The notes under the pieces: generated by a model
Told to the model about the DNA's origin: nothing
Database searches by the model: none
The model's input: the letters and a program-made list of their open reading frames with translations, nothing else
Made by a program: the position numbers and the translations under genes
Shown here: positions 1 to 64,000 of the stretch, in pieces
How the letters are laid out: each line of letters starts with the position of its first letter
Numbering within the stretch: position 1 is the stretch's first letter
Source: Coraliomargarita sp.
GTDB lineage: Bacteria; Verrucomicrobiota; Verrucomicrobiia; Opitutales; Coraliomargaritaceae
Assembly: GCA_965216325.1 (NCBI GenBank)
Contig: OZ244160.1
Span: 2,464,001 to 2,528,000, forward strand
Length of the DNA stretch: 64,000 nucleotides
Direction: 5' to 3'

Positions 1-17
1 AGAGTAAGATTAAGAGT

Positions 18-341
18 ATGATTAAGAAGGATACTGATCCACTACTGATTGGATTCACGACCGTCGCGAGCGAGGAGGCTGCGCAGGAGCTCGCGCGTGC
101 GCTGGTTGAATCGGAACTCGCCGTCTGCGTGCAGATGGATTCCGGAGTGCAGTCGGTCTACCGCTGGGAGGGCAAGCTCTGCTCGGATTCCGAGTGGCGT
201 CTGTGGGTGAAATTCCTCGAATCCAAGTCGGCGGCGCTCGAAGCCTTCATCGACGCAAAGCATCCATATGATACGCCCGAGTGGCTGGTGGTGCGACCTG
301 GGCAGGTGGCACCCAAGTATCTCGCGTGGGCGCAAGGGTAG
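18..341 (+). CDS. cutA: Divalent-cation tolerance protein CutA
   Basis: 107 aa; LVESELAVCVQ, SVYRWEG and HPYDTPE motifs typical of CutA. Confidence 0.9.
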   Translation: MIKKDTDPLLIGFTTVASEEAAQELARALVESELAVCVQMDSGVQSVYRWEGKLCSDSEWRLWVKFLESKSAALEAFIDAKHPYDTPEWLVVRPGQVAPKYLAWAQG

Positions 342-425
342 CACAGGCGTCTCGCCTGTGTTATTCAGATTTAATCTACATAGGCATCTTGCCTGTTCCA
401 TGCGCAGGTGAGACGCCTACGTTAC
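338..425. repeat. REP cluster with (C/T)AGGCGTCTCGCCTG core; outer copies inverted
   Basis: GTAGCACAGGCGTCTCGCCTGTG at 338-360, degenerate CATAGGCATCTTGCCTGT near 380-397, and inverted copy at 403-425 (minus strand GTAACGTAGGCGTCTCACCTGCG). Confidence 0.7.
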
Positions 426-477
426 AATCAACACATTTTTGGCTTTATCTAAAAGCCGCGCTGTTCCTATTTAGGGC

Positions 478-1639
<1,162 letters not shown>

Positions 1640-1680
1640 TGTGCGGTCGGGACTGTCTTTTAGGTACCACGGGTCAAGTC

Positions 1681-1779
1681 GTAGGGCCTCTGCTTGCAGA
1701 GTGCCTTCAGCGTGTTCGGCGTCGTGCCCTTCTGTAAACTCAGGGCCTTGAGCTTGTCGACTCCGCGAGAGAACCCTAC
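1681..1779. repeat. REP/REPIN (GTAGGG..TGCTTGCA family)
   Basis: GTAGGGCCTCTGCTTGCAGAGTGCC at 1681; degenerate inverted end ...AACCCTACC near 1779. Confidence 0.65.
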
Positions 1780-1858
1780 CTTGAAAACTCAAAACATACA
1801 TAATGCGCATAAGTGATTGCCAAACGGGCGGGCGTGCCAAGGCTCGCCCCTAAGACTT

Positions 1859-3316
1859 ATGAGCGAAGCGACCGATAGTATCAGCGGATTGAGTTATGAA
1901 GATGCCCGACAGGCATTTTCCGATCAGAGCTTGTTTGAGAACAAAACGTGGCGCTATTCGCCACAGGCCTTCCCGCTCACGCCGAAGCAAGTCGCCGAGA
2001 TCGAGAAGATCGGTCAAGCCTGCTACGATTTCTATAAGGCGCAGGAGATTCTTTACATCCGTTCAGTTGAAGGAAAGAACCTGCTGCGTAACCGCGAGCT
2101 CAAGGCACCGTGGGTGGCTGAGTATTTGGACCGCGGCAAGCCCGAGCATCTGATCGAGCACGCGCGCTCGAAAGCGATCCGAGGCACCACGCCCATGGTC
2201 ATCCGTCCCGACTTGTTGATGACGGAAAATGGCTTTGCCCTGACCGAGATCGACTCGGTGCCGGGCGGCATCGGTCTGACGGCATTCTTGAACCAGCTTT
2301 ACACTGAGCAGCATGGCGATGCACTCATCGGAGCGGGGGAGCAGAACATGGTCGATGCGTTTTACGATGCCCTGTGTAGCCGGGCGCCGGCGATGACTGC
2401 CCCCTACATCGCGATCTTGGTCAGCGATGAGGCGGCAACCTATTTGCCTGAGATGGAGTGGATTGCTTCGCAGTTACGCCAGAAGGGCCGCCGCGTGCAT
2501 GTCTTTCATCCGGACGAGGTCATGCCGCTGGGGGAGACCATCTGCGTCGGCATCGATGGCGACCCGCAACAGGTCGATGTGATTTACCGCTTCTGGGAGC
2601 TGTTCGATTTGGCCAACGTGTCGATCGCACAGTATCTGCTCAAGGCACGCCGTGAAGCACAGCTTAGTCTGACGCCACCGATGCGTCACTTCCAGGAGGA
2701 GAAGCTCAACCTTGCACTGTTCCATCATCACATGCTGGAAGACTTCTGGAAAGAGACGCTTCCACGTGAATCCTACAAGGTGCTTAGCCGTGTGATCCCG
2801 CAGGCCTGGGTGATGGATCCGGTCGAGCTACCACCCAATGCGGTGCTCGACGCTCCCTACATTGGTGGCAAACCGATCACCCGCTGGGAACAGTTGATCG
2901 ATGCCAGCAAGAAAGAGCGCGATCTGATCATGAAGATCAGTGGCTATCATGAAACTGCATGGGGCGCACGCAGTGTGGTGCTCGGCAGTGACTGTTCCAA
3001 AACAGAGTGGGAGGGCGCGATCGATCAAGCGGTGGCGATGGCGGACGACTCGCTGCACATTTTGCAAACTTACGAGAAGCCGGAGCGCTTGCAGCACCCC
3101 GTCTATCGTGAAGACGGGACTGTCTATCAGATGACCGGCCGTATGCGCCTGTGCCCGTATTACTTCGTCAATGAAAAGGCACAGCAGGCTACGCTACACG
3201 GTGTGCTCGCAACCCTTTGCCCCGCGGATAAGAAGATCATCCACGGTATGAAAGACGCGGCACTGCTGCCCTGTGTCGTGGCAGAGCCAGAGGCCTCGTC
3301 GCCGCTCAATGGGTAG
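1859..3316 (+). CDS. Glutathionylspermidine-synthase-like / circularly permuted ATP-grasp ligase
   Basis: VIRPDLLM..GFALTEIDSVPGG, DVIYRFWE, EEKLNLA, IMKISG..WGARSV motifs. ATG1859 preferred over TTG1817. Confidence 0.65.
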   Translation: MSEATDSISGLSYEDARQAFSDQSLFENKTWRYSPQAFPLTPKQVAEIEKIGQACYDFYKAQEILYIRSVEGKNLLRNRELKAPWVAEYLDRGKPEHLIEHARSKAIRGTTPMVIRPDLLMTENGFALTEIDSVPGGIGLTAFLNQLYTEQHGDALIGAGEQNMVDAFYDALCSRAPAMTAPYIAILVSDEAATYLPEMEWIASQLRQKGRRVHVFHPDEVMPLGETICVGIDGDPQQVDVIYRFWELFDLANVSIAQYLLKARREAQLSLTPPMRHFQEEKLNLALFHHHMLEDFWKETLPRESYKVLSRVIPQAWVMDPVELPPNAVLDAPYIGGKPITRWEQLIDASKKERDLIMKISGYHETAWGARSVVLGSDCSKTEWEGAIDQAVAMADDSLHILQTYEKPERLQHPVYREDGTVYQMTGRMRLCPYYFVNEKAQQATLHGVLATLCPADKKIIHGMKDAALLPCVVAEPEASSPLNG

Positions 3317-3461
3317 GGACGCTTGCCCTCAAGCGTCCGCTGGGCTAGCAGTGTGCGCGTCCCGGACGAATAAATTGAAACAAGCGTTCGGATCGGCAGC
3401 TCAACAGCTCGTCACTGTATACACGCTTGGAAAGCGGCAGCCTCGGCGAGGCTGCTCGACC
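3311..3461. repeat. REPIN (GTAGGG-palindrome family)
   Basis: GGGTAGGGACGCTTGCCCTCAAGCGTCC overlapping the stop codon, and inverted CGGCAGCCTCGGCGAGGCTGCTCGACC at 3435-3461. Confidence 0.7.
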
Positions 3462-3538
3462 TCAATTTGCGTATGCAAGCAATGCCGAGCCAAGGAGCTT
3501 TTTTTCTTGCCCGACTGAGTTTGACTGAGGTCCAGCAT

Positions 3539-3564
3539 GTAGGGCTTCTGCTTGCAGAAGCCCT
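3539..3564. repeat. REP (GTAGGG..TGCTTGCA family)
   Basis: GT-AGGGCTTCTGC-TT-GCAGAAGCCCT, perfect 11-bp stem. Confidence 0.75.
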
Positions 3565-4047
3565 AATCGTAGTCCGACGAATAGGTTTCGCGGTAGGTGT
3601 GTGAGTAGAGCTCAAACAGATTGCCGAAGGGATCCTCAAGGTAGACCATCTTGTAGGGCTTGTTGTCGTCTTCCGGGTGATAGCGCATGATGTCCATGCG
3701 GGCCTTGCCGCCATAGTGTTCGACTTTCGCAATCAAGCCCTCGAAGTCGTCCGTCTGTAGGCAGAAGTGGAAGATGCCAATTCGCGAGAAGTCGACCACG
3801 TGCCGCTCCTCACGATCGACCATTTCAAACAACTCAAAGCCCACGCCATCTTCGGTCACGAGGTGGCAATATTAAAGCCTTTGAAGCCCTCGCCAAATAC
3901 CGCGATGCACATCCTGCCAATCGCGGTTTCGTTTTCTTCGGTGACCGGCGTCTTGCCCATCACCACTTCCAGGCCCAGTGCCTTGGTGTGGAATTCGACT
4001 GCGACGTCCATGTCGCTAACCATTATCCCGACGTGACTCATTTTCAT
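3563..4047 (-). pseudogene. VOC/glyoxalase-family protein interrupted by a 1-nt frameshift near 3865 (pseudogene or assembly error)
   Basis: MKMSHVGIMVSD... (SD AAGGAGG upstream) reads GFNIATS*. One extra C gives GFNIAHLVTEDGVGFELF, joining ORF 3563..3859 (GIFHFCLQ, YLEDPFGNLFEL). Confidence 0.8.
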
Positions 4048-4190
4048 GATGACCTCCTTTGTGTGCGTGAATGTGTGTATCAGAACGATACAGAGGAGGG
4101 CGCCCGCCGTGTATGTCAAATGGGCTAAGCAGTTTGGCAACGTGTAGTGTGGGACCTAATCTGCGCAGCACCCTAGTTGCTCACTTCGTC

Positions 4191-4520
4191 TCATTGGACG
4201 TTTTGTTTTTTGCAGAACGTTAGATATGCATAAAAAACAAGTATGCCGATAAACTCGAAAAGGAAGCCGAACCAAAACCAAATTCTCTGATTAATTTGCA
4301 GAGCTTCAGTTTCGTTCTTCAACCATAGCCCACAGACGAGTCTCAGGGGTAGGGTGCTTAAAATGTATATCCAGGATGATACTGAAATTAAAAAGCTACT
4401 ATTTACGTCTCTATTAACGATTAAGTTCTGAAGTAAAATTGGGTATACCATCGGGATTACGACAGCGAGTAATTTACATATGCATGCCCAAAGTAAGAAC
4501 TTTTCTATATTTTGCTTCAT
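4191..4520 (-). CDS. Hypothetical small membrane protein, AT-rich
   Basis: 109 aa with about three hydrophobic segments; DNA visibly more AT-rich than flanks. Confidence 0.6.
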   Translation of the reverse strand: MKQNIEKFLLWACICKLLAVVIPMVYPILLQNLIVNRDVNSSFLISVSSWIYILSTLPLRLVCGLWLKNETEALQINQRIWFWFGFLFEFIGILVFYAYLTFCKKQNVQ

Positions 4521-4607
4521 CTATCTTGCAGTCCACGGAGAAGAGGATGGTCAGTCCTCTTGATTTATAGCCATCTTATTGGCTAATAGGTTTATTTGCT
4601 CTGTGAG

Positions 4608-5942
4608 CTACTCCTTGTCCGGGGCGACTAGGTCAGTGGCTTGGAGCTTACGGTTCCAGAGCTCGCTGCCTTCCATGCTCATGGCGCGGATGGTGAGTCG
4701 GCGGTCTTCCTCGGGGCCGCTCACTTCGATCAGTGCGAAGTGGCGTTCGTCGACGGTGCTATTGGGCACGCGGAAGAAGTTGAGCTCGTCGCTGTTGTTT
4801 TGCGGGGTGGCTGTGGTGGGGCCGACGGTGAGGTCGTAAAGGTTGTAGCTGCTGGCGTGCACCAGCTTGGTGAGCTCGCCGTAGTATTTGCCGCCGCTGA
4901 TACAGAAGAGACCGTCGATTTTTTCGCTACGCAGCATCTCGAGCAGGCGGGTGTGCTCACGGTCGGCGGAGCTCAGGTTGATCGGATTGTCGGCGGGGTT
5001 GAGGATCGGTGCGCCGGCAACGATGATTTTGAAGGTGGCGGTGCTGCGAATCAGTTCTTGGCGTAGCCAGGCAATCTGTTCGTCGCCGAGGATGGTGGGC
5101 AGCGATTGACTGTCGGGGCGGTCGTCGCGGTAGCTGCGCACATCGAGCATGAAGAATTCGACATCGGAATAGCGGAAGCGGGTGGCGATGCCATCGAGTG
5201 CGGAGACTTTAGCTGGGCTGGGCCAGAAGGCTTTGAAGGCTGCTTCGGTGGGCTCGCGGAAGGTGTAGTGTGCCCCGGCGTCGCGGGTGCTGTAGTCGGC
5301 ATTGCCCCAGGTTCCGTAGTTTGGCACGGTGGCGAGGAGTTCTTTGAGCTCAGGGATCGCACGGGCGTGGGAGTAGCGCTTGAGCACACCGCTGCGGGAT
5401 GCCCAGTCACTGTCGCGCAGGTGCGTGGTGTTGCCAGCCCAGATCATGAGTTGTGGCTTGGTCTGGGCGATCGTTTGAAAGATGCCGTAGCCACCACCGA
5501 GTAGTTTGTAGGGCGGTTCGTAGCCGTCTTCGATTACGTAGTGTGCGCCTCCCACGGCGAATTTGAAATCGGGTGGTGGGGTGCGGTCGAAATAGTTGCT
5601 CGGCGTGGTGAAGCTGTATTGCTCGCCAACTGCTTGGCCGTTTTCCAGCACCTGATAGTCATAGGTGGTGCCGGGCTCGACCTGATCGAGCACCACCTGA
5701 GCGGTGTAAGCGGTGTCGGCCTCGGCGCGAACGCTTTTCGCGGTGTAGCGCTTGCCTTCGCCCTGCGGGCTGTAGGTGACGCTCAGCTCGGCGGCTTGAT
5801 CGGCTTGGGCCCAGACGATCGCTTCGCGCATGTCCACGTGGCCCAGCATCGGGCCTGCGACGAGATCTGCCTGTGCCAGTGGGGCTGTGGCAAGGAACGT
5901 TGCTATAAGTGTGGGGGCAAGGAGTAAGCGTTGCTTAGGCAT
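4608..5942 (-). CDS. PhoD-like metallophosphoesterase-fold secreted protein, metal ligands degenerate
   Basis: Signal peptide, GPMLGHV, EPGTTYDY (FN3-like) and FFMLDVRSYRD..ILGDEQIAWL typical of PhoD; catalytic motifs altered. Confidence 0.8.
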   Translation of the reverse strand: MPKQRLLLAPTLIATFLATAPLAQADLVAGPMLGHVDMREAIVWAQADQAAELSVTYSPQGEGKRYTAKSVRAEADTAYTAQVVLDQVEPGTTYDYQVLENGQAVGEQYSFTTPSNYFDRTPPPDFKFAVGGAHYVIEDGYEPPYKLLGGGYGIFQTIAQTKPQLMIWAGNTTHLRDSDWASRSGVLKRYSHARAIPELKELLATVPNYGTWGNADYSTRDAGAHYTFREPTEAAFKAFWPSPAKVSALDGIATRFRYSDVEFFMLDVRSYRDDRPDSQSLPTILGDEQIAWLRQELIRSTATFKIIVAGAPILNPADNPINLSSADREHTRLLEMLRSEKIDGLFCISGGKYYGELTKLVHASSYNLYDLTVGPTTATPQNNSDELNFFRVPNSTVDERHFALIEVSGPEEDRRLTIRAMSMEGSELWNRKLQATDLVAPDKE

Positions 5943-6074
5943 ACAGATTGGAGTTCAGCAAATAATGGATTCCATACCAGTCCCGACGTTGCGCAGGTCA
6001 AGCGATAAGGAGACTACATGTATAAACATTAACTGCGTTTGACCTAGGGAACTTTAGTCTCAAACTCGCGTGCC

Positions 6075-7088
6075 ATGGACTTCTCTCGACGTAACTTCCT
6101 TAAGATGGCTGTCGGATCGACAGCGCTCGCTGCCGCTTCCTCCAAAGTCATCGCCGAAGCTGCGGATGCCGTGGAGATTCCGAAACGTAAGTTCGGTCGT
6201 CATGACGACATGCTCTCGGTCGTCGGTTTTGGTGGGCACACGCTGTATTTTGCCGGTTCACAAAAAGAGGCGAACCAGATTATGCACCGTGCGATTGAGC
6301 GCGGGGTGAACTTCTTTGACAATGCCTGGGCTTACCATGGTGGGAAGGCTGAGGAGTATATGGGCAATGCGCTCGTTGGGCACCGAGAAAAGGTCTTTTT
6401 GATGTCCAAGTTCGCGAATTTTCGGGATGACAAATACTCGGAGGACAAAGCTGGTGCGATGAAATCGCTTGAGGACTCACTGCGCCGCTTGAAGACCGAC
6501 TATCTGGACCTCTGGATGATGCACAACGTGGTCGATAACGATGCGGACGATGCCTACAAGTCGGACGGTGCGATTGCGGCGATCGAGCTGGCGAAACAGC
6601 AAGGCAAAATTCGCTATGGCGGCTTTACGGGGCACACCACACCGTCGCTTCATGTCGATATGATTGAGCGCGGTTACGAATGGGATGCGACGCTGATGCC
6701 GGTTTCGGTCGTGGGCGCGTTGGAGTCTCGTGGTTTTGAGAAGCAAGTCATGCCACTGTGTGAAAAGCACAACATCGCCGTGCTGGGGATGAAGGGCTTT
6801 GGCGGTAGCCGCCGCACGCAGCTACACGGACAGACGAATGTCGAAGAAGTGCTGCGCTATTCGCTCAGCTACAAGCAAGTCTGCTCGCACCTCGTCGGTA
6901 TCGACAAGCTCGAGTTTGCCGATCTGGCGATTGCCGGCTCAGCTGCCACGCCGATGACGGCGGAGGAGCGCAGTGCCTTTGTGGTGAATGATTCACCGCT
7001 CTCTCCGCACTATGCGGATTATCAGCACGGTGGTCACTTCTACAACGCCGGTATCTGCGGTGGTAAAAGCCACGAGCACACGGCTTAG
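6075..7088 (+). CDS. Aldo/keto reductase with twin-arginine signal peptide
   Basis: SRRNFLK Tat motif; GVNFFDNAWAY, SLRRLKTDYLDL, GKIRYGGFTGH. Confidence 0.88.
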   Translation: MDFSRRNFLKMAVGSTALAAASSKVIAEAADAVEIPKRKFGRHDDMLSVVGFGGHTLYFAGSQKEANQIMHRAIERGVNFFDNAWAYHGGKAEEYMGNALVGHREKVFLMSKFANFRDDKYSEDKAGAMKSLEDSLRRLKTDYLDLWMMHNVVDNDADDAYKSDGAIAAIELAKQQGKIRYGGFTGHTTPSLHVDMIERGYEWDATLMPVSVVGALESRGFEKQVMPLCEKHNIAVLGMKGFGGSRRTQLHGQTNVEEVLRYSLSYKQVCSHLVGIDKLEFADLAIAGSAATPMTAEERSAFVVNDSPLSPHYADYQHGGHFYNAGICGGKSHEHTA

Positions 7089-7106
7089 GCTGATCCCGCG
7101 GTCTTT

Positions 7107-7165
7107 CGAAAGTGCTTCGCACTTCCGCTACGAACATTTGTGTAGAGCAAGTGCGAAGCACTTTC
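7107..7165. repeat. REP pair (GTAGCGGAA..TTTCG family)
   Basis: CGAAAGTGCTTCGCACTTCCGCTAC and GTAGAGCAAGTGCGAAGCACTTTC in opposite orientation; same family at 51944-52003 and 56331-56446. Confidence 0.75.
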
Positions 7166-7234
7166 TTTTGATGGCGCCGTTGCGTATCGCGTATTGAAGA
7201 AGATTTGGCCCAGTTGGTTCGGACTATCGATTGA

Positions 7235-7304
7235 GCAGGACAGGAATGTCCTGCCCCCTATATCAAGTGCTTCGTTTAAAGGAGGACGGACATTCCTGTC
7301 CGTC
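7235..7304. repeat. Inverted palindrome pair (ACAGGAATGTCC core)
   Basis: GCAGGACAGGAATGTCCTGC and GGACGGACATTCCTGTCCGTC are near reverse complements. Confidence 0.6.
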
Positions 7305-7333
7305 TTTAAGCTTATACCGTATTTAAAGTGGTA

Positions 7334-8197
7334 TTAATGCAACGCGATCTCGTCGAGCACTTGTTGGCGAGACTTTTGTAGTGCCGGATTGTCGACGGTT
7401 TCAGCGAGTGTTTTGGCTTCTTCGTAGCGGCCGAGTTCGGCCATCACGCGTGCGCGGTGGAGGTCGATGATCTGTGTGCGAATGCCAAGCTGTGAAGCGT
7501 CGCGCACTTTATTCCAATGCAGGAGCGCGGCCTTCCAGTCGGGGCTGGCTTGGTCGTAGTAGGCCTCGCCGACTCGCATCTGATAGTCGAGGTTTTCCGG
7601 ATCGAGTTGGGCGGCTTGCTTGAATGCCTTCAGGATCTCGCGGTCGATGGCATCGCGGGTGTAGAGCCCTTTCTCGATGTAGTCTTTGCCAAAGTTATAC
7701 AGTAGCTCAGCGAGGCCGTATTGGTAAATGGCGACTTCGGGATCGAGTTCAACTGCTTGCAAATAATAGAGCAGGGCGGCTTCACCCTCGCCAGCTTCGG
7801 CGAGATGGTTGCCGATCTGCTGTTTGACCACAGGGACTTTGGGGTTGAGCTCGTCCGCCTGGAGAAAGTGGGTGAAGGCCTCGTTGGGCTGATTCATCCG
7901 GCGCAGCAGTTTGCCATACAGTATGTGGGCTTCGGCGTCGTTCGGGTTGTCGCTGAGATAGTTGTGGTAGGACTGCGCGAGTGTGGTAATGCGGCGCTCC
8001 AGGTCGTCGTCACTGTAATACAGCGGGTCCTCGGCGATCTTTTGATAAATCTTCTCTTCGCTCTCGGCGATCTTGAGCAGGCGCTCAGAAGTGAAGTTGG
8101 CATGCTCGGCTTCGCTCTGTGCGGAGAGCGGAGCCGCCAAGCCAAGACCCGCGACTGCGAGTGGAAGCATGCAAAGACCTGTGAAAACTGACTTCAA
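7334..8197 (-). CDS. Secreted TPR-repeat protein
   Basis: Signal peptide; repeated TPR-like helices (A..L.P..A...Y); last gene of the RND operon. Confidence 0.8.
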   Translation of the reverse strand: MKSVFTGLCMLPLAVAGLGLAAPLSAQSEAEHANFTSERLLKIAESEEKIYQKIAEDPLYYSDDDLERRITTLAQSYHNYLSDNPNDAEAHILYGKLLRRMNQPNEAFTHFLQADELNPKVPVVKQQIGNHLAEAGEGEAALLYYLQAVELDPEVAIYQYGLAELLYNFGKDYIEKGLYTRDAIDREILKAFKQAAQLDPENLDYQMRVGEAYYDQASPDWKAALLHWNKVRDASQLGIRTQIIDLHRARVMAELGRYEEAKTLAETVDNPALQKSRQQVLDEIALH

Positions 8198-8209
8198 AAT
8201 TCTAGGGAG

Positions 8210-11200
8210 CTAGGAGAGTGATTTCCAACAGCGTAGGAGCAATTGGTGGATATCTTCAAGGATGGAGTAGAAGCTCGGCACCAGAATCAAGGTCATTAAT
8301 GTTGCAAACAAGACACCGAAACTGAGCGAGATCGCCATCGGTATCAGAAACTGTGCTTGCAAACTTGTTTCAAACAAAAGCGGTAAAAGTCCGCAGAAGG
8401 TGGTGATTGAGGTCAGCACAATTGGGCGGAAGCGCATCGCACCGGAGTCTTCGATCGCTTTGCGCAGCGGTACGCCTTTGCGGCGCTCCTGATTAATGAA
8501 ATCGACCAGCACGAGGCTGTCGTTGACCACGACACCCGCCAAAGCGACGAAACCTAGAATCGACAGAATACTCATTGGGCGATCCATCAGCATGTGTCCG
8601 CCGATGGCACCAATCAGGCCGAAGGGAATCACGCTCATGACGATGAAGGGCTGCAGGTAAGACTTTAGCGGAATCGCGAGCAGGGCGAAAATGATGAAGA
8701 AGGCCACCATCGTCATCTTGCCCAGGCTGGCAAACACGTCGGCTTGTTCACGGGCTTCACCTTCGAAGCTCCAGCTTAATTCCGGGTAGTCCGCGAGCAC
8801 GGTGCTGATGATGCCGGGCGTGTCGGGCTCGCCGCGTTGCTTTTGATCCGCGAGTTCTTCTTTGACCAAGTCGATGCCGACCACGGCTTTGTTGGCATCG
8901 GCGGTGATGTTGATCACCCGACGGCGATCGACGCGAGTGATGGTCGAGAAGCCATCGGTGATTTCAAAGTCGGCGACTTCGTAGAAGGGCACTTCGCTGC
9001 CATCGGCGGTGCGTATACGGAGTTCTTCAAGGTTCTCGACCGAGCGGCGTTCATCTTTGGGATAGCGCACCATGACTTTGATGTCATCGCGGCCACGTTG
9101 GATGCGTTGCGCTTCGGCGCCATAGAAGGCCGCTCGCACTTGGCTACCGAGATCGCTCATGCGTAGACCTAGGGCTTGGGCAGAGGGTTTGATCTGTAGC
9201 TGGATCTCACGCTTGCCGCTACTGTAATTGTCGCGGATGTCGTAAAGTCCATCGTAGTTGGCCAGCACTACCTTGAGTTGCTCGCTTGCAGCACGCAGTT
9301 GTTCGAAATCGGTGCCGGAGAGCTGGATGTCGATCGGCATCCCAGCTTGGCCGGCTGCGTTTGCTTTGAAGCTGATCTGTTTTGCGCCGGGTATCGGGGC
9401 CATGAGTTCACGCCAGCGTTCGGCGAGGTTGGGGGCGGAAAGCTCTTCGATAGTTCCGCCGCCCATGAGGTCTTCGCGCTTGCGTAGTTCAACGGCGATC
9501 TCAGCGATGTGTTCGCTGAAGACTTCAGGTGTGCCACCCATCGGGCCGCCGCCTTCAAAGGGCTGGGAGCCGAGGGTGATGACAATGTTTTCAAAGGGAT
9601 TGTCGTAGCCCTTGCTTTCGACTTCGGCGATCAGCGCATCGAGCCCGGCTTCGAGGGTGTGTAGTCCTTGTTCGGTGATTTCAATCGGCGTGCCTTCTGG
9701 CATGACCAGCTGGGTTACGATGTAGTCGGAGGGCACCTTCGGCATGAAAATAAAGGGCACGCGCTTGCTAAAGATGAGCGCGAACATGAAGAACAGCAGG
9801 CCGGTAAACAGCACGACAGTTGCGTAGCGGTAGCGCAGTGTCCAAGTTAGAACCGGGCGATAGCGGTGGGCGACGAAATGCTCGAGCCCATCGGCGATTT
9901 TGCGTTGTTGGCGGCGTAGCCAACCGAGCTGCTTGCGATCATGGCTGCCAACCTTGCAGAGTGTCAGGTGGTAGGGCAGCACCAGCTTGGACTCGATCAG
10001 CGACCAGGTTAGGGTCGCGATGACGACGACCGGAATCGGATAGAAGAATTTTCCGATAAAGCCGGGCAAAGTGAGGATCGGCAGGAAGGCCACGATGGTG
10101 GTTAGAACCGCGAAAGTAACTGGGATCGAGACCTTATGCGTGCCCGCAACGGAGGCTTCGATGCCGGGGCCGCCGTGTTTTTGGAACTGAGTGAAGACAC
10201 TCTCGCCAACGATGATCGCATCGTCGACCACGATGCCGAGCACTAGAATGAAGCCAAATAGCGAGGCGAGGTTGATACTGATTCCCAAGGGCGGGAGCAG
10301 CAGCACTGCACCGAGGAATGAGATCGGAATGCCGATCATCACGAAGAAGGCCAGCGAGGGACGCAGGAAGAGCGTCAACACCAGAAAGACTAGAATCAGG
10401 CCGATGATGCCATTTTCGATCAGCATTTGCAGGCGCCCCTTCAGATAGAAGGTGAAGTCCCGAAACGCTTCGACTTCGATGCCTGCAGGTAGGCGCGCTT
10501 CAAATGCGTCCGCAAAGGCGCGCACGCTTTTGGCGACATCGAGTGTGTTTTGGTCGCCGACCGCAAAGACGCGTAGCATGACCGCGCGCTTATCGTTGAA
10601 TGTGGAAATCAGTGGCGTGTCGACAAAGCCGTCGTCGATCTCTGCGACGTCACTGACGAGGACGATCCCGCCATCGGCGCGTGTGAGGATCGGTATGTTG
10701 GCAAACTCAGTGCCGCGGTAGGCTTTGCCGGTGGTGCGCAGTAGAATCTCGCCACCGCGTGATTTGATGGAGCCGCCCGGAATGTCGATGGAACTGCGAC
10801 GCACTGCTTGCACCACGTCGTTGAATGTGAGCCCGTAGCGGCGTAGTGAATTTTCGGATACGTTAATCGAGATCTCATAATTGGCGATGCCCTTGAGGTC
10901 GATCTGAGTGACGTTGTGTTGGGCGTTGAGCTCGTCGCGTGCGGCTTCGGCAATCTCTTTGAGCACGCGCACATCGCTATCTCCATAGATCGCGAGCGAA
11001 ATGACTTCATTGCGAATCAGCAGCTCTTCGACGACGGGCTCTTCAGCTTCTTCGGGGAAGTTGGTGATGGCATCGATGCGTACTTTGACTTTGTCGCGCA
11101 GTTCCGAGACGTTGTAAGTGCGTCCGACTTCGATTAGCAGCGAACCATGCCCTTCGGCGGCGGAGGCGGTTATTTGCTTAATGCCATCCAGGTCTTGGAT

Positions 11201-11404
11201 GCGGTCTTCAATGAGTTCAACGATGCCAGACTCGACCTCTTCGGGGGCGGCTCCGGGGTAGGGCACGCGCACCTGGATGAAGTCGAGGTCCAGTTGTGGG
11301 AAGAGCTCGAGCTTAATGCTGCTTGCCGTGAACAAGCCGGCTACGATCACAATCGCAGCAAGCAGGTTGGCAGCGACGCCGTTTTGTGTGAACCAACGAA
11401 TCAT
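8210..11404 (-). CDS. RND efflux permease (AcrB/AcrD/AcrF family)
   Basis: 1064 aa; GIVVDDAIIVGE, GVVVNDSLV and RFRPIVLTSITT motifs. Confidence 0.95.
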   Translation of the reverse strand: MIRWFTQNGVAANLLAAIVIVAGLFTASSIKLELFPQLDLDFIQVRVPYPGAAPEEVESGIVELIEDRIQDLDGIKQITASAAEGHGSLLIEVGRTYNVSELRDKVKVRIDAITNFPEEAEEPVVEELLIRNEVISLAIYGDSDVRVLKEIAEAARDELNAQHNVTQIDLKGIANYEISINVSENSLRRYGLTFNDVVQAVRRSSIDIPGGSIKSRGGEILLRTTGKAYRGTEFANIPILTRADGGIVLVSDVAEIDDGFVDTPLISTFNDKRAVMLRVFAVGDQNTLDVAKSVRAFADAFEARLPAGIEVEAFRDFTFYLKGRLQMLIENGIIGLILVFLVLTLFLRPSLAFFVMIGIPISFLGAVLLLPPLGISINLASLFGFILVLGIVVDDAIIVGESVFTQFQKHGGPGIEASVAGTHKVSIPVTFAVLTTIVAFLPILTLPGFIGKFFYPIPVVVIATLTWSLIESKLVLPYHLTLCKVGSHDRKQLGWLRRQQRKIADGLEHFVAHRYRPVLTWTLRYRYATVVLFTGLLFFMFALIFSKRVPFIFMPKVPSDYIVTQLVMPEGTPIEITEQGLHTLEAGLDALIAEVESKGYDNPFENIVITLGSQPFEGGGPMGGTPEVFSEHIAEIAVELRKREDLMGGGTIEELSAPNLAERWRELMAPIPGAKQISFKANAAGQAGMPIDIQLSGTDFEQLRAASEQLKVVLANYDGLYDIRDNYSSGKREIQLQIKPSAQALGLRMSDLGSQVRAAFYGAEAQRIQRGRDDIKVMVRYPKDERRSVENLEELRIRTADGSEVPFYEVADFEITDGFSTITRVDRRRVINITADANKAVVGIDLVKEELADQKQRGEPDTPGIISTVLADYPELSWSFEGEAREQADVFASLGKMTMVAFFIIFALLAIPLKSYLQPFIVMSVIPFGLIGAIGGHMLMDRPMSILSILGFVALAGVVVNDSLVLVDFINQERRKGVPLRKAIEDSGAMRFRPIVLTSITTFCGLLPLLFETSLQAQFLIPMAISLSFGVLFATLMTLILVPSFYSILEDIHQLLLRCWKSLS

Positions 11405-12540
11405 TGGGCGCTCAGAACGTTGACGGGCATATTCTCGGTGAAGTAGGCGATCGGGCTGATGGCGACGCGGTCGCCGGTTTCGAGACCGCCGTTGATGATG
11501 ACTCGCTCGGCATCACTTTTCACGATGCTGACTTCGCGGGTTTGCAGTGTGTCTGCCGCAGTGACGATATAGACCGAGTTGGAACCGCGCAGGGCGTATC
11601 GTGGAAGTGAATACACCGCCTCGATGCTACGACCTTGCATCTCGGCGTTCACGAACAGTCCACGCTTCATGGGGAGTTGGCCAGAGCCCGGAATTGCGCG
11701 GAAGGGTTCTTCGAGTTCGGCAATGGCATAGATGAGACGGTTGGCGGGATCGATGGTGGCATCCAGCCGTGCAAAGCGTGCCGTCCACTCACGGCGGCCG
11801 CGTGCGGTGTCACGATAGAGCGTGACCTTCGTCGGGCGTTGCTCGGGATCTTCTAAAAAGATCGCTTCGCTGAGTGCGATGGGGAGGCGCACTTCGGCAA
11901 GTTCAGTGGAGTAAATGCGGGCGATGGGGTTGGCGGGATTCGCGACGACATATTGCCCGAGATCGACGTTCTTGGAGAGGACGAGTCCGTCATAGGGTGC
12001 AGTGATCCGCGTGCGGTCGAGGTCGCGCTGGGCTTGGGTGACGGAGGCTTCCGCGCTTTTTACCATGGCTTTGGCCTGTGCGAGTTGTGGCTTACGCAGG
12101 GTGAGCTCACTGGCTTCGCCTTCGCCCATGGCCTCCCAGTCTTCGAGTGCTTGTTCCGCGAGTGCTTGCTCATGGGCCAGTGTTAAGCGGGCGCTGGCCA
12201 GATCGGCTTCGCGCATGGCGAGTGCGGCCTCGTAGTCGGCGCTCTCGATAGTCAGTAAGACTTCGCCCTCCTTGAAGAAGCTGCCCGCGCGGAAGTTCTT
12301 GGAGACCTCAGTGATACGTCCGCTGACTTCGACGGAAATGTCCGACTCGATGGTGGGCAGGACGGTGCCTTGGCTGCGGACAGTGACCTGAACAGTCTGT
12401 GGCTCTGCGGTGATGACTTCGACATTGGTGACCGCACGTTCCGGAGCGACCTTCTTGGCCTCGGGCTTGGTCAGCACCAGAAACGAGACGCCGAGTGCCG
12501 TGGCGATGACAGTGAATACGATGAGTAAGAACTGTTTCAT
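11401..12540 (-). CDS. RND periplasmic adaptor (membrane fusion protein)
   Basis: VSGRI..GEVLL, helical hairpin, ITAPYDG, GLETGDRV; stop overlaps the permease start (ATGA). Confidence 0.93.
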   Translation of the reverse strand: MKQFLLIVFTVIATALGVSFLVLTKPEAKKVAPERAVTNVEVITAEPQTVQVTVRSQGTVLPTIESDISVEVSGRITEVSKNFRAGSFFKEGEVLLTIESADYEAALAMREADLASARLTLAHEQALAEQALEDWEAMGEGEASELTLRKPQLAQAKAMVKSAEASVTQAQRDLDRTRITAPYDGLVLSKNVDLGQYVVANPANPIARIYSTELAEVRLPIALSEAIFLEDPEQRPTKVTLYRDTARGRREWTARFARLDATIDPANRLIYAIAELEEPFRAIPGSGQLPMKRGLFVNAEMQGRSIEAVYSLPRYALRGSNSVYIVTAADTLQTREVSIVKSDAERVIINGGLETGDRVAISPIAYFTENMPVNVLSAQ

Positions 12541-12562
12541 TGGGATGCGGTTCGAGTTAGTT

Positions 12563-12678
12563 GGGTAGGGTCGCCTCGCTGAGGCGACCGTTCTATAATG
12601 AACTCTATTGGCGGATATCTAAGCTTTGGATTGTTTTGCGGTTTGGGCGAACGGCTGCCTCGGCGAGACAGCCCTACC
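12563..12678. repeat. REPIN (GTAGGG-palindrome family) inside the RND operon
   Basis: GGGTAGGGTCGCCTCGCTGAGGCGACCGTTC ... GAACGGCTGCCTCGGCGAGACAGCCCTACC. Confidence 0.8.
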
Positions 12679-12683
12679 TTGGA

Positions 12684-14090
12684 TTAAATGCTTTCGTCGA
12701 AGGGGCCGCCGAGTGCGAGATAGAGGTCGACCCGGTTTTGGAGTAGCAGGTTGCGGACGGTGAGTAGGTTGCTGCGTGCCGTGTTGGCCGTGCGTTGGGT
12801 ATCGAGTGCGTTGATAAAACTGGTGGTGCCGTTGCGATATTTGCTCCAAGCCAGTGACTCGGCGGCGATGGCTTCTTCGGTGGCGGCAAAGAGCTTGGCG
12901 TATTCGCTTTTGAGGTAGGTCTCAGCCGCGAGCGTGGTTTCCACTTCAAGAAAGGCGACGAGTGTGCGGTCTCGGTAATTGAGTAAAGCCTGATCACGCA
13001 GGGATGCGGAGCGGTCGATGTTGGCGCGGATGCGGCCACCTTGGAAGACCGGTTGGCTGAGGTTGCCGGCAATGCTATAGGCGAAGAAGTTGCTGTTAAA
13101 GATGTCTTTGAACTCTTGAGAGCTGTTGCCACCGCTGGCGGTCAGCGCGATGCTGGGGAGCAGCTCTTTTTGTGCTGCGAGCAGTTCTTTATCGGTCGCA
13201 GCCAGTCGGCGCTCTGCTGCGCGCAGATCCGGGCGACGATTAATGAGTTCGGAGGGGATCCCGACGGGCACAGGCGCGGGGAGTGGCGCGAGCTCAGTGT
13301 CGGCTTCGATTTGGGCAGAGGGGTAGCGCCCCAGCACGATTTCCAGACTACGTGCTGCCTGATCGCGGCCGCGGCGACGGGTTTCAACGGCTGCATCGGA
13401 ACCAGCGGCCTGAGTGCGCAGGCGGCGCAGGTCGAGACCTGCGCTCAGCCCACGTTTGAAGCGAGCTTCGAGGGTTTGGGTATTTTGGGAGTAGGCTTCT
13501 GCGGTGTCCTGCGCCAGGGCGAGTTGCGCTTCGGCTTCGACATAGTTGAACCAGCTTTTGACGACTTGAGCGGCGAGGGACTGGCGGGCGGATTGCAGGT
13601 CGGCATTGCTGGCGTCGACCTGAGCCAGTGCGGCTGAGGTGCGATCGCGCACTTTACCCCAGATATCGAGTTCCCAGCTCACGTTTAGGTTGAGCCCATA
13701 GTCTTCAAAGCGAGTGTTGCCTGTGTTCGCCGGGCCAAAGCTGTTGATTTGTCGGCGGGAGGCGTCCAGTCCCAGATTGGCGCTGGGCATGAGATCCGCT
13801 CCCGCGATGCGAGCTTCTGAGATGGCTTGGTTGAGTCGGGCTGCAGTGATTTGTAAGCTGGGGTTGTTCTGTAGGGCTTCGCTGACGAGCTTGTTTAGAG
13901 CGGGGTCGTTGAAGTCGTTGAGCCAAGCGGTAGGGCTACCTTGCTGCGTGATACTGTTTGCAGTCCATTGAGCGGGTTCGTCGACCTCGGGTGCGCTACT
14001 CTGCTCGGGTGCACTGACGCAGCCCATGACTGCTAGAGCGATCAGACTTAATGTCAGTCGGCTGGAAGATTGGATAGAATCGAAATACAC
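12684..14090 (-). CDS. Outer-membrane efflux lipoprotein (NodT/TolC family)
   Basis: Lipobox AVMGC; FNDPALNKLV, SWELDIWG, GIPSELINRRPD, LYLALGG. Confidence 0.93.
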   Translation of the reverse strand: MYFDSIQSSSRLTLSLIALAVMGCVSAPEQSSAPEVDEPAQWTANSITQQGSPTAWLNDFNDPALNKLVSEALQNNPSLQITAARLNQAISEARIAGADLMPSANLGLDASRRQINSFGPANTGNTRFEDYGLNLNVSWELDIWGKVRDRTSAALAQVDASNADLQSARQSLAAQVVKSWFNYVEAEAQLALAQDTAEAYSQNTQTLEARFKRGLSAGLDLRRLRTQAAGSDAAVETRRRGRDQAARSLEIVLGRYPSAQIEADTELAPLPAPVPVGIPSELINRRPDLRAAERRLAATDKELLAAQKELLPSIALTASGGNSSQEFKDIFNSNFFAYSIAGNLSQPVFQGGRIRANIDRSASLRDQALLNYRDRTLVAFLEVETTLAAETYLKSEYAKLFAATEEAIAAESLAWSKYRNGTTSFINALDTQRTANTARSNLLTVRNLLLQNRVDLYLALGGPFDESI

Positions 14091-14189
14091 TTTGTGGAGA
14101 GTATCGCTGATAGAGACAGTGGCTTACGAACCGATTCCTACTAAAGAGTGTAGGACCTCACAAATCTTGGGGGCGATTGGCTTTTGGGC

Positions 14190-14226
14190 AAAAGAAAACC
14201 GCAGCCCGAATCGGGATCTGCGGTTT
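14190..14226 (-). terminator. Intrinsic terminator after ptsH
   Basis: AAACCGCAG-CCCGA/TCGGG-CTGCGGTTT hairpin followed by a T tract on the minus strand. Confidence 0.75.
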
Positions 14227-14249
14227 ATAAAAAGTTGTTTATTGGGCGA

Positions 14250-14552
14250 TTAGGCTTCTTCGAAGCGGCGGTCGAACAGACCTTCGAGCTCGTCGAGCAT
14301 CTTCTCGGCTGTGTCGCTTGGGCCTTCGGTGCGAATTACCAGCTTGGAGCCTTTACCTGCAGCCAGCATCATCAGCCCCATGATGCTCTTGCCGTTGACT
14401 TGCTCATCGTCTTTCTCAACCCACACTTCGCCCGCATAGGTGTTGGCGATGCGCACAATCATTGCAGCTGGGCGGGCATGGATGCCCATCTTGTTTTGCA
14501 CAACAAGTTCTCTGCTCATGGTTTCGTTGGAATCGCTGGTCTCTGAAGTCAT
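14250..14552 (-). CDS. ptsH: Phosphocarrier protein HPr
   Basis: GIHARPA (His15) and NGKSIMGLM (Ser46) motifs; start at ATG14552 or the next Met. Confidence 0.93.
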   Translation of the reverse strand: MTSETSDSNETMSRELVVQNKMGIHARPAAMIVRIANTYAGEVWVEKDDEQVNGKSIMGLMMLAAGKGSKLVIRTEGPSDTAEKMLDELEGLFDRRFEEA

Positions 14553-14784
14553 ATACGTGTGAAAATGCGCAATCGCATTGAATGTATGGCTCGGGGGCCG
14601 ATTTATTAAAGAGCACCTGTTCGGTGCGGTCGGCAACTTTATCGGGCGATTTTTTTAACCGTCAAGGGGTAAATGTGGATGTGAGTGGCAGCTGCTGCAG
14701 TTTTAGTTGCACGGAAATGCATCGTCGAAGCGACATCTTGCCGCTTTCAATTAAGTCCAGAAAGAAGCGGCTGGAAGCACGCGT

Positions 14785-16554
14785 CTAGTCTGAATATTCA
14801 GGGATCAGGTCGCTCTGATGCTGCCAGAGGTCGGCATAATGGCCTTGGGCGGCCAGCAGCTCGTCGTGGGTTCCTGACTCGATAATGCGGCCTTTTTCCA
14901 TGACCACAATTTTGTCCGCACGGCGGACCGTGGAGAGCCGGTGGGCGATGACGAGGACGGTGCGCTCCGCGACCAGATGGTCGAGTGCTTGCTGGATTTT
15001 GCGCTCGGTGATGGTGTCGACGCTGGCGGTGGCCTCGTCCAGAATCACAAAGGGTGGGTTCTTGAGTAGGACGCGGGCGATGGTCAGACGTTGTTTCTCG
15101 CCTTGGCTAAGACGAATGCCTTTTTCGCCGATGTTGGTGTCGAGTTGGTTGGGGAGCGCGGCGACGAATTCCCAAGCGGAGGCTTGTTTGATGGCTTGGG
15201 TGATTTGTTTGTCGGTGGCATCGGCCTTGGCGAGCAGAAGGTTGTCCCGCACGGTGCCTTCGAACAGGAAGGGGTCTTGGGCGACATGACCGACTTTATC
15301 GTGCAGCTCGCTCAGGGAGATGTCGCGGATATCGATGCCGGAAATGGTGACGGTGCCACCGCTGACGTCGTAAGTGCGCATAGCAAGGTTGGCGACGGTC
15401 GATTTGCCGGCACCGGTATGGCCAACGATCGCGGTGACTTTGTTGGCTTCCAGGGTGAGTTCGAAGTCCTCCAATACGGCCGGGCGCTCCGGGTATTTGA
15501 ACTGCACTTGGTCGAAATGGAGCTCAATTGGGCCGGCCGGGAGCGGTTTGGGCTGCGCCGGCTCGTCGACTTCGATCGGTGTGTCGAGCACTTCAAATAC
15601 GCGCTCGCCTGAGGCTCGGCCCGCTGCGATCAGGTGGTTGAGGCCGTGCAGCTGCGAAATCGGCATGTAGAGCATGTTCGCGTAGAGAAAGAAGCCCACG
15701 AGTTTGCCCATCGTGAAGTTCGTGCCTTCCTGTAAGACGAGGTAACCCCCGACGCCCACGATACTGAGGAAGCCGAGCTTCGTGAAGAGGTTGGTGCTGG
15801 GGTGGTAAACCGACCAGCGATACATGGCGCGGACCGTGCGGTCGCGCAAGGTTTCGGCTTTTTCCTCAAAACGGGTTGATTCGCGCGCTTGCAGGCCGAA
15901 GGTTTGGATCAAGCGATTGCCCTGAATGTCTTCGACGAGCAGGCTGTTGAGGTCGGCCGAGCTTTCGCGCACGCCTTTCCAGACGACGCGTGAGCGCTTC
16001 GAGTAGAAGACACCGATGGTGATTAGAATCGGAACCGGCAGGAAGACGCACCAGGCTAAGGCAGGCTCTTTGATGAACAGAATGGTCGTGACTCCGACGA
16101 TGAGGAGGAGGGCGCGGGTGCCTTGTTCAGTGCCGTCCAGGAGGGCGCGCTCCACTTCGGCGACGTCCTCGATGACGCGTGACGAGATCTCACCGCTTTT
16201 ACGCTGATCGTAGAAGGAAACTGGCAGACGCAGTAGTTTCTCGTGCAGGTCGCGGCGCATTTCGACCAATACGCGCTGTTCGAGCGTGTTATTCACGCGT
16301 ATGCGCATACTGTTGAAGAACTCGCTGCCGAAATACAGTAGGGCGATAATACCAACGCCGGAGAGTAGACCTGAGATGGCGTCGACTTCGCCCAGCCCAT
16401 CGATGATCTGCATCACCGCGAGTGGTACAGCGATTTCGAGCAGTGTCATCGCGACTGCCAGACCGATCGTCAGCCAAAACAGGCCCTTGTAGCGGAACAA
16501 GTAGGCTGAGACACGTAGGATGGTGCTCTTTTTCTTCTCTTTCGATGCGCTCAC
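14785..16554 (-). CDS. ABC transporter, fused permease/ATPase (MsbA/MdlA-like)
   Basis: N-terminal TMD; Walker A GHTGAGKS, signature LSQGEKQR, ILDEATAS, IAHRLST. Start uncertain (GTG16554 or ATG16626). Confidence 0.9.
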   Translation of the reverse strand: MSASKEKKKSTILRVSAYLFRYKGLFWLTIGLAVAMTLLEIAVPLAVMQIIDGLGEVDAISGLLSGVGIIALLYFGSEFFNSMRIRVNNTLEQRVLVEMRRDLHEKLLRLPVSFYDQRKSGEISSRVIEDVAEVERALLDGTEQGTRALLLIVGVTTILFIKEPALAWCVFLPVPILITIGVFYSKRSRVVWKGVRESSADLNSLLVEDIQGNRLIQTFGLQARESTRFEEKAETLRDRTVRAMYRWSVYHPSTNLFTKLGFLSIVGVGGYLVLQEGTNFTMGKLVGFFLYANMLYMPISQLHGLNHLIAAGRASGERVFEVLDTPIEVDEPAQPKPLPAGPIELHFDQVQFKYPERPAVLEDFELTLEANKVTAIVGHTGAGKSTVANLAMRTYDVSGGTVTISGIDIRDISLSELHDKVGHVAQDPFLFEGTVRDNLLLAKADATDKQITQAIKQASAWEFVAALPNQLDTNIGEKGIRLSQGEKQRLTIARVLLKNPPFVILDEATASVDTITERKIQQALDHLVAERTVLVIAHRLSTVRRADKIVVMEKGRIIESGTHDELLAAQGHYADLWQHQSDLIPEYSD

Positions 16555-16731
16555 TGTCTTGGACGCAATGCATGCGGGGTGCGTTTGGCAAATCCGAATC
16601 CGTTTTAATCGGGAACGGGGCATCATCTAGTCACTGAAAGTCGAAGCCGCTAATTTCGCTGATTGCACGCTGATATTCACCGCGTGGAGTTCGTATTGCT
16701 CATCAAGGGCACAAAGTTTCTCTGACGAAAT

Positions 16732-16849
16732 GGGTAGGGCCGTCTCGCCGAGACGGCCGTCCGGCAATTGGGCGGGCGCGTTTGTCGCTTGTGTGGATTG
16801 CAAAACAGAATTGGAGAGCGTGTGGCAGCCTCGGCGAGGCTGCCCTACC
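16732..16849. repeat. REPIN (GTAGGG-palindrome family)
   Basis: GGGTAGGGCCGTCTCGCCGAGACGGCC ... GGCAGCCTCGGCGAGGCTGCCCTACC. Confidence 0.8.
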
Positions 16850-16948
16850 GACTCTAGCACTTGTTTATTTAAGGGTTGTCAGTCAACGGATCCCCCCACT
16901 TCTTTATCGGCTTTCATTTGTTTCAGTTTTTTAACCAACACACTTAAC

Positions 16949-17215
16949 ATGTCCGTTCGACTTTACGTAGGTAACCTTTCTTTCGATGCTACTGGCGATG
17001 ATCTTCGCGAAATCTTTGCCAATGCAGGCGAGGTGGAAGACGCGATCATCGTGACACGTCCCGGTGGTGGTCGTCCACGTGGCTTTGGTTTTGTGACCAT
17101 GGCTGACGAAAACGACGCTGCGGAAGCGATCCGTCAGCTGGACGGTCAGGAGTTGGCCGGCCGCCCGCTCAAGGTGAATGTTGCCAAAGAGCGCGAGTCT
17201 TCCGAGGAAGCGTAG
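16949..17215 (+). CDS. RRM-domain RNA-binding protein
   Basis: RNP2 LYVGNL, RNP1 RGFGFVTM, GRPLKVNVA. Confidence 0.92.
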   Translation: MSVRLYVGNLSFDATGDDLREIFANAGEVEDAIIVTRPGGGRPRGFGFVTMADENDAAEAIRQLDGQELAGRPLKVNVAKERESSEEA

Positions 17216-17227
17216 ACTTCTTGTATG

Positions 17228-17358
<131 letters not shown>

Positions 17359-17363
17359 AATGC

Positions 17364-17397
17364 AAAAAGCCCCTGAAGGAGTCCTTCAGGGGCTTTT
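17364..17397. terminator. Bidirectional intrinsic terminator
   Basis: AAAAAGCCCCTGAAGGA-G-TCCTTCAGGGGCTTTT between convergent genes. Confidence 0.85.
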
Positions 17398-17421
17398 GAA
17401 ATATAGGACGCTTCACAAGTG

Positions 17422-18966
17422 CTAGCGAAGCAATCCGGCAAAGGCCGCCGCAGTGGATTGGTATGTGTCAGCTGAGGTCTTTGGCTCGATGGTGCTACCT
17501 GCTTCAGGCTGGCAGAACTGTGCTTCGATCTCGGCGAATGCGATGCCGAGTTCGTTGTTGGCGGCACGCATCGCAGCGCCGAGTCCAACGGAACCACTGA
17601 CCGCCAGTCGCTGGACCTTGGCTTGGAAGATGTCCGCGACGACTTGTGCGATGGCATCGTTTTGGGAGGCTCCACCGGTGAGATAGATGACTTCAGGTTC
17701 GAGCTTCATCCAGGCAACACGTTGTTGCATATTGATGAACTGTCCTTCCACGCAGGCGCGGATCGCGGCATCGGCGTCTTCCCAGGTAGTGAAGCGGTCG
17801 TTGCCTTTAAGCAGTGGCGCGTCGAGTTCAACGCGTGGGCTTATTTCGGGGCGGAAGAAGGGCACCATGACGTTGCCGTCGTTGCCTGCAGGAGTTTTTT
17901 CGAAGGCAGCGGTGAACTGATCCCAGTCGTAGCCGAACTTGTCCTTGACCTCTTCGCGGGCGAGCGAGCCATTGACGAAGCATTGCAGAGACATGGAGCC
18001 GCCGGCAGGGTTGCCGAAGACGTGGCCGCAGCCATCGGGGTCCGCCACGACGCCTGGCATTGCCGCAAAGAAGGTGTCGGAGGTGCCGAGTGAGACGACG
18101 AGCTTGCCGGGCTGGCTGGCGCCCATGCCCACGAGACTGCTTGGATTGTCGCCGGTGAATACGGTGACTGGTGTGTCGGCGCTGAAGCCGAACTTTTCGA
18201 CGAAGTAGTTGGAGATGGTGCCTGCAGTGGTGTTGCCCTGAGCAACCGGGGGAAGCTTTTCCTTGAGGCTTGGCGCGGTGGCTTCGAGTAGGTCGGCATC
18301 CCAGTCCCATTGCTGAATGTTGACCAAGTTCATGCCTGCGCCGTCACCCGTGTCGATTGCGCAGTCAGTTCCGCAAATGACTGAGCAAAGGAATGAGCTG
18401 ACGAGGTGAATGCGCGCAGTTTTTGCGTAAGCGGGGGTATCTTGTTTGTAGAAGCGGCGGATTTGTGGACCCGTGAAACGCTCAATCATGATCGAGCCGG
18501 ATTTTTCGCAGACGGCCTCGTTGCTACCAATGGTTGCTGCGATTTCGGCACACTCTTCACTGGTCGAGCTGTCCATCCAGATTGGTGATGTTGCGCGGCT
18601 CAGGCAGCCTTCAATTTGAGCAGAGAGTGACTGGGCAGTCGAGAGTGAGCTGACGGTCTCGAACCAGTCGCTGTTGAGATAGACTGAGCCGTGCTGTTGG
18701 CCTGCTCCTGAGATGGCGGCTACTCTGGACAGGTCGCACTGTTTGCCTAGGTCTTCGAGCACGAGCTCGAGTGCATCGAGCCACATGCGTGGATCCGAGT
18801 GCACTTCACCATTGGCTCCATCTGGGATGAAGCCGTTCGGGGCGTTGTATTCGGGAAGACGCTCGCCGAAGTTGACGGATGCTTCAGCGATGATAGTGCC
18901 CGCTTGTGTGTCGATCACGATGGCCGAGCAGCTTTGTGTGGAGGAGTCGATACCGAGTGTATACAT
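17422..18966 (-). CDS. xylB: Xylulokinase (FGGY family, eukaryote-like subtype)
   Basis: LGIDSSTQS, GAGQQHGSVY, SPIWMDSST, RFTGPQIR, GDNPSS, SLGTSDT; downstream of xylA. Confidence 0.9.
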   Translation of the reverse strand: MYTLGIDSSTQSCSAIVIDTQAGTIIAEASVNFGERLPEYNAPNGFIPDGANGEVHSDPRMWLDALELVLEDLGKQCDLSRVAAISGAGQQHGSVYLNSDWFETVSSLSTAQSLSAQIEGCLSRATSPIWMDSSTSEECAEIAATIGSNEAVCEKSGSIMIERFTGPQIRRFYKQDTPAYAKTARIHLVSSFLCSVICGTDCAIDTGDGAGMNLVNIQQWDWDADLLEATAPSLKEKLPPVAQGNTTAGTISNYFVEKFGFSADTPVTVFTGDNPSSLVGMGASQPGKLVVSLGTSDTFFAAMPGVVADPDGCGHVFGNPAGGSMSLQCFVNGSLAREEVKDKFGYDWDQFTAAFEKTPAGNDGNVMVPFFRPEISPRVELDAPLLKGNDRFTTWEDADAAIRACVEGQFINMQQRVAWMKLEPEVIYLTGGASQNDAIAQVVADIFQAKVQRLAVSGSVGLGAAMRAANNELGIAFAEIEAQFCQPEAGSTIEPKTSADTYQSTAAAFAGLLR

Positions 18967-19001
18967 GGGTTTGTGAGAGGTGAAAAATGAAGTGTCTGGA
19001 T

Positions 19002-19053
19002 AAAAAAATGAGGGTGAGGTAATCGTGTTAGAACACTTTCACCGTCACCCTCA
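19002..19053 (-). terminator. Terminator-like hairpin between xylA and xylB
   Basis: TGAGGGTGA...TCACCCTCA stem followed by T7 on the minus strand. Confidence 0.6.
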
Positions 19054-19076
19054 CTGTTCACTCTTGTTAATGAGTT

Positions 19077-20381
<1,305 letters not shown>

Positions 20382-20482
20382 AAGACGTTCTATTGAGGTT
20401 GATGTGAAAGCTGAGATTATAGTCTAGTTATCGTAGAATTGGAATTGCGTGGAGCGCCAAATTCTTTGCAGAATTCGTCATT

Positions 20483-21220
20483 ATGGAGCTTGGGGTAGGT
20501 CAAATAGATGTCTGTTCGTTGGAATCGATACTCGCCTTGTTTGATGAGTTGGATGATGTCTTGTTTTGGGTGAAAGACGGAAAACACCGGATATCTGCGC
20601 TGAATCGTGCATTTGCAGAACGAGTCAAATTGCCTGCTGCTGAGATTGTGGGGCGGACTGATCGAGAGCTCTACCATCAGGAGCTTGCAGAAGTCTTTAT
20701 AAAGGATGATCAGCGGGTTTTGGAGTCGGGTGAGCCCATGCGGTATAAGGTCGAATTGCTCACTAGTCGGTTTGGTGGCGTAGAGTGGCGCAATACCACA
20801 AAATTGCCAGTTGTGAATGCAGATGGATTGGTGATTGGCACGACGGGTATTTCGCGGCCTTTGCCGAATGCTTCGGATGCGCTGCCTGCGCCATATCGGG
20901 CCTTCGGCGCAATTGTGGAGTATGCACGTAGTCACCTGTCAGGCCGAGTTACGGTAACGCAGATTGCGGAGCAGGCCGGCATGTCGATTGCCACATTGGA
21001 GCGGCGCTTTCGCGAGCATCTACGTTTGAGTCCGAGGGCCTTTCTTGCGCAGATGCGCTTGTCGCATGCCTGCCAGTTGTTAAGGGATACACCGTTAAAT
21101 ATGGAGGAGATCGCGCTTGAGTGTGGTTATGAGAGCCCCGCTGCATTCTCGCGTGCCTTTCGTCGGGAGATGGAATTGTCTCCGAGTGGCTTTCGGCGGG
21201 CGGTTCGCGCCTCATGTTGA
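20483..21220 (+). CDS. PAS-domain AraC-family transcriptional regulator
   Basis: PAS (FWVKD..N.AF..IVGRTD) plus AraC HTH (IALECGYESPAAFSRAF); divergent from xylA. Confidence 0.9.
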   Translation: MELGVGQIDVCSLESILALFDELDDVLFWVKDGKHRISALNRAFAERVKLPAAEIVGRTDRELYHQELAEVFIKDDQRVLESGEPMRYKVELLTSRFGGVEWRNTTKLPVVNADGLVIGTTGISRPLPNASDALPAPYRAFGAIVEYARSHLSGRVTVTQIAEQAGMSIATLERRFREHLRLSPRAFLAQMRLSHACQLLRDTPLNMEEIALECGYESPAAFSRAFRREMELSPSGFRRAVRASC

Positions 21221-21348
21221 TAAGCGGGTGTAATTGTGGTGATAACCTTAACAGTCGTGGGCTGGCTAAAGGTGGCTTCGTCGGTGGCAATACTTGACAT
21301 CAGTTCTGCGCTATTATCAGGTTCACAAGTTCTAGACATACTTTCCCC

Positions 21349-24300
21349 ATGTATTCTAAATATAAATTGTTATTTTTTGTTACGCTTTGTGCGTATCTCA
21401 CATCTTTGCCGAGAGTGCTCGCACAAGATCCGACCCAGATGGGATTCACGGATCTGCAAGCTCAGGCGAACAGCCTAGTTGAACGCGGCCAATTGCTGGA
21501 GGCTTTGCCGTTTTTGCAGGAGTTGATCAAGCGCGTTGATAGCTCGGATAATTCGGACTATGCGCTGGACTTCCCACTATTCTTAACTGGCACGGCGTAT
21601 ATCCAAAGCTATGTGAATACCGGTAATGCGGGTGAGCTTAATCGTGCTTTGCAGTGGTATGACCGCTTGGAGAAGGACTATCCGAATTCTCCGAACGTCA
21701 AGGAGGCCTTGCTTAAGCGAATCGATATTTTGCGTGCGCTCAAGAAGACTGATGCGGCATTGGCACTCATGCAGGACATGCTATCTGGTAAGCGTTCGGT
21801 CAATCTGACGAATGCGGAGCGGCTTAAGATTCTTAAGGATGTCTGCCAAATTTATTATGGTTTGGGCAAGCTTCAGCCAGGACTGCCGTTTTTTGCGCAG
21901 CTGATTCAGGTCGCTGGAACTGTCGAGGATAAGAGCTTGGGGGCGGCCGCGAGTTTTGAAGGCTTTATTGAGGCCAAGCGTTTGGACGATGCGATTAAGA
22001 TGTTGCCGATTTTGGCGAAAGAGTCGGATGTTCGCTACAATCCACGTCTGAATGTCGCCTTGTTGAAGGCCAGTGATACCATGGTGGAGCAGGAGCGCTA
22101 CACGGATGCAGCTCTGCTGCTTAATTTGATCAAGACCACGGATGTCATGATCGAGTTTAATGAAGTGAAGCTTGCGAATAAGAAGACCGTGCTGCAGCGA
22201 CTTCAGGACTTGGGCGGCTCGCAGGACCGGATTGATGTCCTGAGTCAGGAAGTGGCAATTCTCGAGGCGAATTTGAAGATGTTGCGCGAGTTGCCAACGC
22301 TTCGTAATGAATTGCTCGTGCGTCGTGCGCGTAACTTTACGAAGACGGATCGACGCTATGAATCGTTCTGGATGTTCTTCGATTTGATGAATGAAAACCC
22401 GCGGGACAAGCGTGCTGAGTTTTATCACTACGCAGCCTTTGCGGGTGCACGCCAGATCGGAAAGGTCGACACCATGCTTGATCTAGGCCGTTCTTATCGA
22501 TCCAAGTTCCCACAAGGTGATTATTATTCGGATGTGACTGCGGCCTATGTGACCAAGTTGAATGAGCTTGGTGAAGAATCTGAGGTCATGGAAGTTGCGA
22601 TTCAGTTCCTGGATACTCGACCGCAGGATCCGTTCTCGCAAACAATGCTGACTATTTGGGTGGCCAAGCTTCTGGCGGTGAATGATTTTCGTGCGATCGA
22701 TAACCAGTGCGCGAAGTGGCGCACCATGCACCGCAGTCCAGTCTTTGAAGACGGTCTTTACTACTGGCCGGCAATGGCCCACCTGCAATCAGCAAACTAT
22801 CAGGATGCTGTGAACAATCTTGAGATCCTGTTGGATAAGTTCCCGACTAGCATTTATGCGGAAGACGGCATGATGCGCAAGGGTGTCTGCGAATTCTATC
22901 TACAGGATTATGTAGCGGCAGAAAAGACCTTGCTGAAGTATATCGAGCGATACCCGAATGGTAGTGTGGCGGATCAGGCTCAATACTATATGGGTGAAGT
23001 TGAGGCGCTGAAACAGGATACCCGTAGCGCGTTGATGCGCTTCGCTAAGGCCAATCGTCTGACAACCTCGCAGCAAATGCACGATGCGTGCACTTTCCGA
23101 ATTGCCGACCTCTACATGCTGGAGCAGCGCTATGACAAGATGCGCGACCATCTTCTCGAATACATTAACACCTACGGAGAGAATGGGCAGCTTGCGAAGG
23201 CTAATCTATTGCTGGGACAGGCGTATGAGGCATTGAATCAGCCGGTTAAGATGTTGTCTCTCTACCGCGAAATGATCGATCGCTACGCGCTGGATACCGA
23301 AAACCAAGGTGTTGATGTGTTGATCGAGGACTATGCTGAGAAGTATACGACCAATCTGAAGAAGCTGGAGCGCACCGTGACGTTCATCAACCAGATGGAG
23401 AATGATATTGAGTTCCGCACGCGTATGGTGACCGACCGTGGCGCTCTGTTTGAGGAGTTCTACCTCAATCCAGACCTAGAGCAGTCACTCTACAATAAGT
23501 TGCGGATGCATCCGGAGTTTACAGATGCCTTGGTCGAGGACCTCTCTCCGATCGGGGATGTGCTCGATTCCTTCCGTGATCAGCTTGCCTCCTATCCAAA
23601 GGAAACACCCGTAGATTTCTTTAAGCGCCAGCTTGCAGCTTATCAGGCTGCGAACGAGCGTGTCGGCGAGGCTCGTATGTTGATGGGGCTGTATCGCTCA
23701 GGTGTTGAACTGAAACCATCGAAGCCTTTTGACTCGACATTCTTGGCCGATTTGACGCCTCGTCTGCTACTATATGTCGCCGATTCTTCGCGTTTGAGCA
23801 ATTTGGATTTTGCAGTGGAGACTTGGACGGTCTTGTTGAGTAACTTCCCAGACGACGACGCGACCATCGTTGCCTACATACGACTGGCTGATGTGAGTTC
23901 TGAGCTCGGTGATTTGAATGGAGCACTGAACTATCTGGACGCAATTCTGGAGAATTTTGCCGGTTCACCAAAGATTCCAATGGTCATCCTTCAGCAAGGC
24001 AGGTTCTTGACTGAGCTGGGGCGTTACAACGAGGCACGTGATAAATACCAGTATATTTTACGTGTGCCAGAGTGGCGCGGGGAATTGCATGCACGAGCTT
24101 TATTGCAGACCGGTGATGCCTTTATGGCGGAGCAATCGTATGCCGAGGCCCATGGTTTCTATGAGCGCACATTCCTAGGTTACTCACACATGGCAGAGTG
24201 GGCAGCTAGAGCCTATTTGGCGGATGCCAAAGCCCTCGTCGCGTTGGGTGACCGAGCCGGGGCGAAGGCGACATTGACTGAGGCTGCGACGGAATTGGAA

Positions 24301-24357
24301 GCATCCGCTCCAGCAGAACTTTACAAGCAGATTCAAGATGAACTCAGCACACTTTAA
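21349..24357 (+). CDS. Large secreted TPR-repeat protein (BamD/CpoB-like repeats)
   Basis: 1002 aa; signal peptide; repeated YP.S motifs (KDYPNSP, KFPTSIYA, RYPNGSVA). Confidence 0.85.
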   Translation: MYSKYKLLFFVTLCAYLTSLPRVLAQDPTQMGFTDLQAQANSLVERGQLLEALPFLQELIKRVDSSDNSDYALDFPLFLTGTAYIQSYVNTGNAGELNRALQWYDRLEKDYPNSPNVKEALLKRIDILRALKKTDAALALMQDMLSGKRSVNLTNAERLKILKDVCQIYYGLGKLQPGLPFFAQLIQVAGTVEDKSLGAAASFEGFIEAKRLDDAIKMLPILAKESDVRYNPRLNVALLKASDTMVEQERYTDAALLLNLIKTTDVMIEFNEVKLANKKTVLQRLQDLGGSQDRIDVLSQEVAILEANLKMLRELPTLRNELLVRRARNFTKTDRRYESFWMFFDLMNENPRDKRAEFYHYAAFAGARQIGKVDTMLDLGRSYRSKFPQGDYYSDVTAAYVTKLNELGEESEVMEVAIQFLDTRPQDPFSQTMLTIWVAKLLAVNDFRAIDNQCAKWRTMHRSPVFEDGLYYWPAMAHLQSANYQDAVNNLEILLDKFPTSIYAEDGMMRKGVCEFYLQDYVAAEKTLLKYIERYPNGSVADQAQYYMGEVEALKQDTRSALMRFAKANRLTTSQQMHDACTFRIADLYMLEQRYDKMRDHLLEYINTYGENGQLAKANLLLGQAYEALNQPVKMLSLYREMIDRYALDTENQGVDVLIEDYAEKYTTNLKKLERTVTFINQMENDIEFRTRMVTDRGALFEEFYLNPDLEQSLYNKLRMHPEFTDALVEDLSPIGDVLDSFRDQLASYPKETPVDFFKRQLAAYQAANERVGEARMLMGLYRSGVELKPSKPFDSTFLADLTPRLLLYVADSSRLSNLDFAVETWTVLLSNFPDDDATIVAYIRLADVSSELGDLNGALNYLDAILENFAGSPKIPMVILQQGRFLTELGRYNEARDKYQYILRVPEWRGELHARALLQTGDAFMAEQSYAEAHGFYERTFLGYSHMAEWAARAYLADAKALVALGDRAGAKATLTEAATELEASAPAELYKQIQDELSTL

Positions 24358-24358
24358 C

Positions 24359-25522
24359 ATGAACCGGACTTACAGCTTACCCCGACTTCCCGGTTGCCTA
24401 CGTCGCTCAGTGGCCCTCGCTACTGTGCTTGGGCTTGGTTTCGGAACTCTGATTGCAGACAATGCGTATTGGGATCAGTATGGAAATACTGCTGTCTACG
24501 TCGAGCAGGACAATAACGGCCGTAAGCAAAAGCTGAAGTTTCTGGGTTACAGCAACGGCATGTTGGTTGCTGAAATCGAGATGAAGAACCCGGATGGTTC
24601 GACTGCGGTTGCAGAGGTTTCGCAACCGATTAGTCAAAGTATGGTTCAGACCTTGTCGTTGAAACTGGATAAGCTTCCAGAGGCTGACCGACAACTCAAT
24701 GCGAATAATCTTGAGGGCGCGCTCACGATTTTGCGTCCTGAGGTCTATCCACTCGTTAAATTTGCCGAAGTGCCCGAGACTTTTCGTCAGCTACATGTGC
24801 CTGTTCAAAAGCTGCTTAATACGCTGATTCGAGCGCAACAGTATGAGGAAGCAACCGACCTGATTGAGCGTATCCCGCTGGATAAGGTTAGTGTGGAATA
24901 CAGTGTGTTCGCGCTACAGTTGATCAATGGATATATCGCAATGGGCGATTATGAGGCTGCGACTGCTCTAGCGAACCGTGTGCCGCTGGATAGCAACTAC
25001 GCGAAGAACATTAGCCCGGTCATGGATATTGCCGCAAAGCTTCGTAACGCGGAGCAATACGAAGCCGCGATTCCCTTGTATCGGAGTGTGCGCGAAGTGG
25101 TGCCTGCTGCGACGAAGGCGAACCTCGATATGTGGTTAGCTTATAGTCTGGTGTTGGCGAATCGCTTGAATGAGGCGGTGCCTATTATTGATGCACTGAA
25201 TGAGCCAGAGCCTAAGGAGCGACTCTTTTCTCTCTACAAATTGCTACAGGGCTCGCTGGAGTATCGTAAGGAGAATTACCCAGTGGCTCTGGATACGCTG
25301 ACTCGTGGATTTGTCCGTGCGCAAACCTCATACAGTTGGGTGCCTGAGATGCTGTATCTCATCGGGGATTGCTATAAGCGTTCCGGTGAGTTTGAAGCCG
25401 CACGCAATGTTTGGACTGAAATTTCAATCCTGTATCCAGATTCTCCATGGGCACCTCGTGCGGACAGCGCGCTTGCCAAGCTGCCACCGAAGCCCAGTAC
25501 TCCTGCTGAGCAAGCACAATAG
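24359..25522 (+). CDS. Secreted TPR-repeat protein
   Basis: Signal-like N-terminus; C-terminal TPR LYLIGDCY..ILYPDSPWA; ATG24359 lies 1 nt after the upstream stop. Confidence 0.82.
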   Translation: MNRTYSLPRLPGCLRRSVALATVLGLGFGTLIADNAYWDQYGNTAVYVEQDNNGRKQKLKFLGYSNGMLVAEIEMKNPDGSTAVAEVSQPISQSMVQTLSLKLDKLPEADRQLNANNLEGALTILRPEVYPLVKFAEVPETFRQLHVPVQKLLNTLIRAQQYEEATDLIERIPLDKVSVEYSVFALQLINGYIAMGDYEAATALANRVPLDSNYAKNISPVMDIAAKLRNAEQYEAAIPLYRSVREVVPAATKANLDMWLAYSLVLANRLNEAVPIIDALNEPEPKERLFSLYKLLQGSLEYRKENYPVALDTLTRGFVRAQTSYSWVPEMLYLIGDCYKRSGEFEAARNVWTEISILYPDSPWAPRADSALAKLPPKPSTPAEQAQ

Positions 25523-25567
25523 ATCAATCTCTACATTTTAATCAAATTGTCGAACCAATCGAAAAGT

Positions 25568-26353
25568 ATGAAATCATCAAAGTTCCGTTATCTTCCGTCC
25601 TTTTTAGCCATTGCGCTCTTTGTCGGTGCATCTCAATGGTTAATGACACAATCGCTTAGCGCTCAAGAAGTCGCACCTGCAACTGAAGAAGTTGCTGAAG
25701 CCGAAGAAGCGGGTCCGCCGAAGAAGACATTGATTGACCAGTATAAGACTGGTGGCTGGGCGATGTATCCGCTCACATTCTTCTCGATCGCTGGTCTCGG
25801 TTTGATCGTCTATAATTTTATGGGGGTGAAGTCTGGCGTGATTCTGCGCCCGGATGCGATTCAAGAGGTCGATAAAGCGCTTGAAGCTCTCGATATCGAA
25901 AAGGCGAAGGCCATCTGTGCGGAGAATCCGGCTCCAGCGACTAATATCATTGCCGCGGGCTTGCACCGTGTGAACGTTGCCAATTACGAGCCAGAGCCAA
26001 TTAAGGAGGCGATTGAAGAGGCTTCTTCTGAAGAGCTCGCTGGTCCGTTTGTATTGATTAACTACCTTTCGGTTGTCGGTTCGCTCTCGCCAATGGTGGG
26101 TCTTCTCGGAACGGTTTCCGGTATGGTTAAGGCGTTCAATGTGATTGAGTCTGAGGGTGCCGGTAGTGCTCAGGCGCTTGCGGGTAATATTTCTGAGGCC
26201 TTGATCACCACCGCTTCCGGTATGATCGTGGGTATTCCTGCGATGTTCTTCTTTTTCTTCTTCAAGAATAAGTATGGTAAGATCACTTCGCGTGTTGCCC
26301 GAGTGGTCGGTGACCTCGAATTTACTTTGACGACTGCAATCAAGCAACGCTAA
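25568..26353 (+). CDS. MotA/TolQ/ExbB proton-channel protein
   Basis: GGWAMYPL, SPMVGLLGTVSGM, ISEALITTASG. Confidence 0.95.
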   Translation: MKSSKFRYLPSFLAIALFVGASQWLMTQSLSAQEVAPATEEVAEAEEAGPPKKTLIDQYKTGGWAMYPLTFFSIAGLGLIVYNFMGVKSGVILRPDAIQEVDKALEALDIEKAKAICAENPAPATNIIAAGLHRVNVANYEPEPIKEAIEEASSEELAGPFVLINYLSVVGSLSPMVGLLGTVSGMVKAFNVIESEGAGSAQALAGNISEALITTASGMIVGIPAMFFFFFFKNKYGKITSRVARVVGDLEFTLTTAIKQR

Positions 26354-26376
26354 GCCGCGTCACCGCTTTATTTGCT

Positions 26377-26781
26377 ATGAAAATGTGGACCCCAGATGAT
26401 GTCGACCCGGAGTTTGAATTGACTCCGATGATTGACGTCGTGTTCCTCCTCATCGCGTTCTTCATGACCTTGATGAGCTTTATCAGCGCGGAGCTGATCA
26501 AGTTGGAACTCCCCACAGCTGAAGAGGCTAGCATCCCGGAAGAGCCCGGTGAACGTCAGTATATCTCCATTACTGGTGAGGGCGTGCTCTATCTCGGTGC
26601 ATCGGAAATTACTTACGAAGCACTTCCTGCTGCGTTAACTCACCTCCGGCAGACGATTCCCGGCTTGAAGCTCTATCTGCGTGCAGATGGCATTACGACG
26701 CACGGGCATGTCAACAAAGTGATGGATAGCTGTGCCCAAGCGGGTATCTTCGACTTAATTTTCGCCTCTTCCCAGGATTAA
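26377..26781 (+). CDS. ExbD/TolR family protein
   Basis: LTPMIDVVFLLIAFFM with conserved Asp; LRAD motif. Confidence 0.93.
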   Translation: MKMWTPDDVDPEFELTPMIDVVFLLIAFFMTLMSFISAELIKLELPTAEEASIPEEPGERQYISITGEGVLYLGASEITYEALPAALTHLRQTIPGLKLYLRADGITTHGHVNKVMDSCAQAGIFDLIFASSQD

Positions 26782-26786
26782 TCATT

Positions 26787-27221
26787 ATGGCTGCAGGCAA
26801 TACAGTTCTTGAATCGGAAGACAAAGTTGACATCACCTCGATGATCGACGTGGTCTTTCTTTTGTTGATTTACTTCATGTTTCTCCCTCTGCAACAGGAA
26901 GCGGATATTGGTATTAAACTACCGAGTGAGTCGCCCCCTGCGGAGAACTTGGAATTACCCAGTGAGCATATTGTAGAGGTCTTTCCCAATGGGTTGATTT
27001 TGCTCAATGGTGCCCCGATGGACGGTGTCGACGACCGTATAATGCAGAAATTGACGACCACGCTGACGCGTCTGAAGTTGTCTTCGGACCGTGCGGGAAT
27101 CGATACCGTGGTGAAGATTCAGGCCGATCCGGATTCTCCTCACCAGCGTTCGGTGGATGTGCTGAATGCATGTGCAAAAGCGGACATATCGAAGGTATCG
27201 TTCGCTTCATACGGAGGATAG
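26787..27221 (+). CDS. ExbD/TolR family protein (second copy)
   Basis: ITSMIDVVFLLLIYFM with conserved Asp; IQAD motif. Confidence 0.93.
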   Translation: MAAGNTVLESEDKVDITSMIDVVFLLLIYFMFLPLQQEADIGIKLPSESPPAENLELPSEHIVEVFPNGLILLNGAPMDGVDDRIMQKLTTTLTRLKLSSDRAGIDTVVKIQADPDSPHQRSVDVLNACAKADISKVSFASYGG

Positions 27222-27289
27222 AGGTATACTAGTGATGGGTTGAGCCCCAGCGGACTGGCTGGACGCCTGTTCGCTTCGCCCCAAGTGCA

Positions 27290-28669
27290 ATGATTACGAT
27301 AGAAAAGAAAAAACAATTTAACCCAATGCTGATGAAAGTGATCATCGTGAGCGTTGGGCTTCACGTTATTGCTGGCTTCGTCGCTGGTGTTATCACAATT
27401 GCCAATGTTGTGATCAAGGAAGAGGCGCAATTTGATGAGCCGCCTGCGGTTGAACAGGAAGAGCCTCCACCTGAAGTCAAGGTTGAGATTAAGCCGCAAG
27501 CACCGCAGCAGAATATGCAGCAGCAGCTCAGAATGCGCCCTGTTGCCAATATTGCGGTTGCACAGGTTGATGTGAATCTACCGAGCATGGAGCAGAACTT
27601 TACAGTAAGTGCTGGTCTTGGTGGTCTTGGCGGAGGCAATTTACTTGGGGGGGCACGCGGATCGCTGGGATTGGGCATGTCGGACGTCAATGTGTTCGGC
27701 TTGAAGACACGTGCTGAGCGTATTCTCTTCGTGATCGATACGAACCGGCAAATGGTGACCGACAAGAAGGGGGGCTTGAATAGCTATCAGGTGATTAAGG
27801 ACGAAATCACTGACATGGTAGGCAATCTTTCAGCAGGCACCTTGTTTAATGTTATGCTGCAAGATCGTCGTCGGGTCATGATGTTCAAGCCTCAGTTAGT
27901 GCCGGCGGGTAGTGAGGTGCATCAGCAGTTGGTTCGTTGGGTTGGGCAGGTGAACACCGATGCAGAGAATCCCGGTTTGGAGGGGGTTTCAGCTGCCAAG
28001 CAGCCTAAGCTGACGGCTATGCCCGAGTCTGAAATGCAGAAGCTGCTTACATTCAGTGGTCACCATGCAAATGAAACAGGCTTCCTGACTCAGGTTGCTC
28101 TGGAGCAGAATGCAGATGCAATCTTTTTTATCACGGGCAATCACCGTGGTTTTGATGATGTCCTTGCACCTGCGTCGGAAAAGCAGAAGCGTGATTTTGA
28201 GAAGCGGAAGGCAAGTAAGGAGTATCAGGAGCAGTTGGCTGCGCATCGGCTTGAGGTCGCGCAGATGGAGCAGCGAGTGAAGGCTGAGCTTGCTCGACAG
28301 AATGCGGAACGCGCGAAAAAAGGGCAGCCACCCCGTGTGCTTGGACAGCGCGGTGTGTATTCTGCGGCTGGCGAACTTGGAATTAAATGGAAGACTCCGC
28401 ACCCCGGGCATGGTCCAGGGCACCAAAGGGTCGAAGCCAAAGACGTGTCTAAGTATTTCAAGCAGCTGATTGCTCGGTTATATACGGACCATGAGAAAAC
28501 GCCTCCATCCATCAACGTCGTGCTTTTCCTTGCTGGTGATGAAGAGTATCGACCTGAGTGGAAAAAGCAGCTCGATCAGTATGTGCGTTTCTTTAAGGGG
28601 AAAAACCGTTTAATCCGGGGGGAGAAGGAAATCAAGAGCGCTCGCTCATCTAAGAACACCAAAAACTAA
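27290..28669 (+). CDS. TonB/TolA-like anchored protein with degenerate vWA-like domain
   Basis: N-terminal TM with S-x3-H (SVGLH), Pro/Glu-rich and Gly-rich linkers, then [11 protein letters not shown] / FNVML / DAIFFITG vWA-like strands. Confidence 0.65.
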
Positions 28670-30057
28670 AGTGCACGTTCTTCACGTGCGATTTTGTTGA
28701 GATACTCTTTGCCTCCAGTCTCGTCGGTGAATGCACCGTCGAGCTGGGCTTCATAGCATCGATCCAGAATCGGCCCAAAATGGATGCCGGGTTTGATGCC
28801 GAGTTCGATCAGGTGGCGCCCCAGTAGTATTGGCTTGGGGGCGTTGTCTTTGATTGCAAGTTCACCTGCGCGATCGAGTAGCCACTCGCCCTCGGGGAAT
28901 CCATCGACTTGAATCGGAGGCCGTCCGCATTTGTCCGCGTAGGCAACACGGCAGAGTCGATCGACCCGTTTGACTCGTGCGGCTAGTCGTCGGATTGCGG
29001 AATCTCCGGCGCCATCGCGATAAAGCGCGAGTGGGCGCATGTGTTGCTCGACCAGTGGTAAGACTTCTTCGAAGACTTTCTTTTGGCGGGTGAGTTGACT
29101 TAGGAACTGTTCGGCGATTGGCACACCTTCGACATCATGGCGTGGACTGCGAATGCGTTGCCGCGCTTCGTCGAAGTAGCTGGTTTGAGGTTTACCAAAG
29201 TCATGGCAAAGCACGGCTAATCCGACGATCAGGTCTTCCCATTCATCACCGATACGATTCTTCGCGTAGGCATCGAGGCAGTGTAGAGTATGATTCCAGA
29301 CATCTCCTTCAGGGTGCCATTCTGGATCTTGTTCGCAACCTACGAGCGCCTGGAGCTCGGGGAAGTGTTGGAGCCAGTTACAAGCGTGCAGAAAGTTCAG
29401 TCCCTTGGAAAGCTGATTACCTTTAAGGATTAATTTTTTCCATTCCTCCCAGAGGCGTTCTTGTGGGAGGTGTGCTGGGCTAAGTTGCTGGCAGAGTGCA
29501 ATAGTCTCTTGATCTGCTGTTAGGTTGAAGCGTGCAATGAACTGCATGCCGCGTAGCACGCGTAGCGCATCCTCGCTGAATGCGTCGGAAACGTGACGTA
29601 GACGGCGCGCTTCAAGATCTGTCTTGCCGTTGTAGGGGTCCAGATACTGGCCGCTAAGCGGGTCGAAGCTAATGGCGTTGATGGTGAAGTCGCGGCGAGA
29701 TGCGGCTTCATCTGGCGACATGTTGGGGTCTCCCTGCACCACGAAGTCGGTATGTTTCGGCCCAGTCTTGGATTCGCGCCGTGGCAGGGCGATATCCATC
29801 TCCAAGCCTTTGAGAATGAAGACTCCGAACGAGCGCCCGACCGTATCGAGCCGAAAGTACTCGGCGAGGCGACCTTCGACTTCGTTGACATCGATACCGT
29901 AAATTTCGACATCAATATCTTTGGTGGGGATTCCGAGTAGACCATCTCGAACACAGCCTCCGACGAGTAGGGCTCGACCGCCAGCATCACGCATCATCTC
30001 CGCGACTTTGATAATCGCGTTGCGTTGCTTGATCGAAATATTATTGAGGATCTCCAA
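28666..30057 (-). CDS. cca: Class II tRNA nucleotidyltransferase (CCA-adding-like) with HD domain
   Basis: [43 protein letters not shown]. Exact CCA/CC/A specificity not determinable. Confidence 0.8.
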
Positions 30058-30062
30058 GCTGA

Positions 30063-30899
30063 TTACTCCTTGATCGCCGGATCGCCCCAGTTGAGTTTGT
30101 CGCGCACGATGGCAAAGTGAGAGTGGTCCGGATTTTGCATCAGGCGAAATTTCTTTTCGGCCACACCAATCTGTAGGGGGAAGTTGTTCTCACATTCGAA
30201 GCGTTGGCGACCGTCGATGGTAATTCGCGGGCAGGGGCCGGGTTGTCCGCTTTCAACAGTCACTCGTGTTGAGTGGTCGAAGATGACGGATCGATTGCCG
30301 AAAGTGTGTGGGCAGATGGGGGTCATTGCGATCGCGCTTACGCGCGGTCCGATGATGGGGCCGCCGGCGGATAGGTTGTATGCCGTGGAGCCTGTCGGTG
30401 TTGAGAAGATTAGTCCGTCACAGTGGTATTCAGAAACACGGTTACCGTTTGCTAAGACACGTAAGCGTACGAGGCCACTACCTTGTGTTTCTTTGAGCAC
30501 GACGTCGTTGAGACCGTAAACAACGTCGCCACTTGCATTGGTGCAGCAGAGCACCGAGCGTTCGGCGATCGAGTAATCGCCTTGGATAAGTTTGGGCAAG
30601 TCGTTGGCAGCCTCCTCTTGTGAGAAGGTTGCGAGAAAGCCGAGTTTGCCTAGGTTGACGCCCAAGACAGCGGCACCTGATTCGAGGGCCGCATCAAGCA
30701 CTCCTAATAGAGTGCCGTCGCCTCCAATTGCAATGCAGAGGTCTTGTGCGACGAGTGCATCCTTAGGTAGTGGGTATTGGGCGGTGATGCGTGTTTTTAC
30801 GCCTTCGCACTCAGCCAAGCCAGATAAGTAGCGGGCTACATCTTCTGCGCCAGGCTTGGATGTATTAATCGCAAAGGTGATCGTTTGGATGGTTTGCAT
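30063..30899 (-). CDS. nadK: NAD kinase
   Basis: [32 protein letters not shown]. Confidence 0.95.
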
Positions 30900-30962
30900 T
30901 CCGTGAGTGAGGTGGAGACTGTGGTGAAAGTGTGTTCGGACTTCGGTGAACTGCAACTAGTC

Positions 30963-31709
30963 TTATGCCTTGCGCTGGAGGCCGAGGAGGAACTCTTTGT
31001 TGCCGTCGGTTCCCTTGATAGGGGAGTCCATTGTTCCAATGAGCTCAGCGCCTGGAAGCTCTTTTAATGTGAATTCACGAATACTGCTGAGCACGCGTTG
31101 ATGAATCGTGTCATCGCGTATGATGCCTTTGCCCGCATCGACTTCATGCTTTTCGGCTTCGAACTGGGGTTTGACGAGTGCAATTAAGCGTCCACCCGGA
31201 GCCATGAACTGCCAGACTGCCGGCAAGACTTTAGTTAGTGAAATAAAGGATAGATCCATAACGATGAGTGGATAGTCATCGTGTGGAAGGTCGCCGGGGT
31301 GGAGATGTCGGGCATTGGTTTTCTCCATGTTGGTAACTCGCTCATCTTGGCGTAGTTTGTTGTGGAGTTGCGCTCGACCGACGTCAACGCAAGTCGAGCT
31401 AATGGCACCACGCTGGAGGCAGCAGTCGGTGAAGCCGCCGGTCGAGGCGCCGACGTCGAGCATGTGCAGTCCGGTGACGTCGATGTTGAACTCTTTGAGG
31501 AAGCCTTCCACTTTGTCGCCGCCACGACTGACGAAGCGCGGTGGCTGTTCGACGCTGAGTTGTGCGTCTTCGGGCAGTGTGCGGCCGGGCTTGTCGAGTC
31601 GCTCGGTGCCGAGGCGGACCTTGCCGGCAAGCACCAGTGCCTTTGCCTGTGAGCGTGAGTCGGCTAGGCCTTGTTCGACCAGGAGTTCGTCAATGCGCTT
31701 CTTTGCCAT
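30963..31709 (-). CDS. tlyA: TlyA-family rRNA 2'-O-methyltransferase
   Basis: S4 domain; [33 protein letters not shown]. Confidence 0.95.
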
Positions 31710-31715
31710 CTGTCT

Positions 31716-32033
31716 CTAGGCCTTTCTCTTGCGGTGGTTGCTGCCGACTTTTGTGCGATTCTTTTGCTGCTTCTGAAAGATCGGTATGAATTTCGTTTCG
31801 ATGAATTCGAAGGCTGCCTGCAAACCATCACGCTCGTAAACTACACCGATCTCTGCCTCCATTGCGGTGGGCTCGCCGAGTGCGGAGAGGAATTTATTGG
31901 ACGTCATTTGCACGAAAGTCTCTGCCCGCGCAGAGCTTGGGATGTGTGCTTGCTTGAGGATCCATTCGCGTGCGAACAGGGCCAGCACGGCATCGCCGAT
32001 CCAAGCTTGGGTGCGTTTTACGTCTTCAGTCAT
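31716..32033 (-). CDS. Minimal RNase III-domain-like protein
   Basis: AWIGDAVL, SNKFL and EAEIGVVY resemble RNase III/Mini-III signature segments; 105 aa, no dsRBD. Confidence 0.55.
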   Translation of the reverse strand: MTEDVKRTQAWIGDAVLALFAREWILKQAHIPSSARAETFVQMTSNKFLSALGEPTAMEAEIGVVYERDGLQAAFEFIETKFIPIFQKQQKNRTKVGSNHRKRKA

Positions 32034-32117
32034 CGGGGCAGGCTGTAGCCTAAGTTACTCAGAAGCAATACTTGCATCGCAGAGGTTGTCGACCATCTAC
32101 GATGGTGCATCGGGGGG

Positions 32118-32510
32118 CTACTTTGACTGCGTTTTAATTAGACTAGGTAGTTTGAATAAGCTGCCGATGTGAAAGATTGCCGACATGCTGATAAGTATAA
32201 TTAAGGCAATGTTTAGCTGGAGTGAGTAGATAATGTCCTGCTTGGATCGTTGTGACGGCGGGCTGTAGAGCATGACTTCATTGGTTCTATACCACCTGGT
32301 CTCGTGTTCGCTATTCTCTTCGGTAGAGACTGCCTTGATGTTTTTGAGTGCCTCTAGGACATCAGACGCTTTGGCGATGTCAGTGTTCTCTGTAGGTTCA
32401 GTGCTGCTGACCATGAGGACTGGCGTTGATTTCTCTATTTTGATTCCTGCGGAGAACATGAGTAGCCCGTGGATAATCACTGACGCGGTGATTAAAATTT
32501 TTACGTTCAT
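32118..32510 (-). CDS. Hypothetical membrane protein
   Basis: Two terminal hydrophobic segments; relatively AT-rich; start at MNVKIL. Confidence 0.55.
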   Translation of the reverse strand: MNVKILITASVIIHGLLMFSAGIKIEKSTPVLMVSSTEPTENTDIAKASDVLEALKNIKAVSTEENSEHETRWYRTNEVMLYSPPSQRSKQDIIYSLQLNIALIILISMSAIFHIGSLFKLPSLIKTQSK

Positions 32511-32563
32511 TCTGTCCTCTGGCGGTGGAGGCACACTCGGCTTTAGGTGTGTGGTGGGGAGGT

Positions 32564-34135
32564 CTATTCCTTGGGAATGCGTAGTGCGATGAGACAGACG
32601 TCGTCTGCCAGGTCGCTGCTTTGGGTGAAGTCTTGAACGGCCTGCAAGAGACCGTCGAGCATGATGGGAAGTTGATCGTTCCGGTGTTCGGTCAGGAAGT
32701 CGATCATGCGTTGCTCGCTGTATTCGTCGTCGCCTAAGGCTGCCTCCGCGATGCCGTCGGTGTAGAGCATAATCTCATCGCCGTGCTGAAGGTTTTTCGA
32801 ATGTTGGCTGTAGTCAATGTCCGGCAGTAAGCCTAATACAGGACCGATGTTGGCTTTTTGAAAGCCTTCAGCTTGCTGGCAGGCGTCTGCTGGGACAAAG
32901 ATGCCATGGCGCGCGCCTGCTTGGACGTAGCTGAGTTGCCGATTATTCAGGTCGAGATAGCAATAGGCTGCGGTCGCGAACATCATTTGTCCCGAGGGTT
33001 GCATCCCGTGGTGCAGAATTTTGTTCAGACGAGTCATGAATTCGGCCGGTTGAGTTGCGAACTCCGAGAGTTGCTGAACGGCGATTTGAATCATTGCGGT
33101 GACCATGGCTGCGCGCACCCCGTGGCCCATGACATCGGCAATCATGATGGCGGCCCCACCGTCTGGGGTTTTGGTCACGGAAAAGAAGTCGCCACTTTAG
33201 TGAAAGGAGGGCACGTATTTGGTCGCTACCTCCAGCAGGAGCTTGCCCTCAGTTGAGGCAAAGCTCGGCAAGCCTTGCTGCATCAGGGTGTCCTGCAGAT
33301 TGCGAGCCAGCATCAATTCCGACTGCATACGAGCGTGATTACGCTCCAGTTCTTCGTGGAGCTGCTTTTCTTCTGTGACGTCACGGGAGAGTCCGAATGA
33401 GCCGGCTAGGTAACCCGAGCGGGTGTGCAGTGGAAGTTTGCGTGAGGCGACCCAAGAGCGCACGCCATCGTGGTACACTTCTTCCTCTTTGTAGACTTCT
33501 TTGAGTTCACCTGTTGCGATCTTGCGTTCATCGTCGTAGGCATCTTGTGCGTGCACTTCGTCGAAGAAGTCGAAGTCGCATTTGCCGAGCACATCCTTAG
33601 GGGCTTGTTTTTCACAGCGATCGACGAGGTATTGACTGACGGCAAGGAAGCGTGAGTCGGCATCCTTGAAGTAGATATACTCATCGAGATGTTCCATCAT
33701 AGTCTGGAATAACCAGCGCGGTGAAACATTGTTGCTATAGTAATCGCCCGACACGGAGTTGTCCAAATTCAGTGCCTTACGCTTCGAGTGATACTGGGCT
33801 GCTTCAGCTAAACCGGATTGGAGTGATTCGGGTGTGTCTTTGCAAAAGAAGACCGCACGCCCCACACGAGGGTGGTGGTTGAGTTCATCGACTTTATCCG
33901 CATAGCGCTCCTGCTCTAAGATGAAGAGGGTGACGGGCGGCACGTTCCAATCACAGACGGTGGCCGCGAGTCGCTTGAGGTTACGAATACTGGGCCCTGC
34001 AATGAGGATCTCGATGTTGAGGTCGGATGCGGTGATCGGGAAACTGACTTCGCGCACATCCATCCCTGCAAAGTGTGGACTTTCACGTATCGCAGTCGCT
34101 GATGATGCATCGCATGAGATGTAGCAGACTGCCAT
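32564..34135 (-). pseudogene. PAS + SpoIIE/PP2C phosphatase (RsbU-like) split by an in-frame TAA at 33197-33199
   Basis: ORFs 33197..34135 and 32564..33178 are in the same frame: PSFH*SGDFFSVTKTPDGG..IADVMGHG..LYTDGI..DDVC. Confidence 0.85.
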
Positions 34136-34437
34136 GGTGATTTGAGGGGGAGAGGGTTGTTTCTGCCGCTCAGTGGAAGCGACACTCGGACCACTGTGGC
34201 TGAACCAGAGCTTTAGCTCAATCTATTTTAGATGTTTCAACGCTGAGTTCGGAGGCGGTTTGGTCAAGCTGTTGGGCGGTCCGCATCGGTGGTGTGAACG
34301 CGTCGTCGCCTGCCTCTGCAGGGGGTGTGAGGCTCCAGTGGAGAGTAGGCTGCTGGCGTGTGGCGCTTCCGGCATGTTGTATGATTCAGAGTCCAGCTCG
34401 TGTTGGACGGGTGAATCTGTGTGCCAGCCCGAAGGGC

Positions 34438-36753
34438 TTAGCCTTGTTCTTGTGCTAGGACGGCCACCTTAGTTTTTGCTGCGGCGTTGTTCGAGTTGAC
34501 GACTTTTAAGTAAAGGCGGGCCGATTCTTCTTTATTGACTGGTGTGCCGAGACCGCGCGCGTAGCAAATCGCGAGATTTGCGACTGCTTCCATGTGGTCC
34601 TGATCTGCAGCTTGCTTGAAGAGCGTAAAAGCCTTGGTGGCATTACGTGTGACACCTTCGCCACTGCTATAGCATACGGCGAGTTGATTGATGGAATTCA
34701 GATGGTCCCGATCAGCCGCTTGTGTATACCACTTGTAGGCTGCTTCTTTGTTCTTGTCGATTCCGGTGCCGTTGGTGAGGCGGCGCGCAATCTGATACAT
34801 TGCTTCAGTGTCGCCGCGCTCTGCAGCTTGCTGGAAGTAGCGGGACGCACGCTTTTCGTCAACGCGCACAGTGCCATCGCTGTAAACTTGGCCGAGGCGC
34901 AGTAGGGCGGCACGGTCTCCGAATTGAGCAGAGCGTTGCAGCCACTCAACGCCCTTGTTGGTGTCGCTGCGACCTGTAGTTCCATCAATGAAGGCCTCAC
35001 CTAGATAGTTCATTGCCGAGAGATTGTTTGCTTCGGCAGCTTTGGTGAACCACTCGAGACCGAGTCTCTTATCCTCAACAACTCCGATGTTCTCCATGTA
35101 GCAACGGCCAAGTTGGGCCATGCCCTCGGTTGAACCCATATCGGCCGCACGTTTATACCAGCTGTATGCTTTTTTTGCGTCCTTCGGGACGTGGATGCCT
35201 TCTTCGTAGCAGTGCCCCATTTTTACCATGCCAATCGGGTCGCCAATCTCGGCAGCCTTGCGGTAGTTGTCGAACGCGTCAAAAGGCTCTTTCCCTGCGA
35301 TTAAGCCATCTTCATAGATTTCGCCGAGTAACACCATGGACGGTGCGTGATCTTTACCCACAGCATCCTTCAGGTAGATGGTTGCTTCGAAGGCATCTTT
35401 TTCACCGCCCCAGCCGTTGAGTTCCGCGAGTGCCATGGAGTAGCTGCCGGCTGGGATGCCTTGTTGATCAAGTGCTCTCCATTGGTCAATGAGGACGTCG
35501 ATATACTCGCGATTGCGATCGAGTGTATATTCGTAAAAATCATATCCGTGGAAGGTGACCACATACGGACGGTAGTTGCGGTTGATGATTGCTTTCTCCA
35601 AATCGGCCATGGTTGGTTGCAGGCCAAAGAGTTTGAGTTTGAAATTCATCTCCTCCTGAAAGGGCAGTTGATCGCCAGTTTCGATTTCACGCAGTTGACT
35701 GAGGAGATCTGCTGAGATTGGCTCAAGCGCTTCATTTTCAGCCAGAGCGACGAGTCCTTTCATATTATTGCTGAGGTTCTCCGTGTTCTTCGCGAGGAAG
35801 GTCAGCATGAGGTCGTCACCAGTATGAACTGCCCAAAGTAATGGGTTTAGACGCACCCCGGAACTGCCGTTTTGAGAGGTGTTTGCGCTACTTTCAAGAT
35901 CCTCTGCTGTGGTGGATGCGTCAGCTTTGAGCAGGTAATTGGCAGCTTGAATTTCGCCTTTTTGAGCTGCAACAGAAAGGGCTGTCTGGCCATTTGCGTT
36001 GTATGCATCGATCTCGAATTCAAGCTCAATGAGTTTCTTTAGCATCATGGCACCGCCTTTGCCTTTCTGCACGCAGATCGTGAGCGCATCACCATGAATG
36101 TCAGAAGGGGGGAGGTAGCCAGCAGCGATGAATTTTTCGACTTGAGAGACGCGGCCGCTTTCGACTGCGTTGAGGAAGTCTTCGGTGTTCAATTTTAAGC
36201 CTGAGTCCATCAACTGGGCTGCAGCTTGGTCGCTTTCAATCAGTTTCTCGAGTGGCACCGCAAATTCATCGCCTGCGGGGGTCTGAATTTTGAGCTGGTT
36301 CCCAACCAGATCGATGAATGCTGCGCTTACAGTGCGACCATCAGTGCTGGTCCAAGTGCGCAAGAGGCCAGTTTCGTTGGCTTCATTGAGCATGCTTACG
36401 CGCTTTTGTACTGCTTCGTAGAGTGCTGTCAGGTTCTCCGCGCCCTTCTCGAGCATTTGAGTGCCTTCTTTGATCTTTTGTTTGCCGGCTTCACGTACGT
36501 GGCTGCGATCAATTGTGAACTTATCCAGTTTTGAATAACGATCTTCAGTGGCAGCTTCCTCTTTGCCAGCCTGAATCAGGCGCACCGCTCTACGGACGCG
36601 GTCTTGCTCTCTTTTTTCGACCTGTCTCTCGTTCGCGCTGAGTTCGAGGCCTTCAGGGCGCTGTAGTGTCGACAAGTCGATGCCTGCAACGGTCTTTGCG
36701 GAGAGCGAGCAACTAATAAGAAATACGAGAACTAATGGGGCAATTCGTAACAT
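34438..36753 (-). CDS. Secreted SHD1 + ankyrin + Sel1-repeat protein
   Basis: Signal peptide; RTWTSTDGRTVSA (SHD1-like); GQTALSVAA and NPLLWAV (ankyrin); multiple LG.CY..G.GV..D...A..W...AA Sel1 repeats. Confidence 0.85.
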   Translation of the reverse strand: MLRIAPLVLVFLISCSLSAKTVAGIDLSTLQRPEGLELSANERQVEKREQDRVRRAVRLIQAGKEEAATEDRYSKLDKFTIDRSHVREAGKQKIKEGTQMLEKGAENLTALYEAVQKRVSMLNEANETGLLRTWTSTDGRTVSAAFIDLVGNQLKIQTPAGDEFAVPLEKLIESDQAAAQLMDSGLKLNTEDFLNAVESGRVSQVEKFIAAGYLPPSDIHGDALTICVQKGKGGAMMLKKLIELEFEIDAYNANGQTALSVAAQKGEIQAANYLLKADASTTAEDLESSANTSQNGSSGVRLNPLLWAVHTGDDLMLTFLAKNTENLSNNMKGLVALAENEALEPISADLLSQLREIETGDQLPFQEEMNFKLKLFGLQPTMADLEKAIINRNYRPYVVTFHGYDFYEYTLDRNREYIDVLIDQWRALDQQGIPAGSYSMALAELNGWGGEKDAFEATIYLKDAVGKDHAPSMVLLGEIYEDGLIAGKEPFDAFDNYRKAAEIGDPIGMVKMGHCYEEGIHVPKDAKKAYSWYKRAADMGSTEGMAQLGRCYMENIGVVEDKRLGLEWFTKAAEANNLSAMNYLGEAFIDGTTGRSDTNKGVEWLQRSAQFGDRAALLRLGQVYSDGTVRVDEKRASRYFQQAAERGDTEAMYQIARRLTNGTGIDKNKEAAYKWYTQAADRDHLNSINQLAVCYSSGEGVTRNATKAFTLFKQAADQDHMEAVANLAICYARGLGTPVNKEESARLYLKVVNSNNAAAKTKVAVLAQEQG

Positions 36754-36901
36754 CAGGTTTTTATATTCTGTGATAATTTGGGATTTCAGAAGGGATCTAG
36801 TCCACGGAAGGGGTCATAGCAAAGTGGCTTCGGCCTCGAAGTCTATAGCATATTCGTCGATTGAGCGTGATTCGTGATCTTTTTAACAACGAAGATCGCC
36901 G

Positions 36902-37579
36902 CTAGTAGCGAATTGATTTTAGACCAAAGCCAGCTTCGGTTAGGATTTCGAAGGCTTGTTGGCTGTGGTCCAGTAACTTTGCCAGATTGGGCCGCATGAG
37001 GAGCTGGAAGTTCATACCAGTCTCGGTGACGACGATATGTAGGTCGAGGCTAGGCAATTTGAGTTCAAAACTGGAGGCGTTCGGAGCATAATCGAGGCGA
37101 TCCGCGAGCTCTGGGATTGCCTCGATGCAGTCGATTTTGGCTTCCAAGTCGACTGCTTGCGCAAATTCGATTTCGAGGCGATCACAATGGTGGCCGAAAC
37201 ACTGGTGAAAGCGGCTGTCTTGAGCGATTTGCGGATTGTGTAGATGAGTGATCGTGGTGCTGAGCACGTAGTTCTTGGGGTCTTCGTTGGACTGGTCGAC
37301 GTAGATCTCGAGGTCGAAGTCGGGCGTTTTGATCAATGCGGAGCCGTCTTCACAGCTGTAGTCGAGTTCGCGGCGCTTGTAGCCGAACAGTTCCCGCAGG
37401 TCGCGATGCAGTCCTTCGGCGGTGGATTCGACCTCGGGATGGCCTATTTTGCGGACGAAGCCCTGCGCGGCTGTTGAACAGGCATCGGGCACATGGTGGT
37501 GCTTGGAGAATCCGCTGAGTTTACGGATGCGGCCAGTGCTGGAGCCTGTGAGGCGGGTGGATACAGGGCGGTCGGTCAT
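36902..37579 (-). CDS. Hypothetical protein
   Basis: 225-aa ORF with normal composition; no family recognised. Confidence 0.7.
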   Translation of the reverse strand: MTDRPVSTRLTGSSTGRIRKLSGFSKHHHVPDACSTAAQGFVRKIGHPEVESTAEGLHRDLRELFGYKRRELDYSCEDGSALIKTPDFDLEIYVDQSNEDPKNYVLSTTITHLHNPQIAQDSRFHQCFGHHCDRLEIEFAQAVDLEAKIDCIEAIPELADRLDYAPNASSFELKLPSLDLHIVVTETGMNFQLLMRPNLAKLLDHSQQAFEILTEAGFGLKSIRY

Positions 37580-37727
37580 GTTGGAGTATCGAATTCTGAC
37601 TCTTCGCGCATTTTGGGCGCGGATTCAACGCTCAAAAACAGGTCTAAATCCCTGACAGAAAAGCGCAGAATGTGCTTTACAAGATCGCCGTGAAGCTGTG
37701 TTTTGCTCGGCTTTCCAAAAATTTCTC

Positions 37728-37919
37728 ATGCAGAAAACACGTAAATCCATCGCCAAACGCTTCAAGAAGACAGGCACCGGTAAGCTCTTGCGTCGCACGC
37801 CAGGCCACCGTCACCTTCTTCGCAACAAGAGTGTGAAGCAACGCCGCCGTGCTGGTAGCAGCAAGCTCGTCGCTGACGGGCAACGCGCTAACATCATCCG
37901 CGCTTTGCCATTCGCTTAA
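37728..37919 (+). CDS. rpmI: 50S ribosomal protein L35
   Basis: MQKTRKSIAKRFKKTGTGK..GHRHLL. Confidence 0.97.
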   Translation: MQKTRKSIAKRFKKTGTGKLLRRTPGHRHLLRNKSVKQRRRAGSSKLVADGQRANIIRALPFA

Positions 37920-38007
37920 GTCGTCGAACGTTTGACAACAAGAACTCACGCTCGCCGGGTAACATGAAAATGGGCGACCTGGCAGCGACCTAAACGAGAG
38001 AGATACA

Positions 38008-38376
<369 letters not shown>

Positions 38377-38402
38377 CACTCAGACGAAACTCTGATTTTA
38401 AT

Positions 38403-38438
38403 AAAAAGGCCGATCCGTTTAACGGGTCGGCCTTTTTG
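38403..38438 (+). terminator. Intrinsic terminator after rplT (probably bidirectional)
   Basis: AAAAAGGCCGATCCG-TTTAA-CGGGTCGGCCTTTTT. Confidence 0.9.
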
Positions 38439-38635
38439 TTGTGTGAGTGCTGAGGTCGGGCAGTTTCGCGAGACTGTTGCTTGTAGAACGTGCGAATATT
38501 ACTCTCAGGTTGGCGAGCGTATTGCGAGCGGCCGTCACGGCGTACCTTAAGTTGGCCTCCTGGCTAGAATTCGGCCTGTTTAATGGTTTTCTCGAAGCAG
38601 TGATGAATGGATGCCGCTGGGTGGGGGCGCTGCAT

Positions 38636-41600
38636 CTACTCGCTCTCGTAAATCAGCTCGCCTTGTTGGATGGCGTTTTGGAGTAGGCTGAGATCATCGA
38701 TGAAGCTATAGTTCTCTTTGTCACCCCAGTTCCAAGTGCGTCCGAGGATGTAATGACGAATCGTGGTGCCTTCTTCGACTGCTGGGATGGTCACTGTGTC
38801 GGATACAGTGCTAATGACTTGAGCTGCCATGTCGCCCTCACGCTCGAGTTTGGAGATGACGACTAGATTGTCGTTTACTTGGTAAATATGGTCGATTTTG
38901 ACGGACCAGCCTGCGTCAGGCGTGTCGATGCGAACCGTGACTTTCTGGGTTTGTGCAGTGCTAGTTGGGAGCGAGGCTGGATTTGCTTCGCCAAAGGAAC
39001 CCGCCATGGCCTTGCTTAGATTCTTGGGGTTGAGGTGTTTCTTGATGGCGGCGTTTACATCTGCGGCCGTGATGCTGTCGAGTTGCTGCGGGTATAGATC
39101 GACGTAGTCAGCGCCCATGCCGCGCTGCACGAAGCTGTGGACTTGCCCCGCGATACTGCCAGTGGTGGACAGTCTCACCATGTAGGATCCTTTGAGGGTT
39201 TGGATTGCAGCTTGGACTTCCTCTTCAGTGACGCCGTTGGCATACCAGTCTTTGAGCACGCTGTCGGTGGCATTGAGTCCATCGTTGAGCATTGCCGGTG
39301 CAAGGCTGACGCCGAGTTGCCAATTGCCTGCAGTCATAATGTCGCCGGTGTGATGGCTGTAGATGCTGTAGGTCAGGCCCCGTTTTTTGCGCACTTCCTG
39401 CATGAGCTTTGAGCTAAAGCTGCCTCCGAGTAGATAGTTGCCGACCATAAACGGTAGATACTCCTCATCGGTGCGTCGTAGTTCGGTGTTGTAACCGTAG
39501 CGGACTGAGACGCTCGGCTTGTCACTGATCCGAATGCGCTCGCTGCGTGCTTCGTTTTCGAGGGCTGCAGGGTGCTCGGCCGGATAATCGACGCCTCCGC
39601 TCCAATCGCCAAATGCGGTTTCAACTGCCGCGCTGAGTTGGTCGAAGTTGATGTCACCGGCAAAGACTAATGTCATCGACTTCGGTCCATAGTGCTCAGT
39701 GTGAAAGGTCCGAATGTCTTCGATTGTAGTCTCATCTAGATCGGCGAGCAATGTCTCGATCTTTTCACTGTAATTGGGGTGGCCGACCGGATAGAGTTGG
39801 CGGCTCAACTCGGCTTCGGCAAGATAGTCCGTGCTCTCCAGTGCTTGGAGTAGGCCGGCTTTCTGGCGTGTTTTGAGTGTTTCTAGCACGTCGGGGTCAA
39901 ATGCTGGCAGGCGCAGTTGCTCAGCCAGTAGGCCCATTACAAGTCCCGCGTCATTGCTGAGGAATTGCCCGGAGAAACTTAGGCTATGCGAGTCGGCTGC
40001 AAAGGTGATTCCCGCGCCGAGGGTGTCGAGTCGTTTGGCGATAGCGAAGCGATCATTGCGCTCGGTTCCCTGGTCAAGCATAGCTGCAGTCAGGCTAGCC
40101 AAGGTCGGAGCATCGGCTGGGCTGAGGCTGTCACCAGCTGCGAAGCTCCCCACAAACGAGACTACGTCGTTGATCGGCACATCGATCGCGATGAGCTCGA
40201 TTCCACCGATCGTAGTGCGCTGCATTTTACTGGCGAAGTCGACTACGGTTGGTGCGCTTGGGCTGAGTTCTGCTGGCGAGGATGGATGGTTTTGTTCGGA
40301 GTCGAAGATCTCGGGGTCGCGAAAATAGTTGGGGCCATGGATGCGCCCGTTGTCGCTGGCCACGGTTGTGTCTTGTGGCACGAACCAGCCGGTGGTGCTG
40401 TTGCGCGGGATAAAGTAGTCTCTCGCGACTCGCTGGATATCTTCGATGGTTACGTTTTGAATGGCCTCTGGAATGGTCACGTAGGTTGTCCAGTCACCCA
40501 TTGCGATGGCTTCGTTGATCTCCGAGGCTATGGCATATGGGCCGTCACGACCATACACGGTGTTGGCTTGAATCACCGATTTTGCTCGGGCGAGTTCGTC
40601 CTGGGAGACGCCGTTTGCGACGACTCTGCCAATTTCGTCCAACATAATCGACTCGGTTTCTTCATGTGTGGCATCGGGCGTCATGTAGGCGGCGAAGAAA
40701 AACAGGCTCGGGTCGCGAAGTTGTGGGGCAAAGGTGTAGGTGGCGCTTGCCTTGCCTTTGTCGTCGAGTGCTCGGTAGAGGCGGCCCGTCTTGTCAGCGC
40801 CGATCATTTGTTGCAGGAGCCAAAGTGCGGCCCAGTCATCGTGCGTGCCGGCCGGCACTTTGTAGGCAATGGCGACCACCCCAACTTGGCCTGGGCGCTC
40901 GATGGTTAGGCGGCGTGCTCCAAGCTGCTCAGGCTCAATCGTTTCTACTTGAGGGATGGGGTTGGGGGAGTTGGGGACTTCGGCATAGTGCTCGATGATC
41001 GCATCCAGTGTGTGGACTTTGTCAAAGCCGCCAATGATGGTCAGGTAGGTGTTTTCTGGCCAATAGAAGATGTCGTAAAATTCGCGCAGTTTCTGCGTAT
41101 TCGTGTTTTCTATATCAGAGAGCCAGCCGATGGTTGGGTGTCCATATGGCTGTGCCATAAAGGCGGTGGCGTAGATTTCTTTGATTAAAGTGCGAATCGG
41201 GTTGTTCTCGCCGCGCTCATATTCGTTGCGGACGACGGTCATTTCAGATGCCAGATCTTCCTCGCGAATGCGTAGGTTGCGCATGCGGTCTGCCTCCAAT
41301 TCAATCGCGAGTGAAACATACTCACTGGGTAGGACGGCATAGTAGTTGGTGCGGTCGAAGTAGGTGGTGGCGTTGGAGCGCGCACCGATTCGCTCCATTT
41401 GGCTGGAGTAATCCGAGCCGTCACTGCTGTTGAAGCGCTCTGTGCCTTTGAACATCATGTGCTCCAAGATATGAGTCGCGCCGGTGGTGCCGGTCACTTC
41501 GTTGCGCGAGCCGACCATATAGGTCACCATGACGCTGGCCACAGGGAGGCACTTGTTGGGAACCAGCAGCACGCGTAGGTTGTTACTCGTCAGCTGATAC

Positions 41601-41731
41601 TCCTCGATTCCGTTGAGCGTTTGGATGTGCTCAACCCCATCGGGGAGCGATGCGTCCGGTGCGGGGTTGTTCGCCCCAAATAGGCTGGCGCTGATCGCGA
41701 GGGATGAAAGAAAAAGACTTAGAAACTTCAT
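38636..41731 (-). CDS. M16 (pitrilysin/PqqL-like) zinc protease, secreted
   Basis: HILEHMMFKGT (HxxEH), NATT, EADRM, HPTIG, EVRKKRGLTY; extra C-terminal domain. Confidence 0.93.
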   Translation of the reverse strand: MKFLSLFLSSLAISASLFGANNPAPDASLPDGVEHIQTLNGIEEYQLTSNNLRVLLVPNKCLPVASVMVTYMVGSRNEVTGTTGATHILEHMMFKGTERFNSSDGSDYSSQMERIGARSNATTYFDRTNYYAVLPSEYVSLAIELEADRMRNLRIREEDLASEMTVVRNEYERGENNPIRTLIKEIYATAFMAQPYGHPTIGWLSDIENTNTQKLREFYDIFYWPENTYLTIIGGFDKVHTLDAIIEHYAEVPNSPNPIPQVETIEPEQLGARRLTIERPGQVGVVAIAYKVPAGTHDDWAALWLLQQMIGADKTGRLYRALDDKGKASATYTFAPQLRDPSLFFFAAYMTPDATHEETESIMLDEIGRVVANGVSQDELARAKSVIQANTVYGRDGPYAIASEINEAIAMGDWTTYVTIPEAIQNVTIEDIQRVARDYFIPRNSTTGWFVPQDTTVASDNGRIHGPNYFRDPEIFDSEQNHPSSPAELSPSAPTVVDFASKMQRTTIGGIELIAIDVPINDVVSFVGSFAAGDSLSPADAPTLASLTAAMLDQGTERNDRFAIAKRLDTLGAGITFAADSHSLSFSGQFLSNDAGLVMGLLAEQLRLPAFDPDVLETLKTRQKAGLLQALESTDYLAEAELSRQLYPVGHPNYSEKIETLLADLDETTIEDIRTFHTEHYGPKSMTLVFAGDINFDQLSAAVETAFGDWSGGVDYPAEHPAALENEARSERIRISDKPSVSVRYGYNTELRRTDEEYLPFMVGNYLLGGSFSSKLMQEVRKKRGLTYSIYSHHTGDIMTAGNWQLGVSLAPAMLNDGLNATDSVLKDWYANGVTEEEVQAAIQTLKGSYMVRLSTTGSIAGQVHSFVQRGMGADYVDLYPQQLDSITAADVNAAIKKHLNPKNLSKAMAGSFGEANPASLPTSTAQTQKVTVRIDTPDAGWSVKIDHIYQVNDNLVVISKLEREGDMAAQVISTVSDTVTIPAVEEGTTIRHYILGRTWNWGDKENYSFIDDLSLLQNAIQQGELIYESE

Positions 41732-41799
41732 TGCAGTTGAGTGGAAGAGTCAACAAGTGGGCACAATGGTTCCCTCTTCCTTAACTGCAAGTATTCCGC

Positions 41800-42717
41800 C
41801 TAATCTTTTTGAGCTTCTTCAGCTTCGAGTTGATTGAGGTCCTTTGATGTCAGGAGATCGATCAACTTCTTCATCGCAGGTGTGAGGACTCGGCCCTTGC
41901 GGTGAATGAGTGCCAGCGGACGCTTGTACACCTGATTACTGAAGGTGAGGACCTTGAGCAAGCCTTGAGCTTCTTCTCGAGTCACCGTGGTGCGTGGCAG
42001 GATGGCGATACCAGCGTTGATTTCGACCGCTCGTTTGACAGTCTCGACGTTGTCGAACTCCATGACCGGGTCGGCTTCGATATTGGCTTCTTTGAAAATC
42101 TGATCGGTGGCTTTACGGGTCGGAATATCTGGCTCGAAGCCGATAAACTTTTGTCCTGCGACGTCTTGGATGTCAAGTTCGCTACGGCCTGCGAATTCGT
42201 GGTCGGGGCTAACGACTAGCACGAGTTCGTCATCGTGGAACGGCAGCACCTCGAGTTGCTTGTGCTTCTGTGGGTATGCGATGAGTCCGAGGTCGATCGA
42301 GTTGGTTAGCACGTCCTCGTAGACCATATTCGCACGGCGGTATTCCACACGCACATTGACTTCCGGATACTTGGCCAGGAAGACTTTTACATAAGGTGGT
42401 AGCTCGTGTAGCCCAATGCTGTAAACAGTGGAAATGTGAATGGTGCCGCTGATGACCTTCTTCATCTCTTGCAACTCGCTGTTCAGCTTGTCGTAGAGGT
42501 AGAGGATCTCCTTTGCAGATTCGTAGAGCTTTTGACCTTCGCGCGTTAGGCGAAATTGTTTCTGGCTGCGATCAACAATCAGAATGTTGAAGTGTTTTTC
42601 CATCGCACGCAGTTGCTGGCTCACCGCAGATTGGGTGATGCCATTGAGTTTGGCCGCGCGGGAGAAGCTCTCGCTTTCCACAAGATCAGAAAAGATTTTA
42701 AAATTTTCTACGTGCAT
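41800..42717 (-). CDS. LysR-family transcriptional regulator
   Basis: SFSRAAKLNGITQSAVSQQLR HTH plus substrate-binding domain. Confidence 0.95.
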   Translation of the reverse strand: MHVENFKIFSDLVESESFSRAAKLNGITQSAVSQQLRAMEKHFNILIVDRSQKQFRLTREGQKLYESAKEILYLYDKLNSELQEMKKVISGTIHISTVYSIGLHELPPYVKVFLAKYPEVNVRVEYRRANMVYEDVLTNSIDLGLIAYPQKHKQLEVLPFHDDELVLVVSPDHEFAGRSELDIQDVAGQKFIGFEPDIPTRKATDQIFKEANIEADPVMEFDNVETVKRAVEINAGIAILPRTTVTREEAQGLLKVLTFSNQVYKRPLALIHRKGRVLTPAMKKLIDLLTSKDLNQLEAEEAQKD

Positions 42718-42811
42718 ATGGTGGGTGTATAATTACAACTAATAGGAAATCAAGAATTTAGATAGAAAAACTTATGTTAGGTTTTCTTATATCTGTGTTT
42801 CCTAATAGCCC

Positions 42812-43507
42812 ATGCTTACTTTTACTGAATTTGAAGCGAATCTGACCGCAGTGCGTGCTCGTATCGAGGCTGCATGCTTAGCTGCTCAGCGTTCCAAAGA
42901 CAGTGTTCAATTGCTTCCTGTGACTAAAAATCATCCCGAGGATGCGGTGTCCTATGCTGCGCGTGCTGGGTTGAGGTCTGTCGGGGAGAATCGCGTTCAA
43001 GAGGCAGCTGAGAAGCGCCAATTGACGACCGCTGATGTGCGCTGGGAACTAATTGGGCATCTGCAGTCGAATAAGGTGAAGGACGCTGTTGCCGTTTTCG
43101 ACCGTATTCAATCGGTGGATTCCCTGAAACTCCTGCATCGGATCGACCGACTCTGTGGAGAGGTGGGCAAGCAAATGCCAATTCTATTACAGTGTAATGC
43201 AGGCGAAGATCCGAATAAGTATGGTTTTCCGGTCGAGCATATGTCGGCGGCACTCGAAGCTGGACTTGATGCGAAGGCATTGCAAATCGAGGGCTTGATG
43301 ACAATTGCACCGCTTGACGAAGACCCGAATGTGGCGCGTGCTACTTTTGAGCGGCTTCGTATTTTAAGGGATGAGTTGGAGCAGCGGTTTGCGGTGTTGC
43401 TGCCGGAGCTCTCTATGGGGATGACCGGGGATCTTGAACAAGCGATTGCAGCGGGCTCGACTCAGATTCGTGTTGGCACAGCACTGTATGGCGCACGTGT
43501 TTACTGA
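42812..43507 (+). CDS. yggS: PLP homeostasis protein (YggS family)
   Basis: LPVTK, GENRVQE, IGHLQSNK, LSMGMTGD, IRVGT. Confidence 0.95.
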   Translation: MLTFTEFEANLTAVRARIEAACLAAQRSKDSVQLLPVTKNHPEDAVSYAARAGLRSVGENRVQEAAEKRQLTTADVRWELIGHLQSNKVKDAVAVFDRIQSVDSLKLLHRIDRLCGEVGKQMPILLQCNAGEDPNKYGFPVEHMSAALEAGLDAKALQIEGLMTIAPLDEDPNVARATFERLRILRDELEQRFAVLLPELSMGMTGDLEQAIAAGSTQIRVGTALYGARVY

Positions 43508-44664
43508 TTTGTGATTAGGTCGCGGAGCTCATTTATCTGCTCTGCGATTCGATCGCTCCTTGTATCGCTCTTCAGATTTAGCGATAGGGATTCCAGTAAC
43601 TCCAAAACTCTGGGGATGCCTCGAATGCTGGCGATTCCGGTGAGTTTGTGGACACTGCGTCGCTGTCGAGTGATATCGCCTGAGGCATGGTGCTTCTTGA
43701 GTTTTTCAAGTTCCGTTTGAAAGGCGTGCTGTTGTCGGGTTTTGAGTCGTTCCAGAGTCGTTTGGGAATTGTTGGCTAAGTACTCGAGTAAACTCGAGTC
43801 GGGGATTTCACTACTGCGAGGGAATGTGTTGGCCAGCAGTTTAGTGATTTTGGCCAAGGTGAGTGGTTTATGAATGAAATATTTAAAGCCAGCCTTCAGG
43901 CAGGCGTGTTCCATTTCTTCAGTGGCGTGCGCACTCAGGGCTATAAACTGGGGGGGCTTTGAGGCCTGTCCCTGTTTATATTGTTGCACGACATCGATGC
44001 CTGAGAGCCCAGGCATGTTGATGTCGAGTAGGGCTAGATCATAGTGCTTTTTTTGCAATTGCTTGAGTGTTTGGTGGCCGTCTTGTGCCCTGTCTACCGA
44101 TGCACCCATGCGGCTCAGGATTTCGGAGTTGATGTAGCGATTGAATTCTAAGTCGTCTGCGACCAGTGCTGAGCGATCTTGCAGTATTTTGTGGTAGGCC
44201 TGTTTCTTTGGGGCTGACTTTGGGTTGATCAGGGCACCGCATTCAAAGTGGAGGCTCAAGCGTAGTTCTGTGCCATTAATGCAATGGTCGTCGAGTTCGA
44301 CTGTGCCGCCCAATTCGCTTGCCATGTCGCGCGTGAGCACGAGTTGCTGATGAAACTCTTTGGACAAGCCAACGCTTCTGAGTGTAATGGAAAAACAGGC
44401 TTCAATTGAGTCTCCGGAGCTTGCGTTGAGTTCGAGACAAACGGAGCCGTTCGTAGACTCGTTGATTGCGCTGGAGAGCAACTTGATTAAAATCTGCCTA
44501 GTCGCAACCGGTGCTCCGATCCAAAGCGAGTCAATTGGCTTTGCTAGCTTGTGGCGTAATTTCAGGCCTTTCCGGAAGGCTTCTGATTCGTGAATTGAGA
44601 TGACTTCTTGTATGAGTTGCTGCGCATTAAAGGCCTCAATTTGTTGCTTGGAATTACGGTGCAT
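43501..44664 (-). CDS. Degenerate HATPase + receiver + Hpt phosphorelay protein
   Basis: REC with LVADD, LLDINMP and HKP; Hpt-like VHKLTG; N-terminal HATPase-like remnant RQILIKLLSSAI. Confidence 0.75.
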   Translation of the reverse strand: MHRNSKQQIEAFNAQQLIQEVISIHESEAFRKGLKLRHKLAKPIDSLWIGAPVATRQILIKLLSSAINESTNGSVCLELNASSGDSIEACFSITLRSVGLSKEFHQQLVLTRDMASELGGTVELDDHCINGTELRLSLHFECGALINPKSAPKKQAYHKILQDRSALVADDLEFNRYINSEILSRMGASVDRAQDGHQTLKQLQKKHYDLALLDINMPGLSGIDVVQQYKQGQASKPPQFIALSAHATEEMEHACLKAGFKYFIHKPLTLAKITKLLANTFPRSSEIPDSSLLEYLANNSQTTLERLKTRQQHAFQTELEKLKKHHASGDITRQRRSVHKLTGIASIRGIPRVLELLESLSLNLKSDTRSDRIAEQINELRDLITNQ

Positions 44665-45030
44665 TATCAGATGCGTAAGAAAAACTTACGACTGAGCGTA
44701 GTTATGTATTAGTGAGTTTCAAGGTGCACTTTAGCCAAGTTGTTAAGTGGGGAGGGTGCTTGATTTTTGTCAAAAAACGTTATTTTGGTGCAAAAGGACT
44801 AATTGGCGAAGTTGTCTTCTTATACTAACGTGCTAGCTTTCTTGTCTATCAAAAGTAATCTGTCGTCATTGATGACGAATGTTGCTCGCAAAATTATAGA
44901 ATTTACCTGTTAGGGGTGATAGTAAGTCGCCGCTCAAAGAGAAGTTAGGGGGTCTCTTCGAGCGGCGCGTTTGTATCCATTCACGATTAAGGACTCGCCG
45001 CAGATGGCTTCCCCAATTAACTCAAACAAG

Positions 45031-45702
45031 ATGAAAGCACTGGTAGTAGAAGATGAAGAACTTGTTCGCGAGTTGCTCGCTAGTGTGGTGGCCCGTGAGT
45101 TTGATTTCGAAGAGGTTCTTGAAGCTGGAGATGGCGCAGGGGCCTGGGAACTCTATCAAGAGCATGCGGTAGATTTTGTCGTATTGGATCTGATGCTCCC
45201 TAGTCTAGATGGTCTGTCATTGGCACGAAGGATTTTGGAGCAGGATTTGGATCAGCGTGTATTGGCGATTTCCAGTGAATGCGACGAATATACTATTCGT
45301 GAGGTGAATCGTTCCGGTATTCTGGGCTTTGTGCATAAGAAAGAGCTTTCGTTGGAAGTCTTATTCGCGGCATTCAATGAAACCATGGCGGGGCATCCAT
45401 ACTACTCGGTCAATGCGCAGAAGCTAATCGAGAAAATGTGGGAAGACCCCGAAGTATACTACAAGGTCTTATCCGAGCGTGAGCTCCAAGTGCTACGTGC
45501 AGTGGCTCAGGGGCAGACTCACGAGGAGGTGGGGGAGTCTATGGGAATCAGTGCCTTTACCGTGCGTCGGCATAAGCACAACATGATGAAGAAACTTGCC
45601 ATTACAGATAGTGCTAGCCTAGTGCGTTTCGCTTTGGAAAAGGGCATTGTGAAGCATAAAGGCGGACTGGATTGGACTTCAGTCTCACACCAGAAGCATT
45701 AA
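45031..45702 (+). CDS. NarL/LuxR-family response regulator
   Basis: MKALVVEDE, LDLMLPSLDG, LSERELQVL HTH; alternative start 45004. Confidence 0.92.
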   Translation: MKALVVEDEELVRELLASVVAREFDFEEVLEAGDGAGAWELYQEHAVDFVVLDLMLPSLDGLSLARRILEQDLDQRVLAISSECDEYTIREVNRSGILGFVHKKELSLEVLFAAFNETMAGHPYYSVNAQKLIEKMWEDPEVYYKVLSERELQVLRAVAQGQTHEEVGESMGISAFTVRRHKHNMMKKLAITDSASLVRFALEKGIVKHKGGLDWTSVSHQKH

Positions 45703-45990
45703 TTAAGCAACCGCAGTGGTTTCCCTTTTCCAGCAGGTAATGTCAAAAATGCGATAGGGCACTTCGTGCATCGCGAGTGAGTCCCATTCTTCGCAGCCGC
45801 TTTGTTGCTGCACGACGGCTACGATTGCATCATTGATCTGATAATAGTGCCCGAGAGTCTGTATGGGCTTTTCGGGTAGCTCAAGTTTGAGCGCGACCAT
45901 GTCTTTCATCGTCGATTTTGACTCGATCACGAACAGCCCAAACTGAGTTTGGAAACTTAATCGTATGTCTTTGAGCCCGGAAGCACTCAT
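45703..45990 (-). CDS. Hypothetical protein
   Basis: 95-aa ORF filling the gap downstream of xseA. Confidence 0.5.
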   Translation of the reverse strand: MSASGLKDIRLSFQTQFGLFVIESKSTMKDMVALKLELPEKPIQTLGHYYQINDAIVAVVQQQSGCEEWDSLAMHEVPYRIFDITCWKRETTAVA

Positions 45991-46062
45991 GTGGACATAA
46001 TAGCTGATATGCGTTGGTCGGGGTATACGTTAAACCACGTAATTTTGCTGTTTGATAGGTTT

Positions 46063-47433
46063 TTAACCTTTGGCTGAGGTATGATCCTCGAGCACTTTAA
46101 CATCAGTGCTGCCATCGTGGAAGCGAGCCCTAAGCTTTTGGCCTGTTGAGGTTTTTGCAACGGTATCGATGATGCTGCCATTCTCTGCCTGCATTACGAC
46201 ATAACCGCGCTGCATCGTGGCATTCAGGCTGCTGTTTTGCAGGCGTTTCTGTAAATACTCGAGTTGCTCTCGTTGATGGCCGAGTTGTATCTGAACTTCG
46301 CGTTCCAGGCGGTGCTTGAGCTCGCGGGTAGATAGTTTCGCTAGTGATACGCGGGTGCGTGGATGATGTTCATACAAGCCTTGCTGTAGGCTGGATAGAC
46401 GCTGCTGGTTCTGTGCGAGTCGATCTTTCAGCGCTTGGTTAATACGGTTCTCGTAGTCATCCAAGCGTAGGCTAAGGTTTTCCAGTTGTCGTGCAGGTGC
46501 AAGAATTTGCATGCGTGCCTGTCGATCGCGCAGCTGGGTTTTGGCATCTGAAATTCCTTGTTCCGCGTAGTAACGTAAGTTCTCGCCTGCCGTTTCGGCA
46601 CGCTCCCAGCTGTCTAGGTAGAGTGACGAAATGAGCTCTGCTGCGCCAGAGGGAGTTTCTGCGCGGCGGTCGGCAATGTAGTCGGTGAGCACGACATCAA
46701 TCTCGTGGCCGACTGCTGAAATCACTGGAATCGGACAGGCGGCGACTGCGCGCGCGAGCGCTTCTTCGTTGAAGGCCCAAAGGTCTTCAATACTGCCACC
46801 GCCACGTGAAATCACTATCAGATCAAAGGTGGGCTCGCTCGCTGCAGCATGTTGGAGCATCCTCGTGATTTCGCCGGCAGCTTCGGTGCCTTGTACACGC
46901 GCAGGGAAGATGACAACTTCGCCGCGATAGTCACGCCGATGCAAGATGCGTAGGAAGTCTTTAATTGCGGCTCCAGTTGGCGAGGTGACAACCGCTATTC
47001 GTGCGGGGAGTGCGTGGAGTGGCAGCTTGTGCTCCTTATCGAAGAGGCCCTCGGCATAGAGTTTACGCTTCAACTGTTCGAACTGTGCTTGCAGTCGGCC
47101 CACTCCACTCTCAATCGCGATCTTTGCAATGAGTTGGTAGCGTCCGTGCGGTTCATACACAGAAATGTCGCCGAATAAGACCACTTCCATGCCCTCTTGA
47201 AGCTGGAAGGATTGACGTGCGGCATCGCGGGCAAACAAGACACAAGGCAGTTGGCTGCCACTGTCCTTCAGGGAGAAGTAAACGTGGCCCGAACTCTGAC
47301 GGCGCAGGTTCGAGACTTCTCCCTGCACCCAGACTTGTGCAAACTCACTTTCAAGACGCCGTTTGATATGACGTGTGAGTTCGCTGACTTTCAGGACGTT
47401 CTCCTGATCGGGTTTGAGTAGATCATCCAGCAT
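46063..47433 (-). CDS. xseA: Exodeoxyribonuclease VII large subunit
   Basis: [49 protein letters not shown]. Confidence 0.97.
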
Positions 47434-48109
47434 TGGTCTGATTGCGACTACGCAGCATGCGTGTAATTAGAATTAGAACAATCAGCAGCATGGCACCGGT
47501 CAAGGCGATCCCCGTATTGCCCTCGAAGATCGAGCCGCTGGTTACGATGAAGGCGACGGTATAGAGACTCGCGATCGGTAGAGAAACCATCAGATACGTC
47601 GGGAAGGGGATGCCGAGCACGCCCAGTACGATGTTTTGCAAGGCATAGGGAAACCCCGGAGTAATGCGAATGATAAAGCCGAGGCGTAGTGCGTTGCGCT
47701 GGGTCATCTCAGGCAGGGCTCGATTGCGTAGAACATAGTGTCGCAGGAAATCTCGGAGAGGACCCGCTGACAAGAAGTAGGTCCAGACCGTGCAGCAGGA
47801 CTGAGCAGCGATGCCGATCAAGCAAGCGCCCAGGATCCCGTAGTTAGGAACCATGACGAGGCCGAACAATATCAGAAGGGGGCTAATGGGCACTCCGATG
47901 CCGGGTAAGATGACAATACTCAAAATCAATGCCCATGGATTGGCTTCGAGGAATTCACGCCCCAAAATCAGTAGCTGCTTCCAATATTCGAGATCAGGGT
48001 GCAGGGTCCATAATGTATAGACCGTGGCTGCAGACACGATTCCCGGAATTAGAAACAGGATCAGATTGCGCAAATTGCGCTTGTTTGAATCTGGGCTAGT
48101 CTCAGGCAT
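47423..48109 (-). CDS. TVP38/VTT (DedA superfamily) membrane protein
   Basis: Multi-[15 protein letters not shown] motif. Confidence 0.8.
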
Positions 48110-48188
48110 CGGCGCGAACTTGGCACAAAATTATCCTGTGGCAACACTTGCTTGCCACGCCATGGAAATGCCCCAACATGCGCGACTT

Positions 48189-48794
48189 ATGGACGACGAA
48201 TTCAACGAATCTTCTGCTAATCCTTTTGCAATGGCACTCGCGGTGCTCGGCATCGTGCTAGGTGGTGCTGGCTTATACTTCGGTTTGACCGCGAACCAAC
48301 GTCTTGCGCCGATCAGTGCGACCCTGGAAGAAGGTTCCAGCTCTGCTGCTGTGTTGACGCAACAAATTGAGGGCTTCCAGCAGCAAATAGCGGAGCTTGA
48401 AGCGGAGGCTGAGGAGCTACGCCAGACTTTGAAGCGTGCCAACGCATACGGCAATGGCCGCGACAAGGCGATCAAGCAGCTGACTGCTGCGATCAATGAA
48501 AATCGTGAGCAGCTTGGCAAATATGGCAAAGAACTCACTGAACTTGCGTCCGGTAGCGTGCGCGTGTCGCCAGCTCCGGTTCCGAGTGCTACGCCTGCGG
48601 CAACTGTAAGTCCTTCGAGTTCCACGGAGGCCGTGAGTTCGCCTGCAGGGACGTATACGATTCAATCTGGTGATACACTTGGAAAAATTGCGTCTGCGAA
48701 AGGCGTGAGCCTGCAGGAGTTGCTTGATGCGAATCCAGGCATTCAGCCAACACGCTTGAGCATCGGCCAAACCATTAATATTCCAGCCAACTAA
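48189..48794 (+). CDS. Membrane-anchored coiled-coil LysM protein
   Basis: N-terminal TM, heptad region, C-terminal YTIQSGDTLGKIA..LSIGQTINIP. Confidence 0.88.
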   Translation: MDDEFNESSANPFAMALAVLGIVLGGAGLYFGLTANQRLAPISATLEEGSSSAAVLTQQIEGFQQQIAELEAEAEELRQTLKRANAYGNGRDKAIKQLTAAINENREQLGKYGKELTELASGSVRVSPAPVPSATPAATVSPSSSTEAVSSPAGTYTIQSGDTLGKIASAKGVSLQELLDANPGIQPTRLSIGQTINIPAN

Positions 48795-48797
48795 TTG

Positions 48798-49370
48798 ATG
48801 GCCTCGTCGAATGAGCCGGGAACGCCGCCGCGCTGGGATTTACTTGATGATCAGCTGCTGACGCCCTGTCGGGTTTGGGAGTTGCGTGCTCGGCGCTACC
48901 GCCATCCATCCAACGGAAAGGAAGGCGAGTTTTATTACCTGAACTCACGCGACTGGGCCGTTGTGGTTGCCCGCACAGTCGATGATCATCTAATCATGGT
49001 TCGGCAGTTTCGCTGGGGCTCGGATGAGCTTTCATGGGAGTTGCCCGGTGGTATCGTTGACGAGGGCGAAGATCCGGTGGCTGCCGGGTTGCGCGAACTC
49101 AAGGAAGAGACGGGGTATATAGCGGAATGCGGACAACACCTTGGCTGTTGTTCTCCAAACCCGGCAATCCTCAACAATCGTTGCCATGTGATTTTCGCAG
49201 ACAATGTTCGTTTAGGCGTTGCAGGGACTGATTGGGATGAGCATGAGGAAATGCAGATTCAAGCGGTTCCTGTAGACGAAGTGCTTCAATGGGCTCGTGA
49301 ATGTCAAATTGACCACGCGTTGGCACTTGTTGGACTGCTCTATTTTCAGCTCAAGGTCTCGCAGAGTTAG
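48798..49370 (+). CDS. NUDIX hydrolase (ADP-ribose pyrophosphatase-like)
   Basis: [26 protein letters not shown]udix box. Confidence 0.92.
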
Positions 49371-49420
49371 GAGCTCGTGCTTGCACGATGCCAAGGTGTG
49401 TTGCGCACCAGCAAGCAGCG
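49367..49420. repeat. Degenerate REP pair (TGCTTGCA family)
   Basis: TTAGGAGCTCGTGCTTGCACGATGCC ... CAGCAAGCAGCG. Confidence 0.5.
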
Positions 49421-49433
49421 CGCTGAAGAACGA

Positions 49434-50060
49434 CTATAACAAGTTCGTTGGCAGGTCCTCTGCTGCGGCTGGGCTCGTCTCATCGGCATCTGTAGCCTTG
49501 GGTAGGGGCCCTATAGTGATGTCACCGGCTAGACGTTCGAGCGATTCCGTCTCGATGGTCTTGCCGCTCACTTCAGCTTCAACAATTAGGGCACAGAGTT
49601 CACAGGCAATGTGCCAGTTTTGCCGTGCGCTGTAGTCCATCGTATCGCCGATAGTGGTCGAAAGCTCGTGCCATAGTTGATCCCAAAGGCCTGCAAAGTG
49701 CTTGGTGAGCGGGTCGGGGTGAGCTTTACGCCAGATTAGCAGTTGGGATGCCGTCCTGTCTGCACGAAATGCACGCACAAGATGGTTGCTGATTGTGCGT
49801 AGAGCACTGGCACCGCTTTCGCTTTCGTTCAACTTGCTGACTAGCTCATTAATCTCGGGCAACCAGTTGCGGCTTTCGGCCACACGTTGGAGGAGGCCGT
49901 CCATGTTGCCAAAATAACGATAGATGAGCACTTTGTCAGAGCCAGCTATCTGAGCTACATTATTGACACCGATACCGCTGCAGCCTTGTTCGGCTACTAG
50001 CTGCAGAACGGCGTTCTGGAACTTTTGCTCAGTCAGCGGGCGTGAACGTTTTTGTGGCAT
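49434..50060 (-). CDS. TetR/AcrR-family regulator
   Basis: GVNNVAQIAGSDKVLIYRYFG HTH. Confidence 0.88.
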   Translation of the reverse strand: MPQKRSRPLTEQKFQNAVLQLVAEQGCSGIGVNNVAQIAGSDKVLIYRYFGNMDGLLQRVAESRNWLPEINELVSKLNESESGASALRTISNHLVRAFRADRTASQLLIWRKAHPDPLTKHFAGLWDQLWHELSTTIGDTMDYSARQNWHIACELCALIVEAEVSGKTIETESLERLAGDITIGPLPKATDADETSPAAAEDLPTNLL

Positions 50061-50122
50061 TAACTGTTGTTATGCCGCTTTCATCGAACTGTGCAAGTCT
50101 CGCTCAAGAAAACAGAACTTTT

Positions 50123-50584
50123 TTAGCGTGCGATATCCTGTTGGCCGATCACACGGAGTTGATGGCGCTGTAAGGTGTCGGCAGCCAGATCGTTGTCTTC
50201 CAGGCTGATGGCCAATGCAGATTTCCCCTGTGGGCGTGAAATGAATGGGTAGATGTAATGGATGTTGATCTCAGCTTGAACCAGTGCACAGGTCACAATC
50301 TTGATGTCGGATTCACTGTTGAGCTCGACCGCGATCAACTCGCTCTGCACGAAGGAAAACTGGTGCTCGATCAAAAGCTTTTGGGCTTCTTCAGGGTAGT
50401 CCACGATGGTGCGGATGATTGAACTGTCCGTGGTGTCGAGAATCGACATTGCCATAATGTGCACTTCATGGACAGACAGCAGCCCGACGATTTCGTTGAG
50501 CCGCCCGACCTTGTTATCGGCGTGAATCGAAAATTGAATCACAGGTCGGAAGGGATGAGGGTCTCGCATCACATCTGAAGGCAT
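50123..50584 (-). CDS. Tandem ACT-domain protein
   Basis: [20 protein letters not shown]; start taken at ATG50584 because the longer ORF overlaps the next gene. Confidence 0.8.
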
Positions 50585-50686
50585 ACAGCTTAAGATACCC
50601 AAAAATGAACAGCTTGCACGGTTTTTTTTGGCAGTTGAAGGGCTGCTTACTTGCACCTCTGATGAGGCCGAATAGTGTTTGCGGCG

Positions 50687-51676
50687 ATGTCTTATATTCC
50701 CGCCTCTGATCGTTATCAAAAACTGGCTTACCAACGCTGTGGGCGTAGTGGCTTGAAGCTGCCCCCGGTCTCGCTGGGACTGTGGCACAACTTCGGCGAT
50801 GTCGATGATTTTGAAAATATGCGTGCGTTGGTACACTGTGCATTCGACTCGGGTATAACGCACTTTGATTTGGCGAATAATTATGGACCGCCGCCCGGTT
50901 CCGCTGAGCGCAATTTCGGCAAGATTCTGGCGACTGATTTACGCGCCTACCGAGACGAGCTCATTATTTCAAGCAAAGCAGGCTACCTGATGTGGGATGG
51001 GCCTTATGGCGAGTGGGGCTCACGTAAGAACTTGCTTTCCAGTCTCGACCAAAGTCTACAGCGCATGGGCCTCGACTATGTCGATATTTTCTACAGCCAT
51101 CGCCCAGATCCGGAAACCCCGCTCGGGGAAACCATGGGTGCTTTGGACACGGCCGTGCGCTCAGGCAAAGCACTCTATGTGGGGATTTCAAACTATCGGC
51201 CTGAGCAGGCCCGTGAAGCCATTCGTATTCTTCGTGAACTGGGGACTCCGTGTCTAGTTCACCAACCGAGCTATAATATTTTTGACCGATGGGTGGAGGA
51301 TGGCTTGCTCGATTTGCTGACTGAAGAGGGAGTTGGCTCGATCGTTTTCTCACCCCTCGCTCAAGGCATGCTGACCAATAAGTATCTGAAAGCGATTCCA
51401 AGCGACTCCCGTGCTGCAAAGGAGAGTAGTCCATTCTTGGATTCGGACCGGGTGCGGGAGCACTTGCCGAAGATTCAAGCGCTCAATGAAATTGCACAAG
51501 CGCGTGGGCAGTCTCTGGCGCAAATGGCAATCGCATGGGTGCTTCGTCAGCCTGCTGTGACATCGGCACTCATTGGCGCGAGCCGTTGTGAGCAAATTAC
51601 CGATATCCTTGCGGGCCTGAACGCAGATCCGTTTAGTGACGAAGAACTGCAGGCAATTGATGCTGCGAGTACTTAG
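50687..51676 (+). CDS. L-glyceraldehyde 3-phosphate reductase-like aldo/keto reductase (YghZ/MgrA family)
   Basis: [36 protein letters not shown]. Confidence 0.92.
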
Positions 51677-51943
51677 CTAGAACTTCCAATTTGAGCCGCT
51701 GAAACGAGCGCGTTTGGTGCCCTTGGAAAATTTTGAAGCTTCGCTAGCCCATCGGCATAGTGCTCACGTGCCTCGACTGTTGGCGCAACTAGGGACGGGC
51801 TAGTTTCCTTAATCGATTGAGTCCAACCGTGTTCTGCTAGTTCCTTAAACGCTTGTTTATCGGAATTACTTAGACGTGCCCTACCAGTCTTTCATTGTTT
51901 CGATTTTTGCCTCTTGAGCTAATCCAAGCTGAAAGCCCTCCGT

Positions 51944-52003
51944 CGAAACTGTTTCACAGTTCCGCTGCCTGTGATTCGTAGCGGAAGTGCGACAGCACTT
52001 TCG
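51944..52003. repeat. REP pair (GTAGCGGAA..TTTCG family)
   Basis: CGAAACTGTTTCACAGTTCCGCTGC and GTAGCGGAAGTGCGACAGCACTTTCG. Confidence 0.75.
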
Positions 52004-52012
52004 ATCAGAGCC

Positions 52013-52894
52013 TTACTCGACGTTTTGCACCTGTTCGCGTATGCGTTCGAGGCCGTTCTTGCCATCGATCACGGCTCGGGTGATTTCGATTTGAGTCGAC
52101 TTGCTGCCGGTGGTGTTGAACTCGCGGTGAATCTCTTGGCAGAGAAAGTCCATCTTGCGGCCAGTGGCTTGGTCAGACGCTAGAAATTCGCGGAATTGTT
52201 CGAAGTGACTCTTTAGGCGCGTGGTCTCTTCGCTCACATCTGATCGATCGGCAAAGAGTGCGATTTCCTTGAGCACGCGTTCATCATTAAGATCCAGCTC
52301 CAGTTCAAGTTGCTTGAGGCGTTCCAGTAATGCGTCACGGTATTTGCCAGTCGCGTCCTTTGCGTGTGTTTCAATAGTTTCGCGGAGTGTATCCAACTCA
52401 TCGATACGTTGTCGCAGGTCTTCTGCGAGTGCCTTTCCTTCGCGTTCTCGCATGGCATCGATATCGGTAAGCGCTTCTTTAAAGGCCGTTTCGATTGAGG
52501 ACTCGATATCTTTCCAGTCAGGTAAACTGCCGCTGTCTTTGAGCGTCTTGGCCAAGTCGAGCAGTAGGGCGCCGTTTACTTCGAAGGGTAGGCCGTTCTG
52601 TTCGGCATAGGAGCGTAGCCCCGCGATGGCCTCATCCATACTCTGCGTGTTCCAGCAAAGTCCGCTCTGGCTTCCTTCAGTGGACTCCACTTTGATTTGC
52701 ACGTTTACACGGCCGCGCTGGTAGCTCTGTTTGAGCCATTCGGTGCAGCGCTGGTCGAGGCCGCTCCACTCGCGTGGTGCCGATACAAATGCATCCAGTG
52801 TCTTGCGGTTCACCGAGGTAATCTCGATGTCGATGCGAAGTTGCTGCTCTGTGATCTCGGCGGAGCCGCGACCAAATCCTGTCATGCTTTTCAT
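52013..52894 (-). CDS. yicC: YicC/YloC family endoribonuclease
   Basis: [38 protein letters not shown]. Confidence 0.95.
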
Positions 52895-52916
52895 AGTTCA
52901 GTGAGGTTGATGGGGG

Positions 52917-53780
52917 CTAGATTGCCGTTGTTTGGCTAAGTAGGAAAGTCATTAGAAGGCTGAAGGCGTTGAAGCATGCATGGAAGCACATGGGCACGAG
53001 GATGTTGCCTTCTTCTTCGTATAGGTACGCGAGCAAGATGCCGATCACCATGAGTGGCACGAAGGTTGCCAAGTTGGCGTGCATCAGGGAAAATAAAGTC
53101 CCGCTAATTAAAAAGGCGAAAGGGATATTGGTTTTGCTTTTCAGAAAACGATACAAGCAGCCACGAAAGAGTAGCTCTTCTGAAATGGGCGCTAAGACTA
53201 CAGCAAAGAGCGTCAGCAGTATCATGCCCAAGATATTGCCACCTTCGGCAAAGAGTGTGACGAGTGGTTGTGGCGGCGCTTTAACATCCAGTAAATGGAT
53301 GATGCCTCCCCAGATTAAGCTGGCGATCCAGATGACTGGAACAAAGCGGACGAACAGCACCAATGCCCGTGGGAATGCCCGACCGAAAGTCATCCGGGTG
53401 CGATTCAAACTGCCCGAGTAATGGAGTGGGTAGCCGCGGCGAAGGCCAAAGAAGACACCCAGCATCGGGATGTGCAGGATGCAGACTGATAGAATGGCAG
53501 TTCCCATCGTGAGTTCGCCATCAGCAGCATTGATCGTGTTGGCAAATAGAGAGCCGACGAGGATCTGCATGAAGAAGATGGCTGTGATAATCGCGCAGAC
53601 AAAGATCAAGAAGTTGGTCCAGCCGATAGGCCATGCCGGTAGTGGTTCGCGTTCGGCAGCTTCGATTTCTTTGCCACCAAGTAGCTTCTTAATCCATAGC
53701 AAGGCACTGGTGCCGATGATCAACAAAATCACGACAGAGATCAGTGCCTCGATTGGGCCTATATCTTGTGCCTCTGGCAT
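52917..53780 (-). CDS. CPBP (CAAX-like) intramembrane metalloprotease
   Basis: APISEELLFRG, FSLMH, HACFN motifs. Confidence 0.92.
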   Translation of the reverse strand: MPEAQDIGPIEALISVVILLIIGTSALLWIKKLLGGKEIEAAEREPLPAWPIGWTNFLIFVCAIITAIFFMQILVGSLFANTINAADGELTMGTAILSVCILHIPMLGVFFGLRRGYPLHYSGSLNRTRMTFGRAFPRALVLFVRFVPVIWIASLIWGGIIHLLDVKAPPQPLVTLFAEGGNILGMILLTLFAVVLAPISEELLFRGCLYRFLKSKTNIPFAFLISGTLFSLMHANLATFVPLMVIGILLAYLYEEEGNILVPMCFHACFNAFSLLMTFLLSQTTAI

Positions 53781-53800
53781 ACTAGGCGCGATTCTTCAAG

Positions 53801-53873
53801 GGGTAGGGCTCGTTATCCTTAACGAGCCGTTCCATTGTCGACGTGGCGGTTTGGTGGGGATGTCGAACCCTAC
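53801..53873. repeat. REPIN (GTAGGG-palindrome family)
   Basis: GGGTAGGGCTCGTTATCCTTAACGAGCC ... GAACCCTAC. Confidence 0.65.
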
Positions 53874-53922
53874 AATGTACACGCTCCAGCGCTGCCTGTG
53901 TGGTTAGAGTCCGCATGCGTAC

Positions 53923-55218
53923 CTAGGCAGTAATCTGCGTGCCGTCGAAGACTTGCTTGCCACCTACAATCGTGGCTTTGACTTTGCCCTTGAGTGTTTT
54001 CCCGTTCCAAGGGCAGTTGCGCGACTTGCTGAAGAATTTGTCCGGATCAACCACCCATTCCTTATCTGGATCAAAGAGGCAGATGTCTGCATTGGCGCCG
54101 GCGCTGAGCGTGCCGGCTTCGAGCTTGCAGAGTTCTGCGCCTTTGTGAGTCATGAGTGCGATGACATCGCTCAAGCTCATGGTACCGCTGTGGTACAGCG
54201 TGCCGAGGCTGGATGCCAAGGAGTTTTCCAAACCGATGATGCCGAATGGGGCGTAGTCAAATTCGCGGTCTTTCTCGGTTTCAGTATGGGGTGCGTGATC
54301 GGTGGCAATACAGTCGAGTGTGCCATCGCAAAGACCTTCGATTAAGGCCGCTCGGTCTTCTGCAGTGCGCAGCGGCGGATTCATTTTAAAGACGGTGTCG
54401 TAGTCCTTGAGGTGCGCATCGGTAAATTCGATGTGGTGTGGGCTGGCTTCACCGGTGACACGGATACCGCGCTTCTTTGCTGCACGAAGGATGTCGACTG
54501 AAGCTGCGGAACTGACGTGCTGCATATGGATGTGTGCACCGGTCAGTCGGGAAAGGATGACGTTGCGGGCAACGATAATGTCTTCCGCTGCTTTCGGCCA
54601 ACCACGCAGGCCAAGCTTGAGTGACCATTCGCCCTCATTCATGACCGCGTCCTCAGTGAGGCTCGCGTCTTGGCAGTGGTCCATGATCGGCAGGCCAAAC
54701 ATGTTGGCATATTCGACAGCACGGCGCATGATCTCGTTACTTTGGACACATTTGCCATCGTCGGTGACGGCTACGATTCCGGCGCTGAGCAGTTGGCCGG
54801 TTGGTGCGAGTTGTTCACCATTCATACCGATCGTCAGGCAGCCAGTGGGGTGCACGCGCACAACAGCTTCTCGGTCCACCTTGTCCATGATGCGCTGGAT
54901 GGTGCCCGCGTTGTCACATACCGGGCTCGTGTTGGGCATGCACACCACGGTGGTGAATCCACCTGCGGCAGCGGCTTCAGAGCCACTGCGAATGTCTTCT
55001 TTATGCGTCTGGCCCGGGTCGCGAAAATGCACGTGGATGTCGACGAGGCCAGGTGCGACCACTAGACCACTCGCATCGATCTTGGTGGCCTCGGCTTGTT
55101 GAGCATCGGTCAACGAATCGACGAGCACGCCATCGACTGCGTAGATGTCGGCGACTGCATCGCGTTTATTTGCTGGGTCGATGACTCGACCACCAGTTAT
55201 CCAGAGTATGTCTGACAT
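53923..55218 (-). CDS. pyrC: Dihydroorotase
   Basis: DIHVHFRDPG, MPNT, KMNPPLR, IATDHAPH. Confidence 0.96.
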   Translation of the reverse strand: MSDILWITGGRVIDPANKRDAVADIYAVDGVLVDSLTDAQQAEATKIDASGLVVAPGLVDIHVHFRDPGQTHKEDIRSGSEAAAAGGFTTVVCMPNTSPVCDNAGTIQRIMDKVDREAVVRVHPTGCLTIGMNGEQLAPTGQLLSAGIVAVTDDGKCVQSNEIMRRAVEYANMFGLPIMDHCQDASLTEDAVMNEGEWSLKLGLRGWPKAAEDIIVARNVILSRLTGAHIHMQHVSSAASVDILRAAKKRGIRVTGEASPHHIEFTDAHLKDYDTVFKMNPPLRTAEDRAALIEGLCDGTLDCIATDHAPHTETEKDREFDYAPFGIIGLENSLASSLGTLYHSGTMSLSDVIALMTHKGAELCKLEAGTLSAGANADICLFDPDKEWVVDPDKFFSKSRNCPWNGKTLKGKVKATIVGGKQVFDGTQITA

Positions 55219-55260
55219 GGATATGGAATTGAAACGTTCAGATTATAAATGGGTGCAGGA

Positions 55261-56223
55261 TTAGCAGCTCGGTAGCTCAACCGGGATGCCCTTGTGGTAG
55301 CAGTGGCAGAGGTGAAGGACTGCCATGCGGACGACGATGCCGTTGGTTACCTGTTGGAGGATCACGGAGCGATCGGAGTCTGCCAGCTCAGAGTCGATTT
55401 CAACGCCGCGGTTGATCGGGCCTGGGTGCATGATGATCGCGCCGGGCTTGAGCCACTTCGCGCGATCTTTGTTGAGCCCGAACATGCTCTTGTATTCGCC
55501 GATAGAAGGGAAGTGAGTCGAGGACTGGCGCTCGTGCTGAATACGCAGTAGCATCACTGCATCGGCATCTTCAAGGGCGCTTTTCAAATCGTGGCAGACC
55601 GTTGCCCCCATAGACTCAAAGCCTTCGGGGACAAGGGTGCTTGGACCGGCGATGGTGACTTTAGCACCCAGCTTTTGCAGGCAAATGATGTTCGAGCGGG
55701 CCACACGGCTGAAGAGGATGTCACCCAAAATAGTGATCTTCTTACCATCTAGGCTACCGAGTTTCTCGAGTAGTGTGAACGAGTCGAGCAGTGCTTGGGT
55801 TGGGTGAGAGTGTGAGCCGTCGCCAGCATTAACCACCGGAATGTCGACCACCTTGCTGAGGTAATTCGGTGCGCCCGAGGCTGAGTGACGCATGATGATG
55901 ACGTCCGCCTTGAGTGCCTGCATGTTTTGTGCGGTATCGCGCAGTGTCTCGCCCTTGGTCAAGCTGCTGGCTGCAGCGGTTACCGTAATCGTGTCAGCAC
56001 TCAGGCGGCTGGCAGCCACTTCGAAGGCAAGGCGCGTGCGCGTGCTGGGTTCGAGGAACAGGTTCACTACGGTGCGCCCGTTGAGATAGGGCTGCTTCTT
56101 ATCGTCGGCTTCCATGGCCTTTTTGAAGGCGGTTGCGGCTGTAAAAATCGTTTCGATTTCAGCGCGGGAGAGTGGCTCGATGCCGATGAGGTCTTTTCGG
56201 TTCCAGGAAAGGCTAGTGCTCAT
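55261..56223 (-). CDS. pyrB: Aspartate carbamoyltransferase catalytic subunit
   Basis: FLEPSTRT, NAGDG..HPTQALLD, HPGPINRG. Confidence 0.97.
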   Translation of the reverse strand: MSTSLSWNRKDLIGIEPLSRAEIETIFTAATAFKKAMEADDKKQPYLNGRTVVNLFLEPSTRTRLAFEVAASRLSADTITVTAAASSLTKGETLRDTAQNMQALKADVIIMRHSASGAPNYLSKVVDIPVVNAGDGSHSHPTQALLDSFTLLEKLGSLDGKKITILGDILFSRVARSNIICLQKLGAKVTIAGPSTLVPEGFESMGATVCHDLKSALEDADAVMLLRIQHERQSSTHFPSIGEYKSMFGLNKDRAKWLKPGAIIMHPGPINRGVEIDSELADSDRSVILQQVTNGIVVRMAVLHLCHCYHKGIPVELPSC

Positions 56224-56330
56224 GAGTATGCGTGGCAACCGCAGCGAGACTCAGTGCGCGGCTCCGAAGATGGAAATCTGATTTCCCCGCAGAAAAGAGC
56301 AACGGAAAATTGAGGGCGGTTTAGGGCGAA

Positions 56331-56446
56331 CGAAAGTATTTCATACTTCCGCTACGGTTTTTCGTGTCGCGGAATTACGCAGTCGTTCGAAACTGTTGCC
56401 ACAGTTCCGTTACGGGGAATGGTAGCGGACGTGGGAAGCACTTTCG
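56331..56446. repeat. REP cluster (GTAGCGGAA..TTTCG family, 3-4 units)
   Basis: Units at 56331-56355, 56388-56413 and 56422-56446, plus a degenerate one near 56366. Confidence 0.75.
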
Positions 56447-56459
56447 GTGTAGGACCAGC

Positions 56460-57188
56460 CTACAACCACTTCGTAATTGACGGAATCGGGTAGGCGCGTT
56501 GGCCGCTTTCGAGGCGCTCCATGTATTTGTCCGGATCTTGGTCTTCGGGGCGCTCGTCTTCGAACTCGTCCTCTTCGATCGGGATGAGTTCGTCGAAATA
56601 CAGTGAATAGCGCCGGGCCTCAGGATCGAGCACTTCGGGTGGGTTCGCTACACGGCCTTTTTTGACCAGCATGAAGCGGCAAGGGAAATACTGTTTGGTG
56701 TAGCGTTCTTCGAAGGCTTTGATCCACTTGTTGTCGACATCCTGACGTTGGCTGAGCAGCACGACGTCGGAAAAGTGAATGCAGGCATCATACCACGCTT
56801 GTGCTTTCTCATTCGCCTTGAGGAAGCTGCAATGCACAACCGTCATCAATCGCGCGATCGGGCAATTATTGTGGTCGGTCCATTGCTTGATCGCTTCAAC
56901 CACATCGCTTGGGTCGCTATCGCCCGGAGCCATGAAGATGATCTTCTCCGGTGCGGCGGTAATCGCACCATGGGCGACTTTGCACTTGTTGAGCTTCCAG
57001 TCGACCACGCTGACGTTCTCGCGCTCGTTGAGCTTGGCGTCGAATTCCGACTCGGCTTCGCCTTCGGGACGGAAGTAGAGCACCTGTGAGTCTTTGTCGA
57101 CGCCACCTTCGATCAGGTCGAAGATCACCGCGCGGCGATCAGATCCGGTGATACCAAAGACGACGTAAACTAGTGGAGAGTCAGACAT
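56460..57188 (-). CDS. Hypothetical protein, degenerate CobW/COG0523 GTPase-like fold
   Basis: VYVVFGITGSDRR, LMTVVH and IHFSDVVLLSQRQD parallel CobW segments. Confidence 0.55.
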   Translation of the reverse strand: MSDSPLVYVVFGITGSDRRAVIFDLIEGGVDKDSQVLYFRPEGEAESEFDAKLNERENVSVVDWKLNKCKVAHGAITAAPEKIIFMAPGDSDPSDVVEAIKQWTDHNNCPIARLMTVVHCSFLKANEKAQAWYDACIHFSDVVLLSQRQDVDNKWIKAFEERYTKQYFPCRFMLVKKGRVANPPEVLDPEARRYSLYFDELIPIEEDEFEDERPEDQDPDKYMERLESGQRAYPIPSITKWL

Positions 57189-57302
57189 GAATAGTGGCCC
57201 ACACGAAGCGGAGTGTAGATGGCGTAGCAAATCTCACTAATTGTCACGAATTCCACACGTTGTTTTTGTTCGTACAGAGTCGTGTCATTCGTGGGCGGTT
57301 TC

Positions 57303-58394
57303 TTAATCAAACTTAAACGATTCGCACTGCGCTTTGTGGCGCATCCAGTGGTCGACGAGCACGAGTGCTGCCATGGATTCGACGATTGGCACGGCGCGTG
57401 GCACGACGCAAGGGTCGTGGCGGCCGCGGCCCATGAGTTCGGTCTCGTTGCCGTCCTTGTCAACGGTGTCCTGCTTCTGAATCAGTGTTGCAGTTGGCTT
57501 GAAGGCGACACGGAAGATTAATTCTTCGCCATTGCTGATGCCGCCTTGCACGCCACCTGAGCGGTTGGTGGCGGTGCCGACTTTGCCGTCCTTGTTGATG
57601 AAAATGTCGTTGTGCTCAGAGCCCTTTTGCAAGCTGCCGTCAAACCCGCTACCCACTTCGAAACCCTTGGTTGCTGGGAGCGAGAGCATCGCTTTGGCGA
57701 GGTCTGCTTCAAGACGGTCAAAGACCGGCACGCCGAGACCTACCGGGAGGTTACGCACGCGGCACTCAATGAGTCCGCCAACAGAGTCGCCCTCTGCACG
57801 CACTTCGCGAATGCGATCAGCCATCTTCTCTGCGGCTTCCGGATCGGGGCAGCGCACTGGGTTGGCTTCGACTGCTTCGAGTGTTGGGAAACCTTCGATC
57901 TTGGCTTCGATGTCGTGCACACGAGTGATGTAGGCGCGCACTTCGATGTCGCCGGCGAGTTTGAGAATCTTCTTGGCAATGGCACCGGCTGCTACGCGGC
58001 CAATGGTTTCACGGGCAGAGGAACGGCCGCCGCCTTCGTGGTTGCGGATGCCGAATTTGGTTTGATACGTGAAGTCCGCATGAGAGGGGCGGAACTTATC
58101 CTTCATCTCGGAGTAGGCGGACGGACGCTGGTCGCCGTTGGGCACGTAGATACCGATCGGGGTGCCGAGTGTTTGGCCTTCGTAGACGCCCGATACGATC
58201 TCCGCAGTGTCGCTTTCTTTGCGCGGCGTAGTGATGTCGCTTTGCCCTGGGCGTCGGCGGTCGAGTTCGAACTGAATGTCTTCGACCGATAGCGGCAAAC
58301 GCGGCGGGCAGCCGTCGACGACGACGCCGATGCCGCCACCGTGACTTTCGCCCCAAGTGGATATACGGAAGAGTGTGCCAAAGGAATTACCCAT
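57303..58394 (-). CDS. aroC: Chorismate synthase
   Basis: WGESHG, RPSHAD, RSSARET, GGISNG, GRHDPC. Confidence 0.98.
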
Positions 58395-58521
58395 AAGTGC
58401 AAGGAGTTAGGAGGAAGAAGCTGGCGGTGAGAAGCTTAATTTATCGCTTTTAGAAGAGCTTACACTTGATGCGGATGCGGCTCTACGAAAGAGTGTGCGC
58501 CTGATTCTCGGTCCGCATTCT

Positions 58522-58848
58522 ATGAGTGATTATAATCAAAACATGTTTTCCCAGCCCCTGAAGCCTGACCCCGGTAAAGCCTCGACAGTGCGGGAATTAC
58601 AGCATCGGGTTGATAAATTAGAGCTAATTACAGAAGCCTTGTGGAGGTTGTTGAAGGAGAATACAGACCTTGATGAGACCGACTTGCTTGAGCGTGTTGC
58701 GCAGGTGGATCTCATGGACGGTCGATATGACCGTAAAAAGAGTAAGATCAGTGTCATTGAATGCAAACGCTGTGGGCGCAAGAACAGCAAGCGGCACACT
58801 CAGTGCCTTTACTGCGGTGACGTTATCCTGATCGGCCCGTTTGATTAG
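58522..58848 (+). CDS. Hypothetical protein with C-terminal zinc ribbon
   Basis: Coiled segment then CKRC..CLYC. Confidence 0.7.
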   Translation: MSDYNQNMFSQPLKPDPGKASTVRELQHRVDKLELITEALWRLLKENTDLDETDLLERVAQVDLMDGRYDRKKSKISVIECKRCGRKNSKRHTQCLYCGDVILIGPFD

Positions 58849-58857
58849 CCGAATCCA

Positions 58858-59952
58858 CTAGCTGCTCGGATGCTTGCCCAGCAGCCCATCCGGCCAGAAT
58901 GCTGCGTCGCCTTCGAGCCCGAGCGTAATCGTCAGGTTCAGGAAGGTGAGGTCGCCCATCGAGTTGCACAACATGAAGCGGTGGTCGTTGTGCAGGCGGG
59001 CTAGTTCCTGGCGCAGCTGACGCATCTTTTCCATACTCGAAATTTGATCGGCGCACATGCAGTCGCGCAGATGGTTGACGCGTGCCAGGGCGAAGTTGAG
59101 ACGACGCTTGATCAGTGTGCGCTCTTCGCGCTGATACTGGTGACTGGTCTCGAGGTTGATCAGCTCGGTGCAGAGTTTCACCACTGGCAGGTTGTTTTTG
59201 AAAAACTGCGGTAGGTAGAGAGAGCGGCGGCCTTCGTAACTTTGCTGGTCGAAGTCGATCGCACGCACACGGTATTGGTTTTGCTCGAAGTCCGGGCTGA
59301 CCTGCACGACGTAGTTGTAAGCGCGCATATCGCCGAGTAGGCGCACGAAGCAGCGCTCGTTGAATTTGATAAACTCCTTGGCCAGACGCACCGAGTGCAG
59401 GTCGGGGCGGGGGAGGTATTCGCGGATGAAGTCGTCACCCGGCACGCCAATGATGTGCTCTTCGATCAAGGTGTCGCCGTAGACCAGAAAGTTGATGTCG
59501 TTCGGCGAGAGCAACTGCTCGAGTTCGAGGCCGTAGATGCGGGAGGCGTCGGCCTTCTTGACGTAAAAGTAGTCGTGGTTGTCGTTGTATTGATTGACCA
59601 CGCGCACACGCATCGGCTTGGTATTGCCGAAGGTGCAGAAGTCGACGCGGTCGATGTAGAGATTACTGAGAATCGTCTCGTCGCCACCGGAACGGAGTTG
59701 CACGTAGATGCGCTTCAGTCCGTCGTAGAGTTCGCGGCCGAGTTGTTGCTCGTAGATCAGCGTCTGCCACAGTGTGTCTTCGCCGTCTTTGTTCATGAGC
59801 GGGAAGGCGTCCTCGTATTGGAGGAGGTCTTCGTAGGTGACCGGCAGGTCCATGGCGCGCAGATATTCGCCCAGATACTCACGGAATTGACCGTTGATCG
59901 GGAAGAATTGTTTACGTTGCTGTGTGGGAACCGGCTGCATCTCTGTTGGCAT
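58858..59952 (-). CDS. Hypothetical protein, candidate atypical (PI3/4K- or HipA-like) kinase
   Basis: 364 aa with strong codon bias; YVK, LLGDMRAYN and AIDFD motifs. Confidence 0.6.
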   Translation of the reverse strand: MPTEMQPVPTQQRKQFFPINGQFREYLGEYLRAMDLPVTYEDLLQYEDAFPLMNKDGEDTLWQTLIYEQQLGRELYDGLKRIYVQLRSGGDETILSNLYIDRVDFCTFGNTKPMRVRVVNQYNDNHDYFYVKKADASRIYGLELEQLLSPNDINFLVYGDTLIEEHIIGVPGDDFIREYLPRPDLHSVRLAKEFIKFNERCFVRLLGDMRAYNYVVQVSPDFEQNQYRVRAIDFDQQSYEGRRSLYLPQFFKNNLPVVKLCTELINLETSHQYQREERTLIKRRLNFALARVNHLRDCMCADQISSMEKMRQLRQELARLHNDHRFMLCNSMGDLTFLNLTITLGLEGDAAFWPDGLLGKHPSS

Positions 59953-60167
59953 GGATTCGCTAGGCTGAACGGGCTTTTGCTGGGGTTCAATCTAAACTCT
60001 TGAGTGATTTCTGAAAGTCGTAGCGTGCCGCTGCAGCAAACACGTTACCTGTGCTGGATAGAGCGTTTGCTGAAGTTGCGCGCTACGCTGATCGATATCA
60101 TACTGCCTCAGCGGGCAGAAAATTTAACTTTAGGGTTGATCGCTGGGCGCGAGTTGCTGTCTTCTGC

Positions 60168-60268
60168 GGGTGGCCGGGTCCTATGCAATGTTCGGTCCGA
60201 TGAACCCCGTCAGGTCCGGAAGGAAGCAGCGGTAATTGGAACAACATGTCGTAGGGTGCCTGGCCACT
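60168..60268 (+). ncRNA. ffs: Signal recognition particle RNA (small, 4.5S type)
   Basis: Conserved CAGGTCCGGAAGGAAGCAGC core; terminal stem GTGGCCGGG/CCTGGCCAC; upstream of dnaX. Confidence 0.95.
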
Positions 60269-60363
60269 TTTGTGTCCGGATGTCGGGTTCGGCCAAAGAT
60301 TTTGCACTCTTCTAAAAAAGCCCCTTGCAAGGCTTTGGAAATGAGCGCTTCTTGAGTGCTTCG

Positions 60364-61518
60364 ATGGAACAAGGTTATCAAGTTATCGCGCGCCGCTGGC
60401 GTCCCAAGCAGTTCGATGAGCTGGTGGGGCAAGACCACATCATTCGCACCTTGCGTAACGCCATCGAAACCAACCGTATCGCGCACGCCTACTTGTTTGT
60501 GGGGCCGCGGGGCACGGGTAAAACCAGCTCCGCACGTCTGTTTGCTAAGGCGCTCAATGCTGAGGGTGGCCCCAGTGTTTCGCCGGACAACGAGTCTGAC
60601 ATTAGCAAGGCGATCATGACGGGCTCGTGCATGGACGTGATCGAAATCGACGGTGCGTCCAACAACAGCGTCGACCAGATCCGCGACCTGCGTGACGACT
60701 GCCAATACGCGCCCACGCAGTGCAGCTTCAAGATCTACATTATCGACGAGGTGCACATGCTGACTACTGCGGCATTCAACGCATTGTTGAAGACGCTCGA
60801 AGAGCCGCCGCCGCACGTGAAGTTCATTTTCGCGACCACTGAGTCGCATAAAGTGTTGCCAACCATCGTCTCGCGTTGTCAACGCTTCGAGTTCCGCCCG
60901 ATTGCGGACGAGGTGATCGTTGAGAAACTCAAAACCATTTCCGAAGCCGAAGGCATCAATGTCGAGCGCGCTGCGCTGGAGTCGATCGCACGACTGGCTA
61001 ATGGCGGTATGCGCGACTCGCAGTCGATCCTCGACCAGATGATTTCCTTCTGTGGCAATGAGATCGCCGAAAGCGATGTGCTCGATGTGTATGGTCTCGC
61101 TTCGGCAGATCGTATTGCCGAGCTCGCGCGCTCGATCGGTTCGCTCAACTACCCGGCCATTCTTGCGGCAGTGGACGCTTTTGCGGACGAGGGCCGTGAT
61201 CTGTTTCGTATTTTGCAGGATTTGCAGGCGCACATTCGCACCGCACTCTTGGATGCCATCGCGAACAAGGGCGCGTCCGACAAGCTTGGCACTCCGCTGA
61301 CCACTGAGTCGATCATGCGTATGCTGGATGCACTCCACCAAGGTGAGGCATCGGTGCAAAAAGGACTTTCTGAGAAGGTGAACTTCGAAGTGGTGCTGCT
61401 CAAGGCCGCTGAAGAGTCCCGCTCCCGCGCCATTGATAGCCTGATCAAACAGCTGGCGAATGCCGAAGTTGCTGAATCTGGCAGCGAGGGTGGTAGCGAA
61501 GGCGAAAAAAAAAACTAG
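60364..61518 (+). CDS. dnaX: DNA polymerase III subunit gamma/tau, zero-frame (gamma-length) product
   Basis: [42 protein letters not shown]; ends in A10-C-TAG. Confidence 0.97.
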
Positions 61519-61910
61519 TCTTTGATTCAGTCGAATCGACCGAGCCATTGCCGCCGCTGGTCTTACCCGAAGCCGCTCCGACGCCGGAGCCAATGGCGGA
61601 ACCCAGTGGCACGCCCATCGCCGTTGAAGTGGACGATGATCCCGATGCAATCCTGCGCGCCATGGCGGGAGAGGGCACCATCGTCGAAGAAATTACTGAA
61701 GAGGATGGTGTCGAAGAAGATCCGGATCCTTTTGGTGCTGCGGGCGCAGCCGTCGTCGAAGCTGCAGTCGCGCAGACCAGCCAAAATCTCATGACCGTTC
61801 CTGAGGCGGAAGCGAAACTTGGTGCCGAGGTGCTACAGGTGCTCGACCAGCGCTTCAAAGGTCGCGTCAGCGAGGTCCGTCACGTCGACGAGCGTGATTT
61901 GATTTTTTAG
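61503..61910 (+). CDS. Putative tau-specific C-terminal extension of DnaX in the -1 frame
   Basis: Open -1 frame from the A10 run ([17 protein letters not shown]...DERDLIF); Pro/Glu/Ala-rich linker; first ATG is internal (about 61593). Confidence 0.7.
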
Positions 61911-62065
61911 CAGACTGGCCTTGACAGAGGGCGGTTGTCTTGGCTTTTTGCCTGCTTCCCTTTTTTACGGGGCTGTTCTTTTCAAATCAATTTTCCTTGG
62001 CGATGTATTTCGCGAAAACGTGTCGCTTTGTCGCACGAATTGATTAAATTTACAGATAGACTTTA

Positions 62066-62332
<267 letters not shown>

Positions 62333-62351
62333 GGTATTTAGATACTGCGAC

Positions 62352-64000
62352 CTAGATGACGATCGCCGGCTCGTTTGTCTGGTGGTGGGCGATGAAGTCG
62401 ATATAACCTTCTTTGCCCATATAGCGCTGCAGGATTTTCGCGTCGGTTTTGGTCAGGTCGACCAGGATCAGTCCGTCGATGACATCGCTGAAGGCAGGGT
62501 CGACGTTGAAACTCAAGAGGGTGCCGTTGAGCTTCAGGTAGTGTTTGAGTAGGACCGGGATGCCTTTTTCGTCGTCTTCGAAGCCCGAGACGATGGCTGA
62601 GATTGCGTTGTCGGAGGTGATGGATTCGCCGATGTCTTTAATGGAAATGCCACGTGCTTTGCGGGTGGCCTTTGGGGGCTTCTTGGCACGTACGAGTGAG
62701 GCCATCTCGTCGTCGAAACTGTGCTCGCGGAAGTAGTGGACCATCAGGTCCTTGGAGAGTTTGTGATAGGCGTCGGTAATACTGACGGGTCCGAAGAGCA
62801 GTTTGTATTTGGGGTGTCGCACACAGAACTCGCCAATGCCACGCCAAATGAGGGCGAGGGAGGCATGCTTCTTTTGATATTTCAGGCAGATGAAAGAGCG
62901 GCCGAGCTCGATGCCGTTGGAGAGTTTGTCGAGCAAGCCGTGTTTGAATTTAAACAGCGTCGCGGTGTAGAGGCCTTGTTTGCCGTAGCGGTCGACGATT
63001 TGGTCAATTAGGCCAATGCGATAGGCCCCAACGATCTCGTCCTCTTTATGGTCCCACATAAAGAGATGCAGATAGTAGTCGTCGTATTCGTCGAGATCTC
63101 GAGCGTTGCCTGTGCCCTCTTGGACTGCGCGGAAGGTTTCTTCGCGTAAGCGGCCGATTTCTTTGAGGGTGTTGGGGATCTGGTCGGCACTGACGCAATA
63201 GATTGAGTAGTCGCCTTGTTCGACCAGTGTGCATGCTGAAGGGAGGCTTTCGATCTCAGTACGAATGCGATGCTTGGGAAGTGATGGTGCGAGTGGATGT
63301 AGCTGCTTTGAACTGGATGCTGAGCGGAAGGGCAGGCGTAGCTTCTTGCGTGGGCTTTTCGTGAGCGGTTTGGCGCGTAGGGCGTAGGTTTGCAGGCGTA
63401 GGTATTCAGTGGCTGCTGAGGTGCTCTCGAACTGCTCGAGTTGTTTGGCTTTGATTGTTTTGCCGATACGTACCTGTAGTTGAGCGCCTTGTTTTCGACA
63501 GAATTCACGGGCGAGCATCAGTGTCCTTAGGCGAGGGTGAATCATCCCCATTAACTGAAACAGCAGGCTATTACACCCTTCGAAATAGACGGGTAGAATG
63601 TGCGCGTTCGTCCGCTGCGCTAGTTGAGTGATGTGGTCCGTCCATGGGCGGTCGATCACCGCGCGGTTTTTCCAACTGAAGGCGGAGACTTCACCTGCGG
63701 GGAAAACACCGAGGCAGCCGCCGCCTTTGAGCCAACGTAGCGCATCGCGCATCCCGGAGAGGTTGGAGCGGGCTGAATCCGCACGTTCGAAGGGGTCGAC
63801 ATTGATGATGCTGCCACGGATACCTTCCATTTCGGAGAGCAGGTAATTGCCCATCAATTTGGAGTCGGCACGGATGCCGGCCAGCATCGCGCCGAGGACC
63901 ACACCGTCGATTCCACCGAATGGATGGTTGGAGAGGACAATCAGTGGTCCTTCCTTGGGGATGCGCTCATAGGCCTTGGTTTCCACTTCGAAGTGTGTAC
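62352..64000 (-). CDS. Acyltransferase-GNAT fusion (OlsF-like ornithine-lipid synthase), 5' end outside window
   Basis: NHPFGGIDG (HX4D) and FPAGEVS acyltransferase motifs, then EIGRLREETF/IVGAYR/ELGRSF GNAT; frame open to the window edge. Confidence 0.8.
   Translation of the reverse strand, partial: THFEVETKAYERIPKEGPLIVLSNHPFGGIDGVVLGAMLAGIRADSKLMGNYLLSEMEGIRGSIINVDPFERADSARSNLSGMRDALRWLKGGGCLGVFPAGEVSAFSWKNRAVIDRPWTDHITQLAQRTNAHILPVYFEGCNSLLFQLMGMIHPRLRTLMLAREFCRKQGAQLQVRIGKTIKAKQLEQFESTSAATEYLRLQTYALRAKPLTKSPRKKLRLPFRSASSSKQLHPLAPSLPKHRIRTEIESLPSACTLVEQGDYSIYCVSADQIPNTLKEIGRLREETFRAVQEGTGNARDLDEYDDYYLHLFMWDHKEDEIVGAYRIGLIDQIVDRYGKQGLYTATLFKFKHGLLDKLSNGIELGRSFICLKYQKKHASLALIWRGIGEFCVRHPKYKLLFGPVSITDAYHKLSKDLMVHYFREHSFDDEMASLVRAKKPPKATRKARGISIKDIGESITSDNAISAIVSGFEDDEKGIPVLLKHYLKLNGTLLSFNVDPAFSDVIDGLILVDLTKTDAKILQRYMGKEGYIDFIAHHQTNEPAIVI

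Follow-up and report, generated by a model that had tools for sequence, protein, structure and literature searches.

The window analysed here is a stretch of 64,000 nt from Coraliomargarita sp. (Opitutales), corresponding to positions 2,464,001-2,528,000 on the forward strand of contig OZ244160.1, in a genome that consists of a single closed contig of about 3.04-3.06 Mb with 53% GC. An open reading frame on the plus strand, running from the ATG at 60364 to a TAG that ends at 61518 (384 codons plus the stop in translation), encodes a gamma-like DnaX product with the AAA+ ATPase module, the lid and domain III. Pfam assigns residues 22-180 of the 384-aa product to DNA_pol3_delta2, 185-231 to DNAX_ATPase_lid and 236-357 to DNA_pol3_gamma3, and two NCBIfam models match above their cut-offs (NF004046 with 453.4 bits against 400, TIGR02397 with 413 bits against 250). 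This gene is the sole strong DnaX match in the genome, and its zero-frame product has the complete clamp-loader core, domains I-III.

The surroundings of the gene are partly conventional. Immediately 5' of dnaX, the plus strand encodes the small SRP RNA (60172-60268; Rfam RF00169, 65.4 bits), and ffs-dnaX is a common bacterial neighbourhood. A tRNA gene on the same strand follows dnaX (62066-62137), and the usual downstream partners are absent there. The 3' part of this tRNA and a terminator-like tail are duplicated 150 nt downstream (62105-62193 versus 62255-62343; 89 nt, 88% identity), a duplication that resembles the trace left behind by an element inserted into the tRNA gene. Opposite dnaX, the minus strand contains an antisense open frame of 489 codons (60181-61650), which is probably an artefact of composition.

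The unusual feature is the 3' end of the zero frame, which reads GGC GAA AAA AAA AAC TAG. The run of ten A's (A10), the proposed recoding (slippage) site, occupies 61505-61514 on the plus strand and begins at the second base of a zero-frame codon. The zero-frame stop (TAG, 61516-61518) adjoins the AAC codon that closes the run. In the +1 frame, translation at the run gives KKKTSL and then meets a stop two codons past the run; this TGA (61523-61525) would terminate translation of any transcript that lacks one A. The -1 frame, open from 61503, contains no stop before the TAG that ends at 61910, and its translation ends in DLIF. With the last AAA of the run taken as its first codon, the -1-frame extension, the tau-specific part, spans 61512-61910 (132 codons plus the TAG at 61908-61910), and the insertion of one A would yield a protein of about 515 aa (384 + 131). 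The initial annotation had described this arrangement, with a zero frame ending at the TAG after A10 and 384 codons, a -1 frame open to 61910 for a total of about 515 aa, and a +1 frame that stops at once, and every one of its coordinates could be reproduced from the sequence and its translations. The two neighbouring elements to which it drew attention are likewise present, namely a purine-rich GAGGGTGGT at 61486-61494 and a hairpin at 61522-61539, 6 nt after the heptamer A_AAA_AAC (61509-61515), and the hairpin forms in the minimum-energy fold.

A stop codon placed directly after a homopolymer calls for caution, given that long-read assemblies are error-prone at homopolymers and that this genome is a single closed contig. 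The initial annotation had raised the alternative that the run is a homopolymer error, of sequencing or assembly, in a gene that is in truth continuous; a related reading is that the DNA tract is phase-variable, with subpopulations of A10 and A11. Contigs from two sequencing runs bear directly on this point. Those of run X1 (depth 421), which is possibly the source of this DNA, show no differences and no gaps against 61000-62000. A 30-kb contig from run X5, an independent metagenome, differs from the same interval by 17 substitutions, again with no gaps and with the A10 intact. By our own count, all 15 of the X5 substitutions located 3' of the run fall at position 3 of the -1 frame, and the two upstream fall at position 3 of the zero frame.

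The initial annotation had also proposed an alignment of dnaX across relatives as a check on the run and its stop. The family set for this comparison comprised all family genomes returned by two whole-genome searches (25, including the window's own, plus 11; n = 36). All 36, from many separate assemblies, carry an A10 run whose first A is at codon position 2, followed by a zero-frame stop 0-6 codons past the run, a +1-frame stop 1-12 codons past the run, and a -1 frame that stays open for 91-154 codons. The flanks of the run vary freely among these loci, while all ten run positions are A. Runs of this kind are rare in the genome (14 A/T runs of at least 9, and 7 of at least 10, in the whole genome), and this rarity, together with the same position of the run in all 36 family genomes, argues that the site is more than chance. 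The indel-free A10 in the X1 and X5 contigs and in every family genome refutes the homopolymer-error alternative. Contigs would not reveal rare phase variants of the DNA, but an essential subunit is unlikely to rely on such variants, and we regard a continuous gene concealed by either error or phase variation as extremely improbable. The split of dnaX at A10 is genuine and conserved.

What does the -1 frame encode? In comparisons with two congeners, substitutions in the extension are distributed over codon positions 1, 2 and 3 as 14/7/60 and 20/7/64. Within a 48-nt segment that begins at the run's last AAA and extends beyond the first possible start, a TTG at 61548, four of the five substitutions between close relatives are at position 3. 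This distribution indicates that the extension is under coding selection from the run onward. The encoded polypeptide begins as a poorly conserved, acidic and proline-rich linker and ends in a conserved motif of about 40 residues (40 residues at 61788-61907 on the plus strand), in which G117, R123 and D129 are invariant (alignment A1). A profile of 20 extensions was compared by hhalign with the C-termini of eight relatives that have a continuous dnaX (91.5%, E 8.7e-7) and with five relatives that have a +1-frame extension (80.3%, E 1.4e-5), and both comparisons point to homology between the extension and the tau C-termini of uninterrupted DnaX. The same profile gave a chance-level match only against solved structures (HscA, E 4.9), and searches with the extension alone returned only a sub-threshold PEX14-like match in Pfam and no match in NCBIfam.

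The motif is a predicted binding element for the alpha subunit of DNA polymerase III. A complex was modelled between extension residues 75-132 and the last 330 residues of the genome's own DnaE (1245 aa), using self-built alignments. The model scored 0.72, with 0.00 for the best of three controls, and thereby passed a mark that 116 of 157 solved complexes and 2 of 215 mismatched pairs also reach. At least 97% of the contacts are shared between runs, the partner's pLDDT is 79 or higher, and the modelled interface lies between extension residues 93-132 and, in the 330-residue DnaE fragment, positions 230-310. Since structures of alpha-tau complexes exist, the pass may partly reflect likeness to them. 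According to the model, then, the extension motif would bind the C-terminal part of Pol III alpha, and it presumably does so in the cell as well.

If the extension is a coding sequence with a tau-like C-terminus, there would still be a way to make it without recoding: the locus could encode two separate proteins, a short DnaX and an independently started small protein. The TTG at 61548, which opens a frame of 120 codons, is a start that would serve this purpose. The comparative data are hard to reconcile with it. Among the 36 family loci, the first ATG, GTG or TTG occurs at a variable place, anywhere from 2 to 76 codons past the run; an SD-like motif precedes this first start at only four of them, and eight have no ATG in the extension at all. 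All 36 have a -1 frame that is open from the run itself rather than from some later point, and before the TTG, four of the five substitutions that separate close relatives are at codon position 3. Moreover, relatives with a continuous ORF carry this C-terminal motif as an in-frame part of DnaX. An independent start of the extension thus appears unlikely from the sequence comparisons, and the two-protein arrangement as a whole is a very improbable account of the locus. We conclude that the zero frame produces a gamma-like protein and that recoding produces tau, of about 515 aa.

Recoding could take place on the ribosome or at the RNA polymerase, and the first of these was the mechanism suggested by the neighbouring elements. 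In that scheme, a uniform A10 mRNA would undergo a programmed -1 ribosomal frameshift on A_AAA_AAC or A_AAA_AAA, perhaps with some transcriptional slippage in addition. Both slippery heptamers are in phase at the window locus (A_AAA_AAA at 61506-61512, A_AAA_AAC at 61509-61515), and in 25 of the 36 family loci the base after the run is G, which creates the E. coli-type A_AAA_AAG. The phase of the run is also fixed at codon position 2 in every family locus, a constancy that slippage by itself would not need. A ribosomal contribution therefore remains compatible with the window locus, since the phase of the run in the family always offers an in-frame heptamer.

Several observations nevertheless argue against the ribosome as the main agent. 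The fold of the 45 nt downstream of the run (-7.8 kcal/mol, z = 0.23) is matched or bettered by 115 of 200 shuffles; across the family, the 50 nt downstream have a mean z of -0.44, with z below -2 at 3 of 36 loci. A GGAG or GAGG core is found within 20 nt upstream at 8 of 36 loci, to be compared with 442 of 4269 background windows (10%). The initial annotation had pointed to the purine-rich, SD-like motif and the hairpin, which would imply ribosomal stimulation, a reading that we abandon: the hairpin is no better than shuffled sequence, and neither element is conserved. Its broader proposal, that the usual dnaX logic is inverted here, holds for the true split, for the gamma-length zero frame with domains I-III and for tau by way of recoding; the stimulators drop out. 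The tRNA complement is a further obstacle. The readiness of A_AAA_AAG to shift in E. coli is tied to the presence of just one Lys tRNA there, and in that species both A_AAA_AAC and A_AAA_AAA shift far less readily than A_AAA_AAG (PMC5009743); the genome considered here has a tRNA-Lys(CUU) besides the tRNA-Lys(UUU). Run positions 1-4, which lie outside the A_AAA_AAG heptamer, are as invariant in the family as the rest, and relatives in the order keep the run even when tau lies in the +1 or the zero frame. Taking both sides together, we consider a mainly ribosomal route to be an unlikely explanation for tau synthesis at this locus.

The evidence from the order deserves closer description. The order set consisted of 55 genomes outside the family (all 16 from a first search and all 39 further ones from a second), and a run of A9 or A10 is kept in 51 of them. 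Tau lies in the -1 frame in 36 of the 55 (29 with A10, 7 with A9), in the zero frame, as in the Thermus layout, in eight (4 with A10, 4 with A9), and in the +1 frame in six, all with A10 and one of them cut by a contig end. The frame of tau is ambiguous in one more genome (A9), and four have no run, three of these being small genomes of 0.8-1.3 Mb. Among 80 named loci that form a further, partly overlapping set, tau is in the -1 frame in 48, in the zero frame in 12 and in the +1 frame in 3; of the others, 13 have no run, 3 are cut and 1 is ambiguous. Nineteen loci from other orders of the phylum comprise 4 with the reversed layout and A10, 3 that are continuous with a run and 12 without a run, but these loci were hand-picked, some of them for a short open frame, and they are not a fair sample.

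Individual loci within the order add some detail. The large sister family (L053-L081) usually has the run followed by CTGATTGA, which places zero- and +1-frame stops within three codons; this double stop leaves the -1 frame alone open. The three genomes of 0.8-1.3 Mb (L091, L092 and L093), along with L085, have a dnaX that lacks an A run of at least 7 at the boundary and has a zero frame of 389-441 aa. Locus L124 has run flanks nearly identical to those of L116 and L117, where tau is in the -1 frame, yet the phase of its run is scored as 3 and its tau is placed in the zero frame, a discrepancy that suggests an upstream indel or an assembly problem in that record.

How can a single tract serve tau in all of these frames? 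The +1 layouts are beyond the reach of a -1 ribosomal shift, while slippage by RNA polymerase, which both adds and removes A's, would serve all three. The retention of an A9 or A10 run across the order while tau sits in any of the three frames therefore favours transcriptional slippage, although the support here comes from the order's other families and not from the genome of the window. Transcriptional slippage is also favoured because all ten A's are invariant in the family even though a heptamer would suffice for the ribosome, and because the stimulators are not conserved. An upstream hairpin was considered as a possible stimulator of slippage and rejected; over the 36 family loci, z for the 45 nt on the 5' side of the run averages -0.15 and drops below -2 at just one. 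The contigs from RNA runs that lie near the site both end before the A10 (X19 covers 61098-61356, and X20 covers 61000-61142). On this evidence, the window contains a reversed dnaX recoding site at which tau most likely arises by slippage of RNA polymerase on A10, a reading that we hold with reasonable though not full confidence, particularly as regards the step of transcription.

The slippage model is as follows. RNA polymerase would slip on the A10/T10 hybrid and thereby generate a mixture of transcripts. Those with the templated A10 would be translated into gamma (384 aa), whereas transcripts with A11 or A8 would join the -1 frame and yield tau (515 or 514 aa), which adds the acidic linker and the alpha-holding motif. 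A transcript with A9 would produce a 386-aa variant of gamma ending in KKTSL, and transcripts of the A12 or A13 type would again yield gamma, with one extra Lys in the case of A12. The products given for each count of A's are predictions from the translated frames; the ratio in which they are made, like the slip at transcription, is inferred.

Long runs elsewhere in the genome may be of interest in the same connection. Other A/T runs of at least 9 that lie deep within long ORFs (more than 1,200 codons) number only two, and both are between domains. One is an A9 at G000:C1:410649-410657 (L195), near residue 713, between the two parts of a glycoside hydrolase-sulfatase fusion of 1374 aa; the other is an A9 on the sense strand at G000:C1:1887503-1887511 (L196), near residue 709 of metH and between the pterin-binding and B12-binding parts. 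Slippage may also occur at these two runs and give rise to truncated forms of the proteins.

For the interpretation of genome sequences, the practical consequence is that annotation pipelines would call this dnaX truncated, or would report a short dnaX next to a hypothetical ORF. Read correctly, this is a single gene for two products, of which the essential tau depends on recoding. The order-wide pattern offers comparative support for transcriptional slippage in reversed dnaX genes. On balance, we lean toward regarding the tract of the Opitutales, with its three frames, as a natural experiment in which slippage by RNA polymerase supplies enough one-base indels for the cell's needs, single-base changes in the run flip the default subunit, and tau in the present genome would be made from slipped transcripts only. 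The natural variants of the order could be used to gauge how readily a bacterial RNA polymerase inserts or deletes bases on A9 and A10.

The closest known systems are other dnaX genes with two ORFs. Antonov et al. (2013; NAR 41:6514, PMC3711429) described 17 such genes with a poly-A tract, from 12 genera; the tracts have 7-10 A's, mostly 10, and nine genes have A10. They favour transcriptional realignment on the basis of alignment with the A9 site of Thermus, and the review of Atkins et al. (2016, PMC5009743) repeats this account of reversed dnaX. The initial annotation had named E. coli and Thermus as the established cases, both starting from a full-length zero frame, a picture that is outdated, given that the reversed layout was described in 2013 (PMC3711429). 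The locus in the window resembles the 2013 type in having two adjacent dnaX ORFs with a -1 change at the DNA level, a junction at A10, a zero-frame stop directly after it and a tau that needs recoding, and it has the hallmarks of that class: the -1 change, the conserved A run and the tau-specific second ORF. There is no essential difference at the window locus. Our literature search for dnaX recoding in the Verrucomicrobia/Opitut- lineage gave no relevant report, and a search from 2013 on for realignment to tau at a poly-A tract in dnaX returned the paper of Antonov et al. as the only relevant one. The dnaX of the window is a real site of an already known kind, belonging to the reversed type published in 2013, and it opens no new kind of biology. 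What the order adds, with tau in three frames, is a modest comparative extension: only -1 frame changes are reported in the portions of the 2013 description on which we draw (PMC3711429), with no mention there of a +1 layout, whereas relatives in this order have +1 layouts as well.

Comparison with the classical systems brings out the reversal. The E. coli site lies in the same gene and at the same place, the end of domain III, and it too has an in-phase, A-rich slippery heptamer. However, the zero frame of E. coli encodes tau and the shift produces gamma; the SD-like element and stem-loop needed there are not conserved here, and the window genome has a second Lys tRNA, with anticodon CUU. A different kind of precedent is mxiE of Shigella flexneri, where transcriptional slippage is required for the longer product (PMC1088944). 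There, as would be the case here, homopolymer slippage fuses two overlapping ORFs, and the longer functional protein needs non-templated nucleotides; mxiE differs in being an unrelated gene for a transcription activator, with a U run in the mRNA, rather than the gene of an essential replication protein. Another related system is the dnaX of Thermus thermophilus, in which A9 directs programmed transcriptional slippage (Larsen et al. 2000; PMC1088944, PMC5009743). The two share an A run at the gamma/tau boundary (A9 there, A10 here), near stops in the two unproductive frames, and the derivation of two clamp-loader subunits from one gene. In Thermus the templated frame encodes tau and slipped transcripts give gamma, whereas here the templated frame encodes gamma and tau would need the slip. 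The Thermus layout itself, with either A9 or A10, is present in eight genomes of the same order as the window.
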